Positions 1 to 64,000 of a stretch of 64,000 nucleotides of DNA are shown here, piece after piece. The notes below the pieces were generated by a model. The model ran no database searches and was not told where the DNA came from. It was given only the letters and a program-made list of their open reading frames with translations. The position numbers and the translations under genes were made by a program. How positions within the stretch are numbered: position 1 is the first letter of the stretch; each line of letters opens with the position of its first letter. Origin of the DNA: Stylophora pistillata (taxonomy: Eukaryota); the NCBI RefSeq assembly GCF_002571385.2, contig NW_019218356.1:47441-111440 (forward strand). The letters run 5' to 3'.

Positions 1-231
1 AAAAAAAAGAGGAAACCATACAAACAAACAAAAAACAAAGAACAAAAATAATAACTTCAAATACAACCTCCCCCCCCCAATAGATAAATAAATAAATGAA
101 TAAATAAGTAAATATACAAACAAAAAAATAGAATAGGATTAGGAAAGATAAAATAAGATAACATATGATAACACAACGCGTGAATTTGATTCACGTTTGT
201 TCACTTATGATCCATGCATGTCTTTAAACAG

Positions 232-415
232 ACAACAATAGACCTTCAAGTCGTGAAAAAAGATGTCGGAGGCATAAGAGGCAGTCATAGCTACCAACTA
301 GCAGGGATTGAGAGCGTGGAATTATTCTCTACACCAGAGGGAGGTCAGTGAAAGAAATGTTTTTATCTATGAGACATCAAAACCAGGTTTATTAGCACCC
401 GTGGGCTAAATAAAG

Positions 416-447
<32 letters not shown>

Positions 448-3400
448 AGTTTTTTATTAGAAGATCAAACTCTTTTTTACTTTTAAACGGATAATTTTTG
501 CCCATGTACTTACCCTTGCCCTTTACAACAAAATTTCTTCCCTTAATGGTTCAAAAGCTCCAAGAAGACAATGTAAAGAATGTAATCTTTATTCTTCAAT
601 CTTTTGACGTAAGCAAGTAGCGACAATATTATGGATACAAATGTTTTTTTTATGTTTTGAAACACCACGAGATGATCATACTTCTTGGTTATGTGCTTGA
701 TTATATTTAACGGCCCATATTTTTTCCCTTTTTTATCATTATTTTTTTTTAACAAAATGTAATACAAGAGGGGGTCTCTTGTCTTACGGTAACAAACTAG
801 CTCCTTAAAAATATTTGATTTCACTTTTAGTGTACTTCTAACTCAACTACGACTTCGGTGATTTAAGCTGGTTCTTCACCTAAACAACACACTTCTCTAT
901 ACTAAACGAAGTTATTTATGTTTCCATGCTGATCACAATACGTAATGAATAATTGGAGACTCTAAACTTTTTTTTTTTGCGTTATAAGCATGTCATTATT
1001 GCAATTAAAGACTGTCTATTATACAGTCATTTCATAGGGTAGTTTATGATGAAGCCTTGGACTTTACAAAGCCTTAACAGGCTCTTTAAAACTATAAACA
1101 AGTTATCAAATCGCTGTATAGATATTATCTTTTTTGCGACCGCTGAGAAACTTTGAAATGAAGAGTTGCTGAAACTAAGTTTTGGTTGTTGAGCATGTTA
1201 TCGCATTTGACAAATAACATTCCTTTATTTTGCAGGTACGTCAAACAAAACAACACCGAAGCTTGGAATTCAGTTAATGGGTGGGCCTAACGTTACCAGG
1301 AATGGCGAACCAGGGATATTTGTAGAGAATGTTAAGCTGGGCAGTGTAGCTGAAGGAAAACTCTTCCCTGGAGACAAGATAATAGCGGTAGTGCAAAAAC
1401 TCTTTTCAATCAGCTTAATGAATAAAGAAAGAAAGAAAAAATAAGAAATACTGTTTATAGTGTTTGTTATTATTTCATAGAACATTAGAAACAAATTTAC
1501 ACAACCCGCATATAGCATTAGCTAGTCTTGGCGGGTATTAGTAATAAATAAGTAAATACAATGCACGAAGAAAACGTTGAAAAAGTTGAAGCTGGGGTGG
1601 AGCGGCAAACTATGCGTCCATCTTGGTCACTCACCGCTGACCACTCCAGCGGTGAATGAAATTCAAAAAAAAAAAAGAAAATATGAAAAATTTGGGGTAT
1701 TTCTTGTCCATTTAGATCAACGATGTTTTCCTGGGAAAAGTATCCCTAAAGTACGCAATGGAAGCGATGCATTCTATGAAGCGAGCAGAGGGCCGTCTAA
1801 CAATGTCAGTCAAGAGAGCCCAGCTTAGGGAGGCAAGTTTTTAAAAAAAATTCGTACCTAGGATTGATTGATGTGTAACTTCCCCCTCAACCATCAGAAA
1901 AAAGAAAGAAAACAAATCAGAAAGCAAACCAAATCCTACCAGTAGACGTTTGGTGAGAATAGAGGAGTGATAGCAATATATGTTAAGGGCGTTATCTTGA
2001 TTTAACACCAACTCATGATTATTGCTATTTAATTTTCAAAGACTTAGGTCTTTGATGTCAGATCTTAAGAGCTGTCAAGAAGGGCTAAATGTATGATCGT
2101 ATTTCTTTTCGCCTCCCTGTGAGGAAGAAAGGCGCATGGCCCATGTATACAGTTGTCGTAAGTGCTAACTTCACGTAAAGGAACATTGATTTAAGAAGGA
2201 AGGATCTAAAATATCTTTAATCATAAAAGCGCTCGGACAGTATGTGGCCCACGTTAATTGCATTTTCAGTCAGGCAATCCATCGACGATCTCTTTTAGCA
2301 AAGGGTCAACGAAGCATTCTCAATGTATTGCGAAGATGAAGATACAGAAAAGCCAGTTGTCTTCAATAAGGAACAGTTGGAAGGTATGATATTGCGTCTG
2401 AGAGTAGTGCAATTAAATTATAATAATAATAACTTTAGTAACGTGTCAAGATAATAGCAGTTGCCCTCTAAGTAAGTAAGCAAGTTTCCCCAACTAGAGG
2501 ATGCAGTTCACCCTCTTTGTTTCTGAGTATCGTCATTCATTTTAATACGTAGGCAGCCCACATAACAAAATGTTTGAGTATAGAAAATTTTTGTTAGTAC
2601 AAAAAACAACAACAACAACTAGGCTGTTTCACAAGGAACTCCAGCCTTGAGAATCCGTACCCTGATACTTTAAAAATTACAATGACTTTTAAGCGAATTT
2701 GATAATAATAACNNNNNNATGATGATGATGATGATGATGATGATAATAATAATAATAATGATGATGATGATAATAATAAGATTGCGATGTTCATGTCCTG
2801 TACCTTTCTTTTTCAATCATAATCTTGCAAAAAGAGACACTTGCTACAGTTTATATACTGTAAACTTATATTTCCATGTACTAGTTTTTGCTTTTTTTTG
2901 TTTTGCACAGTCTTCGAAGAAGCGTTCTCTATGTTTGAGACGAATGGTTTTGGTGTGATTCATTATAAACACGTTTTCCCGCTACTCCGAGATTTGGCCT
3001 ACAACGTTCACAAAGAAGAGGCTTGGTACTACATGAATAAATTGGAATTATCAGGTTTGTAACGTGATCGCTGTAAGAAAATACAAAAGTTATACTGTCT
3101 ATTGATAACGTTTCTACAACCCTGGGATTTACTAGTCTATTTCTATATCTCAAGGAAATGAACTAACTGTAATGCACGTTCATTTAAATGATAAAACAAT
3201 GCTGATATTAAAACAATTGACGTCACACATGTAAGATATCATTCGTTCTTCAAATTTTAGTACGTTTCCATCAAAATTAGATGATGTGAGGAGTTAATTT
3301 CACATCACTACCTTATCCAGGAGCTTCATTTTTGATGCCGTTTCAGAGAAGCGAATGATAACCCTGAGTGAGGTGATAAAGTTACTGGAGGAAGTCGCTG

Positions 3401-4089
3401 CAGAGCGGAAGGAATTGAATGAAGTGCCTTCTGTTTACAACGTGTTCGACCCGGATCAGAAGGGCCGCGTGGCTCTCTATGAAATACACGATGCTCTGAG
3501 CTTAATGTACGGGCAAAAAATAACCGAGGATGAGGTTTCAAGAATACTGAGTATTGCAGACGAAGAGAATACCGGTTTTTGTAGAGAACAAGGTACGTTG
3601 AAAAAAAATTAGTAAGTTTCTTTTGGAAAAATGTTAAAGTTGACAATATTGGAGAAATAGAAAAGAAATTGGGAAATTTAATGGCTGGTGTTATGAATTT
3701 TTTTTTTTGATTGTTCGAGTAGAATCAGCAACTTTCAAATCCCTGGTACGTACAATCAATTTGCCCTCAAGGTCTTAGTCACCACGTCACAAATCCACCA
3801 AAGATTTTCTTGTTACGCTGTATCCAAGAGCTATATAGCTACTAATCGCAGGGTCCTATCTCTTTTCACTTAGTTAGTTTTGTGCTTGACGTAAACATAT
3901 CTTTTCTCGCCTTTTTTGTACGTTCAAGTTTTCACTACGAAAAGATGTTTCTAAATATCTTTTTCACGCTGTTATGAACAAACTATCACTGGACTTCATC
4001 TCAGCTAAATTTTCCGATAAGCATATTCATTTCTCTTTCCACATACAGATTTTGAGAGGCTTCTTCTACCCTCACTAAAACTTTATTAG
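232..4089 (+). CDS. 3' part of a multi-exon gene encoding PDZ domain(s) followed by a calmodulin-like four-EF-hand module (5' end lies upstream of the window)
   Basis: Phase-compatible exons 232-343, 1236-1387, 1716-1832, 2299-2383, 2911-3054, 3347-3592, 4049-4089 (TAG). PDZ signature: KLGIQLMGG...PGIFVENVKLGSVAEGKLFPGDKIIA|INDV...LTMSVKR. EF-hand part: FEEAFSMFETNGFGVI..., VFDPDQKGRVALYE, IADEENTGFCREQDF. Confidence 0.8.
419..446. repeat. (GATT)n microsatellite
   Basis: ttgattgattgattgattgattgattga in the intron after exon 232-343. Confidence 0.9.
2719..2778. repeat. Compound (ATG)n/(ATA)n microsatellite next to a short N gap
   Basis: atgatgatg...ataataata directly visible; it produces the spurious poly-Met/Ile ORF at 2719. 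Confidence 0.95.
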
Positions 4090-5389
4090 AATCGTAGAGG
4101 ATTTCTAAAAGAAGAAGAAGAAGAAGAAGTTGGTCGAACCATTCTTCCGCAGACGCAAACTTAAGACTGACATGACACTGGGGATTAATTCCCCGCGTAG
4201 GATTGTTCTTACCGCGAAGAAAGAATACACTGCAGATGTTGTTAACTAGGCTACGATGGACCAGTGAGGAAATATTGTACTGTAACAGCTTCCTTCCGTT
4301 GAAAAAAAAACAGCTTTCATGAGGTCTACATCCTTAACTTTATTAAAAGTCGACAAGCACAAAACAAAAAAAAAGAATGCATCAATTTCCCTGAGCCATA
4401 CCGATTTATCTTAGTTTGCATCTTAACATTTTTACTATTTTGAAAGATAACCTTTCAATGAAAAAAAGTGAATGATATTTGGACTCATCATTCGCCTAAG
4501 TAATACTGAATTTCAGTAATTAAACTGAGAAAAAATTACATCATAAAAAATTAACACTTGGCTCATAATATCAATTGCATTCTTTTATAATATTTTAATT
4601 TCCTCTTGTAGCCTCGTTCCTGAAATCTCCTCTTCTGCTTTTTTAGAGCACTACCGTTTACGCTGCTTTTTAGTCTAAATTGGACTTAATAAAATTCACG
4701 AGTAGATATTTGTTATCTAATCTTACTGATTTTGCCGAATATATGCATTTACTATAGAGTTACCAGCAATGCTTATTAGAATGTATAACGAGTACATAAT
4801 TTTCATAAGACAAATAACGTATGAGGCCTCAGACCACAGAGATATAATCTATATTAGTCCAATTTGAGGCAGAAATTATATTATATGAAGTTTTGTTAGC
4901 ACGGACATGCAAATACTGTTCCAGGGGATGCTGTCTCATTAATTTAAATTGTTTCAAATTTCGCTAGTACATTGTTGGAATAAAAGATAACAATTTTTGT
5001 AATTTAACTCTTAATGAAGTTCAGATCGAAGAAATTGTACGCGAATTATTCGATTTATAACTAGTCTAGAATATCTGGGTTTTGAATGGTCATTTTTGCG
5101 AGTTTTCTTCGGAACAGATGTCAATAATTTTTCTTCTGTTCATATTTATTCCCACACTTAGATTCTTTGATTCGATCCACATAGGGTGGAATTTGAAGAG
5201 AAATTACTCGCAATCTAACAAAAAATTATCTCTTTAATTCACCATTGTTTTTAATCCTAATACCTTTATTTATTACCTTTGGCGATAAGAATTACGGTAA
5301 TATTAAAGTAAAAAATTTCAAAATTCAAGAATATAAATTAAAAAGATTCAAAACACAACAGATATATACTCTATTAAGTTATGTCCAAT

Positions 5390-6900
5390 TAAGTTAAGTT
5401 TAGCACCTCTAGCAATAAACGATTGTGTGTGCCTAAGAGTGCGTGATGCAGGTATTCTGATGTGCGCTGGGTTCGTCTTACAAGATTTTAGGTTATGGCC
5501 ATGATCCACAGCCTTGTCTAAAAAAGGTTTACATGGATGCCCTTCAGATTCTAGGATACATATCAATTCTTTCCTCGTCAATTTCTGAGGCCTAGTTACA
5601 AGTGACTCTACAGTATCTCATGACATTTAGACATCTATTCTGCACTCTCTGTAGATGTTCTTCGAGGTAGATGGGCAGCCCACCCCAGACAGGCGAGGAA
5701 AATTATAACAAAGGTCTGATCTTAATGATACATTTTGCAGTTGATAGGCCCGATATTAATAGGGGGTGGAATTGGACAGGACTTCTTGAAGTTGATCCAC
5801 ATATCTTTGGTCTTCTTAGCAGTTAGCTCCATTTTATTCTGCACAACCAAACTCTCCAAGTAAGTCACAGCATTCTGCATTTGACTGTCAGAGTCCTTAG
5901 AGACAAGTTCATATAGGGTGCAGCCATCAGCGTACTTGCAAGTGGATACAGGTATTCCCCTGGGGATGCGGTCTTCAATATCGTTGACATGTACGTTAAA
6001 AAGTGTAGGAGAAGGGAAACCGCCCTGGGGCACACCAGTAATGACCTCACCATGTCTGGAAAGGACTCCCGGGAGCTTAACCTATTTTTTTCATCCTGAT
6101 AGGTGGTTTTGTGTCCATTTCCATAAGCTCTTGGTGACACCCATACTGCCGAATTTAGTCAACAGAACACCGTGATCTACTAGATCGAAGACTTTTCGGA
6201 AGTCTGCAAAGACCACATGCACGCCATTTTATGGAGTTCCGGAATCTGTAGCGTTGTACCAGTCTTCTGTGATGCTGGCAAGCGCAGTTAAGGTGGTTAA
6301 AGTCTCCGGTAATTATGATACCCGCCGATGGTCTCTCTATCAGCAAGTTGTCCAAACGCTCAGTGATGTAGTCGATCAATTCTCTCTCCTCAGTACACGT
6401 ATTCCCTGGCGGAAAGTATAAAACAGCCATAACTATACAACTGAAAGGTCTTGGAATCCGAGGTGGCGTGTAAAGTAACCCCAACACCTCTCTTTCGCTG
6501 ACTTTGAGATTCTCTGGGCGTATACTTGGAATAGAGCTGTGAACATAAGCCAGGACACGGCCGCCTGGTGTAGATCTGTCTTTATAAAACACATTGAAAG
6601 ACTGGCCAATGCTGATAGCAGTTGATGGTACACCGTCTGCCAAACAGACTCAGTTACAATGGTCACGGTTGCATTACTCGTTTCGACGACTCAGTGCAGC
6701 TCGTCAACTTTATTTGTGATATGGCAGGCACTAGTTATTAAGTACCTTGGAGGTTATGCTGGTCCTTGGAGGGATGTTTATACAGTTCGTCGCTAAATGC
6801 CCGGCTCCGTATTTTGCTAATTGTGCACGCCGATGAGTAATTATGACCGTGTGAATACGCTGCGGAGATAACAAGGAAACTCGTTGTTTTACTTTAATCC
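5390..6900 (-). mobile_element. Degenerate, internally deleted non-LTR retrotransposon (LINE, L2/CR1-like) with AP-endonuclease and reverse-transcriptase remnants
   Basis: Minus-strand frames give the endonuclease motifs VTES, DR...GGRVLAYV and IIITGDFN, then RT motifs DFRKVFDLVDH, GVPQG and KYADG (YADD-like). Multiple frameshifts and stops; boundaries approximate. Confidence 0.85.
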
Positions 6901-7994
6901 CGGCTCGGAATCCTCTCGGAGCCCTAAGGATATCGATGGACTCCAAAGTATTGTATTAAGTTGGTTCAATACGAGGGTACCCACTGGGTCTTAGCGACGC
7001 GAGGAAACCAGCCGAGTAGGTACGCTTCGTCAGGACAGCCATCTTGGAAGTTAAGTCACAAGATCTGCATTCAAGCTGTCACAAGCGTCGTGGCGAGGAA
7101 AAGAGAGAGAAATCGTGATGAAGACTTCATTGAAAGATTTAGCGATTTAGAACTGCGACTGGGGAGAAACACAGCGCTTGTGAGTAGCAAAAATAAAGAT
7201 AATTCAGCACCTTGAAAATAAACGTGCAGCCAAATCCGGCGCGGTTACAAAAATGGATGTATTTTTGTGTTTCTCGATGTATTACCTGAAATCGATTTTG
7301 TTTGCTTAAAGAAAGGTATGATCCATCTTCTGATATTTGTCAAAGTTTAACGGAAAACACTGCCCAAAGCAAGCAAATGAGACTGAATGCGTTTGTGTTT
7401 TACCAATTTGATTCTACTTTGAAGTTTACCGCCTTGTCACTTAACATGAATATTTCTCCGGCTGAAGTACTTGTTTATTGTATACGTCCCCCACGTCAGA
7501 GGTTCTTAGCCAATCAAATTTTACACAGCACCATCTGCTAGTCAAACTTAAAAATGGACTCTAGTAACGACGTTATTTCAAAAGACATACTCTATCCCTC
7601 TAAGGACCAAGTAAAGTAAATAGAAACTCATATAATATGACTAGCGCGTTTGAAATAAATCTACTTCACCCATTAAATTTTCGCGTAAGAAAAGTTAAAA
7701 AGCAATTTTCAGATTCGAACTAATTTTTTGCCAGTCTTGCGTGTGTTAGAAACTCGCGGAAATAATGAGAGGATGTTTAATTTTGGTGATACTTCATTTG
7801 GAAGTGACGATAGTTTTATTCATACGGAAAAACAATTTTAATGAACTTAACGAGATACACCTGGACAAATGCTCATTTGGTTCGCTGGACGACGGCCATT
7901 GTTTAACCTTAGATGTGGCTTCGAGGACCGTAACATTCCCGTCAACAGATTAATGGAAAATAGCTCGACAGATCGCAAGTTAGTTCTACAATAG

Positions 7995-9691
7995 AATTTT
8001 GTAGCCTTTGGTAAATCCAGCAAGGTCCTGCCTCGAGTGCCTTTCTCAAGCGTGCAACAGTGGAAAAAAACACCCCTAACCGTTGTCGGCATTAAAGATT
8101 TTGAGAAAATCATTTCAAAGGTAAACTGATGTATCATACTCATTAAAATAAATTGCACGTAGCCAGGATATTATGCTCGGACGTTTTCCCAACTGAGAAA
8201 TGTCGAGATCAGTACATGAATAATTGTCCATGATATTCCACCGGAAAAACATAATGCATTTTAAACTGCTCTTCTTCGAAATAATACTTGGATGCAGTAG
8301 AAAATTTCTATTTTTTACCGTTTTCTTCTCTATACAGGTACAAAAAGCTTAACCCAGTCCAGTACATTAATAGATAAGCGTATTTTATGGAAAAAAAAGA
8401 CAAAATAGAATGCAGTTTACTGGCTTAACATCCACCTTGAAATAGCATTTCTATTTCTTGTTTGTTTCTCTTATCTTTTATTTTTTATAAAATTAAAATC
8501 AATATCGCTTTATTTCAAAACGAAATAATCATTTTTTTTTATTTGTACGAGACATAACTTTAGGCATATTTGAATAGAGTCTGATAGTTTCTAAAGAAAC
8601 TGTTTGGGCTGCGTCGGTAGGGGTAAGGAAATGATAATTTCATATTTAACTGGCTGCAGTCAGAAGCCGCCCAACTGCAAATTTAAAATTGTATAAATTT
8701 CTTTTGGCAGGACACCGTTTTAATGAGTTTCTTGTCAGTCAGAACAGTTTATCTGGATTCTAAATGGTGTTTAAAAGACAAAACAACTCAACCGCAAGAA
8801 ATTGCAGATGGAGCGGTCAATTTTAGCCCGAAAGATGCCCAGACTAAAGCAAATGACGGCAAGGAAAACAAGCAAGAAAAGAAATTTTATACATGTAAAC
8901 CAGTGACAGGTAGCAATGACTGGCGATATCCGAGAAAGGAAAAAAGTAAGGGAAATTCTGTAATTATCTCGCCAGTATTAACGAACTCTTCTACCTTGAT
9001 TAAGATGAGAAAGGGAGATGGAAAGACCGGGACAATCAAGACAGAATTATCAACCATACAGCGTTCAAGTTCGACGCTGGGTTGTTCTTACGAGAGGGCG
9101 AAAATAACTAAACAAAGGTTTCGACTTCCTTGCATTCCCGATGTACAAGCATTGTCAATCAATGCCAAGCACCCAATTAAAGCGCTTTTCGTAGAAGGGA
9201 AAAAGCTTGGATCGAGAAGCAGAATGGGTTCTTCGGCAGGGTCAAATGATAAAAATCAAGATTTCCCGAAAACTTACTCAAAAAGAATCATGAACAACAA
9301 TACTGATAGTCTTGCAAGGAAACCTATTCCCGATATTGTTATCGAAGGCAAGAAAGATCGTCACCATGCAGACTGGTACGATGATGCACCGCCAGCAATA
9401 AAGAAAGCTGATTTTCTCGTCAAGTCAACCTATACCTCCTCGAGCAAGATATTTAACACTTCCTTACAATCGAGGTTTGGTAAAAGCGTTTACAAAGGTA
9501 GACTCAGAAAAACTGGCGTCGGCGGTGACAAAACCTTTCAAGTTTATTGGGCGCCAGTATTAATAAAGAGAAAAGTTTTAAATTATCGTACTACTCCCGC
9601 GAATTGTTATCAAGAAAACCGCGGTGACGCAATTTCTGTGGAGGAGGTCAGACGTCGGAACCAAGGAGAGAAAAATTGTAATCGAGAGTAG
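7995..9691 (+). CDS. Uncharacterised Lys/Ser-rich, probably largely disordered protein (large terminal exon, plus a probable upstream exon)
   Basis: 322-aa ORF 8723-9691 preceded in frame by acceptor ttggcag|GAC at 8711. A phase-0 compatible upstream exon is 7995-8120 (AAG|gtaaac). No recognisable domain; start codon uncertain. Confidence 0.55.
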
Positions 9692-10489
9692 TATGTACAA
9701 TACAGTTGGCGGGAGTCTGCAGAGCGAACAAACGAAAGGACCAGTGCTAGCGTAATTCAGGAGAGCCGAGCAATGAGTGTAGTTCAAAAGCGAATCTTGA
9801 CACATTGTGTAATGAATTGTACTCGTAAAATCCAATCCAAAATTCAGCGCATTTTCAGAAACTATTCACTCAGACCTTTAGTGGTCAATTGGGCAAATAC
9901 ACTAATAGGCAAAAAAGTATTAATCAATCAATTTACCGTCATATTTGCATAACCACTTTAATTATCTATGATTTATCTGGTCTAACTTGCTATCTTATGA
10001 TCTACTAATGTAGTATTATTTTCCGGCGAGAATCTTAGGAAATTCCAAGTAGTTTAAAGGAACTAATTTTGAATTGACACAAAAGAGAAACTTTTGGCTC
10101 TCTGAATTGCTCTTGTCTCGTTAGAGTATGTTCAAGGACTTCTTAGGGCTTTTTTCTCGACTTTTGCGTTGGAGGATTTTTCTCCATCTGATGATCGATA
10201 ATATGGTTAACAAATCCAAATTACATATTAACTAAGTTTTCCTGTTTGTATCGATGGTCAACACTAAGCTTACATTTTAACAAATATACATTAATGTATC
10301 AGCGTGATGTGTAAAATGAATTACCACAAATTTAAACGATATTCTAACGACAATTAGTGTCTGAGCGTTGAAAGTTTTTTCGTTCTCCTGTCGATAAGTT
10401 TTATTCAATAGGTCGAGCGAGTGGCACAAGTTTTATGACAAACCACCAAGGGTAGTGTTCCAAGATCGGTACAATCCTGAATTGCCGTA

Positions 10490-10576
10490 GACACTCAGCT
10501 TCAAATTGCTTCGACACTCGACTTCAAATTACTTCGATACTCAACTTCAAATTGCTTCGACACTCAACTTCAAATT
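10490..10576. repeat. 23-bp minisatellite, ~3.8 copies, just downstream of the GPCR stop codon
   Basis: gacactcaacttcaaattgcttc-like units start at 10490, 10513, 10536 and 10559. Confidence 0.9.
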
Positions 10577-10589
10577 CATCCACTGTTAA

Positions 10590-11603
10590 TTAACTTCCTA
10601 AATTGTCGAATTGCAATCCCTTTTTGGGGCTATCTAAAGGCACAAAGCTTATCAACTGCAAATTAGTTATCTCTAAGGTCTTCAGTGATTTGGAGGGATG
10701 TATCGAAGTATTTACCCGATTTCTAGACCACTGCTCGCACGAGCATACAATTTTTTTCATATTTCTTCTAAATATCCGACTTTGTGCGGCATAAACAAAG
10801 GGATTTACACATGAATTTACTAATATCAAAACAAGAAGAACCTCATTTATCGTGTACATGACTTCTGCCTCTAATGCAAAGTACCATACAACATAAAGAA
10901 TCAGATTTGGAATATAGCAAACTCCGTAAATTGCTGTTATTATCAAAAGCATCTTAGTGACTTTCTGTCTTGATTTCGTAACGGCCAATGATCCATGTTG
11001 TCTCGGTACTGCCTCTCGTCTTAAATGCAGTATAACCTTTCCGTAGAAAAAAGCCATAAAACAGAACGGTGCTATTCCAATAAAGAATAACCAGGCAATA
11101 TTGTAACTTATTGCAAATGTTACATTTCCCCAATGGCTTTCGCAATGTCCACGCTGTTGGTTGAGGCCTCTGACGTAAAATAGTGGGATGTTGAAGATGA
11201 CGGAAAGAAACCAGCCGAGGCCTATTAAAATCTTTAGTTTTTTGTGGCTTAGCTTTGATGTTGTTCCAAGTGGGAAAGTAATGGCTGCGTATCGCTCGTA
11301 CGCCAAAACCAACATCGTCATCGCTAAAGACACCGCTCCAACCCAGGTAAATGTATCAGAAGTGATTATTTTACATAAGATGATCCCTTGCAAACCTCGA
11401 GGATGATGGTATAATCCCTCAAGGATATGTCTTAGGGTGAAGGATGTTACGATCATCAAATCACTTATGGCAAGATTCAGTAGCAGATAATTCACCGGTG
11501 TTCTTAAAATCCTGTTTTTCACGATGGTAAGACAAACCAAAAGATTTCCCAGCAAGGCTGTCAACACTAACAAGGAATGGATAACTTTGGTGATGATCTC
11601 CAT
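10590..11603 (-). CDS. Rhodopsin-class (class A) GPCR, neuropeptide-receptor-like, intronless CDS
   Basis: 337 aa with seven hydrophobic segments and motifs GN (TM1), NLAISD (TM2), ERY (TM3), CYIP (TM6), NSCVNPFVY (TM7). Confidence 0.92.
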   Translation of the reverse strand: MEIITKVIHSLLVLTALLGNLLVCLTIVKNRILRTPVNYLLLNLAISDLMIVTSFTLRHILEGLYHHPRGLQGIILCKIITSDTFTWVGAVSLAMTMLVLAYERYAAITFPLGTTSKLSHKKLKILIGLGWFLSVIFNIPLFYVRGLNQQRGHCESHWGNVTFAISYNIAWLFFIGIAPFCFMAFFYGKVILHLRREAVPRQHGSLAVTKSRQKVTKMLLIITAIYGVCYIPNLILYVVWYFALEAEVMYTINEVLLVLILVNSCVNPFVYAAQSRIFRRNMKKIVCSCEQWSRNRVNTSIHPSKSLKTLEITNLQLISFVPLDSPKKGLQFDNLGS

Positions 11604-14600
11604 GTTTCTTTCTTTTTTTTTTTTGTAATATGCTGCTTGATCTTGAACGTTCTAGAGTAGATTGCAGATACATGCACGCTGTTTAAAATTTGAAGGCATC
11701 AACCAAACGAACACTAATGATAACAAACTCTGACTGACAGACTGGAATACCAGCTCCAAAGCTCCTGTTCACGTTTGATTTGGATTTAAAAATATTTAGT
11801 AGTTGTACTTGTCTGAGAAAATAATGTCCGTTGAAAAAAGAAATATATTTTTGCTAGTTACGAAAAGCTATCCGGCAACGATAAATTTGAATTCCTTAGG
11901 TTTTGTCTTTCCATCGTTCCGCGTATGACAAAATTCGCAGGGCTGGACACGTTTAGTCAAGTTCGAGACAACGTGCGACCATTCAATAGCTTGTGACAAA
12001 TTAAGAAATGTCTCTATTTTATCCTGGTGTTATCTTCCCATTATATAATTTAGTAACATAGCCTTAGAAACTTCTGCAAGTCGGAAATTTTAAAGTATGA
12101 ATATTCTGACAACTAAAGAGCTTCTAATTAGGAGACTGAGAATGCTTCATTGGTTCTCACCTTGCTCGTAGTTTTTCTTAGTTTGTGTCCCACGAAATAT
12201 TCATTTATACTTCATACTTATCTTTGAGACTATAGTTTGCAATAATGCCAACCAGCCCGCTTCACAAGTCCAAATCGTCCTTCATCAAGTGATACCTATG
12301 TAAAACGAAAAAATTATACTTAACTGAACGTTTAAAGTCAGCTTTTAAGGCAAGTCCTTCTATTGTTTGCGCCAATCTGCCCACCTGTCATTGTGAATAT
12401 TCATGTTGTGCATTAGCATAGGGGCTAAAAAAGAATTTTATTTATTTTAAAAAGGGGGGTAACTATATTAATTAACGAATCAAAAGAAGCAAAAGCGGGG
12501 AAACATTTGGTTTTGTCCACCGAATCTTTCGCCTCCTCGAAGTTTGGTTCCCATAAAGGTACGTCACGGCAGATATACCTGATTGGACGGAGTGAAATGC
12601 TAAGAAATATGAATATTAAATATCAATGAAAAATCATTGCATTTATTAAAAGAAAAGATTGAAATCTTGCAAGAATTTTCGTTAAGTGTGTTTTTAGACT
12701 TATTCAATTGTTAAGAAAAAAAAAAAGAATGGAAATGTAATATTACTTTGGGCCATTCGTTGCAAAAATTGTAGTAAGCAGGTTGATTATTTCTTATTCC
12801 TTTTTGGCGGTCTCATCTCAGTACAGTTTATTTTACCTTTTTCTTATTATTGTTGTGAATTTGGCATGGAAGTAGAAGTTCAGTTTCTACGGTGATTAGA
12901 ACTTGTTGTAGTATATTTCGGGCAAGCTATGTTTTTAATTATGTCAATCTGCTAGTTAAGGGAGAGAGTAAATCTCTGTGTTAAAAGTTAGCCTTGTACA
13001 GGAATTCCTGGAAATTCCTGCTTCATATGCTTTTGATTATTCTCAGACTGGTTTTTTTTTTCCCACAAATTCTGTGTCAAATTAAGGATAAAGGAATACT
13101 TCTTAAATTTCAATTTAACATCTTTAACACCTCTTTCTTTAAGGTGACCCTAAGTGTAAACAACTTTTGCCTTTTCATTTTTCGCACTTAATTTTGAATT
13201 AGATAGCCTGGGTGGGACTACGTAGGCATCTCTGGAGGCGATACTCGTGAATGCCCCTTCTATGAATTTTCAGATTATTTTGTTGTTATGTAACAATCTT
13301 CTCAGGCTATTTTCTCTTGAGATATCTTTTCAAGTATAATTCTAATTCTGTCAATAGGTTAATTATAATTTTTATATCATCAATCTTGTTTCTGTTCTGG
13401 ACGATCTCAACCATGAAAGTATGAAATTTAAGGCAATAAATTGATATTTTAATTGCGTAAACAACCCGAAGGCGCATACTTAGTATGCAGGAACTGTCCT
13501 AGGTAACTTAACCTGATTCGCTGGTTGATCATGAGATAGAACGATGACGATGCACGAAGATTGGTAGCTTAGTGGTATCACCTTTAGTGTCGCCTTTATA
13601 AGCTAGTGCACAGCATTTCCAATTAGATCAAAAAGAAATTGTAGTGTAAAGAGTAGGGTAAAAAACTGAGCAAGTCCCAAGAAAAAGAAAAAGTGTATTA
13701 CGAGTCGAAACCGAGAAATAAGAAAAATACTACTTAGGTGTTGGAAAAAAAAAACCACTTCCAACACATTTAAAATATATGGAATACTGGTTAATACATA
13801 TTTAAGTTCTTTAGAGATGTTTGAGACTTTCAGAGACACGAATGTGTGATATTTGTGGAATTAAACGAAAATCAATCGATTCACTGTTGTTGGGCCAGCT
13901 GTGGCAACCCGATTAAGACTTTTAGACTTTCTTCCTGAGGTAACTGGAGCAAAGGGCTTGCGTATTTTTCATAAGTCAAAAAAATCATTGTTGATCACGA
14001 AAGCTATGATAAGTAAATACATAAGAGGCGAATTAGATGTGGGAACAATTCTGGCCCACTTAGCTTTAAACAATTTTTTTTTTACAATTTTTTTGTCAGC
14101 TGGAAAGCACAATTGGAATCAGATAACAGAAAAGTTATTGCAGAAGCGCGGTTATGATCACTGATTTGTTTGTTGGATTTCTTTATTTACAAACTGAATG
14201 ACGTATCTGATATCTTTGAAACCTAAATGAAAGAAGTTAGCATGTTATCATTACATAGTCCATGTCAAGGTTCGTTAAAGTGAAACACACACTTACAGTA
14301 TACACCTGTATACCACGTCGAAGCAGATACGTTTATCGAGTATAAAATAGTAGCTCCTGTAAAGGTAAGTCAAAAAGACCCTGGGGAATGTACAAAATTT
14401 TGGAATAATGATCCATCGAAAAGATAGGTGACAATTCTTTTACCCAGTGATTAAAAGGAAAGAGTAAGGCAAACTGTCTAATAGATGTTGTGGTCCTTAC
14501 CCTCAGTTGAGCTCTAGTGCTGATTCAAATTCACTATGCTCGCGTTGAGTGGATTATATTCACCTAACTTTCAATTTTTAACGATTACTGTTCAGTACGA

Positions 14601-15199
14601 TCGATGTTAAATCCATCGGTAAATGCAACGTAGCCCAATCTGCATTTCATGGCGCTATGATCTTACCAAAGCATTTTATACCACGATATATTGTGCCCGT
14701 ATGAGACTGGTTAATTGCGTTTGCACATTGTACCTTCAAAGATACCTTCAGATATCCAAATACAGTGAAAAACAACTTTCGCGTGGTAAGGAAACTGTTG
14801 CTGTCTAGCATATTCCACTGAAAATAAATCAAAATTGTCAACGTTGTAATATTCAGACGTCAAATGTATTGACTCAAGTTTTGTCAGCTTTGTTTGTTCG
14901 TTAATAAGTAGAGACAACTCTGTGTTTCACTGACAGCCCAAATTCTCAACTGGCGTGAAAAATTGATTCTTTGAGACACCAGGTAATTTCTCCCCTCCCC
15001 ATCAACTCATGAAAAATGGTAGAAACAGCGTTTAACTTCGGCCTGAGCGAAGAACTTTCAATAGCATTCAATTTTAAGGAAAATTTTGGCTTCAAGTCCC
15101 AGCGACCTCAAACACAGGAAGAATTTTTGCCTTTGTTTGAGTAGTAAACATTTCAGTATTTCAGTATTAAAACTTTTGACGATAAAAACTTGCGACAAA

Positions 15200-15510
15200 A
15201 CGTTGCTTGATAACATTGTAAAATTTAAAAACGATAAAAAGCTATAGAAAGCTAAAATCGACGACGTTTTGACGTTAACATAACGTCATTATAAAGACAA
15301 GAACGTATAAAAATAAGTTCTATAAATACTAAAAACGAACAATAAGAGAAAATAATTTGCGGGTTAGACAAAAATTTTAGCACGTATGGAGTCTGTTTGC
15401 ACGTTCAGATTAGGTTTGAATTTCTTAATATAAAGCATTTCAAACACTAAACAATCAAATTTGCTTTGACACTTTCTCGGAATCTTAAAATGACTATTAA
15501 AATTCACTAT
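15200..15510 (-). mobile_element. 3' remnant of a Penelope-like retroelement (GIY-YIG endonuclease C-terminus plus 3' UTR)
   Basis: ORF tail FKIPRKCQSKFDCLVFEMLYIKKFKPNLNVQ matches the F.IL......E...I....P.LN pattern of PLE GIY-YIG domains; a decayed hammerhead-like motif follows at ~15255-15298. Confidence 0.75.
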
Positions 15511-17369
15511 GAAAATGACTATTAAAACTTGTCGCTCTTGACTTTCCATTGCAGTTCCAGAATGCTTTCACGGTTAAAATTTTACGTTCACTTAATGCGG
15601 TTAACGATCATCGACGGATTATGAAACGTGGAGTAAGTGACATTATGGAAATATTACAAAAAAAAGTAAGTGTAAAAACCAGCCAAAGTCAAACGAATTT
15701 ATTTTTTTGTTTGCCCTCATCTCATCACGAGTCGGTTGCAAAAAAATTGAACGTCTAATTTTGAAAATAAAAAAAAGAAATGAATAAAAGGGAAGAATGG
15801 AAAACAATATTTCGACTTAAAAAAATACAGCTCTGTAATTCGACTAGTGCCTTGCATGCTTGTACACTTGATGAGGTAACCCTTTAACAGACAGATTTCG
15901 AATGTTGACGGAAGTTGATCAAGCGCTTCCAACCGAAGGAGTTAACTATAATCTCTTGGCCGATGAAAAAAACCAGAAACATGGAGACGCACCCACGCCA
16001 GAACAATTTCTTTACCTGTGAAACCAGATATTTCGTTTTGTTTGTACAGTGACAGTTGATTGATTAAATTAATGATTCTCATATTACCTATATAAAAGGG
16101 AGGCGATTACACATTAGAGACAATAAACGAGTTGGAATTACGCCTACGTTTTGGTTTATTATACCAGAAGCGCAAAAGCCATTAGTTAGCATCTGACTTG
16201 CTAATTTCGAGTTTTCACACCATAAACAAATGACACTCTTCACCTTCACATGGCGTTGGAACGGTAGATATTAAAAACACCTTAACTTACGTTTCTTTAC
16301 CAGATGAAACGAATTCATACAAACTGATGGGTTAAAAAAAGTAAATAAATAGATTTTTAGTGACATCCACATGTCGTCCTTCTTGTATCGCTGACGCTCA
16401 TTTTGTCGATTCAAGTTGTTCTGTAGGCAGTCTCTTATCTTGGAATATCATCACCCCGAACTCACTCACTTCTTAAGACCTTAAAAACGAGAATAATTGC
16501 AGTTTCGATATTTTTACCTATTGGAAACTATAAAAGATTATGCTTCTCTAAATTCTATACAGCGACGCTATCGTCTCTGAGTCTATCACAAACTTACTCA
16601 GCGGAAACCGGACATATTATTTCGACGCCAAATTCTTGATCAGGCGGTGATACACTTACCTTTCCAAACTAGAAACGTTTATTACTGATCAGTTTGGCGT
16701 AGAACAACGAGGTCGTGTCGAACTTACATGAATGCGCTCAATAAACAGGTAGACACATTCTCAGTTGCGAAATTATATATCAAGCTCATTGGTTTGCGCA
16801 GCTTTAGAGATATCAATAATTAAGAGTGCTTTGCGTCAGAAAAGGTAGATGTGTTTTTACTTAGCTCTATCTGACGGCGTATTAAAAATTCCCACCCTAC
16901 ATAAACAGAGCACTCATTATTCCTCCATTGTACTGAACTTTGAATAACAAGTAGTGTGCCCACCTGCTACAAAAAAATTACCAAATTGCAGACAAGTACT
17001 TTCTCAGTTCATACAGTCGCTGCAGTTAAAATTAGTCATTTCGCACGAAGTTTCTCCTTCCTAGTTGTTGGGAATGAGGTAAAACAGATCGGATTTACTC
17101 TATGTCAAGATTTATTCGCTGCCAAAGTTCTACGAGCTACAGTTTACAAAAAACGGTTTTGCAATGGTGCAGCTGATCCTACTGCAGCTTTATGAGGTAC
17201 AAAATAGGCATGATTATTGGCAAAGATCCTTCCTACGGCCCTCTCGCGGTCCAAAATTTCCTGATCCCTGTTATCATATCTTTCTTTGTGCTAGGCTTCA
17301 TACCTAAATGAAATTCTAACCATACACCAAGAAAGGAGCTTCGTACAAATTGTCGTGACGATCTGAAGT

Positions 17370-18215
17370 AACAATACTTTATTTCAGAACAACATGCAAA
17401 TACATAATTATTAAGAAAAGGAAACCCAGAGGTTGGCCCTATATCAAGGGTCTCCTATTTATGTAAAAAATCTTACAGAACTAGTTAATAAAAATATAAA
17501 AAAGTCAAATAAGAAACAGCTAAATATCAATTATAAAATGACGATTCAATAAATATTCATATGTTTCTTCAATTTTGATTTAAACTCACGAACGTTAGGG
17601 CTGTCACAAAAATTAAATAAATTAATAGGAAGATTATTCCAGGGTTTGATAATTCTGACAAAGAAAGAATTTTTGTAACAGTTCAGTTTTGCGAGTTTGA
17701 GTTGTAGTTTATATGGGTGGTTAGATCTCGATTTAGTGTTTTTACAAAGTTCAAAATAGTCGCTGAAATTCAATCCATTTAGATTGAATACAGTTTTATA
17801 ACATTCCACTAAGGAAAGGAAATCTCTCCTTTGTACTAAAGAGTTCCATTTAAGAATTTTACACCTCTCCGTATACGCCATCTCTTGTCTTCTTTGGCCT
17901 AAGGCAATTCGCGAGGCTCTTCTTTGTATCTTCTCAATTTCATCGATGTCTTTGATGAGGTGTGGTGACCACACCGGGCAGGCGTATTCCAAGATTGGAC
18001 GAACCAAGGTTTTGTACAAGTTTGAAAAAATATCTTTGTTTTTACCGCCTACTGTGCGTTTAAGTAAGCCAAGAACCTTATTTGCTTTGTGAACTATTTG
18101 TTCAACATGTTTTGACCATTTCAGATCACTAGTCATAATAACTCCAAGATCTTTGTAATTAGATACATTCCTCAACACTGTACTCGATATATTGTACCGT
18201 GTGGACTTTTTGTCT
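17370..18215 (-). mobile_element. 3' fragment of a LINE (CR1/L2 group): RT C-terminal region and 3' UTR
   Basis: YKDLGV, YKTLVRPILEYACPVWSP, IEKIQRRASR, RSNHPYKL and SFFVRIIKPWNNLP in ORF 17546-18286; minus-strand AATAAA near 17380; 5' end abuts an N. Confidence 0.9.
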
Positions 18216-20478
18216 NGCAAATTGCCCAAAGAGGCCAAGAATATCGCCAAGAAAGCTGTAGTCACGAGAGCACAACCTTCCGCCATAATGTATTCACATG
18301 GACTTACTTGCTAGTTCGGCTCTTCAGTACTGATAAAAATTAAAAGTATCATTTCCTTTAATTCTAGTGCGCTTGCATGCTTGTATTGCGTGTTCCAACC
18401 ACATCCTTATCGAATAGCAGCTTTGGTCTTTTGTTTCCTGTCACGAATCTCTAGTGGTGATTAAAGATTATAATCGGATTATATTCGGTCATATTGATGT
18501 CGAACAAGGTAAAGCAGTCAGCGCTAAGGAAATAAGTGTCGTGCACAAGTCATAGATGACGAACAGTGATGAATGTTTGACAGTTTAGGCTTGCGGTCGG
18601 ATGTACGTATCTAGGGCGTTTATAAATATATAGGGCAATAAAACTAGGAAACCTTGTTACATTAGAGAAGAATGATTAGAACAGTTGTGATGTGCGAAAG
18701 TATGACTGCAATAAAGTGAAGAAAGCGACACACACAGTCGTAAGTGTTTGTTGAACCAGCGAGCATGGAGGTATTCCTAACGCAGTGGAAAATTCCCCAA
18801 AACCTGACCTTTCGCCTTTCTGTCCCCTTTAATGTATCTTGCATGGCAGAGGTCGCGCCAACCACGCAAGTTACTTTTATGGTGAGGACCCTTAAGTTTG
18901 TGATAATGCTTTCAAGACATAAGGTAGTACCCAGAATACATAAAGCAGAATTCATCGTGAATTTAAGTAGGAAGGAAACCAGAAGGCTTTTGACAGCGCC
19001 GAAAAATGGCACTGAGATTTTTTTTAGATGTTGTGATAAATTTTACTGTAGTATAGTTTACTTAGTTCTTCTTCCTTAGATGATATAACGGTGAATTCCT
19101 GCGCGATTCCGTTTATGTGAAGACTAGAGTGTTTAGACGACGCATGCACTCTGTAGAGATATCGATCTTGTTGAATAGCTCCTTAAGAAACGGAAGGCTA
19201 ACCTAATTACACCTTAGAAATCAAATTTATCTTTCAATTTTCTCTCTTTAATCTTAGGTTTCTTATTCTGCTCTTGCTGGATCTTGCTTCCCAGTATTTC
19301 GAATGAGCCAGATGTTGAAATAATCCCATTGATTTTTAAAGACTTTGAATGTCATATTCGATATAGAAAAAACTGTGAGGTCACTATAGTTAATACCTGT
19401 AACTATTGTAAATATTGATTGGAACTTTTCTAAAATTTCAGTTATTTTCAATAGTAAACAGATTGTTAAGTGTTATAATTTGAACGCATTTATTTTACAG
19501 AAAAAAATCGCAATAGATGACCGCATTGGAAAATGTACAACAAAACACCAAAACAAAACAATTTCTCGCAAATTCAGGAAACTTCTCTTCTCCTATTGCT
19601 AAGTCCTTTTGATTCATAAATTGAAAGCATTTGTCTTTCTTTGAACACAGCCAACATTTTTCAGTGCATGTCAATATACAAATAATAGCAATATGTTATT
19701 AAAACTGGTAGGTTTGATGTGTGATTTAGTTAGGCGAGGTCCAATTACTTTTCTTTAACTTACAATACACCAGAAAAAACTTTTCCGAATGACATCCTTT
19801 TCCAGCTACTTAGTCTGTTTAGAAAGAGCAAAACGGTCCTAACAGTGGGAGTTCTTTTCAATTACTGCAACTCAAAAAGTCTCCAATAATGCCCCCATCT
19901 ATTTTTTCCTCCAACCTTTAGTAAACCAAAACTACAAAATATGTCTTTTGTTCCAGCATTGAGCATAATTAGCATGCTTAGAGACCAAAATGATATAAAA
20001 AGCATTTACCAATTAAACTGAAATCGTCCCGCTGCGGGTATTGAACGATGAACAGGTAAAAATCGGTTTTCTCCAAGCACGCAGCCAAGGTCATGTAAGA
20101 CGACTTATTAAAATCGAGTTGGAGATAAACTTTTGCATGTATTGGGTCTGATTCTTATCACTTGTGTCATTCTTGATCATTCTAATCTATAGCATGTAAC
20201 GTGTTAATTGTATCAAACTAGGCCAATCTTCTTGATTGTTCTAGTAAATTTATGAAACCCTAAATTAGTGAATGATGAAACTGCGGCAAAAAAAAAAACT
20301 AATTAACCGTAGCTTGAGGTACTATAAACAAATAAAAGTATTCTGATGAGAGTTGAAAAGTTTACATGGAATGTTTTCAATTGCATTTTACATGCCATCT
20401 GCTTCTACCTTCAAAGAGAGGTTTGTCAAAAACACTTCAATATTCCGTTTTATCTCCTCGACCAGGATACTCCAGGGA

Positions 20479-23077
20479 ATGACCATGTCCCACTTGCATG
20501 AAACCAATTTTCAAGTGCAAGTGTTTTCCGAAGATGGTGCAGAAGTAATTTCGAACGTCGCTTGGGAAAACGGAACCGGGTTTAAAAAATCCAGTGAAGA
20601 AGACCACGAGAACAACAATCAAGAGCAACGCCGCAGAGAGTTGTCTCCCATCTTTCTCCCAGTTTTAAGGTTCATGAAAATAGGCGGGCAGTGCTATGGA
20701 GACCTTTCGCTCAATGAATCAGTGCTTCATAGATGCATCTTTTCTCGTGTTTACTGTGCAGCGGTGGTGCTGGGGCAATGGTTTGTAGCTATGCAGGCTG
20801 TCACGAGTCTTTTCTGTGAAGGGTTTGCACATCTGACCACATTTTACTTCTTGTTGATCTTGAGCATTTGGTATGTGCAATCCGCAGTGGTAACAACAAC
20901 ATGTCTATTCATTTTTCCCAAAAAGCCGAGAAGACCATCTCGCTTTAGGAAATTTGTCAATAACTTGCTAGCGCAATCATCAAGCTTAAGAATATCAAAG
21001 AGGTCTAGATTAGGTTTCCTATTGGTTTTTGCATGTGTCTTTTGTGCCTGTAATGCTGTATGCCTTGGTTTTGTTGACCTATATGCACGTAGTTCGGTGA
21101 CCCGTTCTTGTCCCTGGAACGGAGTATTTGTATATCGTATAATCCACTATATTTATTGGGCCTTCAACGCCTTTTCGTGGGTTTTCCCATTCTTGTTGTT
21201 TTATGTCGCATGTGAGATTTTGGTCAACCTGTTTGCCACTTTAGAAAAGAAAATTTCCGCAGAATGCCAAAATGAATTAAGTATTGCGACTTTGAGAAAG
21301 GAACATTTACGACTTTGTGAAACAGTCTCTCTGGCAGACAGAGTCTTCTCCCCAATCCTTTTGACGACAGTTGCCATGGATATTCCTTTGCTATGCATTA
21401 ATTTTCATCAGGGGGTTAAATCGCACTCTTTAACTAAAGATGACATCACATTTGTGATAAGTGTTCTGTATTGGTGGATTGGCACAGCGACAAAGTTGAC
21501 TTTAATTATGGTTTGTGGCGTTAGAGTTAACCAGAAGGTAAGATTTAATACTGTTTATTTCAGTTCCACTGTTTCTGATTGTTCTTTGTCTCTCTTAAAT
21601 ATTCTCATAATTTACCTGTTTTTGTTTGAAGTTTCTTAAGATCAGAGTGCCTGTTGTTCTAGAATTGTTCATAGCAGTTCTCTCTGTATCGTCCTCTGTC
21701 TCCTGTTCATTGCCTTCTACTGTAACAAAAAGGAATACGATTTGAAATAATTAATATCTTCACCTTAAACCTAATAACATTTTCTGCATTAATCTTTTCC
21801 TTGTATAGCTATTAAAGGTCTAGGCAAAGGATGAAGGCATATTCACTATTTACCCCTCCTATGGGTATCGAAGAGTCTAGAGAAGAGGCGGTGACGATAC
21901 AGTGTTAGATCATTAGTAGTATTTATTATTGTGCATGTGCATATGTTTGGGGCTTACATATATATGCAATCGCAGGTCCTAGTTTAACAGTTTTTCATCT
22001 TGCAATCGGTCAGCAAGTTAAAGAACTAAATGTAGTATTTTTAACATATTCTCGTCGTTAGAGACTCTTTTATTTAAAGACTGTGTTGTTATGTCAATAT
22101 AGATTCATGGCTTTTACAACACTTTGCAATTTTCCAACGTCTCGGAACCCAACGAACATTTCGAGGTACGTTCTTATGTGAATCTATCTCTACAGTCCGT
22201 GAAGGGAGCACCCTTGTGTTAAGGATATCACAAAAGCAACCGAGGTAATAGCTGAAAATCAATCTTTCATTTAAAAAGGAACAGGTCATGATAAAACAAG
22301 CTGGTAAAACGAAATAACTTTACTGGTGAGACAGGATTGATGCGACAAAATCAGAAAGTAAAATTCCCTATTCTGAAGAAAATGCCACGTGCGTGGGCCT
22401 TCTATTCAGAGTTCTTAAACAAAAAATGGGGGGGGGGGGCAAGAGAGAGGGGATGGGGAGCTTAAAGAGCACTTTCGAACGTAAGAGTATACCTTCTAAA
22501 TGTACTGAATTCTAGATGTGCTTTCTCGTATTTCCATCTTAAATAAATATCAGCTGCTGCATTTTCTGATGCACCTTCGTGGGGACTCAATTGGAATGTC
22601 CATAGGGGGTTTGGCAGTGATATCAAAGTCTCTCGCACTATCGGTAAGTGAACTAACGACAACCTATATATACCACGCAAGATAGATTTAAGGATTCTAA
22701 ATTCTAAACTCTAGATTAAAGCTTCTAAGAGTTGTGAACTCAGTATTTTACCTTTAAATACTAATAAGCTACGATAACAAGAAAAGGATTCCCATTCGGG
22801 CAAACACTGTAAATCAGATATTTACATCTCCATCGTATGTTCTTAGTCAAGTGACGTAAGAACCCCAGACATAAGATTTACATCAAGAAATTAAGATTTA
22901 CATTAATATCATAATGCTTCCGAACTTCGGAAGGATTCGTTAGTAGAAATGCTCATGTCGATTAACTGATTCTCGATACTTAATAGTTTTCCTTTCTTCT
23001 TTTTCTTTTTCATTTTTCTACAGCTTGTGGGTGTAATCATCTCATATATTGCCGTGTTAGTTACTCTGCCAAGTTGA
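20479..23077 (+). CDS. Gustatory receptor-like (Grl) 7TM protein, copy A
   Basis: Exons 20479-21537, 22103-22165 (IHGFYNTLQ...), 22554-22643 (LLHFLMHLRGDSIGMSIGGLAVISKSLALS), 23024-23077 (LVGVIISYIAVLVTLPS*). Three phase-0 GT-AG introns near the 3' end; HLRLCETVSLADRVFSP motif. Start ATG uncertain. Confidence 0.85.
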
Positions 23078-24229
23078 AATGATGGGCCAAGGAAAATAAA
23101 TAGCGCAAGAAGTACAGAAGAATTGTAGTTTCTCAGAGTATTGAGGATAATTCTAATAATTATTTTATTAATTATTACGTAATTATGAAACCAAGCTTCA
23201 CTAGTTGTTTTAATTTGTTGTCGCTATCAATAGTTGCAAAATCGAGAATCGCGCAAGGAGCCAGATAACGACGCCTTCTTTTCTTATAGACGAAGGGAGA
23301 AAATCTACGGAATACAAAGTTATGAAGGAAAGTAAGACAAGTACAGAAACGATTCAGAGCGATAATTGAAACGAAAGTGGAAGAAAATGGTTAAAACAGA
23401 GATAAACTCGTGTCATACCAAAAACAAAACTGAAGCAGTATCACATATCGCGATTAAAACTAACCAAAACTAATGAAAACTAACCAAAAAAGTAAAAGTA
23501 TCTATACAGAATAGATTGACAAAACTGGCATGGTGATTTAAGAGCCAGCATAAACTGTAAATAAATGTGATCTAAACCTACATATGCTGCTCTGTTGGGA
23601 AGAACTGAAAGATTGCTCGAAGACGAGGGTAGTCATGAGCCATTTGACCTTTAACTACAGACCTACACTTTGCGTTTCTTTGAAATCAAATCAGATGCGG
23701 CAAAATCAGGCTAATTTGCTCGTTAGAATCGGAATCGAAACTAAATTTCCCTTCACTCAAGAAATCAAAAGGTGTGTTTTTAAAGGTATATGAAAGATAA
23801 ATATCCTTAAAAGATACAGTTTATTTACAATTATGACCAAAGGAAAAGACGCAAAATTAAACAGCATTCAGAAAATGCAGATACAACATTTACAAAAATT
23901 ATCGGTTCTGGCGCCATATGATCGGCCATCCTAATTTTCCTTTTTTCCACGAAAAAGGAAGCGGAAATGACTCTTTCTACTTCTTTTTAGCCCAGAACCT
24001 TCACCATAATTGCTGAATTTGATTTATTAAATAAAAGTGAATTTAGTTGTTTCAAACGGTCATTGTGCCCGAAATGGGACATTTGCTTACTTTTCATGTT
24101 TATTGCTTTGTATAAATCGCTAACCATCATTCGATTTGGTATCCTTTAGTGACTTCGTCTACCTCATTCGCGCTAAGAATCCTTTTTTTATTTTCTATTT
24201 TCCGCATTTGGTTCCGTTTCATGAAAGCA

Positions 24230-24785
24230 AAATGGAGTTCATTTAAGATAGCCATGTAGCCGAGCTAGTTGATGTCATATTATCACATTCTACAAGAGAT
24301 TGCTCTCCGCTTTATACTTTATAGTGATGACTCGAAAGTGTTGGTCACCCAAAGAGTTTTTCATACAATGACTATTGTTATCACTTGCATATTTTTTGCT
24401 GCAGTTACTATTGTTATGGTTTATACTAATCTGTATGTATTTTCCGAAACGCAGCACCAAAAGAAACGAATCAACACCTATTAAATATCGCAAGAAGAGG
24501 TTAAAAAAATCAAGAAAGACAGGAGGGCAGCAAACGCGGATTCCATTGTCTTGGTTGCGATAATACTAAGTTATTTGTCTTCGATGTTGGGTGCGATTGG
24601 TACATTGGTAAGATCGTCATGAAACTCCAAAGGCGATTTCAAAGCAAATAGTGTCATAGTTGTCGTTGTTAGCTGGCGAAGTGGTAGTGTTTTTGGGTTC
24701 TCTTTCCAACCGTATCATTTACAGCTGGCGATTTAAGAAGCTACGTCGGGCGTTTTGCGAGATTTTACGTCTTGAACAGACCTAG
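24230..24785 (+). pseudogene. Decayed class A GPCR pseudogene (TM3 to C-terminus)
   Basis: Fragments RYLAM*, MVYTNLYVFSETQHQKKRI, KKDRRAANADSIVLVAIILSYL and, after a frameshift, LGSLSNRIIYSWRFKKLRRAFCEIL (degenerate NPxxY and helix 8). Several in-frame stops. Confidence 0.7.
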
Positions 24786-25663
24786 GTACTAATAATGCAA
24801 CTTATCTCCCCATTAAATCATCTCACTGAATCGCAAATGTAAACTCCGTTTTTAATCTAATTGTTTGAACGTGTGGAATAAGGAATGTAGCAAGAAACAA
24901 AGTTTGTAACCGTTGAAGTAAATCGCATCTGCTTAGGAAAGCTTGTTTATCCAAATGCACTGTACAATAATGGTGGTTTGAAACATCGTTCATGCAAATA
25001 TAAGCAATGTCAATTATAAGCCGCTTGGAATCGATATAATAGCTGTCTCCAACCCCTAACGTTGTCAAAGTGCCACATATCTTGCGTCGATCATTTTCTA
25101 ATTTAAATGATTCTGCAGTGAACTAGAACAATTAAGAGCCTAGTGGATTTTCCAGCCTCATAGTGAGTATTTTTTTCTTTTTAAAACATCAACTTTATTC
25201 ACCCTTATGCTTGAAAAGATTAAGTTACGTTCAAGATACGTTGGAACCTGTTTTGTTTAGCTAAGAGAGGCAGGCTCCAATATGAAAAAGTCGACTAAAT
25301 TTTAACAGTGAAAGAATAAGCTGAATCTGCTTTTAAATTAAGTGGTAATAACACGATCTCGACCAATAAGTTGCCTTTAAAGATTTCGCTAACTCGAAGA
25401 GTTATTGCTTTTCCAATCTAAAAATTTAAATCGACCTTAAAAGATTATAGAACCTACTCTCAAAAGAAATTGATTAGCGCGATTTTCTTTTAACAAACCC
25501 AAACTTCAAAATATCTAATTTATTTAATGCAGGTGTTAAATGTGTGACTCAACAGTCAACAATAAGGTGTGCCCTCTTCTCCTTGGCCCCTGAGTGTATC
25601 ATTGTGGCATTAAGAATTCTTTTTTATTTTTCCGATGCTTGAAATCTTTTTCCAAGGTTGTAT

Positions 25664-27650
25664 TTACTTTGGTATAGACAGCAAAACGGTGAAGTAAGAG
25701 ATGATCACTCCGGCAATCTAAAAAGAGACAATAAATTGGTGTAAACATGAAAATATATTTAAACCAAAACTATGGAAGGTATTGAAAACTGCGTCCAAAT
25801 GGACCTACCGTCAGAGACAAGGACTTTCTAATGACCACAAGACCACCGATTGAAATACCCTTTGGATCTCCTTGGAGGTCAAGCATGAAAATCACCAACT
25901 AAAAATTGAAAAAACAAAATAATAAAGAAAGCCTAATGAACAATAAATTTCAGTTTTACTCACACAGAAGATATCGACGAACACGGAGATAGAAGTAGAA
26001 TTCTCCTTTCCTCTTGTTAAGAAAGCTCTCTTGAGTGAGAAATATTGGACCAGGCTATCTGTTCCTGGAGGTCCCACTTAATTATCGTGACCATTCTAGC
26101 AAATTATGGATATACGTCGTAACAAATTAAAAAAAAAGTGTATCAGTTCTTTGTCAAACTACGTTTGAAGCTATCATGATTTCGATTTGCATGATGGCCG
26201 GACTAAATGGTTTTTCAAGAAGAAAATTATTCATTGTGGTAACTTTCTCGTAAATGGAATATAGAGTTACCTTTCCTTCGTCCTCCTTTGCAATAGGAGT
26301 GGTTCTGAAAATCTTTTGAAAACTGTGAATCTGCAACATGAGAGTAAGAAATTGAATTGCATTGCAAAGTGAACTGGTGGATGAGCAAATACAAATTAAT
26401 GAGATTGATAAACGTTTGTAACTGGTGCTGCGTAGCTATCAGTAAAGATAAGCAAACTTTTCAAGCTAGACCCATCTTTTGTATTTTATTAAAGTTTATT
26501 GAGTGCTCAGGTATGTAAGTGAAAGCATGACTGAGATGGAACTGAAAAGATAAAATTCATCAGCCATTGTCAATGTAAATTTAATTGTCACCGTAACCGT
26601 CACCATCGTCCTTGCAGTATTTTATAATATCGACATCGTCATCATCATTATCCCTGTCCTTTCCGTTGTTGCTGTCGTCTTAGTTGTTGTTGTTTTTTTT
26701 TTTTAACGCGGTTTTTGTTATTCTAATTACTATTCCATCCTTACGCCCAGATTGTTAATATATCTAATTAACTGTTAATTGTTAATATATCTTGTTAACT
26801 GAGAAGAAAGTGCTGCCTTTGTAATAATATCTGCATATGGTTAGACCTTCTAGTCTTCTCGAATAGGGACGATAAATGGAGGTCCTGTCTCCTGCAGGGT
26901 TGGGATAGGAGACCTTAATTTCCCACACACGAGATAACTGTGTGATGGATGTCCTCCCCGGGGTGGGATGGGTGGGTAAAAATGGGGTTAGGTGTCAATG
27001 GCAACGAAAGTTCTGTTCCTTTCTCCTGCCATTCCTTTGGCGAATGAATTAAACTAAACTAAAATAAACTAAACTAAACTACATCATTGTCATTGTAACT
27101 GCAGTGATCGTAACCTCACAACACCACGATGATAAAGACGATTTATTCGGTACGAATGATTTTGACGGTATATGGGTTGAAACTTAAAACAATAAATGAA
27201 TACGAAGTTACAACAATTGACTAGTAAAAGTGACAGGAAAGAAATACACTGAACCACTGAACAAACTCGAAATGACAATACTTACATTGTTACGATTTCT
27301 ACGAAACTGCTGGACGAAAATAAACTGCCCAAAGGCGAAATAAGGATAAACTGGAGTAACTGCTTATAGCGAACTACTGTATGACTAACGGAAGACTAAA
27401 CTCTGAAGTGAGAAAAACTAATTTATATATGCGAAAACGAATAGCTAACTTAAAGTGCAATTAACGCCTATATTACCAAAGAAACCAATTAACGAAGATA
27501 CGTGACATAGAAACAACAGAAGCTAACTAACCATNGGAAAAAAATCTAACGAACGACGAGAAACAGCGACAACACAAGGAGACACCCTAATGATTGATTG
27601 AATGAGTAAAATGAAAAAAAAATAACATTCAGCGCGCTAAGACCCTACAG

Positions 27651-27684
<34 letters not shown>

Positions 27685-28745
27685 TATACCTTTTCGTTTA
27701 CTTTGGATCCGAATAGCAAGATAATTGCCATGAGACAAGTTGAAACAATAAGCCAAAACAGATTATTTCCCATCATCAGGGTCTTGTTTTCTGCATTTTC
27801 CTGGAGTAGATAAACAATCAAGTACGAATTGAAGCAGATCAAGGGGATGTACAAGCTCACCATTCCAAGGAGAAAAGGCGAAAACATCTCATCGGCCAGT
27901 TCCACCACTTCGCACAATTTTTGATGCCCTATCTGGAGAGGCCTTATATCCAGTTTTGCAAAATGCAATAGCTGTTGTGACATTTTCTTGGCCAAGTCAT
28001 CAAACAGCTCCACAATTATGAGACAGGTATTACAGAAAAAGAGAATTGGAAGCAACCACACACCAACACCAATTACAAGAAAAATTTGGGAGACTATCGC
28101 AAAGACGGGTGATTCATTGAAAGGCTTGAAACTGGCAAGATTTATATCCAGTTTGAAATATGTTATCAAGGCACCTACATTGGCACCGAACATCACGGCA
28201 AAAAAGACAATTATGCCTTGACGTGACTTACTTTTCGCCTTTTTTAAACTTGCATTACCTTTGATGTGGACCATACTGTGAACAAATCTCCGAAATCGAG
28301 AATGTCGTGTGGTTTTCAAACTTGACACCATCAAGAAAATGATTTCACTCAGTGCAACAAGAAGGCACCAAGCGCTAAACAATAATTTAATAAAGATATT
28401 CTTGGGGTCTAAAAAACAACCAAGAAGAGCTAAAATGAAATTATACAGCAAACCAGTAGCCACAAGACCACAGTGCAAGAGTGAAAGACATTCCCTCATA
28501 AGGAAGCGACCAGAGTTACTTGTGAAAGACTTCTGATTGGTATCGCCATAATATACTCCAAACAACCTCATCAGCTTAAGCACTGGGCTGTATATTTCAT
28601 CAATTGCTTTAAACAGGTGTTCATTCACACTTTCTGACTCGGTAGATAAACTGGCCGTCTCTGAAACCTCACTCATCGTAGTTACTCGCTCGGAAGTGGA
28701 AATCATGTTATCTGGGAGCGTAGGTGTCACTCTAGCAGGCATCAT
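25664..28745 (-). CDS. Gustatory receptor-like (Grl) 7TM protein, copy B
   Basis: Exons 28745-27690, 26330-26271 (IHSFQKIFRTTPIAKEDEGK), 25898-25809 (LVIFMLDLQGDPKGISIGGLVVIRKSLSLT), 25717-25664 (IAGVIISYFTVLLSIPK*); all introns phase 0, GT-AG. Confidence 0.88.
26795..27080 (+). mobile_element. 5'-truncated SINE (resembles cnidarian Nin/Deu-core-type SINEs) with a (TAAAC)n tail, in intron 1 of Grl copy B
   Basis: aactgagaagaaagtgctgcctttgta...ggttagaccttctagtcttctcg...gacgataaa resembles the core of an abundant anthozoan SINE (recognised from memory, not searched); ends in taaactaaact repeats. Confidence 0.55.
27651..27682. repeat. (CAT)n microsatellite adjacent to the Grl-B intron 1 donor
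   Basis: tcatcatcat... about 10 units. Confidence 0.95.
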
Positions 28746-30365
28746 TATCACAAAAGCGATCTAGCCACGAGGACAACTTTTATGATACCACGTTGTTAAC
28801 GATAGTTCGTTCAGTGTACCCAGCTTTCCTTCAGCTCTGTTATAACCTATGAAGCTAAGGACCTCCCTATTCATATTCATATATGGAATTATTCTCCTGG
28901 GGTGTCATAATATTTACCTACTAGTCCATGGGATGTTTGATCATGCAAACAGAATTTTAATTAAGAAAAATCAATTACATTCAAAATTTAAATGGATTAA
29001 TAGTTGGAAAGTCAAATTTTAATCATGTTTACAAAAAATTGAAGAAGGCATGACAAGGTTCAACTGGGTAGCCTGAGAAATTCTCAGATGATGAACTTCC
29101 AAATCTGATTGACCTCAGCAGTGAACAATGGAAACATAGCGTGTTTCCTTTACTACTTTCCTTTGTTTTTATCTTCTTTTGTCAACCTATGATCAGGTTC
29201 GGCAGATTTTAGCTGCATACCTCTCTTTTTTTCAATTACATGAAATGCATAGCATATGGCATTATGCACATATGACATACGCGCATATGTATCAGTACTG
29301 GTTGAATTTCGAGTGAAGGGATAGTCTTGACGGAAAGCACAGAATTTCAACATTGTTATCAAATATTTGCAACTCTCTTTGTGAAGCATCACGGTCGATA
29401 GTTTCCCCTTACATAGGCAGTGGTACCTTTTTAAGATAGACGCTCTTTGCTAGCAGCCCTGATCGAAAAAGGAGTTCAAATCTAGATCTCCTCAAAAAAA
29501 GGCAATTTCGAAACCCGCAGTGTTTCAATAAGAGCTCTGCAGGATTCGTGAATGTTGTAGACTGAAGAGAACAAAGTATGCTTGAGAAATTATCCCATGC
29601 ACTCACACTGGACGTAATGCAAACTAGTCTACCAGTCCGCGATCGACCAGGCGAGCTAAATCTATTTAGTAAAAAAATTCACAAATTAAAATAAAGTATG
29701 CAACTCGTGTAAGACATTGCGTGAAATTGTGTATTCGATTTTCAGGTTTTTATAATTTTTTTATTCGATTTTCAGGTTTTTATAATTTGGTAACTTAATT
29801 GTAAAACCCCAAGCCAGAAGTGAGAGGGGAAAGCAAAACATTAGTAAAATTTCTTCAACAGAGTTCATCTTCACAGCTGTTTTACATTACCTTTAAGAAT
29901 GTGAGTTGAACCTAGGCCAAACAGCCATGCCTTGATTAATGCTCGATATAAGCTTAGGTATCTTACAGTTATTTTACTTTTCAATGATAATGTTACATTT
30001 GTAGCTCTATAGCAAAAATTCTACGAGCCATAAGTACAGTAGCTTTGTTAAGCGAGATTTTTAGTTATATTGTAATACGTGTCCCTGGCATTTGGACGAA
30101 GCAGCGAACAGAATACCAACAAGAGTTTCCAATCAAATCCAGGTGAGTAGGATCACTCTGATTATTTGAGTTATCTAACTTTATCTAACGTTACTTATGT
30201 TTTCTTCAGGCGGTTTTTTTTTTGTGCTTCATTTTTCAGAAGGGCAAGTTGAAATCGTCTTTCATAAAATAACATTTCACTGGCTCTATCGACGCCAGCG
30301 CTGGATTGTTTTTGTTAGATTCTGTTCCATCCCTTTCTGAAGAGAACTATCTTCAATCCTGATGA

Positions 30366-32329
30366 TTATCTTGGCAACGATAGCAGCACTGTGAAGTAAG
30401 AGATGATCAATCCAACAATCTGAAAAGATACATACACCATATTCGATGGTTTGATATAAAATAGTTAATAGAGGGGACCTTTTCCTGTCCCCTCTATTAA
30501 CTATGGATATAAGAAACATGCACATATTTTTCGAGTTGCGTCGTATTCTTCCTAGCTCCGTATGTGCGAGATGTAAACGGACGCCATATGTTCGAAAAAG
30601 CAAGGTGTTATACTAACAGATACATAGACAGTTTGACGATGAAAATCAGGGATTTACCGTTAAGGAGAGTGATTTGGTGATGACCACACAACCTCCGAGG
30701 GAAAGACCTTTTGGCTCATCTTGAAGATCCAATACAAATAACAGCAACTAAAAAAAAAAGAAATGATAAAATTATAACTTTTAAAAGGAGATGTCAATAC
30801 AACAAAGTGGAAAACATTTGAAAGGCAGGGATTAAAAACAATGGAGAAATTATTATTATTTCAGTGGAAAATTGTATCTCAAAACGGAATTTACCTTCCC
30901 TTCGTCCTCTTTTGAAACAGGAAAGGTCTGCAAAATCGCTTTGAAACTGTTGATCTGGGAAAGAAACCATAACTGCTTTGAGACAAGACAGCGATTATCT
31001 TCAATTTCGACATCAGATCTAAGCGATTCTTTGGAGAGACTTTCGATACCTGTCTTGAATTTAATCTTTTGTTAGGCTCAGACACTTTCAATGCCTGATC
31101 TAGTCGATCTTAAGGGTATTAGTGGAATACGCCACTACCCCAGAACGTTTGGCAAGGACAGGTCAAAATGTCAAAATTGATAAAAAGGTGACCCGATGAT
31201 TTATCCAAACTTAATACCAACTAAACAACTCGGTTAACTGTACAAATTGAATTTAGTGGCTAGCTGCTGAGTTCTGAAAATCATATCTACTCTAAATTAG
31301 CCCTATGCCTTACCTTTTCAGAAATGCTGGAGCCAAATGACATAATTATTGATAAAAAAAAATTGAAACCAGTAGCCAGAAGATATTTGACGCCAGAAAT
31401 TCATATTTGTCCTCACCATGTGGTAAGCTTATTATCTTGAACAAATTAAGAATCATCAATGGGATGTACAGACCAACCATCTCGAGAAGAAGAGGTGAAA
31501 GCGCCTTGTCAGCAGATGCGACAACTCCACATAGCTTATGGTGCTCTATCTTGAATGCCTCGAAACCCAGCGAGACGGTAGATGTGCCTGAGGACATTCT
31601 CCTATGCAAATCATCAAACAATTCCTTTAGTATTTCGCATGTGATATGATGAAGCAGAACTGGTAAAATCCACAAAGAACTTCCAATAAAGAGAAAAGTT
31701 ACTGAGAAATTGTTCAGGCCCGGCCAAACATTCCAAGGCTTGTGATATGCTAGTTTCATGTTCAAATGAAAATTAGTCGCGAAGACACCGATTCCAAATG
31801 TAATAAAAAGGATCCAAAATGCAACAATTCCTTTTCTTGATTTTTTCTTCAGTTTTTCTAAATCTACTCTGATGTCTAAAGCGCTTAAGTGAAGAACGAA
31901 ATTTTCAAATCGAGAGTGGCCTGTATCTGAAAAAGATACACATAACACAAAAAGGCAAACCATGCCACTGAGTGCAATTAAAAGGCACCAAACACAAAAC
32001 ATCATGAAGACGAAAGGGTTTTTTCCAAAGAAGATGTCAGTAAAGGCCATCACAAAATTAAACCAGTGACCAGCGAGCACTACAACACAATAGAGCAATG
32101 TAAAAATGTTCCTTTTCCTGCCATTCTTCGCTGCACCCGCACTGGACAAATGCGTTAGGGATACATCTCGAAAGTAGCAACCAAACCATTTCATTGCTTT
32201 TAGCACGGGGCTGTATATTTCTCCGATTTTTCTGAGGAGCTGTTCGTCAATATCTTTGTACTCCTGGCTTGACGCATCTTCTCTTGAAGTTTGATCATTT
32301 ATTGGCTGTATTTGAATCAAAGATGGCAT
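30366..32329 (-). pseudogene. Gustatory receptor-like copy C, with a 1-bp frameshift in a homopolymer (pseudogene or sequencing error)
   Basis: Exon 1 32329-31314 is interrupted at the A9 run 31354-31362. Downstream exons 30954-30895, 30747-30658 and 30419-30366 (IVGLIISYFTVLLSLPR*) are intact with canonical splice sites. Confidence 0.8.
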
Positions 32330-33954
32330 TTTGTGATTTCTTTCTTTCCTAAAATCCCGTAAAAAAAAATCTTCCTTCGTAGATCAAGGCAGCTGACAAA
32401 AATTCGAAACTTGAACGTAATTACTCCTACTTCGATTTAAATATTAATTGGTTTTTTTCGCTTAATCACTATCACTCCGTACTTTAATATTTACTCTTGG
32501 AGATAATAAAGTTAGAGGTCGAAAGAACAATAAAACAATTATTGAGAAAGTAAACTTCCCCCGGGGGCCTGCGAATAAAATATAATAGAAACAAAGAAAA
32601 GCAAAATATGTCATAAAAAAGAAAGCAAGGTATTATTCGGGTTGAGTTTCTTTAAACCAGCTGGGGTAATTATTTGAAAATGAGGCAAGATCTCAGTTCA
32701 TGTTGATGTTATTATAGTTCGGATCCCTTTCTTTGCACTGTTTTTCCCATTTCTCCTCTACATTTGAAGTGGTCTAATTGCATTTTCTAACATTTCAGCC
32801 TTGAATTGTAAAACATAAGACCTTTTTTAATGCGGCCTTTAATTGTTATCCTGGCAGCGGTTATGTCTTTGATGTTGATAGTGTTCCAGTTACTTAACTT
32901 CTTTTAATAATTAAAAGCGTCACGTATTTTCAAAATTGCTGCGGTTCTATTTTTCTCTCTTAAATGATAAATAGGCAAAATTTTCCTCGTGGCTGCTTTA
33001 AAATTTATTATTCTCTTAATTCTACAGACACTAAAATTTTAGCTTTCTGTCGCACAAGTGACCTCTCTATACTTACGGTTGAAAACAGTATGCGTCAAAA
33101 AACAGAACAAAACAAAACACACAAAAAAAAGCAAAACATTTCAGCGGTTTGAAAAAAAATACTGACGAAAAATCCCAGCACCAAGCAATGGTTATTCCAT
33201 GGAAAATAGTGCTCTTGCTCAAATCTTCGAATAGCTCTTGATATTCACTCTTGCATAAATAGAGAAACCTTAGGTTTTTTTAATATTTTCTGCAAGATTG
33301 TAATAGTGTTTATATTCCTCATGCCACACGCTGTCTTTTTTTTTTAATTTTCTTGCTAATGAATGATTAATACATGTCAGATGCAAACTGTGTTATGGAG
33401 TAAATTATTACTAACAGTTATGATTAACCTGAGCTTGCAAAGTGCTCCTCGCGAGACATTGTCTTCCTGTATTTATATTCGATGTAGTTCTTATATTTAC
33501 TTCAGAATTAAAATCTACCTTAAAGACAAACAAAGAAATATAAATTTTTAATAATAATTTTTTTTTTTTTAATTCAACTTTCGTTTTTAAATATATTTTT
33601 TTCATTTTTCTTTCGTTTTTAAACTACAAAGTATTCCATATGAACCAAACTTGTTTTTCATACTTTTCATAAGTGCGAGAACGGCCATCGATTAGAAATT
33701 TGCACCTTTCTTCCAGAAATGCAAACCACCCACACACGAAGGAGTGTTTTTTAACATGCTAGTAGTTCGGTCCTTAATCGCATGTTTATGAATTACATTT
33801 ATGCAATGAAAACCTGTCATAAATAATTCTTAACCCACTTGAACTTTATGGACATTACTTTGAACATGCACAAAGAGTTTTCTTAAAAAAATCCATAATC
33901 TAAGGAATCTGAAGAGTCTTTATGCTGAGGTGAAACGCCTGTTCACAAATACTA

Positions 33955-34235
33955 GTTGAAACTTACCCAAACCGACTGGTTAGGTAAGAAAATTGATATG
34001 AAATCAAAAGATTTGGTGATCACTGACTAACTTGTTCGCCAGTAATGACGAGGCTCTTACTCTTTAACTAGACGTTTCGATTAATTTGTCGTTGAAACTT
34101 ACCCAAACATTGGAGTACCGACTGGTTAGGTAAGAAAATTGATAAGAAATCAAGAGATTTGGTGATCACCAACTTGTTCGCTAGTAATGACGAAGTTCTT
34201 AGTATTTAACTAGACGTTTCGATTCATTTGTCGTT
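33955..34235. repeat. Imperfect tandem duplication, ~136-bp period, two copies
   Basis: gttgaaacttacccaaac...ccgactggttaggtaagaaaattgat...ctagacgtttcgatt.atttgtcgtt begins at 33955 and again at 34091. Confidence 0.9.
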
Positions 34236-34587
34236 AACATAGAACGATCAATTAAAAATGTGGGTCCCTAAAAGGTAAAAGGGAATCAGATATTGTTACT
34301 GGCCAAAGCACGCGTCACAATTGATGTACATCTTTTTTTGCCATTTCTATATGGGTAAACATTTTTTTAGATTATGTTTTAACAAAATCTATATTTAACT
34401 CGAAAAGATATCAAGAAGCGAAGGGTGCAAATATAAATTGATTATTATAAAATTAAAAACAAGCTGTTTCATTATGGGAGAAAAAAAGAACACATCCTAT
34501 ATTTAAAATTACGCAATAGATTTAGAAATTAAATTCTGTTTCTCAGGGTGTACTTTTACAGCTCCCAATCCGAGTAAGTAATTGATG

Positions 34588-36332
34588 TTAACGCGGCAAA
34601 GACAACATTACAGCAAAGTAAGAGACAGTGACTCCAACAATCTGAAAATAAAAAGAACATACCAGCGTTAAATCGAAGAAAAAACTAAGTGTTACGTGTT
34701 GCTAAAACTTATAAAGTCGTAGGGGAAACTAAGGCCGTTGGGCTCTCAGACTGGGGAGCTTAACGTGAGGTATATCGAGGGCTATTAATACAAATTAAAG
34801 TCTTTCAAAATTCTTATTGATATTTTCTCTTGCTTTGAAATGATAAAATCGTTATTTTTTTCTTTTCCCTTACTTTCTCAGAAATGACATTGCTATTAGA
34901 CAAAATTTTTAATTGAAAAAATGAAATTGGGCATGATTAATCAAATTCTTACCGTCAATGATGTTGACTTTGTAATAACAACCAAGCCTCCGATAGATAA
35001 ACCTTTTGGCTCTCCATAAAGGTCAAATAAAAGCATCAACACCTGAAATAGATTATGCACAAACTGGTAGGTAATTGAAGAGGTTACGAAAAACAAGACA
35101 AAAAAAGATTAACCAGAAATAACGATCTCCTGATGTAGCATCAAGATAAAGAAGAAGGGAAAAATCACCTTTCCTTCTTCTGATGCCGAGATGGGTAGTG
35201 TTTGCAAAGTCTTTTGAAAAGTGTGAATCTGAAAAAGAAAATCCAAAATTTATCAAGAGAGCAAAAGTGTGAGGTGACTCAGTCCCCAACTAACCAATGA
35301 TCTGTGAGAGAGGCTTACCTTTTCGCTCACTTTGGATCCAAAGAAGAGAGCAATTGCCAAGATAGTCGTTGCAACAAGACACCAGTTAAGATTCATGACA
35401 AGGGTTAATGGATCCGTGCCTTCTATTAGGATAAAGGTGTTGTAGAAACTGATACACAATAGTGGAATGAAAATGGCTATGATTCCAAAGAGGGTTGGAG
35501 CGAGCATCTTGTCAGCAAGCTCCACTACTTCAGATAATTTATGATATTCCATCTTTAAAGACAGAAAGTCTATAGGTAGCGGAGGTAATGATGACATTCT
35601 CTGATAAAAGTCATCAAAACATTTTACTAAGATTATACAAGTGAGACAGAAGAAAAATGTCGAAAGCAACCACACTGCACAGCCAGTTAACGAAGAAAAG
35701 AAAGCAAATACTCTAAAACCAGACCATGTACTCCAAGGCTCACAACAAGAGATACTGATACCCAATATTTCACTACAAACAAACGTGAAAAAAATGGTAA
35801 ACAAAGATAAAAAGCAGGTTATGAAAAGGGCTTTTCTTGACTCTTTCTTCACAAAATTTAAGTTGGTTGATTTTACGTTTGTGAGCAAACAGCGAAGAAA
35901 CCTTTCAAATCGGGATTTTTTTGTTCTAGTTAACGGCAGAAGAACTAGCGACGTGATCCCACAGATTAACATTAAAAGGTGGCCTACGGCATACATAAGA
36001 AATGTGTAAGCTAATCCTGAATTAAAAATCACAGAAGCAGACGTGACGACATTAAAACAGATAAAAGACATCATCAAACCACAATACATCCGCGAAAAGA
36101 TATGCTTTCCAGTTGGCATGTTTTCCAATTGTCTCAAGTTTGTCTGTCCGTAATAAGATCCGAAAATCTTCATTAGCCTCAGCACCGGACTGTACATGTC
36201 GTTCAATGCCTTCAAAATCTGCTCGTTGTCACTTGCCTCCTCGGGTAACGGAACAACTAACGAAGTTGTGCTTTTTGAACGAGAATGAACTTGCTTGGAG
36301 GCCTCATTGAGGGGCAGCTCTTGGGAAGCCAT
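34588..36332 (-). CDS. Gustatory receptor-like (Grl) 7TM protein, copy D
   Basis: Exons 36332-35319, 35228-35169, 35042-34953, 34641-34588 (IVGVTVSYFAVMLSLPR*); phase-0 introns. Confidence 0.88.
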
Positions 36333-38672
36333 GGTTTTGTAACTGAAGAGCCTTTACAGATGAGTTTCCTTCGGTCTGTTACTGGCTACGATTTGAGACA
36401 GTCATTCTAATGACTTCGAAATTATTTCAGGGCATCTAAATGTTTTACATTACAAAAGAATTTTTTTTGCTAATCCCTATGTCTCTAGATGACTTTGTTT
36501 GCATAGTGGGACTAAGTTAAATCTGTACAATAATAAACACCATAGAGGGACAAATTACTTTGCCTCGTTCCTGTATTGTAAATGAAATTTAAAAGTTGCT
36601 CAGAATGAGCAAGCTCTCCCCATTTTGATATTGAGCTTTTGAAATCTTCTCCGCTTTTGGTTGGCTTTCATTTTTCTAAAGAGAGTGCATAATGAAAAAT
36701 TCAGGTGAATTGGATGTCTCCGTTAACCTTTGAGGAAAATCCATTCTAGATCCCACCAATGCAGAACTGATGCAATTTTGATCAAGTTTCTTTTTATCTC
36801 TTGTTTTCGTTCTGATTTTATGGCTATTTATTTGGGAAAGTACATCCTTTGTTAATTTTTCTTTTCTACTGAAATTCAAATGAATGGATTAATAGTGTTG
36901 CTGAGCATTGAATTCTTATTTACAGGATGATAACTTTTATGTCACGATTGAATTATATTTGCAGAATTTTAAAGAAAATTACATGGAAATGCTTAACAAC
37001 TAGAAACATTATTTTTGCTGAGACAAATAAAAGTAAGTGATATGCCTTATCAGTGTGGAACTGTTAGAATGCCCCACTCATGTACTCCTGAATTGAAAAT
37101 GCTGAGTAATGAAGAACTTTTAAAAGCACAGGAGAATCTTACAAATAATTTTGACCTCTAGTACAGTTGCTCCAGTAATTATGGATTGCGTCATATCTCG
37201 CTATAGTCACCTCGCAAGAGCGCTGCATTTCAAAATGGCTGTTTCGAAGAAGTGATGAATGCAATAAAATAAAATTCAGTTTTGAAGAGCACATGCTAGA
37301 AGCCCCTAAGTTTGGAGTACCATCTTTCAAAAGGTAGATATGGAGCTTTTCGCTGATTGAATTTAACGAAGCCATCAAATTTAGTGGAAACTAGAGGTGA
37401 TCAAAACAATTGAAACACCAAAACGAATATTTACAACACAATTCGAAAGCCCCAAAGCAATTACATACAAACAATTATTATGGGACCGAGGCTGGATGAT
37501 AAAAAGAAAAGAAAAAACAAACAAACAAAAAAAAACACCAGTACTTTGGAAACTTGTGAAAAAGAAGTGAAACTAAACGATAAATCTCCCCTTAATCTTT
37601 GCTTTCCTCTTAATTTTCATTGCATCTCTGTACGAATATTAAAGCAGGGAGCGAGAACAGTAAGATGTTATGTTAGGAGATAAACTAATTATGAGCAAAT
37701 TCATCTTGAGCAAGGTTTAAATATAGTATGTACTAGTTATTTTTGTTTAAAGCCTGTCAAGGTCAATTCAAATTTTAACATCTCAGAACTGAAGCAAAAA
37801 AAAAAAAAAAAGCGCAGAAACAAATATTCTTTCATATTACCGGGAATTGATATCCTTGTGCGGTTCGTCTTTGACGTTAATTTTGTTTAAGTGCGATTAT
37901 TTCGAAGTTTTAATAATTTAGAGCAAAAAGTAATGACATTTACAACTTGTCCTCAAAGTATACTTCTCTCCACTGACTCACACGCAAATTATGTGGTTAC
38001 TCAATACTTTGCTAAATTTCCAAATCTAGAAACTATATTTTTATCGTTTATAATTATCATTATTTTTTTTTGGTTAATGTTTATTGTAATTATTCTTCTA
38101 ATTTTTTTAAAACCGTGAGAGTAAGTAACATCTTTGTGGTTTAAAAAAATACGCTAACAAAAAAAAAAATTCAAGTGCTCAACACTTTTCATTCAAAGAG
38201 TATAGCAACAAATATTTCGCGTTGAAACCTTGGAATCAGTTTATAATGTTTATTTTTGTACAGAAAAGAGGCCCTTTTTAATATTTAATATGATATTATA
38301 TTATTTCCTACATTGCTCTTGCGTCATGCTGGCAATCTACCTCCTTTCCTGGGAGGAATTACAAAAACACGTCCACTTGGAACGGAAAAATGATCGACGA
38401 AGAAGGGAAGAAATCAAATAATATAAGTTTTTCAGACTCCTAACAAATCAGTCGACGTCTTTCTTTACCTTGTCAATGCTCAATACAATTTCTTTTGCAT
38501 TCAACGATTTTTAATGAGCTAAAAGCTATTTTCGCTTTGCAATACAAGCTGTTCATTAAATAGTTCAATACATGATGCGCATATTTCCTTTTAAATAACG
38601 AATTATTTACAGTTTCAGTTCTTTTGCTGAGGATGCATTTTCACAGCCCCCCATCCGGGAAAGTAGCCAGTC

Positions 38673-40358
38673 TTAACGCGGCAAAGACAACATTACAGCA
38701 AAGTAGGAGACAGTCACCCCAACAATCTGAAAAAAGTGTAGAAGAAACATAAATCCTGTTGACATTAAAGAAAACAAAATGCAGATCAATTTAAAATATT
38801 TCATTTATGTATTCTCCTTCGTGAAAAAATGGTCTAGCGTTTTATGGACATTATCATCACTTACATCTTTTGAGGATAATCAAAATGTGCATGACTAGTT
38901 AGATCCTCACCGTCAAGGACATTGACTTAGTAATGACAACCAGTCCCCCGACAGATAAACCTTTTGGCTCTCCTTGAAGGTCTAGTAAGAACATCAACAT
39001 TCCAACCTGGAAGAGATTACATGCAAATGGATGGGTAATTTAAGAAATTACGTAAGGAAAGGACTCTGGAAAGTCCACCAGTACTATTTCTTACAGTTTC
39101 CTGATACAACATCGACATTATTGATATGCATGGTTTGTATAGAGGTCACCTTGCCTTCCTCTGATCTGGATACGGGTAATCTCGGCAAAATCCTTTGAAA
39201 ACTGTGAATCTGAAAAAGAAGAAACCAAAAGTGTTAAAACGCTTAAAGGAAGAATTTTGAGGTAACTCAGATTTCCTAGTGTGGTCTCGGATTCTCTTTG
39301 AATGACAGATGAAATGCTGACAACTTAAATTCCCGGTAATATACCTTTTCGCTCACTTTGGATGCAGAATATAGGACTAGCAACAAAAATGTTGCTGCAA
39401 TCAGACACCAACACGAGGTGATGGCTAAGGTTATTGAATCTGTGCCCTCTGTTAGAATAAAGGTGTTGTAATAGCTGATACACAATAGCGGCATGTAAAT
39501 GGATATGATTCCAAGGAGAAATGGTGACAGCATCTTGTCTGCAAGCTCGACTACCTCCGATAACTTGTGATGTTCCATCTTTAAAGACAGGAAATCTTCA
39601 GAAAGGGGAGGTAAAGATGACATTCTCTTGTAAAGCCCATCATAACATTCCTCCAGAATGAGACAAGTAACATAGAAGAAAAGAACCGTAAGCAACCACC
39701 CTACAGACCCAGTAAATAAAGAAATCAGTGCAAATACTCTAAAACCAAACCACCAATTCCAAGGTCCACAACAAGCAATAGTAAGGCCTAATATTTGATC
39801 ACAAACACAACAGAAAGCGATGTTAGTCAAGAATACTAAACAAGATACGAAGAAGGTTTTTCTTGACTTTTTCTTAACCCCATTTAAATTAATGAATTTA
39901 ACATTAGCAAGTAGGCTGCGAATAAATTTTTCAAATCGAGATTTCCTTTTTAGAGTTAAAGGGAGAACAATTACTGACGTTATCCCACAGATTCCTATCA
40001 AAACCTGGCCTAAGGCAAACATCAGAAACATGTAAGCTGAGCCTGAAAGAAAAATCCCAAAGAAAGCCATTACGACATTCAACCAAATGAGAGACACCAT
40101 CAAGCCGCAGTATATCTTCGAAAAGATATGCTTTCCAGCTGCCATGTGTTCCAACTGCTTCAAGTCTGTGTGTCCGTAATAGGATCCAAATAGCTTCATC
40201 AGCTTCAGAACTGGGCTGTATATTTCGTTCAATGTCTTTAACATTCTTTTGTTACCATTTGTGGCCTCGTGTATTGGAACAACGAAAGAAGTGGAGCTCT
40301 TTGAACGAGATTGAAAGGGTGCGGAAACCCCATTCACAGGCAACGCTTTGGAAGACAT
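38673..40358 (-). CDS. Gustatory receptor-like (Grl) 7TM protein, copy E (closest paralog of D)
   Basis: Exons 40358-39345, 39209-39150, 39006-38911, 38726-38673. Exon 1 has the same length (1014 nt) as in copy D and the last exon encodes an identical peptide. Confidence 0.88.
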
Positions 40359-40666
40359 GATTTTGCCACTAAAATATGTTTTCCCTTCGTTCTGTATTTA
40401 TGTTGTAAGCCATTGTTATTCTAATGACTTCAAAATTAGTTTTGTGTTTCTTTAATTTTCCCTTGCTTAATTTTGGTAGTATTTGTTTTCTAGGAAATGA
40501 TTACAACTTCATTGGGTTGATTATCCTCACGTTTCTATATGACTTAATAGTAATGATAATAATATCGATAATAATAATGAGAATGAGTTATTCACAGCAT
40601 ATCCATATGAAAATAAAACGCAGCTCTTTATCTATGAAGGCCCTACAAAAGTATATATAGATATAT

Positions 40667-42142
40667 AGTTAGATATAGCTCTTTGGCATACAAAGCTTTG
40701 CTTTCATGTCCAAATTGAGCACTCTATCTAAGATGAGTCATTGCTGTTGCAATTGCGCATGCTCGCTAGTTTACTCTAGTTTGCACACTCTGGCATGGCT
40801 TAGACGATACCACAAAGGTTGGGTCGTTTGGGGTGACCGTCTCGGTTCTCCCCCATCCTAGCATTAGCACTGCACTGATGAGGCCCAGAAGGCCGAAACA
40901 GTACTGTCTGCAGTTAGATATAGCTCTTTGGCATACAAAGCTTTGCTTTCATGTCCAAATTGAGCACTCTATCTAAGATGAGTCATTGCTGTTGCAATTG
41001 CGCATGCTCGCTAGTTTACTCTAGTTTGCACACTCTGGCATGGCTTAGACGATACCACAAAGGTTGGGTCGTTTGGGGTGACCGTCTCGGTTCTCCCCCA
41101 TCCTAGCATTAGCACTGCACTGATGAGGCCCAGAAGGCCGAAACAGTACTGTCTGCAGTTAGATATAGCTCTTTGGCATACAAAGCTTTGCTTTCATGTC
41201 CAAATTGAGCACTCTATCTAGGATGAGTCATTGCCGTTGCAATTGCGCATGCTCGCTGGTTTACTCTAGTTTGAGCACTCTGGCATGGCTTAGACGATAC
41301 CACAAAGGTTGGGTCGTTTGGGGTGACCGTCTCGGTTCTCCCCCATCCTAGCATTAGCACTGCACTGATGAGGCCCAGAAGGCCGAAACAGTACTGTCTG
41401 CAGTTAGATATAGCTCTTTGGCATACAAAGCTTTGCTTTCATGTCCAAATTGAGCACTCTATCTAGGATGAGTCATTGCCGTTGCAATTGCGCATGCTCG
41501 CTGGTTTACTCTAGTTTGAGCACTCTGGCATGGCTTAGACGATACCACAAAGGTTGGGTCGTTTGGGGTGACCGTCTCGGTTCTCCCCCATCCTAGCATT
41601 AGCACTGCACTGATGAGGCCCAGAAGGCCGAAACAGTACTGTCTGCAGTTAGATATAGCTCTTTGGCATACAAAGCTTTGCTTTCATGTCCAAATTGAGC
41701 ACTCTATCTAGGATGAGTCATTGCCGTTGCAATTGCGCATGCTCGCTGGTTTACTCTAGTTTGAGCACTCTGGCATGGCTTAGACGATACCACAAAGGTT
41801 GGGTCGTTTGGGGTGACCGTCTCGGTTCTCCCCCATCCTAGCATTAGCACTGCACTGATGAGGCCCAGAAGGCCGAAACAGTACTGTCTGCAGTTAGATA
41901 TAGCTCTTTGGCATACAAAGCTTTGCTTTCATGTCCAAATTGAGCACTCTATCTAGGATGAGTCATTGCCGTTGCAATTGCGCATGCTCGCTGGTTTACT
42001 CTAGTTTGAGCACTCTGGCATGGCTTAGACGATACCACAAAGGTTGGGTCGTTTGGGGTGACCGTCTCGGTTCTCCCCCATCCTAGCATTAGCACTGCAC
42101 TGATGAGGCCCAGAAGGCCGAAACAGTACTGTCTGCAGTTAG
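40667..42142 (+). mobile_element. Tandem array of six 245-bp units, each carrying a hammerhead ribozyme (non-LTR retrozyme-like element)
   Basis: Units start (agttagatatagctc) at 40667, 40912, 41157, 41402, 41647 and 41892, with a final agttag at 42137; no long ORF; flanked by TA-rich/(TA)n sequence. Confidence 0.92.
40869..40914 (+). ncRNA. Type I hammerhead ribozyme (first of six identical copies; the others start at 41114, 41359, 41604, 41849 and 42094)
   Basis: Stem I ACUGCA/UGCAGU; core CUGAUGA; stem II GGCC-CAGAA-GGCC; GAAA; stem III ACAG-UA-CUGU; GUC cleavage triplet (cut after 40908). Confidence 0.95.
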
Positions 42143-42164
42143 TTATATATATATATATATATAT
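42143..42164. repeat. (TA)n microsatellite running into a 340-N assembly gap
   Basis: ttatatatat... followed by Ns at 42165-42504. Confidence 0.95.
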
Positions 42165-42809
42165 NNNNNNNNNNNNNNNNNNNNNNNNNNNNNNNNNNNN
42201 NNNNNNNNNNNNNNNNNNNNNNNNNNNNNNNNNNNNNNNNNNNNNNNNNNNNNNNNNNNNNNNNNNNNNNNNNNNNNNNNNNNNNNNNNNNNNNNNNNNN
42301 NNNNNNNNNNNNNNNNNNNNNNNNNNNNNNNNNNNNNNNNNNNNNNNNNNNNNNNNNNNNNNNNNNNNNNNNNNNNNNNNNNNNNNNNNNNNNNNNNNNN
42401 NNNNNNNNNNNNNNNNNNNNNNNNNNNNNNNNNNNNNNNNNNNNNNNNNNNNNNNNNNNNNNNNNNNNNNNNNNNNNNNNNNNNNNNNNNNNNNNNNNNN
42501 NNNNCTTGGGAACTTCCCAATTGCTGATGTTTTTACTTCTGATTCACTTTGCAGTTGCTAATAAACGAAAAGGTTAATGCAAGTCAGCATGAAGGATTTC
42601 ACGACCTCGCAAATAACAAAGATTTAAAAAGACTCGAAATTAAACGGCAGACTTGGATGATAACCAGTTATCTTTAGCAGACAAAACGACAAATTTATAT
42701 AGTGTTTTAGATTCAGAATATATAATGTGGAAATTTACGCGAACAGACGAAAACAAAAACTTATATTTGTAGCAAGCAGAGCTTGCCTTTTCCTGCAACA
42801 CTTGTATAA

Positions 42810-42881
42810 TTTGAATTATTAAAAACTAGATCATTGGATAATGTAATTGAAGACTTTTTATTGGCTTACCCATTATGGTAG

Positions 42882-42914
<33 letters not shown>

Positions 42915-43044
42915 AAGCGTACACGTCGGGCTAAAATTAAAAGGGGGCTAAAAAATTTAAGATTTGGTAAGATTTGTCTAATATATTGGGGGCGTTTTTA
43001 ATATAAAAATTATGGCACTCGCGCTTGTTGGATATGAGATGATT

Positions 43045-43077
<33 letters not shown>

Positions 43078-43090
43078 ATCTATCATCATG
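42810..43090. repeat. Interspersed non-autonomous repeat with a terminal hairpin (abundant coral-type repeat, possibly Crypton-related)
   Basis: Hairpin atagccaac-tcggcgctacgcgcctc-gttggctat at ~43044-43079, preceded by cactcgcgcttgttggatatgagatga; family recognised from memory only. Confidence 0.45.
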
Positions 43091-45020
43091 AAAATTTACT
43101 ATTAGTTTTACAATATTGGTTTTGGTTTTCACAATAAAAGCGACACCCTTTGAATTTTTTGTGTATGTAAGCGTAAATATAACTCGGAAAAAGAAAGCTC
43201 TCACTGTTTTGATCAAAGCAATAGACACATTAGGCGCAGTTGAATATTTTTATAGAAACTGCGCGGTATAAATTTAAATTTAATAATAATTTAATAATTT
43301 CCCCTTTTTGCTAGTGCACCCTTTACTGACGAGGGAGCATAATAGACATTCAAATTCATTGATAGTCGACAATAACGTTGAGGAAATTCCTGTTTAGTTC
43401 CGATCATTGCGGAATTAATGCAAATGTAAACCATTATATCTATATCTCTTTTATCTTGCTAGTTTTATCGCGCTTTATTATAGAAAGTACAGCCCTCTTA
43501 CTAGTGAAATTCAAAAGAATTTATCCAAAGCATCTATAGTTATTAATAAATTATTTTTTTGCGAGAAATAAAAAGGGACGATCTCATATTTGCGTGCAAA
43601 TGTAACAAAACATCTACTCGACTCATTAGCTATCATGCGAGATTTAGTGAGTATGGAAAGTAGCTTAGTGGTGTTCCATTCTAAATAATTTAGGTAAAAA
43701 CAAGTGTGTGTTTTTTTGTTAGTTTTTTGAACAATTAAATTATTATACCAGGGCTATGACTCTATACATTAATTCCTCTCGATTACTGAGGGTAATTGTT
43801 GAGGTCATGATGTTATTGTTAAATGAATTATGGGAGGGAAAATAACATTCATTAGAAATTCAGCTGTGAGCAATCCTTGAGATGGCTCTTCTTGTCCATT
43901 GTTTCCAGGTTGAATTGGAGTTTTGAGGAAATATTTTCCTATTTTTACTCGGGCTTCCGCAGGAAAGCCCGAGTCTGAAAATGCAAGCCGTTTTGGTCGC
44001 CAAAAGGGGGGGTCATGGTCCCAGGCGTTCCTTGCGGTAAGCGCGGAAACTGGGAATGAGAGTGCGACAACTCGTGTTATCCTAAGCTCGCTCTTCGTAA
44101 ACAACGTAATTTATGGAATTCTGCGTTTTGTGAAGACCGCTTAGCAAAGATTCCTGTCCTTTAAGCTTATCCCACATGCAAACGCACACACTGTTCGTGG
44201 TTGGCCCACGCTAAATGATGTCGAGTGTTTTCGGAATGGTCCGGTCCAAGAACTTCATTGCTTGAAAGCTAGCCAAATGTGGAAAGTTCATACTAGTTCT
44301 CACGAGATAACAAATAAGCCATATGTGGGTTCAAACAACGAAAATACTGGCAAAACTGTGACGGCCGATTTAACAACAAACTATGATGCTGAGACGAACA
44401 CCTGACTTGCTGAAAAAAGCAAGAATGTTCGTGAACACAACTTCGAAGGTGGCGCTAACAACAGCGAATTGGATAAGGATACTTGCAGAAGCAACTTAAA
44501 TAGTAAGGTTATATAAGCTTAGCTCTTCTGTTAAATATCCTGTTTCTGTTGCTGGCTTTATTGGGTTCAATACTTGTAAAGTACGATTTGGTATTTCGTA
44601 CATAATCCCTATTTAACAATTGTTCAATAACATTTTCAACGCGGTATTTTATGTATAAAGGGCAGAAATTCCCTCTCGTACGCTTCAATGCGTTGTTTAT
44701 TTTGTTTCGGAAAAGTATTTCGCTCTGCCTCCATGATGTTGTCTCAGATTGGTCAAAAGCTGACAGGTGAATTCATGTGTGGAAATGAAGAGTTGCGAAA
44801 CGAAATGAAACCGTTGATTGTTTTGTTTTCCCTTTTTCTGGGTTCTTTCTCGGGAGTTAAAAATTCCATTCCAAAGAAAAAGTAGGCAGATCCTCATCGG
44901 CTTGTTCGCTTGTTGCCATGTCTAGTTTAACTTTTTAGCGGAAGTTTTTCCTGTTTTTTAATGAAAAAAGCTGAAGTCACTCGCGAGAAAAAGATTTCTT
45001 CGCAAGGCATATGTTTTTAC

Positions 45021-45110
45021 CTAAATAATTTAGGTAAAAACAAGTGTGTGTTTTTTTTGTTAGTTTTTGAACAATTAAATTATTATACCAGGGCTATGAC
45101 TCTATACATT
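45021..45110 (+). repeat. ~90-bp near-identical copy of 43681-43770, flanked by an 18-bp direct repeat
   Basis: ctaaataatttaggtaaaaacaagtgtgtg...gactctatacatt at both sites; ttcgcaaggcatatgttt at 44999-45016 and 45111-45128. Confidence 0.9.
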
Positions 45111-45307
45111 TTCGCAAGGCATATGTTTGCTTAAGTCACCGGCGTGCACAAAGGGAAACTGAAGCACGTTCGCGCAATTGAATTTGATTTCTCGAATTTA
45201 CAAGCTATGTTACAATTGTACTCGTGTTTGGTGTAAATGCCATGGCTATAAAAGAAGCCCGAGTGAACGCTCCTCGAGCGTCTAGTTTGTTGAAGTCTGA
45301 CGTCCAT

Positions 45308-48300
45308 TCAGTTTCTCTTCATAGCCCTGATCTTGAAGGGAGCTGGATACTGAGTGATTGCTCTTAGATGCTTAATCGTAGGTGAGCCCTTGCCTTCCTC
45401 CGGAAGAAATGTAAACTTGTGAAGCATCCAAGACAAGATAACATACATTTCCAATTTAGCAAGAGTTTCGCCTGGACACACACGGCGTCCAGCTCCAAAG
45501 GGATAAAAATTTCCTTGATTCGTCATCAAATTCCCATCTTTATCAAGGTGGCGATGAGGGTTAAAAAGGTTTGGCTCCTTCCAACAAGCAGGATCAAGGT
45601 GAATTCCTTCTGTATCCGGATACACGATGGTATCCTTAGGGACTCGATAACCACAAAGGGAAGTGTCCTCTACAGCTCGGTGAGGTAACGCTTGGGGTAC
45701 AACGTTGCCTAGTCTCAAGCTTTCCATTATAGTCGCATGGATAAGAGGCAGTCTAGGGCGATCCTCCAGATGTGGCATGCGATGTCGACCAACGACGTCA
45801 TCCAGTTGTTTCTGAATATCGTATTGGTAATAAGGGTACTGGACCAGATAGCCCAACGCAAATGTCAGTGCATGCGCAGTAGTCTCGTAGCCAGCAGTAA
45901 ACATGTCTTGTATGGTGTTGATCAGATGGTCTTCAGAGAAAAGGGAAGCCTTGTTTTCTTTGGTCTCTTCCATAGCTTCCCTCTGGGCATGCAGTAAGGC
46001 GTCCATCAAATTAGAACCGGGTACCTGAGGATCGAAAGTTGCCATTCGTTCTCTCAACTTAAGGCGGATGATCTCCAGAGTAGAAAGAAATATGTCGAAT
46101 ATTTTTTTCCGCGAACTGAAAGGAAATAATTGGCTCAAGGGGAAAAAGTCCAGGAACATGATGGCTTGAAATTCTTTATAGCTCTTTAAACCGAGTTCGT
46201 TTTTGCGGATTAAGTTACTAATTTGAGGATCACTAAGATCCCAGCCGTTTCCAAATATTATTCGTCCCAGGACCTCCACAATGCACTGGTTTAGAAAATC
46301 GGCGGGATCGAAGTCCTTCTGGTGCTGTTCCTCAAGAATCCGCAGAAGTTTCGAAGCCGTGTAAGTCACTCTCTCTTCAATTACGGCTGTATTGGAGATG
46401 TGTTGTCTTAGGGCAGAGATAAGGATACGTCGATGAATCTTCCACGACAATCCGTCACTGAAAGCTATGTTCTTGAAGCCTAACGAAAGAATCAAAACAC
46501 GATAGATATAATTATTTTTCCAGAAAATATTTGGAATATTTATTTGTGAACATATAATTTTTTTGGCTGACGGGAAGCTTATTTGGTAACCATGGAGCTT
46601 GTGACTATGAGCTAAAAACACGGCAATCGTGTGTGAACTGTTATTAATGGAACATAGACGAGATCGTAAAAACAAAAAATAGATATGATAACAACTATAA
46701 TATAAATGTAATAATAATAATAATGTTTAAATACGCACACACGGACGAATAAACAATGGAACAGACACTAGACACATCCTACAAAAAACAAAACAAAACA
46801 AAACAACAACAACAAAAAAAAAAACAATACAAAAAAACATCAAGTTATATCTTCTTGAAGAGAATCAGAAAAGGAGAAATGCTTTTAATCTAGATCTTCA
46901 TAGAGAGAGAGTAGAGCGTTTTGTCTATTATGACTAAGAGAAGCAAATACTTTTGGCCTCTGATATTACTAAAAAGATTGCAACAGATGAGCCTTCCTAA
47001 AAGAATCCCACAGAATACTCACCAAGGCTCAACATTTTCAAACTGTAGGTCTTAGGTCTTCCACCGTATTCGGAAGACTTTGTTACCAGTACCTCCCGGA
47101 CAGCTTCTGTTGAGCCAGCAATAACAAATTTGTAGCTTCCGAGCTTTAAGGAGAACAGTCTTCCATAATTCTTTCGCAAGCTATCACAACATGACAACAA
47201 TTAGCCTTGAATGATAACTTTATATGCTAATCACTATGATCACTGAAACCTAATTAATTCATTCTTAGTCAACGCCTAGCCAGCAGTGCAGGCGTCTTCT
47301 TGTTAGGGCGAGTTAACGTTAAGAAGCGCACGATCGTTTATTTCACCGGCCATGTTTAATTTGGTGTCAGAGTCGACGGCAGTGGAAGGGAGTCTGAAGG
47401 CAGCGAAGGTAATATTCACTCCCACCGCTTCGTTATCGAGATCTTTTAGCTCATCCTAGGTGTAAAAACCTCTAAAGCTCACGAGTAACGTAAAACAAAG
47501 ACAACAAAACATTAAAAACAATAGCGTATAGCAACACAATATACCTCATGAAACAAAGAAAACTTCGTCAGGTTTTTACACCGAGGATGACCCGATCTTT
47601 TTCTAAGGTGGGAAGTTCAAGAGTCTGAACTACTCTAAGTCGATTTGTCTTTCTACAGTACAACCTTTAATAACATACAATCTATTTCGTTTCCACTTGA
47701 ACGGTTTTTAACTTTTCGCTGCACAATTATGCATTATGCACGCCGCCATAATCTAGATGTACGTATGATGCACGATCCTCGCAGTAGAGAGCACTATTTA
47801 TGCAATAGCGAAAATCAGACCTGAAAAAAATCAGGCCTGTACGGGATTCGAATCACTGACCTCTGCGATACAAGTGCAGCGCTCTACCAATTGAGCTAAC
47901 AAGCCAACTGGGAGCAGGCCGTTAAGTTGATTCGTAATAAACCCGTGATGATAAATCAGATACGATGAATATATGAAGTTCATATATTTTGAACTGCGGT
48001 TATAGATACATATAGAGCGCTGCACTAGTATCGCAGAGGTCAGTGGTTCGAATCCCGTACAGGCCTGATTTTTTTTTCAGGTCTGATTTCTCGTGCATCG
48101 TATGTATCTATAATCGCAGTTCAAAATATGTGAACTTCATATATTCATCGTATCTGATTTATCATCACGGGTTTATTACGAATCAACTTAACGGCCTGCT
48201 CCCAGTTGGCTTGTTAGCTCAATTGGTAGAGCGCTGCACTTGTATCGCAGAGGTCAGTGGTTCGAATCCCGTACAGGCCTGATTTTTTTCAGGTCTGATT

Positions 48301-48744
48301 TTCACTATTGCATGAATAGCGCACTCTACTGCTAGGATCGTGCATGATACGTATCTATAACCGCAGTTCAAAATAATTGAACTTCATGTAATCATCGTAT
48401 AATCTATATCGATAGAAAGTAAGTCGATGACATTTTAAGCAAGTCTGAAGTTTGTTTGCGGTGGGGTCAAGTCGCTCTATCAAAAAAAAAAAAAAAAAAA
48501 ACTAATGCAGAGGAACATAATTGACCTGCAGAAAAAACAGTGTTTACCTGGCGACAGCATCTTGGAAGGTCGTCGCATCAAAATCAAAGCTAAACAGGTT
48601 TCCGATGAAAGGAAGACTGGTTAATCGGGGACCAGGTGGCATCCCTCTCAATTGGTATAATTCGATCAACAGATAAATCATAAACGCCAGCAGTGACGCG
48701 AAGATTACATTTGCTAGACATAGATATTCCACGAATAGCACCAT
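45308..48744 (-). CDS. Cytochrome P450, clan 2 (CYP1/2/17-like), ~508 aa, three exons
   Basis: Exons 48744-48548, 47180-47023, 46479-45308 (phases 2 and 1, GT-AG). N-terminal anchor and PPGP hinge, WKIHRR, AGYETT, ESLR, FNPHRH and heme motif FGAGRRVCPG. Confidence 0.93.
47833..47905 (-). tRNA. tRNA-Thr(TGT)-like sequence, probably pseudo-tRNA/SINE head
   Basis: Reverse complement of the 48208-48280 copy with minor differences; embedded in the repeat. Confidence 0.55.
48208..48280 (+). tRNA. tRNA-Thr(TGT)-like sequence, probably pseudo-tRNA/SINE head
   Basis: Acceptor stem GGCTTGT/ACAGGCC, D arm GCTC/GAGC, anticodon loop CT-TGT-AT, box B GGTTCGAATCC and a downstream oligo-T. The T stem has two mismatches and the anticodon stem one. 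Confidence 0.6.
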
Positions 48745-51044
48745 AATCTGAGTCCAACAAGTACAGGCGAGGAAAGAATGAGATACTCCCTTGAGTTTTG
48801 AGACGAATCAGAAGCTCTTGACCGACAGTTCTGTTTTCAAGCTTGCGTCAATTTTAAGTAAACTAAAGATACCCACCAAACAATGTTGTGTTGTTGTATT
48901 GTGCATTGCTACGTGTGAAGTTATTCTTACCTAATTTGCATTTGCTAATCACTGGCCTTTGTTATAGGAACATAAAATGACAATTAGTGTGTCACACGCC
49001 TTATGTTTTGTATATATATCACAGAAAGATATCAATCGAGTTGATCCTTTGTTGCGCTGTATAAATGCCTGCATCGGCGGTACTGCACCGGCGAGGGTAT
49101 GAATAGCTTGTAAAACTTAAGACCATGTGGCTTGAACAAATTTAATTAAGTGTCAAAACTGTGGAAACATTCATATTAGCTAAATAACTAAAAAAGGGAG
49201 AAGAAAAACTCAGAATAGAACAAAACTTACGCCTTTTAAGGGTCGTGGTTAACGACTAACAAGCTAACATGCATGCTTAACGTAATGCATGTGCATGCGA
49301 CGTAACGCAACGCAACAAAAATGTCAACGGAAATTCTAAGGAAAGCGGGTTCGGGTACCGATAGTTGAATTTAGAGAGAGTTGGAAATTTAACGTTGTTT
49401 CTGATTTTATAGACATCTACGAAAGTTTCAACTTCTTCCGCCTAGAGATTATGAAATGTGTATAATCTCTTATTTCCCCCCATTTTTGCTTTTTCCATCA
49501 AATGTTCTTACGTCTCTATTTCATAATCTGCACATTTCTTTTCCCTTATCCGTCACTCTTCTCATTCCATCAACACTCGGTCTCCAAGCTGAAGTTTGTT
49601 ACCTCTACTTTCAAAATATTAATGAAAAATTACAACCCCAAACTTCCAAGGAGTTTGCGCCAGGATATCGCCTAGGTCATGCCGGTATCCCAGTCCCCTC
49701 TCTCCCAGCAGATAATAAGCTGTTCTGTTAACCTTTTTGCATTGTCCATGTTTTTTTCGGTGCATATTTCAAAATGTACAATGTGATATCGGTTATCCAT
49801 CGTTTCAGTTCCACGTGACAACACGACTGTTTTTTTTATCAGACTGTTTTGTTTACATTTGACACACACTACCCAGTCATGTGATGCAAAATAAACACTG
49901 AGAAATGGTTGGGAGTTTCGAGCTGCTGGATGCTGGTCACTCTGGATAATTTGCACTGATTTGTTGTTAACTGGTCGGGGAGGGCAACACTTCTAGAGTC
50001 TTTGAATACAAGACAGAGTCAGTGAGACCAGCATGTAAGTGCTTCAATTGCATAATGCTGCAATACCTCTCAGTAAGAGCAGTTCCTTTGGATTGACTAT
50101 GATTCCATGATCTTATATACTTCTTGTTTTGAGTTCTTCGCTTTGCTTACGTAATCATTCAATCCCGCTTTTCTTTTATCATCTTATGACTCAATTTGAT
50201 TTTTCATTTTATTGATCTAAATCTGTTACTGCCCAGCTACTGCTTCTTTTAGACGAAGAGCGAGATTCCACATACCCTCTGACCGGTAGACTAATTTTAA
50301 CACATTTATACTGGATAGTTTCGGCTGCGTTAACTTGACATAAGTAAGGCACAATAATCAGTAAGAAAAACTGGACCAGTACAGCTTCATAGAAAGTTCT
50401 CCATCAAAAATTGCGGTAGCTTTGGGCAGGTTTAGATGTCTTTGATTTGTGTTACTTTCAATCATTTATCGTTTAGTCTAATTTAGCCGGTATTTCATGT
50501 TTCACGTATTTAAAAATGCATACGCAATTTCTATAAAATAATTCTTGATATTTCTAATTAACGTTCCGAAAGAAAGAGTAGGCTACCTAATCTTCTGATC
50601 GAGACGATTATCCATTATAATTACTGAGACCCTTTGGACAAAAATGTTATTGTTCCGCGTCAGGCTTAGAAGTAAGTCAAAATGTTTGCGATGACATATG
50701 AATTCAAGGTCACCAGGTTTGTTTTCATTGCAAGCTGCAACAACTCGACATTCGTATTTTGTTTCGAAACGAATGGCAGTGATGATGATAGATTCGCTCT
50801 TGTGGGGAAGCAATTATATGGCGAAAACACGATAAAGCGTACTATTTTTGAAGGAGGTGTACGCTCGAGAAAGTGGCCGCCGTCAGTTACAAGAGTTTTG
50901 TAACAGTGTTTGACCGGGGAACAGAAAGGCTTTTTGCAGTGGTTCATGATCGAAAGAGGTTGTCAGGAGAGAGTGAAGTGTAATTTATGAATGGTTTGCA
51001 AGCAAGGAGCAAGATAGGTGTTGTTCATAGGCAAGAAGATGCCA

Positions 51045-51785
51045 ATATTCTCACTTAGTATATACTAAAACCGTGGATAGCGTTGAAGGCGCGTTCTGAC
51101 TGGCTAGTCAAACTCCGAATATCCATTGCTATTTACCTCTTAGCAACTCGGGAAAAAATGGCATGCCGGTTTGCATCCGCGACAAGCGAATAAATCACTC
51201 AAATAACGACGAAGCAGTCCCTGAAAACACAGAGAAAGGGACTAAATTTGGTTTGGCCGTGTTTAAAGGTAATGGTAACCGGGAGTTTATCGATAAAAAC
51301 CAATAAAAAAGGTTTTGTTTACAAATGCAAATTAATCTTGCGTAACTTCACTTGTTCACTTGAAAATCAAAGTTGAATGGTATTTTTTACAGAATGGTTT
51401 CNNNNNNNNNNNNNNNNNNNNNNNNNNNNNNNNNNNNNNNNNNNNNNNNNNNNNNNNNNNNNNNNNNNNNNNNNNNNTTGTATATGTATACCACACAGGT
51501 ATACGTGATTAGTGTTCTTCAGGAGCGCTGATTGGCTGGTTCGGAACTCATTAGCAAGAATTAGGCTAAGCTGGGCAGCCGAAGAGAAAAAACTCACGTG
51601 TCAAGAAATTAATTTCTGACCACCTTTTAGCATATTTACAGGAACCAAAAGGTTTGGGTTTTGAGTGCTATATTTCCTAAAACGTACAGTGGCAGTTATT
51701 TACCTCTCTGCCTCGCGGGTCAGCATAAGTAAATACTCATGCACCACTATTTACCCTCACTCAGCTGAATTCTTGTTAACTATAG
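51045..51785 (+). mobile_element. Probable non-autonomous Crypton/DUF3504-like element remnant(s) spanning an N gap
   Basis: Short coding remnant EAVPENTEKGTKFGLAVFKG (~51211-51270) resembles the NT...T....F N-terminal motif of Crypton-type proteins; flanks resemble common coral repeats (from memory). Confidence 0.4.
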
Positions 51786-52118
51786 CACGCGTATGTGAAG
51801 ATTTTGTTTGGGAACGAAATAACCTGTGTCATACCGCCTGAGAAAAGAAATGTTTTCAGTCTTTAACAGACCTCGCAGACATATAACAATAGCAAAAAAT
51901 ACATTTCTGTGGGGTTCGAAGTTCAGCTATGTGCGTTTTTTGTCTTGATGTGCTTTCTACGATCGATTTATTGGGTTTAGACTGAAAACTCTCTTAAGTT
52001 CATAGTGTTTTACGAGACTTTTCCATTTGCTATTCTCTGCGTAATGTGAAAATCTTGAAATCCTTGGTTTATAGATTCCAGAGAATTGCTTGCGCCAAGG
52101 AACATGTTCAAATCTTCA

Positions 52119-52176
52119 TAGTCTGAATTTCAGCCGTTTCTTCCCTTAAGGGAAGAGACGCCTGAAATTCAGACTA
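52119..52176. mobile_element. 58-bp palindromic mini-element (MITE-like) with a 9-bp target-site duplication
   Basis: TAGTCTGAATTTCAG...CTGAAATTCAGACTA terminal inverted repeats with a near-perfect internal palindrome; AAATCTTCA at 52110-52118 and 52177-52185. Confidence 0.8.
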
Positions 52177-53345
52177 AAATCTTCATGAATTGCCAAGGGA
52201 TTTACTGTCATTCGAATTTGTTTACTCGGTGACATTCATTACCTTTAGTTGTTTGTTATTAACTTTTTCCTCTAGCTAGCAATCAGATTTAGTGAACGCA
52301 AAAAGTAATTAGCAAAGCTTCAGGTAATGTTTCAGCATCCTTTCTTTAATTTTACTTATTATTACCAGCTTTTATAACCGTTTTATCACATTCAACGTCA
52401 GCTTTTATAACCGTAACGGTGGCCAATTTACCATTTCAACTTTGTTGATATATTCAAATTATTTCGTTACCCCCACCGACGCAGTGCCAAACAGTTTCTT
52501 TAGAAACTATCAGCCTTTTATTCATTTTAATTTTACTTGTTTTTTCTCGTTTTTTTTTCTTTTTTCATAATCGATTAAGGACATGTGGTCACTCTTCCCG
52601 ATTGAAACTGCCATCATGTATTTCTAACGAGTATTAAGTCTCTGCTTCGGTATTTTAAATTTGTTACATTCACAGAAAGATATCTGAAAGACAAAAAGGA
52701 ACAGATTACTTTTTCAGTCATAACCCTTTAATAAGATCTTTAATCTGATTTCGATTTGTTCTCGGCAGGTATGCTCTGAGCTCTAAGTTTAGCTTTTACC
52801 TTTTGTTGTAGCGAGTGACACTTTCAGTACCCTCAGAGTTCCAGAAACACGTTCAGTTGAGCTAGTTCATTTTATTAAAAGTTTATCGAAATCCGTTGGT
52901 CGCGGACACGATTGCACCAATGCCATTTAGTTTTCGTTATGTTCAATACCATCTAGTTATATCTTTTGATCACATTCAGGGTTAAAACAAATTGATTCAC
53001 CGGCGGGAGTCATCATCAGTCGTACTTCCATGATTTTAGACCACTTTTTATTTAAATCGCCTTGCTTTCATTTCCGTTTCTTTAAAATTCTTAAGCCCCC
53101 CTGTAATTAATAACAATTCCTACAGCTTTTCATTGATTTTTCCTAGAAAGAGGACTTCAGTTGACTCAATCTAGTTAAAAGAAGCTTTGGTGTTCTCGAG
53201 TAGAAAACGTTCGATCTCATTTTTGCTTTCTCTTTCTCTTCCTCTATTGTTTGTGTTTGTTTGTTTTTCTTTTTTCCTTTCCTTCATGGTTTTCGTTATC
53301 TTCTCAGTACCATCATTATAACCATGACATCGTCTGTAAATTGAC

Positions 53346-53349
53346 AAAA

Positions 53350-53380
<31 letters not shown>

Positions 53381-53384
53381 CAAA
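53346..53384. repeat. (AAAAC)n simple repeat
   Basis: aaaacaaaacaaaac... directly visible. Confidence 0.9.
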
Positions 53385-56307
53385 GCAAAATTAAAGGACT
53401 TGCACGAAGCTTGTTAACAATATTTACAGCACAGTTTATTTGGAAAAAGTTATTGAAACTTCCGCCTGCACTAATCGCAGAGAAGATTCAAATTTAAGTG
53501 ATCTTCCTTTTGAAATATTACTTTTCACTAGTGAATTAGTTAATACTGATGAAAAACTAATATGTGTTATCGTGATATGATTGAATGTTCGAAACTTGAT
53601 ATCAAATTCCGGTTCCTAAATCCATTCGGACGCTCCTCAACGTCGATTGGGGAGCGCCTTTGTTGTTTGTTTCCAATTCCTATTTCCGACTTCGTGGTCA
53701 GCGGCTCATATACCCATGCATTTGACATTCAAAATCGGTGCATCACCGTGAAACAGAAAAAAAATTAAAGAAAAGTTGTCTTTTACATCGCAACACAGGA
53801 AGAAATTTCTATGATTAGGAAACTAAAGATCTCCTCTTTTAATCTAATTGAAGCTTGGCTTAGTATTTATCTGATAAGTTTTATATCAAAGGATTCAGTT
53901 CCAGGACAGCTGCATGACTCTTTTAGCGAAAAAAATCTCACATGCAAATAAGGCAAAAAGCAATTAAAATAACTTCCTTGTATTTGCTCTGTACAATTAC
54001 GTGTCGCAGTTTGCGAAGGAAATAACACGTAACCTACCGCGGGGAACTATAAAAATAGTTTACATCGCTTGTAATTCTGGTCGGCCCTGTGTAATATGTC
54101 TGTTCCCTTCGCTTTGGCCTTAAAGAGTGGACAACAAACTTGTGGTTATTGAGGTGCGGTTCTAAGCTCTTTCTGTATCATCTGTATATTATCAACCCAA
54201 TGAATTCAGTTGTAGGAGAACTGAAAGAAAATTCAAACACATGATCGTTAATGTTAATAGGGCGTTTTTTATGCGCTGTCAATCCTTAGACTAGAGCTTA
54301 GGTTGAAGTGACAGGCCCATTTGAAATATTTTTTTCCATTGATTCTATAAACTTTGTTGTTTACACATAATCTTTCATTTGTGAGCTACGTTTAATGAAC
54401 ACTATTTGACCGAATGAAGAATCGAATGAGAAATATTGACTAATTTCAAAGGTGTGTTTAGGAAGAAGCAGGGTTTTCTACCGTAAATTTTGTCTTTGGT
54501 CAAGTTATCGTCAGTTATTAGGTTTCGTTGGGCCATTTGGAATAAAACTTTAAATAGTAACTTCCCGTATGCATCCAACTAGTCTTGATTTTATAAAACT
54601 ATTGCTGGGTTAACAGAAATATTGATAAAACACCATTCTAAAACGATGCAGAAGATTTTCCCCTTTTCACAACATAGAGGCAAACGCCAACATCTTACTA
54701 AGTTCAAAGCTCAGAGACCTTTAGCCAAGTGACCATAAATTTCTTTGTTTGATTTCTTCTCTTCTTTATAATTTTCACTCCAGTTATGTCCGCTTGAAAA
54801 TAGAAAGGGAAGCAATTTCGGTTTTCGTGCGCTTAAGTAAATGCGAAAGTATAGTCAGTTAAAGAAAAGACAATTTGCAGACGATGTATCTTTTATGATT
54901 CAGCTATATGCTTCTTAATTCTTACGATTTGGGGATATATAGAACTAATAATGTGCTTTATACTAAAGTATAAAAGATAAAGTAATGATATCGTTGTATC
55001 ACATTTTCCAAGATACCTTTTTTTAGTGGCTGGTCGAATAATTTGGCATGCGTTTGTCACTAGGAAAGGTTTTAGATGGACGGATGTAGGTGTTTGAATG
55101 GTAGCCGACAGTTTGTCGTAAATTGACGCCTAAGGAAAGTTTTTATTTATTTTCGATGTAGAAAGCGGAGCCAGCAAAGTCGTTTAGTCTTTTTTTTCTT
55201 GGTAGTTACGTGCACTTGGGTCATGTCAGGAAATGAAACTTAAATAGATAATCCATTATTTATCATGTTGTCGGGAGAAGCCATTATAATTTCTTTGTTT
55301 TATTTTACTCGACTTTTTGTCGTCAAAAATGAAAGTTGCCGATATTCTGTTTTAAACATCTGACTTCAAAAAGGGTTAAGATTGAATTTTAGTCAATTTT
55401 ATCATTCTTACAATAACTTTTTGTCAACAAAGCCAGAGATAGCTAAATTTTTTTCACTAAACAAATATGAACAAATTAGGGAACATGGGACTGTAAGATG
55501 CACTTGAAGTGATTGCGTGCAAATGTCAGTCGCGATTTCTCCCGTGATAGTGACTTCTTCAGCAAACCAGAAATAGAAAAGAAAAGGTTTTTGAAACAAA
55601 AATTAAAACTAACATTTATCCCACAGGAGCATGTATTTAGTCTAGCGCCTTCAAAGTCCATACGTACTACGTGACTACTTTTTTCTTTGCCTTTCTCTCT
55701 TCGTTTCTCGTTTTCGAAATTGTCCTCAAACGCTTGCTAATTAAAATGATTACGAAAATTGTAAATGTCTCTGTGAAAAATAACGAACATTTTAAGGGCT
55801 GGAAAAAATACTCTATGTTGAGAGAGAGAGAGAGAAACAGTAATTTGAGTAATGACAGAGATAAGAAGGTCACTTCACTTATTACCAGCATTGTAATGGA
55901 CTTTAATGTTCATACCTCACTCCTCATTAATTCCGCAGCTGTCATTCTGTTGAGCATGATTCAGTTCATTTACGTGTCATTTCCACTGATCATTAGCTAA
56001 GATTTGACTTAATCCTCTGCACCAACGAGCAGTTGTATTGGACGTTTCCAAATCATCCAGTGATTAGTCCAATCCCGCGTGGGATTTTTTATAACAATTT
56101 ATCAAATCTTTCGTACACTAGCAATATCGGAAGAACATTCGTGTTTCAAATGACCCAGTCTTTGTTGATAGTTTTCATCGTTATCATTTTGGATCTATCA
56201 TATGTCCAGGCTTGATTTCTTTGTATTTATATTTATCACTTTGACAGTAACATTTATTTCATGTTTTCCTTCAATAGCGTTCTCGAGAAAGGAGGCCAGC
56301 TAGGAAA

Positions 56308-57342
56308 ATGGTAACCAACGGTACATCTGAGAAAAATCCATACGATGACCTCAGAAAAATATTAGCAGCAAGAAACACAGCCGAATGCATTACAGAGACG
56401 ACAATTTATGTAATAATCAACCTGATGGCCTTTTTAGGCAACATCCTCGTTTGCTTGATCTTCTACAAAAATCCAAGTTTACGAAGCGTCACCTATCTGT
56501 ATATTTTTGCGCTTGCCATATCGGACGTTTTCATGGCAGCATTTTGCATGCCTCTCGTCTGGGGAGTATTGCTCTTGGGTGAATGGAGATACGGGGAGGT
56601 TGTATGTGGATTTCATGGCTTCGCTGTGCTCTTCTTAGCATTCGTGTCTTTGCAGACCATAGCTTTGTTAGCCTTTAATCGGTACTGCCGAGTGGTGAAA
56701 CCATGGCTATTCCGCAAGATTTTCAAGAAGAATTTCGTTGGATTCTCCTTATTGGCTGTCGTTTCCTCCGCCGCGTTTTTTCTTGGCCTACCTCTTGCTA
56801 CAGGTTGGGGCTATTTTCATTTCCATTCTGGCAAGATTACTTGCGTATTAGAATTCCATCATCCCGCCACAGACAAGATTTACACTGGCATCTTGGGGTT
56901 GGTCAATGTCGTTGCTCCATTTGCTGTCATAACTTTCTGCTACACCAAAGTGTTTTTGAAAGTACGGCAGCATCGACAACGCTTTTCTTCAGTAACCTCC
57001 ACAAACCCAAGACTGAGCGTTGAAGAAATAAACATCACTAAAACGCTATTTGCCATGGTGTTGGGTTTCACCTTGTGTTGGCTCCCTGTTTTCACTATCG
57101 AGTTCACGGATGCTGTAACAGGAAATCACTCCTTACCTAGGAAGGTGTATCTCATCAATGTCTTCCTAGTTTCGATAAGTGCTGCAATCAACCCAGTGAT
57201 ATATGGGGTGCTTAACAGATCCTTTCGCGCGAGATACTGCGAAATGTTTCCTTGTCGAGGCAGTTGCTTAATGACAGTTTGGAACATTCAAAAGGAACAG
57301 GAAAATAACTCAAAGCGTGAAAGTGCTGACACATACAACTGA
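56308..57342 (+). CDS. Rhodopsin-class GPCR, melatonin-receptor-like cnidarian type, intronless CDS
   Basis: 344 aa; GN, LAISD, NRY (the NRY variant is typical of melatonin-type receptors), CWLP, NPVIY. Confidence 0.9.
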   Translation: MVTNGTSEKNPYDDLRKILAARNTAECITETTIYVIINLMAFLGNILVCLIFYKNPSLRSVTYLYIFALAISDVFMAAFCMPLVWGVLLLGEWRYGEVVCGFHGFAVLFLAFVSLQTIALLAFNRYCRVVKPWLFRKIFKKNFVGFSLLAVVSSAAFFLGLPLATGWGYFHFHSGKITCVLEFHHPATDKIYTGILGLVNVVAPFAVITFCYTKVFLKVRQHRQRFSSVTSTNPRLSVEEINITKTLFAMVLGFTLCWLPVFTIEFTDAVTGNHSLPRKVYLINVFLVSISAAINPVIYGVLNRSFRARYCEMFPCRGSCLMTVWNIQKEQENNSKRESADTYN

Positions 57343-57552
57343 CCGCAAAATGGACTCTTTTAATAGGATATATCGCCTGTATGAAAAAGAAACAGCCAAG
57401 GACAATATCAACTGCTGCAGACCTACTCAATGATTTGTTCTCAGTCATTTTCTGAAGGATACTTGCCATGCGCTTCATTGGTTAATTTTTGATTCATGGC
57501 AAAATATTGTAATCACAATTCAAAAATTGACGATGATAATATTCTTACTTTA

Positions 57553-58454
57553 CATACGTATGATGCACGATCCTAGCNNNNNNNNNNNNNNNNNNNNNNN
57601 NNNNNNNNNNNNNNNNNNATAACACTTTGCTAATATTTGCCAATCGATGGCGTCTATGATAAGTGTTTCTCCAAACTGACAGAACTAAAGACAAAAAAAA
57701 AGCAATTTCAATTGAAAAAAAAATCTGCTGCTGTGGTGTTACTGCAATTATTTAAATTCTTTAGAAATTCCCATGGAGTACGTCAAAGCACTCCTTATGC
57801 ATGACAATATATATGTTTTCTTCTTTCCTTCTTTATTTCCTATGGATTTTGTAAAGGTAAAAGCTTGAGGTCAAGTTTTCAAACATTGTACACACTACCA
57901 ACCTATCAACTATATTAGAAATAAATATTTTTGCCGAAAAAAATTGCAATTTAATAAAGTAAGAATACGATGAATATATGAAGTTCATAAATTTGAACTG
58001 CGGTTATAGATACGTATGATGCAAGATCCTCGCAGTAGAGAGCGCTATTTATGCAACAATGAAAATCAGACCTGAAAAAAATCAGGCCTGTACGGCATTC
58101 GAACCACTGACCTCTGCGATACTAGTGCAGCGCTCTACCAATTGAGCTAACAAGCCAACTGGGAGCAGGCCGTTATGTTGATTCGTAATAAACTTCATAT
58201 ATTCATCGCATCTGATTTATCATCACGGGTTTATTACGAATCAACTTAACGGCCTGCTAACAGTTGGCTTGTTAGCTCAATTGGTAGAGCGCTGCACTAG
58301 TATCGCAGAGGTCAGTGGTTCGAATGCCGTACAGGCCTGATTTTTTTCAGGTCTGATTTTCATTGTTGCATAAATAGCGCTCTCTACTGCGAGGATCTTG
58401 CATCATACGTATCTATAACCGCAGTTCAAATTAATGAACTTCATATATTCATCG
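57553..58454. mobile_element. Second insertion of the tRNA-Thr-derived fold-back element (contains an N gap)
   Basis: Same left start (tacgtatgatgcacgatcc) and right end (tcatcg) as the 47760 copy; 13-bp direct repeat TATTCTTACTTTA at 57540-57552 and 58455-58467; tRNA-like heads at 58084-58156 (-) and 58266-58338 (+), anticodon AGT. Confidence 0.8.
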
Positions 58455-58803
58455 TATTCTTACTTTATTAAATTGCAATTTTTTTCGGCAAAAATATTTA
58501 TTTCTAATATAGTTGATAGGTTGGTAGTGTGTACAATGTTTGAAAACTCGACCTCAAGCTTTTACCTTTACAAAATCCATAGGAAATAAAGAAGGAAAGA
58601 AGAAAACATATATATTGTCATGCATAAGGAGTGCTTTGACGTACTCCATGGGAATTTCTAAAGAATTTAAATAATTGCAGTAACACCACAGCAGCAGATT
58701 TTTTTTTCAATTGAAATTGCTTTTTTTTTGTCTTTAGTTCTGTCAGTTTGGAGAAACACTTATCATAGACGCCATCGATTGGCAAATATTAGCAAAGTGT
58801 TAT
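57619..58803. repeat. Long inverted repeat with ~575-bp arms and a ~35-bp spacer
   Basis: 57619-58193 is the reverse complement of ~58229-58803 with only a few substitutions; it includes ~345 bp of non-element flank. Confidence 0.85.
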
Positions 58804-59398
58804 TTTTTAGGTAGGTCAATAACGAAAAAAATAAAAAAAACAAATGGAAGGTTGTTTGAATTAATAGAAAAATTTGATGATTCAACTATAGGCGATTTAA
58901 ACTGCTCTGTAATGAATTTCGAAATACTGTTTTCAAAATCAGCCCTGTGGGATGAATGTTATTCCAGAAAGCTCCCGTCCACATACATGGTAGAGCTTAA
59001 AGATATTCATTTCTGCCAAAATTAGAAGAAAAATAGAAATCATATCGCCATATATCTGTAATTTTTTTGGCTTGACCTCCTAAATGAAAATGAAATCTGC
59101 TGGCTCAAGCGCCGAAAATTAAGCGATGCGGAGTGAATTACTGCAAACGTGACTGATTCAATCTGAACTCAGCATGGTTTTGTCAAAACAAGAAATATTC
59201 AAGGGCACTGATTACATCGCTGAAACATGTATAATTAATAACATATTTAAGAAGTTCAGAATTTCACAATCTCCCAGCTCTATTTAATCATTGTTTGTAA
59301 GCTTCACCTGATTAGTATGTTAAAGTAACGACGTTAGTAACGTCAACGGTACGTGATCCATTTATCAAGAAGAAATTATTGATCGAGAGAGCAACGCT

Positions 59399-60412
59399 AT
59401 GCCGCAACGTTCAATTCAAGTGCTAGAAATTAATGAAAGAGATGTAAGTCTCGGTGGTAATAACATCCCTTCCGTGCAATGTCAAGAGTACGAAAGGTCA
59501 ACGGTGAACCTTCGTAAACAGCTATCTGAGATCCTCCGCCCCACTTTAACAGCCATGAAGCTAACAGGGCACTTTTTCGGTCCAACAGCAGTCAATGACG
59601 ACAATAAGCAGAGAACATGGAATTTTTCGTGTTTCTACAGCGCTCTTGTCACTCTGAGTCAGTATTTGCTTATTGTATTCGCTGTAACAAGTCACTGTCA
59701 TATCGGTTTGAGTGACATGAACAAATTCATCTTCTTACTGCAGACCGTTGTTTGGTATACTCAATGTGCGAGTGGTGCAACTATTTGCTTAGTCATGATG
59801 CCTCTTTCTAAGGACAAGCGATCGAGATTTTCGAAATTTCTCTCCTGTTTTGTAGAGACAGAGCCCGAGCTCAAGGGTATCAAGGCTAAGGCGGTGAAAG
59901 GCCTCATATTTGCTTCTTCTGCAGCAGTTGCCAATACCGTCATTATTGGCCTTTTCAGCATGCGTTCTGGTGGCATAATCTCTCTTTTCCCACCATGGAA
60001 ACTGTTTGCGCACAAATTCGTTCGAGTTGCCGAGGTAGTAATTCCATTTTTCTGTTCATTCGCCATGTTCTTGCCCGTTTTGATGTTTTGCATCACTTGT
60101 ATGCTTCTGGAGAGGATGTTCTCAACCCTAGAAAATAAACTCTCCAATGAATCCATACACAATTTCACCATCTCGTACGTGCGTAAAGAACACGTGAAGC
60201 TTTGTGAGGTTGTGGACTTGGCCAGCACTGTATTTTCGCCGCTCCTCTGTGCCATCATCTCATTGGATGCAACATTAATTTGCATCAACAGCTATCAACT
60301 TGTGCGGGGCGATACCGACCGCATTGCCATCATAGCTTTTGTGTACTGGACTCTCTTCGTAATCGTGTTGTTGCTGATTTTGTTTTCATTTGGGAATCAG
60401 GTCCATGAAAAG
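59399..60412 (+). CDS. Gustatory receptor-like first exon, copy F (no own 3' exons found before copy G)
   Basis: 1014-nt open exon ending FGNQVHEK|gtgagt at the conserved phase-0 position; HVKLCEVVDLASTVFSP motif; clearly paralogous to copy G. Confidence 0.8.
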
Positions 60413-62359
60413 GTGAGTTTGTTTCTTGCTTACTGCAATTTTATCTTAGACAAATTTTTCGGAAAGATAGAATTTTTTTTAAAATTTTACTCCTTGAGAA
60501 AGCTAGCTGCTTAAAGTTAATGCAGTGGTCTATTTGGGCAGCGAAAATTGCGGTTGATCTATGAATTGCATTCAAATCAGTGAGACACACCTGTTTTAAT
60601 TAACTTGTTTCAAGACTAATATAAATAATGGTACTATTTGACTTCAAAATAACTCTTCCTTGTCAACTTATAGAATATTTACCAGTACTAGTCGCTGAAT
60701 GAAAAAATCTTGAGAGGATTGCGCTTTGTTTAAAGTAATTAAATGGCGGTGTCGAGAGAGGAAACTCTACGACGTTAGTTTTATTCAATAAGTCATCTTT
60801 CCATTAAAGGAACAAAACCGCAAATGCAGATGTTGTCCAGAGAAAAAAATCCTGTCAATTAAATCCTGTTGCTCTAAGATGTCTAAAAGCTAGAGGTTTT
60901 ACTGCCATCGAGAATTCCTTCCTTCCTCCCTTCAGTATATCATTTTCAGGAATCTGGTTGGTTTTCCTATCAAACTACAATCCTAACTCCGTTGCGCTCT
61001 TTACTTACCAAAAGCATGACGATATCTCCTCCTATCTGTCTCTTGAGACAGATAGGAAGGCAGGAAAGGTCAATGGCAGGTGTTTGACACACACCACATA
61101 TGTGCAAGAATACCAATTTTGGATGCGCAAACTCGCCTGTAAAGGGTACTGGGTTAGGCATCCTGGTGTGGACAAGCTTGTTTTCTCTTGTTTTCTTTCC
61201 CTCCTGGTTTCAAAGGTTCCCAGAAACGTATTACCCTTCTGTACTGCGTTGTCCCTTTTCGCTATTCTAGTGACGAAGGAACCTATCATGAAACAATAAA
61301 CCTTATTTCTAGTTATGATTATTAGTAGAGCGCTCCCATTAGTGAACATATATTTCCTTTAAGAATATTTCGATAACAACTTGCCGAGTATATGACTCAG
61401 TTACTTAAAAAGCCTGTCGTACGGTACTAAAGTGCTATGCTTCTGTGCTTTGATCTTATATGAATTAATGCATAGAAGGGACACGACGTTGCGGCATCGA
61501 TCGTGACCATAAAATTACCACGTCTTGCAACGAGGCATATTTCAATTTCAGAACAACTTTTGATCGTCATTAAAAATTTCTGAATAACACAACGCAGGAA
61601 AGCTTGGTGCACTTCCTCTTTTTACTGCTCGATTGAGATTTTGGGTCATCACTTTATTCTCCTCTTTACAGCACAGCGAGTTGAAGGGATGTATGCTAAC
61701 GATGGAACATAAACTTCTCGGTCATGTTGTCAGTAGTTCTTTATCCTCATATCATCTGGTGTTAATGAAATATTGTCTCCGATTTCTACCTCTTCGTTTA
61801 AATTAAATATTTGCGAAATTAGAGAGTTATTTTAATGATGAAAGAATACAATAATAAAAATGAGAGGATGCATAAAATAATCGCTTTTATGGTGTACGTT
61901 TAGGTGAAGCGGAAATCACTGCACGAAACTTCGAGTTAGCTGAGTGAGCAAAACTATACATTACGAGAAAATGACAAAGCCACAGTGGCATGACAGTGAA
62001 GTCGACGACTGCCCAATTGAGAAGCATTCAAACCGAAGAGTGTTGTTTACATACATAATTAGTTCTTATTTGACATTTTCATTTTTCTAATGACAAGGAG
62101 GTATTGCAATTTGTTGTCAATAGCGCAGAGGAACAAAGAACATCTAATACGACCCAATGAATGGATAACACGAGTTTTTCTCGTTCAATATGAGGTCCTT
62201 ACAGCCACTAATGAACTAGCCAGGTATAATTACCGATCGGCAATTATGATTTAAGATCAAGCTCTCATCTAATAGAAGTTATAAACAACAGCTGCCTGAT
62301 AAACCTGGTGACCGATCCATAACATTTAGTAAGAATCGGTCCTGATTCGAGAAAACACG

Positions 62360-63876
62360 ATGTTTCACAGATCAGTTGATGCGATGGAAGGACATCGCAA
62401 AGATTCGGGAGACAGTAAATGCAGTCAAATCCCGACCGAAGAATATCATAGGAACGAAGAAATGGTGAAAAATCTACACAAACAGCTGTCAGAGATCTTG
62501 CGTCCAATATTTCTCGTTATGAAACTCACAGGACAATACTTTGGCACAACGGCAGTGTTTGAGGAAAATATGCGAAATACGTGGTGCGTGTCGCGATTTT
62601 ACAGCATTCTTGTCGCTCTGGGCCAGTGGTTGCTCGTTTTAATTGCAGTGACAAGCCATTTCTACTTAGGGTTCCAGGCGATGGATCAGTTTTTCTTTTT
62701 ACTCATTTCCTCGGTTTGGTATATCCAATGTGCGACTGCCACGACTATTTTCTTAGTTGCTTTTCCATTTTCTCAAAGTAGGCAATCGAAATTTTATATG
62801 TACATTTCTGGTCTTGTCGAGGCAACACCAGAGCTTAAGCTAGACGGTATAAAGGTGAAGGCAGTCAAGGGCTTGGCATTAGCGTGCTCTGCAGCAGCAA
62901 TAAATTCTGTCGTCGTTGTTACGATGAGCGTTTATACTGGAGGTGTCGTAGCTGTGTTTCCACCGTGGGAAAAAAACACCTTTATTCGATGGTTCGAACT
63001 CATATTGGGAACTTACTGCTCCTTCTCTTGGTGTGTCCCTGTGCTAGTTTTCTGCGTCATTTGTATGCTTCTGGAACCAATGTTCACAAATTACCAGAAA
63101 CAAGTTTCTGAAAGGTTAATCCACACTTTGAGCATCGCGCACTTAAGAAAAGAGCATTTGAAGTTGTGTCACACAGTAAAATTGGCAAATGCCATTTTCT
63201 CGCCATTTCTTTTTGTCATTGTCACATTGGATGTTCCATTAATTTGCGTCAACTTCCATCAACTCATAAAGTCGTCGGCCCAAACCGACCGCATCATGAT
63301 TGTCGGTTATTTCTATTGGACTTTCTGTATATCTTCTTTATTGATTGTCATGTTCTTGTATGGAAATCGAGTGAACGATAAGGTAAGTTTTTCTTCTCAA
63401 CCAAATCTCACCTAACCAAGAAAAAATAAAAATCTTCAAGGCGCGCAAACCACGAATGAAACTGAGCAATATTACTCTATTACTTATGCAAATCCTGTAC
63501 AAATCGTAATGCTCTCTTTTATCATTTTAATAGTTTATCAAGAGGAAAGCACAAGTAATTAAATGTGGAAATTAATTTCATCTTGATCCATGAAATATTC
63601 ATTTTGATTCGATATATAATTACACCATTGTCAATAACAGTAGTTCAATAGTTTGCTAAAACCGATTATGAAGTTATGAAATACGATTGTTCCTGTTGTG
63701 TTTTGTATTGTTTTCGTTCGTCCTGTTTGAGTTTGTTTCATCTAAGATAAAGATATATTTAGGACATGTATTTGGAACATAACGCTATGCCATCTTTACA
63801 CCTGCAGGCTCACAGTTTCTATGAAACGATTCAAAAGTCACACGTGTCCATCGAAGACCTCAAAGAACACGCCGAG
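62360..63876 (+). CDS. Gustatory receptor-like copy G (exons 1-2; continues beyond the window)
   Basis: Exon 1 62360-63382 (…YGNRVNDK|gtaagt); exon 2 63808-63876 (cag|AHSFYETIQKSHVSIEDLKEHAE|gtacgt). Confidence 0.85.
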
Positions 63877-64000
63877 GTACGTAACCCATGTACTCCGCCG
63901 GAATCTCCACAATAACGCTAAGAATTGCGTTACTCAGTTAATTAGAATACATCACGATTTCACGATCGAAACGAATAATTGTTCTAGATGTAGGACTCAG

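What the first reader, a model, noticed from the sequence alone, without database searches (positions are those of the whole stretch)
40667..42142. Six-copy, 245-bp tandem array of intact hammerhead ribozymes: a retrozyme-like circular-RNA element
Seen: six head-to-tail 245-bp non-coding units, each containing a complete type I hammerhead (ACUGCA-CUGAUGA-GGCC-CAGAA-GGCC-GAAA-CAGUACUG-UC^UGCAGU). All six ribozymes are identical. Established: tandem ~150-400-nt repeats with type I hammerheads (non-LTR retrozymes; newt and schistosome satellites; also reported in corals) are transcribed, self-cleave to monomers and circularise. Inference: a + strand transcript would be cut after 40908, 41153, 41398, 41643, 41888 and 42133, releasing five exact 245-nt monomers able to form circRNA. 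The class is known, but I cannot tell whether this family has been described.
Basis: partly seen in the sequence, partly recalled or inferred. Interest (0 to 1): 0.9.

Follow-up and report, generated by a model that had tools for sequence, protein, structure and literature searches.

The report
Coral hammerhead retrozyme tandem array
This is a real six-unit array of a small non-coding mobile repeat whose RNA cuts itself with a hammerhead ribozyme, but it belongs to the stony-coral "retrozyme" family that was described and tested at the bench in 2020, so it is a good example of a known element and not a new kind.

Summary

Cervera & de la Peña (NAR 2020, PMC7229834) described 225/245-bp retrozymes in Acropora millepora and other stony corals. 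They reported self-cleavage at about 0.8 per minute and linear and circular RNA on northern blots. Their cloned ribozyme differs from this one only at three loop-2 bases, and their degenerate primer matches units 3-6 exactly. An earlier follow-up in this scan reached the same verdict on another array of this genome.

What I add:
- The genome holds 642 exact copies of the ribozyme and 184 identical array ends (TGCAGTTAG-TTA(TA)n).
- Across 21 arrays the 3' end is fixed and the 5' end is variably truncated, as in target-primed reverse transcription.
- About a third of the arrays abut or are fused to 3' ends of (TA)n-targeting Penelope-like elements.
- The RNA body keeps a folded structure, with 15 compensated base pairs.
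- Contigs from four polyA RNA-seq studies cover the unit.
- Three loci share one mixed unit order, which a single monomer circle cannot explain.

Circularity and cleavage of this exact variant remain untested.

The parts
40640..40666 (.). TA-rich 5' flank (AAAGTATATATAGATATAT), the left part of the likely (TA)n-type target
   Evidence: Read directly. TA-rich or (TA)n sequence also lies 5' of about 9 of the other 20 arrays compared.
40667..42142 (+). Retrozyme array: six 245-bp units plus a 9-nt terminal remainder
   Evidence: TRF period 245, 6.0 copies, 99%; unit alignment A1; monomer matched at many other loci of the genome.
40667..40908 (+). Unit 1 (242 nt, starts at monomer position 4), variant A
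   Evidence: Variant A = 68G>A, 82C>T, 105G>A, 121A>C, 122G>A relative to the genome's master unit.
40909..41153 (+). Unit 2, variant A
   Evidence: Three of the five variant-A changes break pairs of the conserved fold (columns 70-206, 107-128, 106-129 of A2).
41154..42133 (+). Units 3-6 (41154-41398, 41399-41643, 41644-41888, 41889-42133), identical to the genome-wide master unit M
   Evidence: 100% identical to units at more than 40 other contigs.
40869..40914 (+). Hammerhead 1. Helix I is ACUGCA/UGCAGU. The core is CUGAUGA...GAAA. Helix II is GGCC/GGCC with loop CAGAA. Helix III is ACA/UGU with loop GUAC. The cut falls after C40908.
41114..41159 (+). Hammerhead 2, cut after 41153
41359..41404 (+). 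Hammerhead 3, cut after 41398
41604..41649 (+). Hammerhead 4, cut after 41643
41849..41894 (+). Hammerhead 5, cut after 41888
42094..42139 (+). Hammerhead 6, cut after 42133. Its helix I 3' strand comes from the 9-nt terminal remainder.
   Evidence: best Rfam hit, 25.7 bits, 42088-42153.
42134..42142 (+). Fixed 3' terminus of the element, TGCAGTTAG
   Evidence: The same end occurs in 18 of 21 arrays compared. The exact junction string GTACTGTCTGCAGTTAGTTATATA occurs 184 times in the genome and 0 times in the reversed control.
42143..42165 (.). TTA(TA)n tract at the 3' junction, followed by a 339-N assembly gap (42166-42504)
   Evidence: (TA)n is the published preferred target of Neptune, Naiad and Hydra Penelope-like elements (PMC8557442).

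Best explanation
The array is one insertion of the stony-coral non-LTR retrozyme, a small non-autonomous retroelement.

How it most likely works:
1. The + strand is transcribed.
2. [quoted passage not shown]
3. These RNAs fold into a conserved branched structure that brings the ends together through helix I.
4. A host RNA ligase closes part of them into circles.
5. New genomic copies are made by target-primed reverse transcription at (TA)n tracts, using the enzymes of a Penelope-like element. Synthesis starts 9 nt beyond the cut site and runs over several unit lengths, which gives tandem arrays with a fixed 3' end and a ragged 5' end.

Shown here by computation: the anatomy, the intact core, dispersal and copy number, the fixed 3' and variable 5' ends, the (TA)n junction, the conserved RNA fold, presence in RNA libraries, and physical linkage to Penelope-like 3' ends.

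Taken from the literature on a near-identical relative: cleavage rate, circular RNA, and ligation by tRNA ligase.

Inferred: the promoter, the identity of the reverse transcriptase, and whether the template is circular.
For: Array and ribozymes.

Same family as the published, bench-tested A. millepora retrozyme:
- The 42-nt ribozyme matches all six sites with exactly 3 mismatches, all in loop 2.
- Primer 108R matches with no mismatch in units 3-6.
- The cloned sequence in the supplement shares the 23 nt after the cut and the body blocks.
- The paper reports 225/245-bp variants, kobs about 0.8 per minute, circular and linear RNA on northern blots, and relatives in 12 stony corals.

Mobility:
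- At least 220 monomer matches from 740 candidates, with many units 100% identical across more than 40 contigs.
- 642 exact ribozymes against 0 in the control.
- 184 exact 3' junctions against 0 in the control.

Target-primed signature: among 21 arrays, 18 end at TGCAGTTA(G) followed by (TA)n. The 5' ends fall at monomer positions 4 to 190, with 5 of 22 starts at positions 4-9, where the unit itself reads TAGATATAG.

Penelope link:
- A GIY-YIG-like ORF end plus a minimal hammerhead plus a (TA)n tail lies tail-to-tail with arrays across one (TA)n tract in L035, L043, L048 and L049.
- It is fused directly to retrozyme position 9 in L044, and fragments lie beside the array in L036.
- Similar fusions occur in coral metagenome contigs L058 and L150.
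- 8 of 10 endonuclease-like hits in the held genome sample lie within 1 kb of an array.
- (TA)n targeting by Penelope-like clades is published.

Fold: 96.7% of cells are paired and 15 pairs carry compensatory changes, against 0-4 in slid controls and 0 of 500 shuffles. The monomer MFE is -83.7 kcal/mol, z -3.15.

RNA: contigs from four polyA RNA-seq runs of four studies cover all 245 nt. Some run into the TTATATA terminus.
Against: - No Rfam hammerhead model reaches its gathering score.
- Loop 2 (CAGAA) differs from the tested ribozyme (AGAAA), and loop 2 takes part in the tertiary contact, so the rate of this exact variant is unknown.
- The RNA data are assembled contigs. They cannot show strand, ends, level or circularity, and DNA carry-over was not excluded because no silent control stretch was laid. 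Contigs that bridge the cut site by 31 nt or more on both sides come from diverged copies.
- The reverse transcriptase domain of the neighbouring element was not seen in any sequence I could hold. Its endonuclease ORF has no Pfam hit at E 0.01; only a separate ORF, 5412-6200 of contig L171 (fetched via its 90%-identical homologue P0001), reaches 21.6 of the 22.6 bits GIY-YIG needs.
- Adjacency to Penelope-like ends could reflect a shared taste for (TA)n and not shared machinery.
- Mixed unit orders in several arrays do not fit a single monomer circle.
Confidence: 0.85

Rival explanations
1. It is the same retrozyme, but new copies are reverse-transcribed from linear, uncleaved oligomeric read-through transcripts that carry the 3' TTA(TA)n tail. 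On this view they are not made by rolling round a 245-nt circle, and the circles would be a by-product.
For: - Three separate loci (L037, L043, L048) share the same mixed order [M][X][M]-3' with different flanks.
- The window array is A,A,M,M,M,M, and L049 is X',X',M x8.
- The junction TGCAGTTAG|TTA(TA)n is letter-identical at 184 places, although TTA is not what follows TTAG inside a unit. That is what an inherited tail would give.
- RNA-seq contigs run from the last unit into TTATATA and the flank, so tail-bearing RNAs may exist.
Against: - An uncleaved RNA carrying 6-11 ribozymes that each cut at about 0.8 per minute is unlikely to persist.
- Most arrays (12 of 21) are perfectly homogeneous. 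Alternating patterns (L034) fit a dimeric circle as well.
- Penelope-like 3' ends also stop at ...TTA(TA)n, so a fixed nick site could make the junction uniform without inheritance.
- In other corals the junction varies.
Confidence: 0.35
2. It is an ordinary satellite DNA that spreads and homogenises by unequal crossing-over and gene conversion at the DNA level. The hammerhead would be a passenger or relic with no role in propagation.
For: It has a tandem head-to-tail organisation, and units within arrays are nearly identical. The newt repeats of this kind were first called satellite 2.
Against: - Hundreds of short arrays are dispersed on different contigs, each with the same 3' terminus and a different 5' truncation point.
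- Solo 5'-truncated copies occur.
- Second copies are inserted in the (TA)n tail of a first one (L044, L047).
- Chimeras with Penelope-like 3' ends occur.
DNA recombination predicts none of these.
Confidence: 0.03
3. The array is not an independent element but the tandemised terminal part (pseudo-LTR) of an autonomous Penelope-like element whose coding part is hidden in the adjacent assembly gap.
For: Penelope-like elements form partial tandems and carry hammerheads near their 3' ends. A gap follows the array. Penelope-like pieces abut about a third of the arrays.
Against: - Most arrays have ordinary unique flanks on both sides and no coding part.
- The Penelope-like 3' ends next to arrays carry a different, minimal hammerhead and no more than a 12-nt box in common with the unit.
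- The published coral family is likewise non-coding.
Confidence: 0.04
4. It is an inert copy: the array is a member of the family, but this locus is not transcribed, or the CAGAA loop-2 variant cleaves poorly, so no 245-nt RNA comes from here.
For: No promoter is known. The RNA contigs cannot be assigned to this locus among several hundred. Loop 2 differs from the tested ribozyme. Units 1-2 carry changes that break three conserved pairs.
Against: CAGAA is the form in 642 genomic copies and in 118 of 126 ribozymes from coral metagenome contigs, so it is the successful form. Units 3-6 equal the master sequence, which matches RNA contigs with no differences (records 2, 7, 16, 24, 27, 30, 32).
Confidence: 0.15

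Closest known systems
Stony-coral non-LTR retrozymes (Acropora millepora Rtz 224/245; Cervera & de la Peña, Nucleic Acids Res 2020, PMC7229834)
   Same: - Unit size: a 245-bp variant is reported.
- Tandem arrays from dimers up to 62-mers, non-coding.
- Type I hammerhead with the same helices I, II and III and the same core.
- The same 23 nt after the cut, the same central block (primer 108R matches exactly), and a highly paired RNA.
   Different: Loop 2 reads CAGAA instead of AGAAA. The body is diverged, with an extra ~15 nt near positions 24-46 and a different stretch at about positions 140-200 (by eye). Primer 108D does not match within 3 mismatches. Cleavage and circles were shown for the A. 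millepora copy, not for this one.
Amphibian satellite 2 / axolotl retrozymes and Schistosoma Sm-alpha repeats (type I hammerhead tandem repeats)
   Same: Tandem repeats of 150-450 bp, each with a type I hammerhead, transcribed and cut to unit length. They are the same class of element.
   Different: No sequence similarity outside the core. The amphibian ribozymes have a one-base-pair helix III and need a dimeric fold, whereas the coral type cleaves well as a single motif. Copy numbers are far higher in axolotl, about 120,000.
Penelope-like elements of the (TA)n-targeting clades (Neptune, Naiad, Hydra; Craig et al., Mol Biol Evol 2021, PMC8557442)
   Same: Insertion at (TA)n, 5' truncation, partial tandems and inverted neighbours, and a hammerhead close to the 3' end. 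Pieces of such elements are joined to these arrays.
   Different: The array encodes no protein. Its hammerhead is the canonical kind with loop-loop contacts, while the neighbouring elements carry minimal ones. The only shared sequence found is a 12-nt box, with modest statistical support.
Plant LTR retrozymes (Cervera et al., Genome Biol 2016, PMC4918200)
   Same: Non-autonomous, ribozyme-processed, circular RNA intermediate, highly paired RNA.
   Different: The plant elements have type III hammerheads inside long terminal repeats, a primer binding site, a polypurine tract, 4-bp target duplications and 600-800-nt circles, and Gypsy elements are thought to move them. None of these features is present here.
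Rfam Hammerhead_HH9 (RF02275) / Hammerhead clan CL00010
   Same: Core and helix register align at all six sites.
   Different: Scores of 22.9-25.7 bits are under the 52-bit gathering score. Helix I is shorter and helix III and loop 2 differ from the model consensus.

Membership tests
Hammerhead ribozyme, type I | Conserved catalytic core: CUGANGA, GAAA, and a cleavage triplet NUH | tested here: met
   CUGAUGA, GAAA and GUC are present and identical in all six units and aligned to the core columns of the Rfam model.
Hammerhead ribozyme, type I | Three helices round the core, with helix I open-ended (5' and 3' ends leave through helix I) | tested here: met
   Helix I is ACUGCA/UGCAGU, 6 bp, open. 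Helix II is GGCC/GGCC closed by CAGAA. Helix III is A-U, C-G, A-U closed by GUAC.
Hammerhead ribozyme, type I | Reaches the curated score of an Rfam hammerhead model | tested here: not met
   No hit at gathering thresholds. The best is HH9 at 25.7 bits against 52. The short open helix I and non-consensus loops cost score; the core is intact.
Hammerhead ribozyme, type I | Self-cleavage in Mg2+ | not testable with these tools
   A ribozyme differing only at 3 loop-2 bases cleaved at about 0.8 per minute. This variant itself is untested.
Metazoan non-LTR retrozyme | Tandem repeats of about 150-450 bp, each with a type I hammerhead | tested here: met
   Six 245-bp units, each with a hammerhead.
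Metazoan non-LTR retrozyme | Non-coding, with no LTR, primer binding site or polypurine tract; GC under 50% | tested here: met
   No ORF of 60 aa or more in the array. GC is 0.48-0.49 against 0.30-0.42 in the flanks. There are no terminal repeats other than the units themselves. A primer binding site and polypurine tract were not searched for formally.
Metazoan non-LTR retrozyme | Dispersed in many copies, as expected of a mobile element | tested here: met
   642 exact ribozymes and 184 exact array ends on many contigs.
Metazoan non-LTR retrozyme | Unit-length RNA with a stable, highly paired fold | tested here: met
   MFE -83.7 kcal/mol, z -3.15. The consensus fold has 96.7% of cells paired and 15 compensated pairs across three sub-lineages.
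Metazoan non-LTR retrozyme | Expressed as linear and circular unit-length RNA | tested here: inconclusive
   Present in contigs of four polyA RNA-seq runs from four studies, with continuity round the unit. Contigs cannot show circles, ends or strand, and DNA carry-over was not excluded.
Stony-coral retrozyme family of PMC7229834 | Sequence homology to the cloned A. millepora retrozyme | tested here: met
   The ribozyme matches 39 of 42. Primer 108R matches 27 of 27 in units 3-6. The first 23 nt after the cut are identical, by eye. Primer 108D has no match.
Penelope-like element (autonomous) | ORF with reverse transcriptase and GIY-YIG endonuclease | tested here: not met
   The array is non-coding, so it is not itself such an element. 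It only shares their insertion style and neighbourhood.

The most novel reading that the evidence does not exclude
The coral retrozyme is a passenger of (TA)n-targeting Penelope-like elements, and the sequence shows it directly:
- a fixed start of cDNA synthesis 9 nt past the ribozyme cut;
- fusions and tail-to-tail pairs with Penelope-like 3' ends of three families;
- a shared (A/T)TTGAGCACT box that could be the recognition signal.

The shared mixed unit order at three loci would further mean that the template is an oligomeric RNA and not the abundant 245-nt monomer circle. Neither point is stated for corals in the papers I could read.
Probability: 0.45. Interest if true: 0.45.

Novelty: already known. 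Interest (0 to 1): 0.28.

Why it matters
As a finding it confirms that a reader working from raw sequence can recognise a ribozyme-bearing mobile element. The element itself is published, so nothing here changes the picture of retrozymes.

The side results have modest value. The paper left open which enzyme moves animal retrozymes. A 2026 preprint (10.64898/2026.07.22.740005) argues for Penelope-like elements in vertebrates. The coral data here point the same way in a cnidarian: a fixed 3' end at (TA)n, 5' truncation, and fusions with Penelope-like 3' ends. The very young, near-identical copies make this genome a convenient place to test which RNA form, circle or linear oligomer, is the template.

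Tried and rejected
- Rfam at gathering thresholds gave no hammerhead. I kept the call because the core is intact and a published relative cleaves.
- MFE folding of the isolated 81-nt ribozyme region does not return the catalytic fold and is no better than shuffles (z -0.66). This is expected for a three-way junction held by non-canonical contacts, so I gave it no weight.
- Primer 108D of the paper does not match.
- Identifying the neighbouring element's reverse transcriptase failed. The held copies are 5'-truncated with no long ORF. Pfam finds nothing in the 143-aa endonuclease-like ORF. The protein atlas gives only a faint GIY-YIG hint. The 150 best library relatives are all short, 93-371 aa. 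One related contig shows a sub-threshold GIY-YIG, 21.6 against 22.6 bits. A genome-wide RVT_1 search is swamped by other retroelements and hits none of the relevant places.
- A deeper homology between the unit and Penelope-like 3' untranslated regions was tested with local alignments against shuffles. Results are mixed (p 0.004 to 0.8 by pair), so only the 12-nt box is reported, as a lead.
- Dimeric double-hammerhead cleavage was considered. It is possible, since stem III is a 10-nt palindrome, but the published single-motif kinetics make it unnecessary.
- A scan-findings look-up for Penelope with several words returned nothing useful.
Full report
**1. What is there**

Tandem Repeats Finder reports one strong array in the window: 40667-42147, period 245, 6.0 copies, 99% matches. 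I cut it at the predicted cleavage sites and aligned the six units.

- Units 3-6 are identical.
- Units 1-2 share five differences from them (positions 68, 82, 105, 121, 122).
- The last 45 columns, which hold the ribozyme, are identical in all six.

The ribozyme reads ACUGCA / CUGAUGA / GGCC-CAGAA-GGCC / GAAA / C-AGUACUG-UC, followed by UGCAGU of the next unit. That gives:

- helix I of 6 bp, open-ended, which defines type I;
- the CUGAUGA and GAAA core strands;
- helix II of 4 bp with a 5-nt loop;
- helix III of 3 bp (A-U, C-G, A-U) closed by GUAC;
- the GUC cleavage triplet.

Unit 1 starts at monomer position 4. After unit 6 come nine more bases, TGCAGTTAG, which complete helix I of the sixth ribozyme. 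Then come TTA(TA)n and a 339-N gap. No ORF of 60 aa or more lies in the array. GC is 0.48-0.49, above the flanks.

Rfam gives no hit at curated thresholds. In E-value mode all six sites match Hammerhead_HH9 in the same register, on the + strand only, at 22.9-25.7 bits against a cut-off of 52. The sub-threshold Rfam score should be stated openly.

**2. It is a dispersed, very young family**

- The monomer has at least 220 matches in the window's own 398-Mb assembly, from 740 first-look candidates. Runs of units 100% identical to units 3-6 lie on more than 40 contigs.
- The exact 40-nt ribozyme occurs 642 times (376 + and 266 -), against 0 for the reversed control.
- Public runs that hold the sequence are labelled with one coded organism and with "coral metagenome".

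**3. It is a published family**

Cervera & de la Peña (Nucleic Acids Res 2020, PMC7229834) report the following:

- The canonical type I hammerheads of the stony coral Acropora millepora lie in tandem repeats, with two major monomer variants of about 225 and 245 bp.
- A cloned copy self-cleaves co-transcriptionally at about 0.8 per minute.
- Northern blots show linear and circular RNA of unit size.
- Similar sequences exist in other stony corals; their Figure S2B aligns 12 species.

Their supplement prints the cloned copy and the primers.

- The 42-nt ribozyme of that clone matches each of the six window ribozymes with exactly three mismatches, all in loop 2 (AGAAA there, CAGAA here).
- The reverse complement of their degenerate primer 108R matches units 3-6 with no mismatch and units 1-2 with two.
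- By eye, the 23 nt after the cut are identical and the blocks GGATGAGTCATTGCC, GCAATTGCGCA and GAGCACTCTGGCATG.CTTAG are shared.
- This unit has about 15 extra nt near positions 24-46 and a different stretch at about positions 140-200.
- Primer 108D does not match.

An earlier follow-up in this scan reached the same verdict on a seven-unit array elsewhere in this genome (s1-776252). I checked it independently against the paper.

**4. Insertion anatomy**

I fetched 20 other arrays with flanks and mapped the monomer on them. The 3' end is fixed. In 18 of 21 arrays the last unit runs to ...ACAGTACTGTC|TGCAGTTA(G) and is followed by (TA)n; 17 of them read TGCAGTTAG-TTATATA. Genome-wide that exact junction occurs 184 times and never in the control. 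That sets a floor of about 184 insertions and a mean of about 3.5 ribozymes each.

The 5' end is ragged. Arrays begin at monomer positions 4, 7, 7, 9, 31, 42, 47, 51, 77, 77, 99, 106, 106, 123, 128, 141, 144, 179, 181 and 190. There is an excess at positions 4-9, where the unit reads TAGATATAG and can pair with a TA tract. About nine arrays also have TA-rich sequence on the 5' side.

Other features:

- Second, 5'-truncated copies sit in the (TA)n tail of a first one (L044, L047).
- Inverted pieces occur at 5' ends (L031, L039, L046).
- 120 coral metagenome contigs hold the same ribozyme. There the end is again TGCAGTTA(G) followed by a simple repeat, mostly (TA)n but also (GTTA)n and (CATA)n. 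Many copies are short 5'-truncated solos.

A fixed 3' end with 5' truncation is the mark of target-primed reverse transcription. (TA)n is the published preferred target of the Neptune, Naiad and Hydra clades of Penelope-like elements, and all three are reported in A. millepora (PMC8557442). The 2020 paper proposed such elements as the likely helpers but did not describe these junctions.

**5. Physical link to Penelope-like elements**

A scan for other hammerhead cores in the held loci found minimal hammerheads close to six of the 20 arrays.

In L043 and L044 they belong to a 536-nt segment that is 99.8% identical between the two loci. Its parts, in order, are:

- the end of an ORF with VIY...YIG...R...E motifs and a C-terminal CNLC...CRH, which is GIY-YIG-like;
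- a stop codon;
- a minimal hammerhead;
- about 110 nt;
- TTTA(TA)n.

In L043 this end faces the retrozyme tail-to-tail across one (TA)n tract. In L044 it lacks its last ~20 nt and is fused directly to retrozyme position 9 on the same strand. The same tail-to-tail layout, with two other families of such 3' ends, is seen in L035, L048 and L049. L036 has a fragment 25 nt from the array. Metagenome contigs L058 and L150 show further fusions.

In the roughly 254 kb of this genome that I held, 8 of 10 endonuclease-like hits lie within 1 kb of an array. The endonuclease-like ORF has over 1000 candidate copies in the genome.

I could not show the reverse transcriptase part:

- all held copies are 5'-truncated;
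- Pfam does not recognise the ORF;
- a separate ORF (5412-6200) on contig L171, which was fetched via the EN ORF's 90%-identical homologue P0001, reaches 21.6 of the 22.6 bits needed for GIY-YIG;

The sequence cannot tell whether retrozyme and helper pieces arrived in one event or one after the other at a shared target. The direct fusions are what template switching by one enzyme would produce.

A 12-nt box, (GT)ATTGAGCACT(G/T)T, lies about 30 nt before the (TA)n tail in all three families of these 3' ends. It occurs 276 times in the genome against 7 in the control, typically about 190 nt after the ORF stop. (A/T)TTGAGCACTCT occurs twice in every retrozyme unit, at positions 51-61 and 117-127. 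The second copy is part of the central block that the paper calls the most conserved. Wider alignment of the two element types is only weakly supported, so I report the box as a lead.

**6. The RNA**

The 245-nt monomer folds to -83.7 kcal/mol, z -3.15 against shuffles. I aligned 15 units: four variants from this genome and eleven units 76-81% identical from metagenome contigs, in three sub-lineages.

The consensus fold of the body has 57 pairs in 8 helices. Of the cells, 96.7% are paired and 15 pairs carry changes on both sides. Slid controls give 0-4 such pairs, and 0 of 500 shuffles reach the observed value. The events are few because there are only about three lineages, but they are spread over six helices. 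The fold is therefore conserved, as the paper predicted for coral circles.

Three of the five changes in units 1-2 break conserved pairs, so those units look slightly decayed.

**7. Expression**

Six polyA RNA-seq runs from four studies hold 87-91% of the sampled words. I laid the contigs of four runs, one per study, on a permuted monomer (41276-41520) that has the cut site in the middle.

- Every bin is covered.
- Zero-difference contigs cover both halves.
- A joint from 41519 back to 41276 shows continuity round the unit.
- Contigs bridging the cut site by 31 nt or more on both sides exist in all four runs, but they come from copies with 4-8 differences.
- Several contigs run from the last unit into TTATATA and the flank.

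These are contigs. They show presence in RNA libraries, not strand, ends, amount or circularity, and I had no second call to lay a silent control stretch.

**8. Which RNA is copied?**

A single 245-nt circle copied round and round should give homogeneous arrays, and 12 of 21 are homogeneous. The others are not:

- L037, L043 and L048 lie at three different places yet all end [M][X][M]-3', with the same 244-nt variant X.
- L034 alternates T/C/T/C at position 188.
- L041 reads C,C,T,C at position 202.
- L049 is X',X',M x8.
- The window array is A,A,M,M,M,M.

This needs an oligomeric template (a linear read-through RNA or a di- or trimeric circle) or template switching. The letter-perfect TTAG|TTA(TA)n junction fits an inherited tail. 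A fixed nick site would do as well, because the Penelope-like ends also stop at ...TTA(TA)n. I leave this open and give the linear-template variant about one chance in three.

**9. Verdict**

The element is a member of a family that is already described and bench-tested in a sister coral, so it is not novel as found.

The side results are incremental and consistent with the helper hypothesis of the 2020 paper and of a 2026 preprint on vertebrates. They are the fixed cDNA start at (TA)n, 5' truncation, fusions with Penelope-like ends, the conserved fold with covariation, and the shared mixed unit order.

Noticed in passing
window 39276-40358 (- strand): A 360-aa ORF matches the 7tm_7 chemosensory (gustatory-receptor-like) family (PF08395, E 3e-8). 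The ribozyme array begins about 310 bp upstream of its ATG, so the insertion sits in the likely promoter region of a receptor gene.
   Followed up: partly
window 47833-47905(-)/48208-48280(+) and 58084-58156(-)/58266-58338(+): There are two inverted pairs of tRNA-like genes (Rfam tRNA, 41-52 bits). The same ~125-nt module lies beside Penelope-like or retrozyme pieces in L044 (3223-3351 and 7040-7139), L048 (6177-6277) and L041 (1679-1737). It fits the tRNA-bearing repeat that earlier notes of this scan describe as inserting like Penelope elements.
   Followed up: partly
own genome, e.g. C145:612314-612730, C621:89312-89728, C484:28485-28901, C219:450099-450515: The GIY-YIG-like ORF next to the arrays has over 1000 candidate copies. 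About ten lie in open frames of 2100-2890 aa, far longer than a usual Penelope-like ORF. These may simply run through N gaps; I could not fetch them.
   Followed up: no
L037, L043, L048 (three loci of the own genome): The same mixed unit order, master unit then 244-nt variant X then master unit, ends three arrays with different flanks. Two of them lie tail-to-tail with Penelope-like 3' ends of two different families.
   Followed up: partly
L075, L109, L110 (coral metagenome contigs): The retrozyme 3' end is followed by TTAG repeated six times before the (TA)n tract (TGCAGTTAGTTAGTTAG...). This could come from slippage on the terminal GUUA or from later microsatellite growth.
   Followed up: no
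window 42166-42504, and L031, L032, L041, L042, L045, L048: Assembly gaps directly abut the (TA)n tail or the 5' end of many arrays of this family. Unit counts in this assembly should therefore be read as provisional.
   Followed up: partly
window 33971-34235 and 10490-10576: Other tandem repeats: 142 bp x 1.8 (90% matches) and 23 bp x 3.8. Not examined.
   Followed up: no
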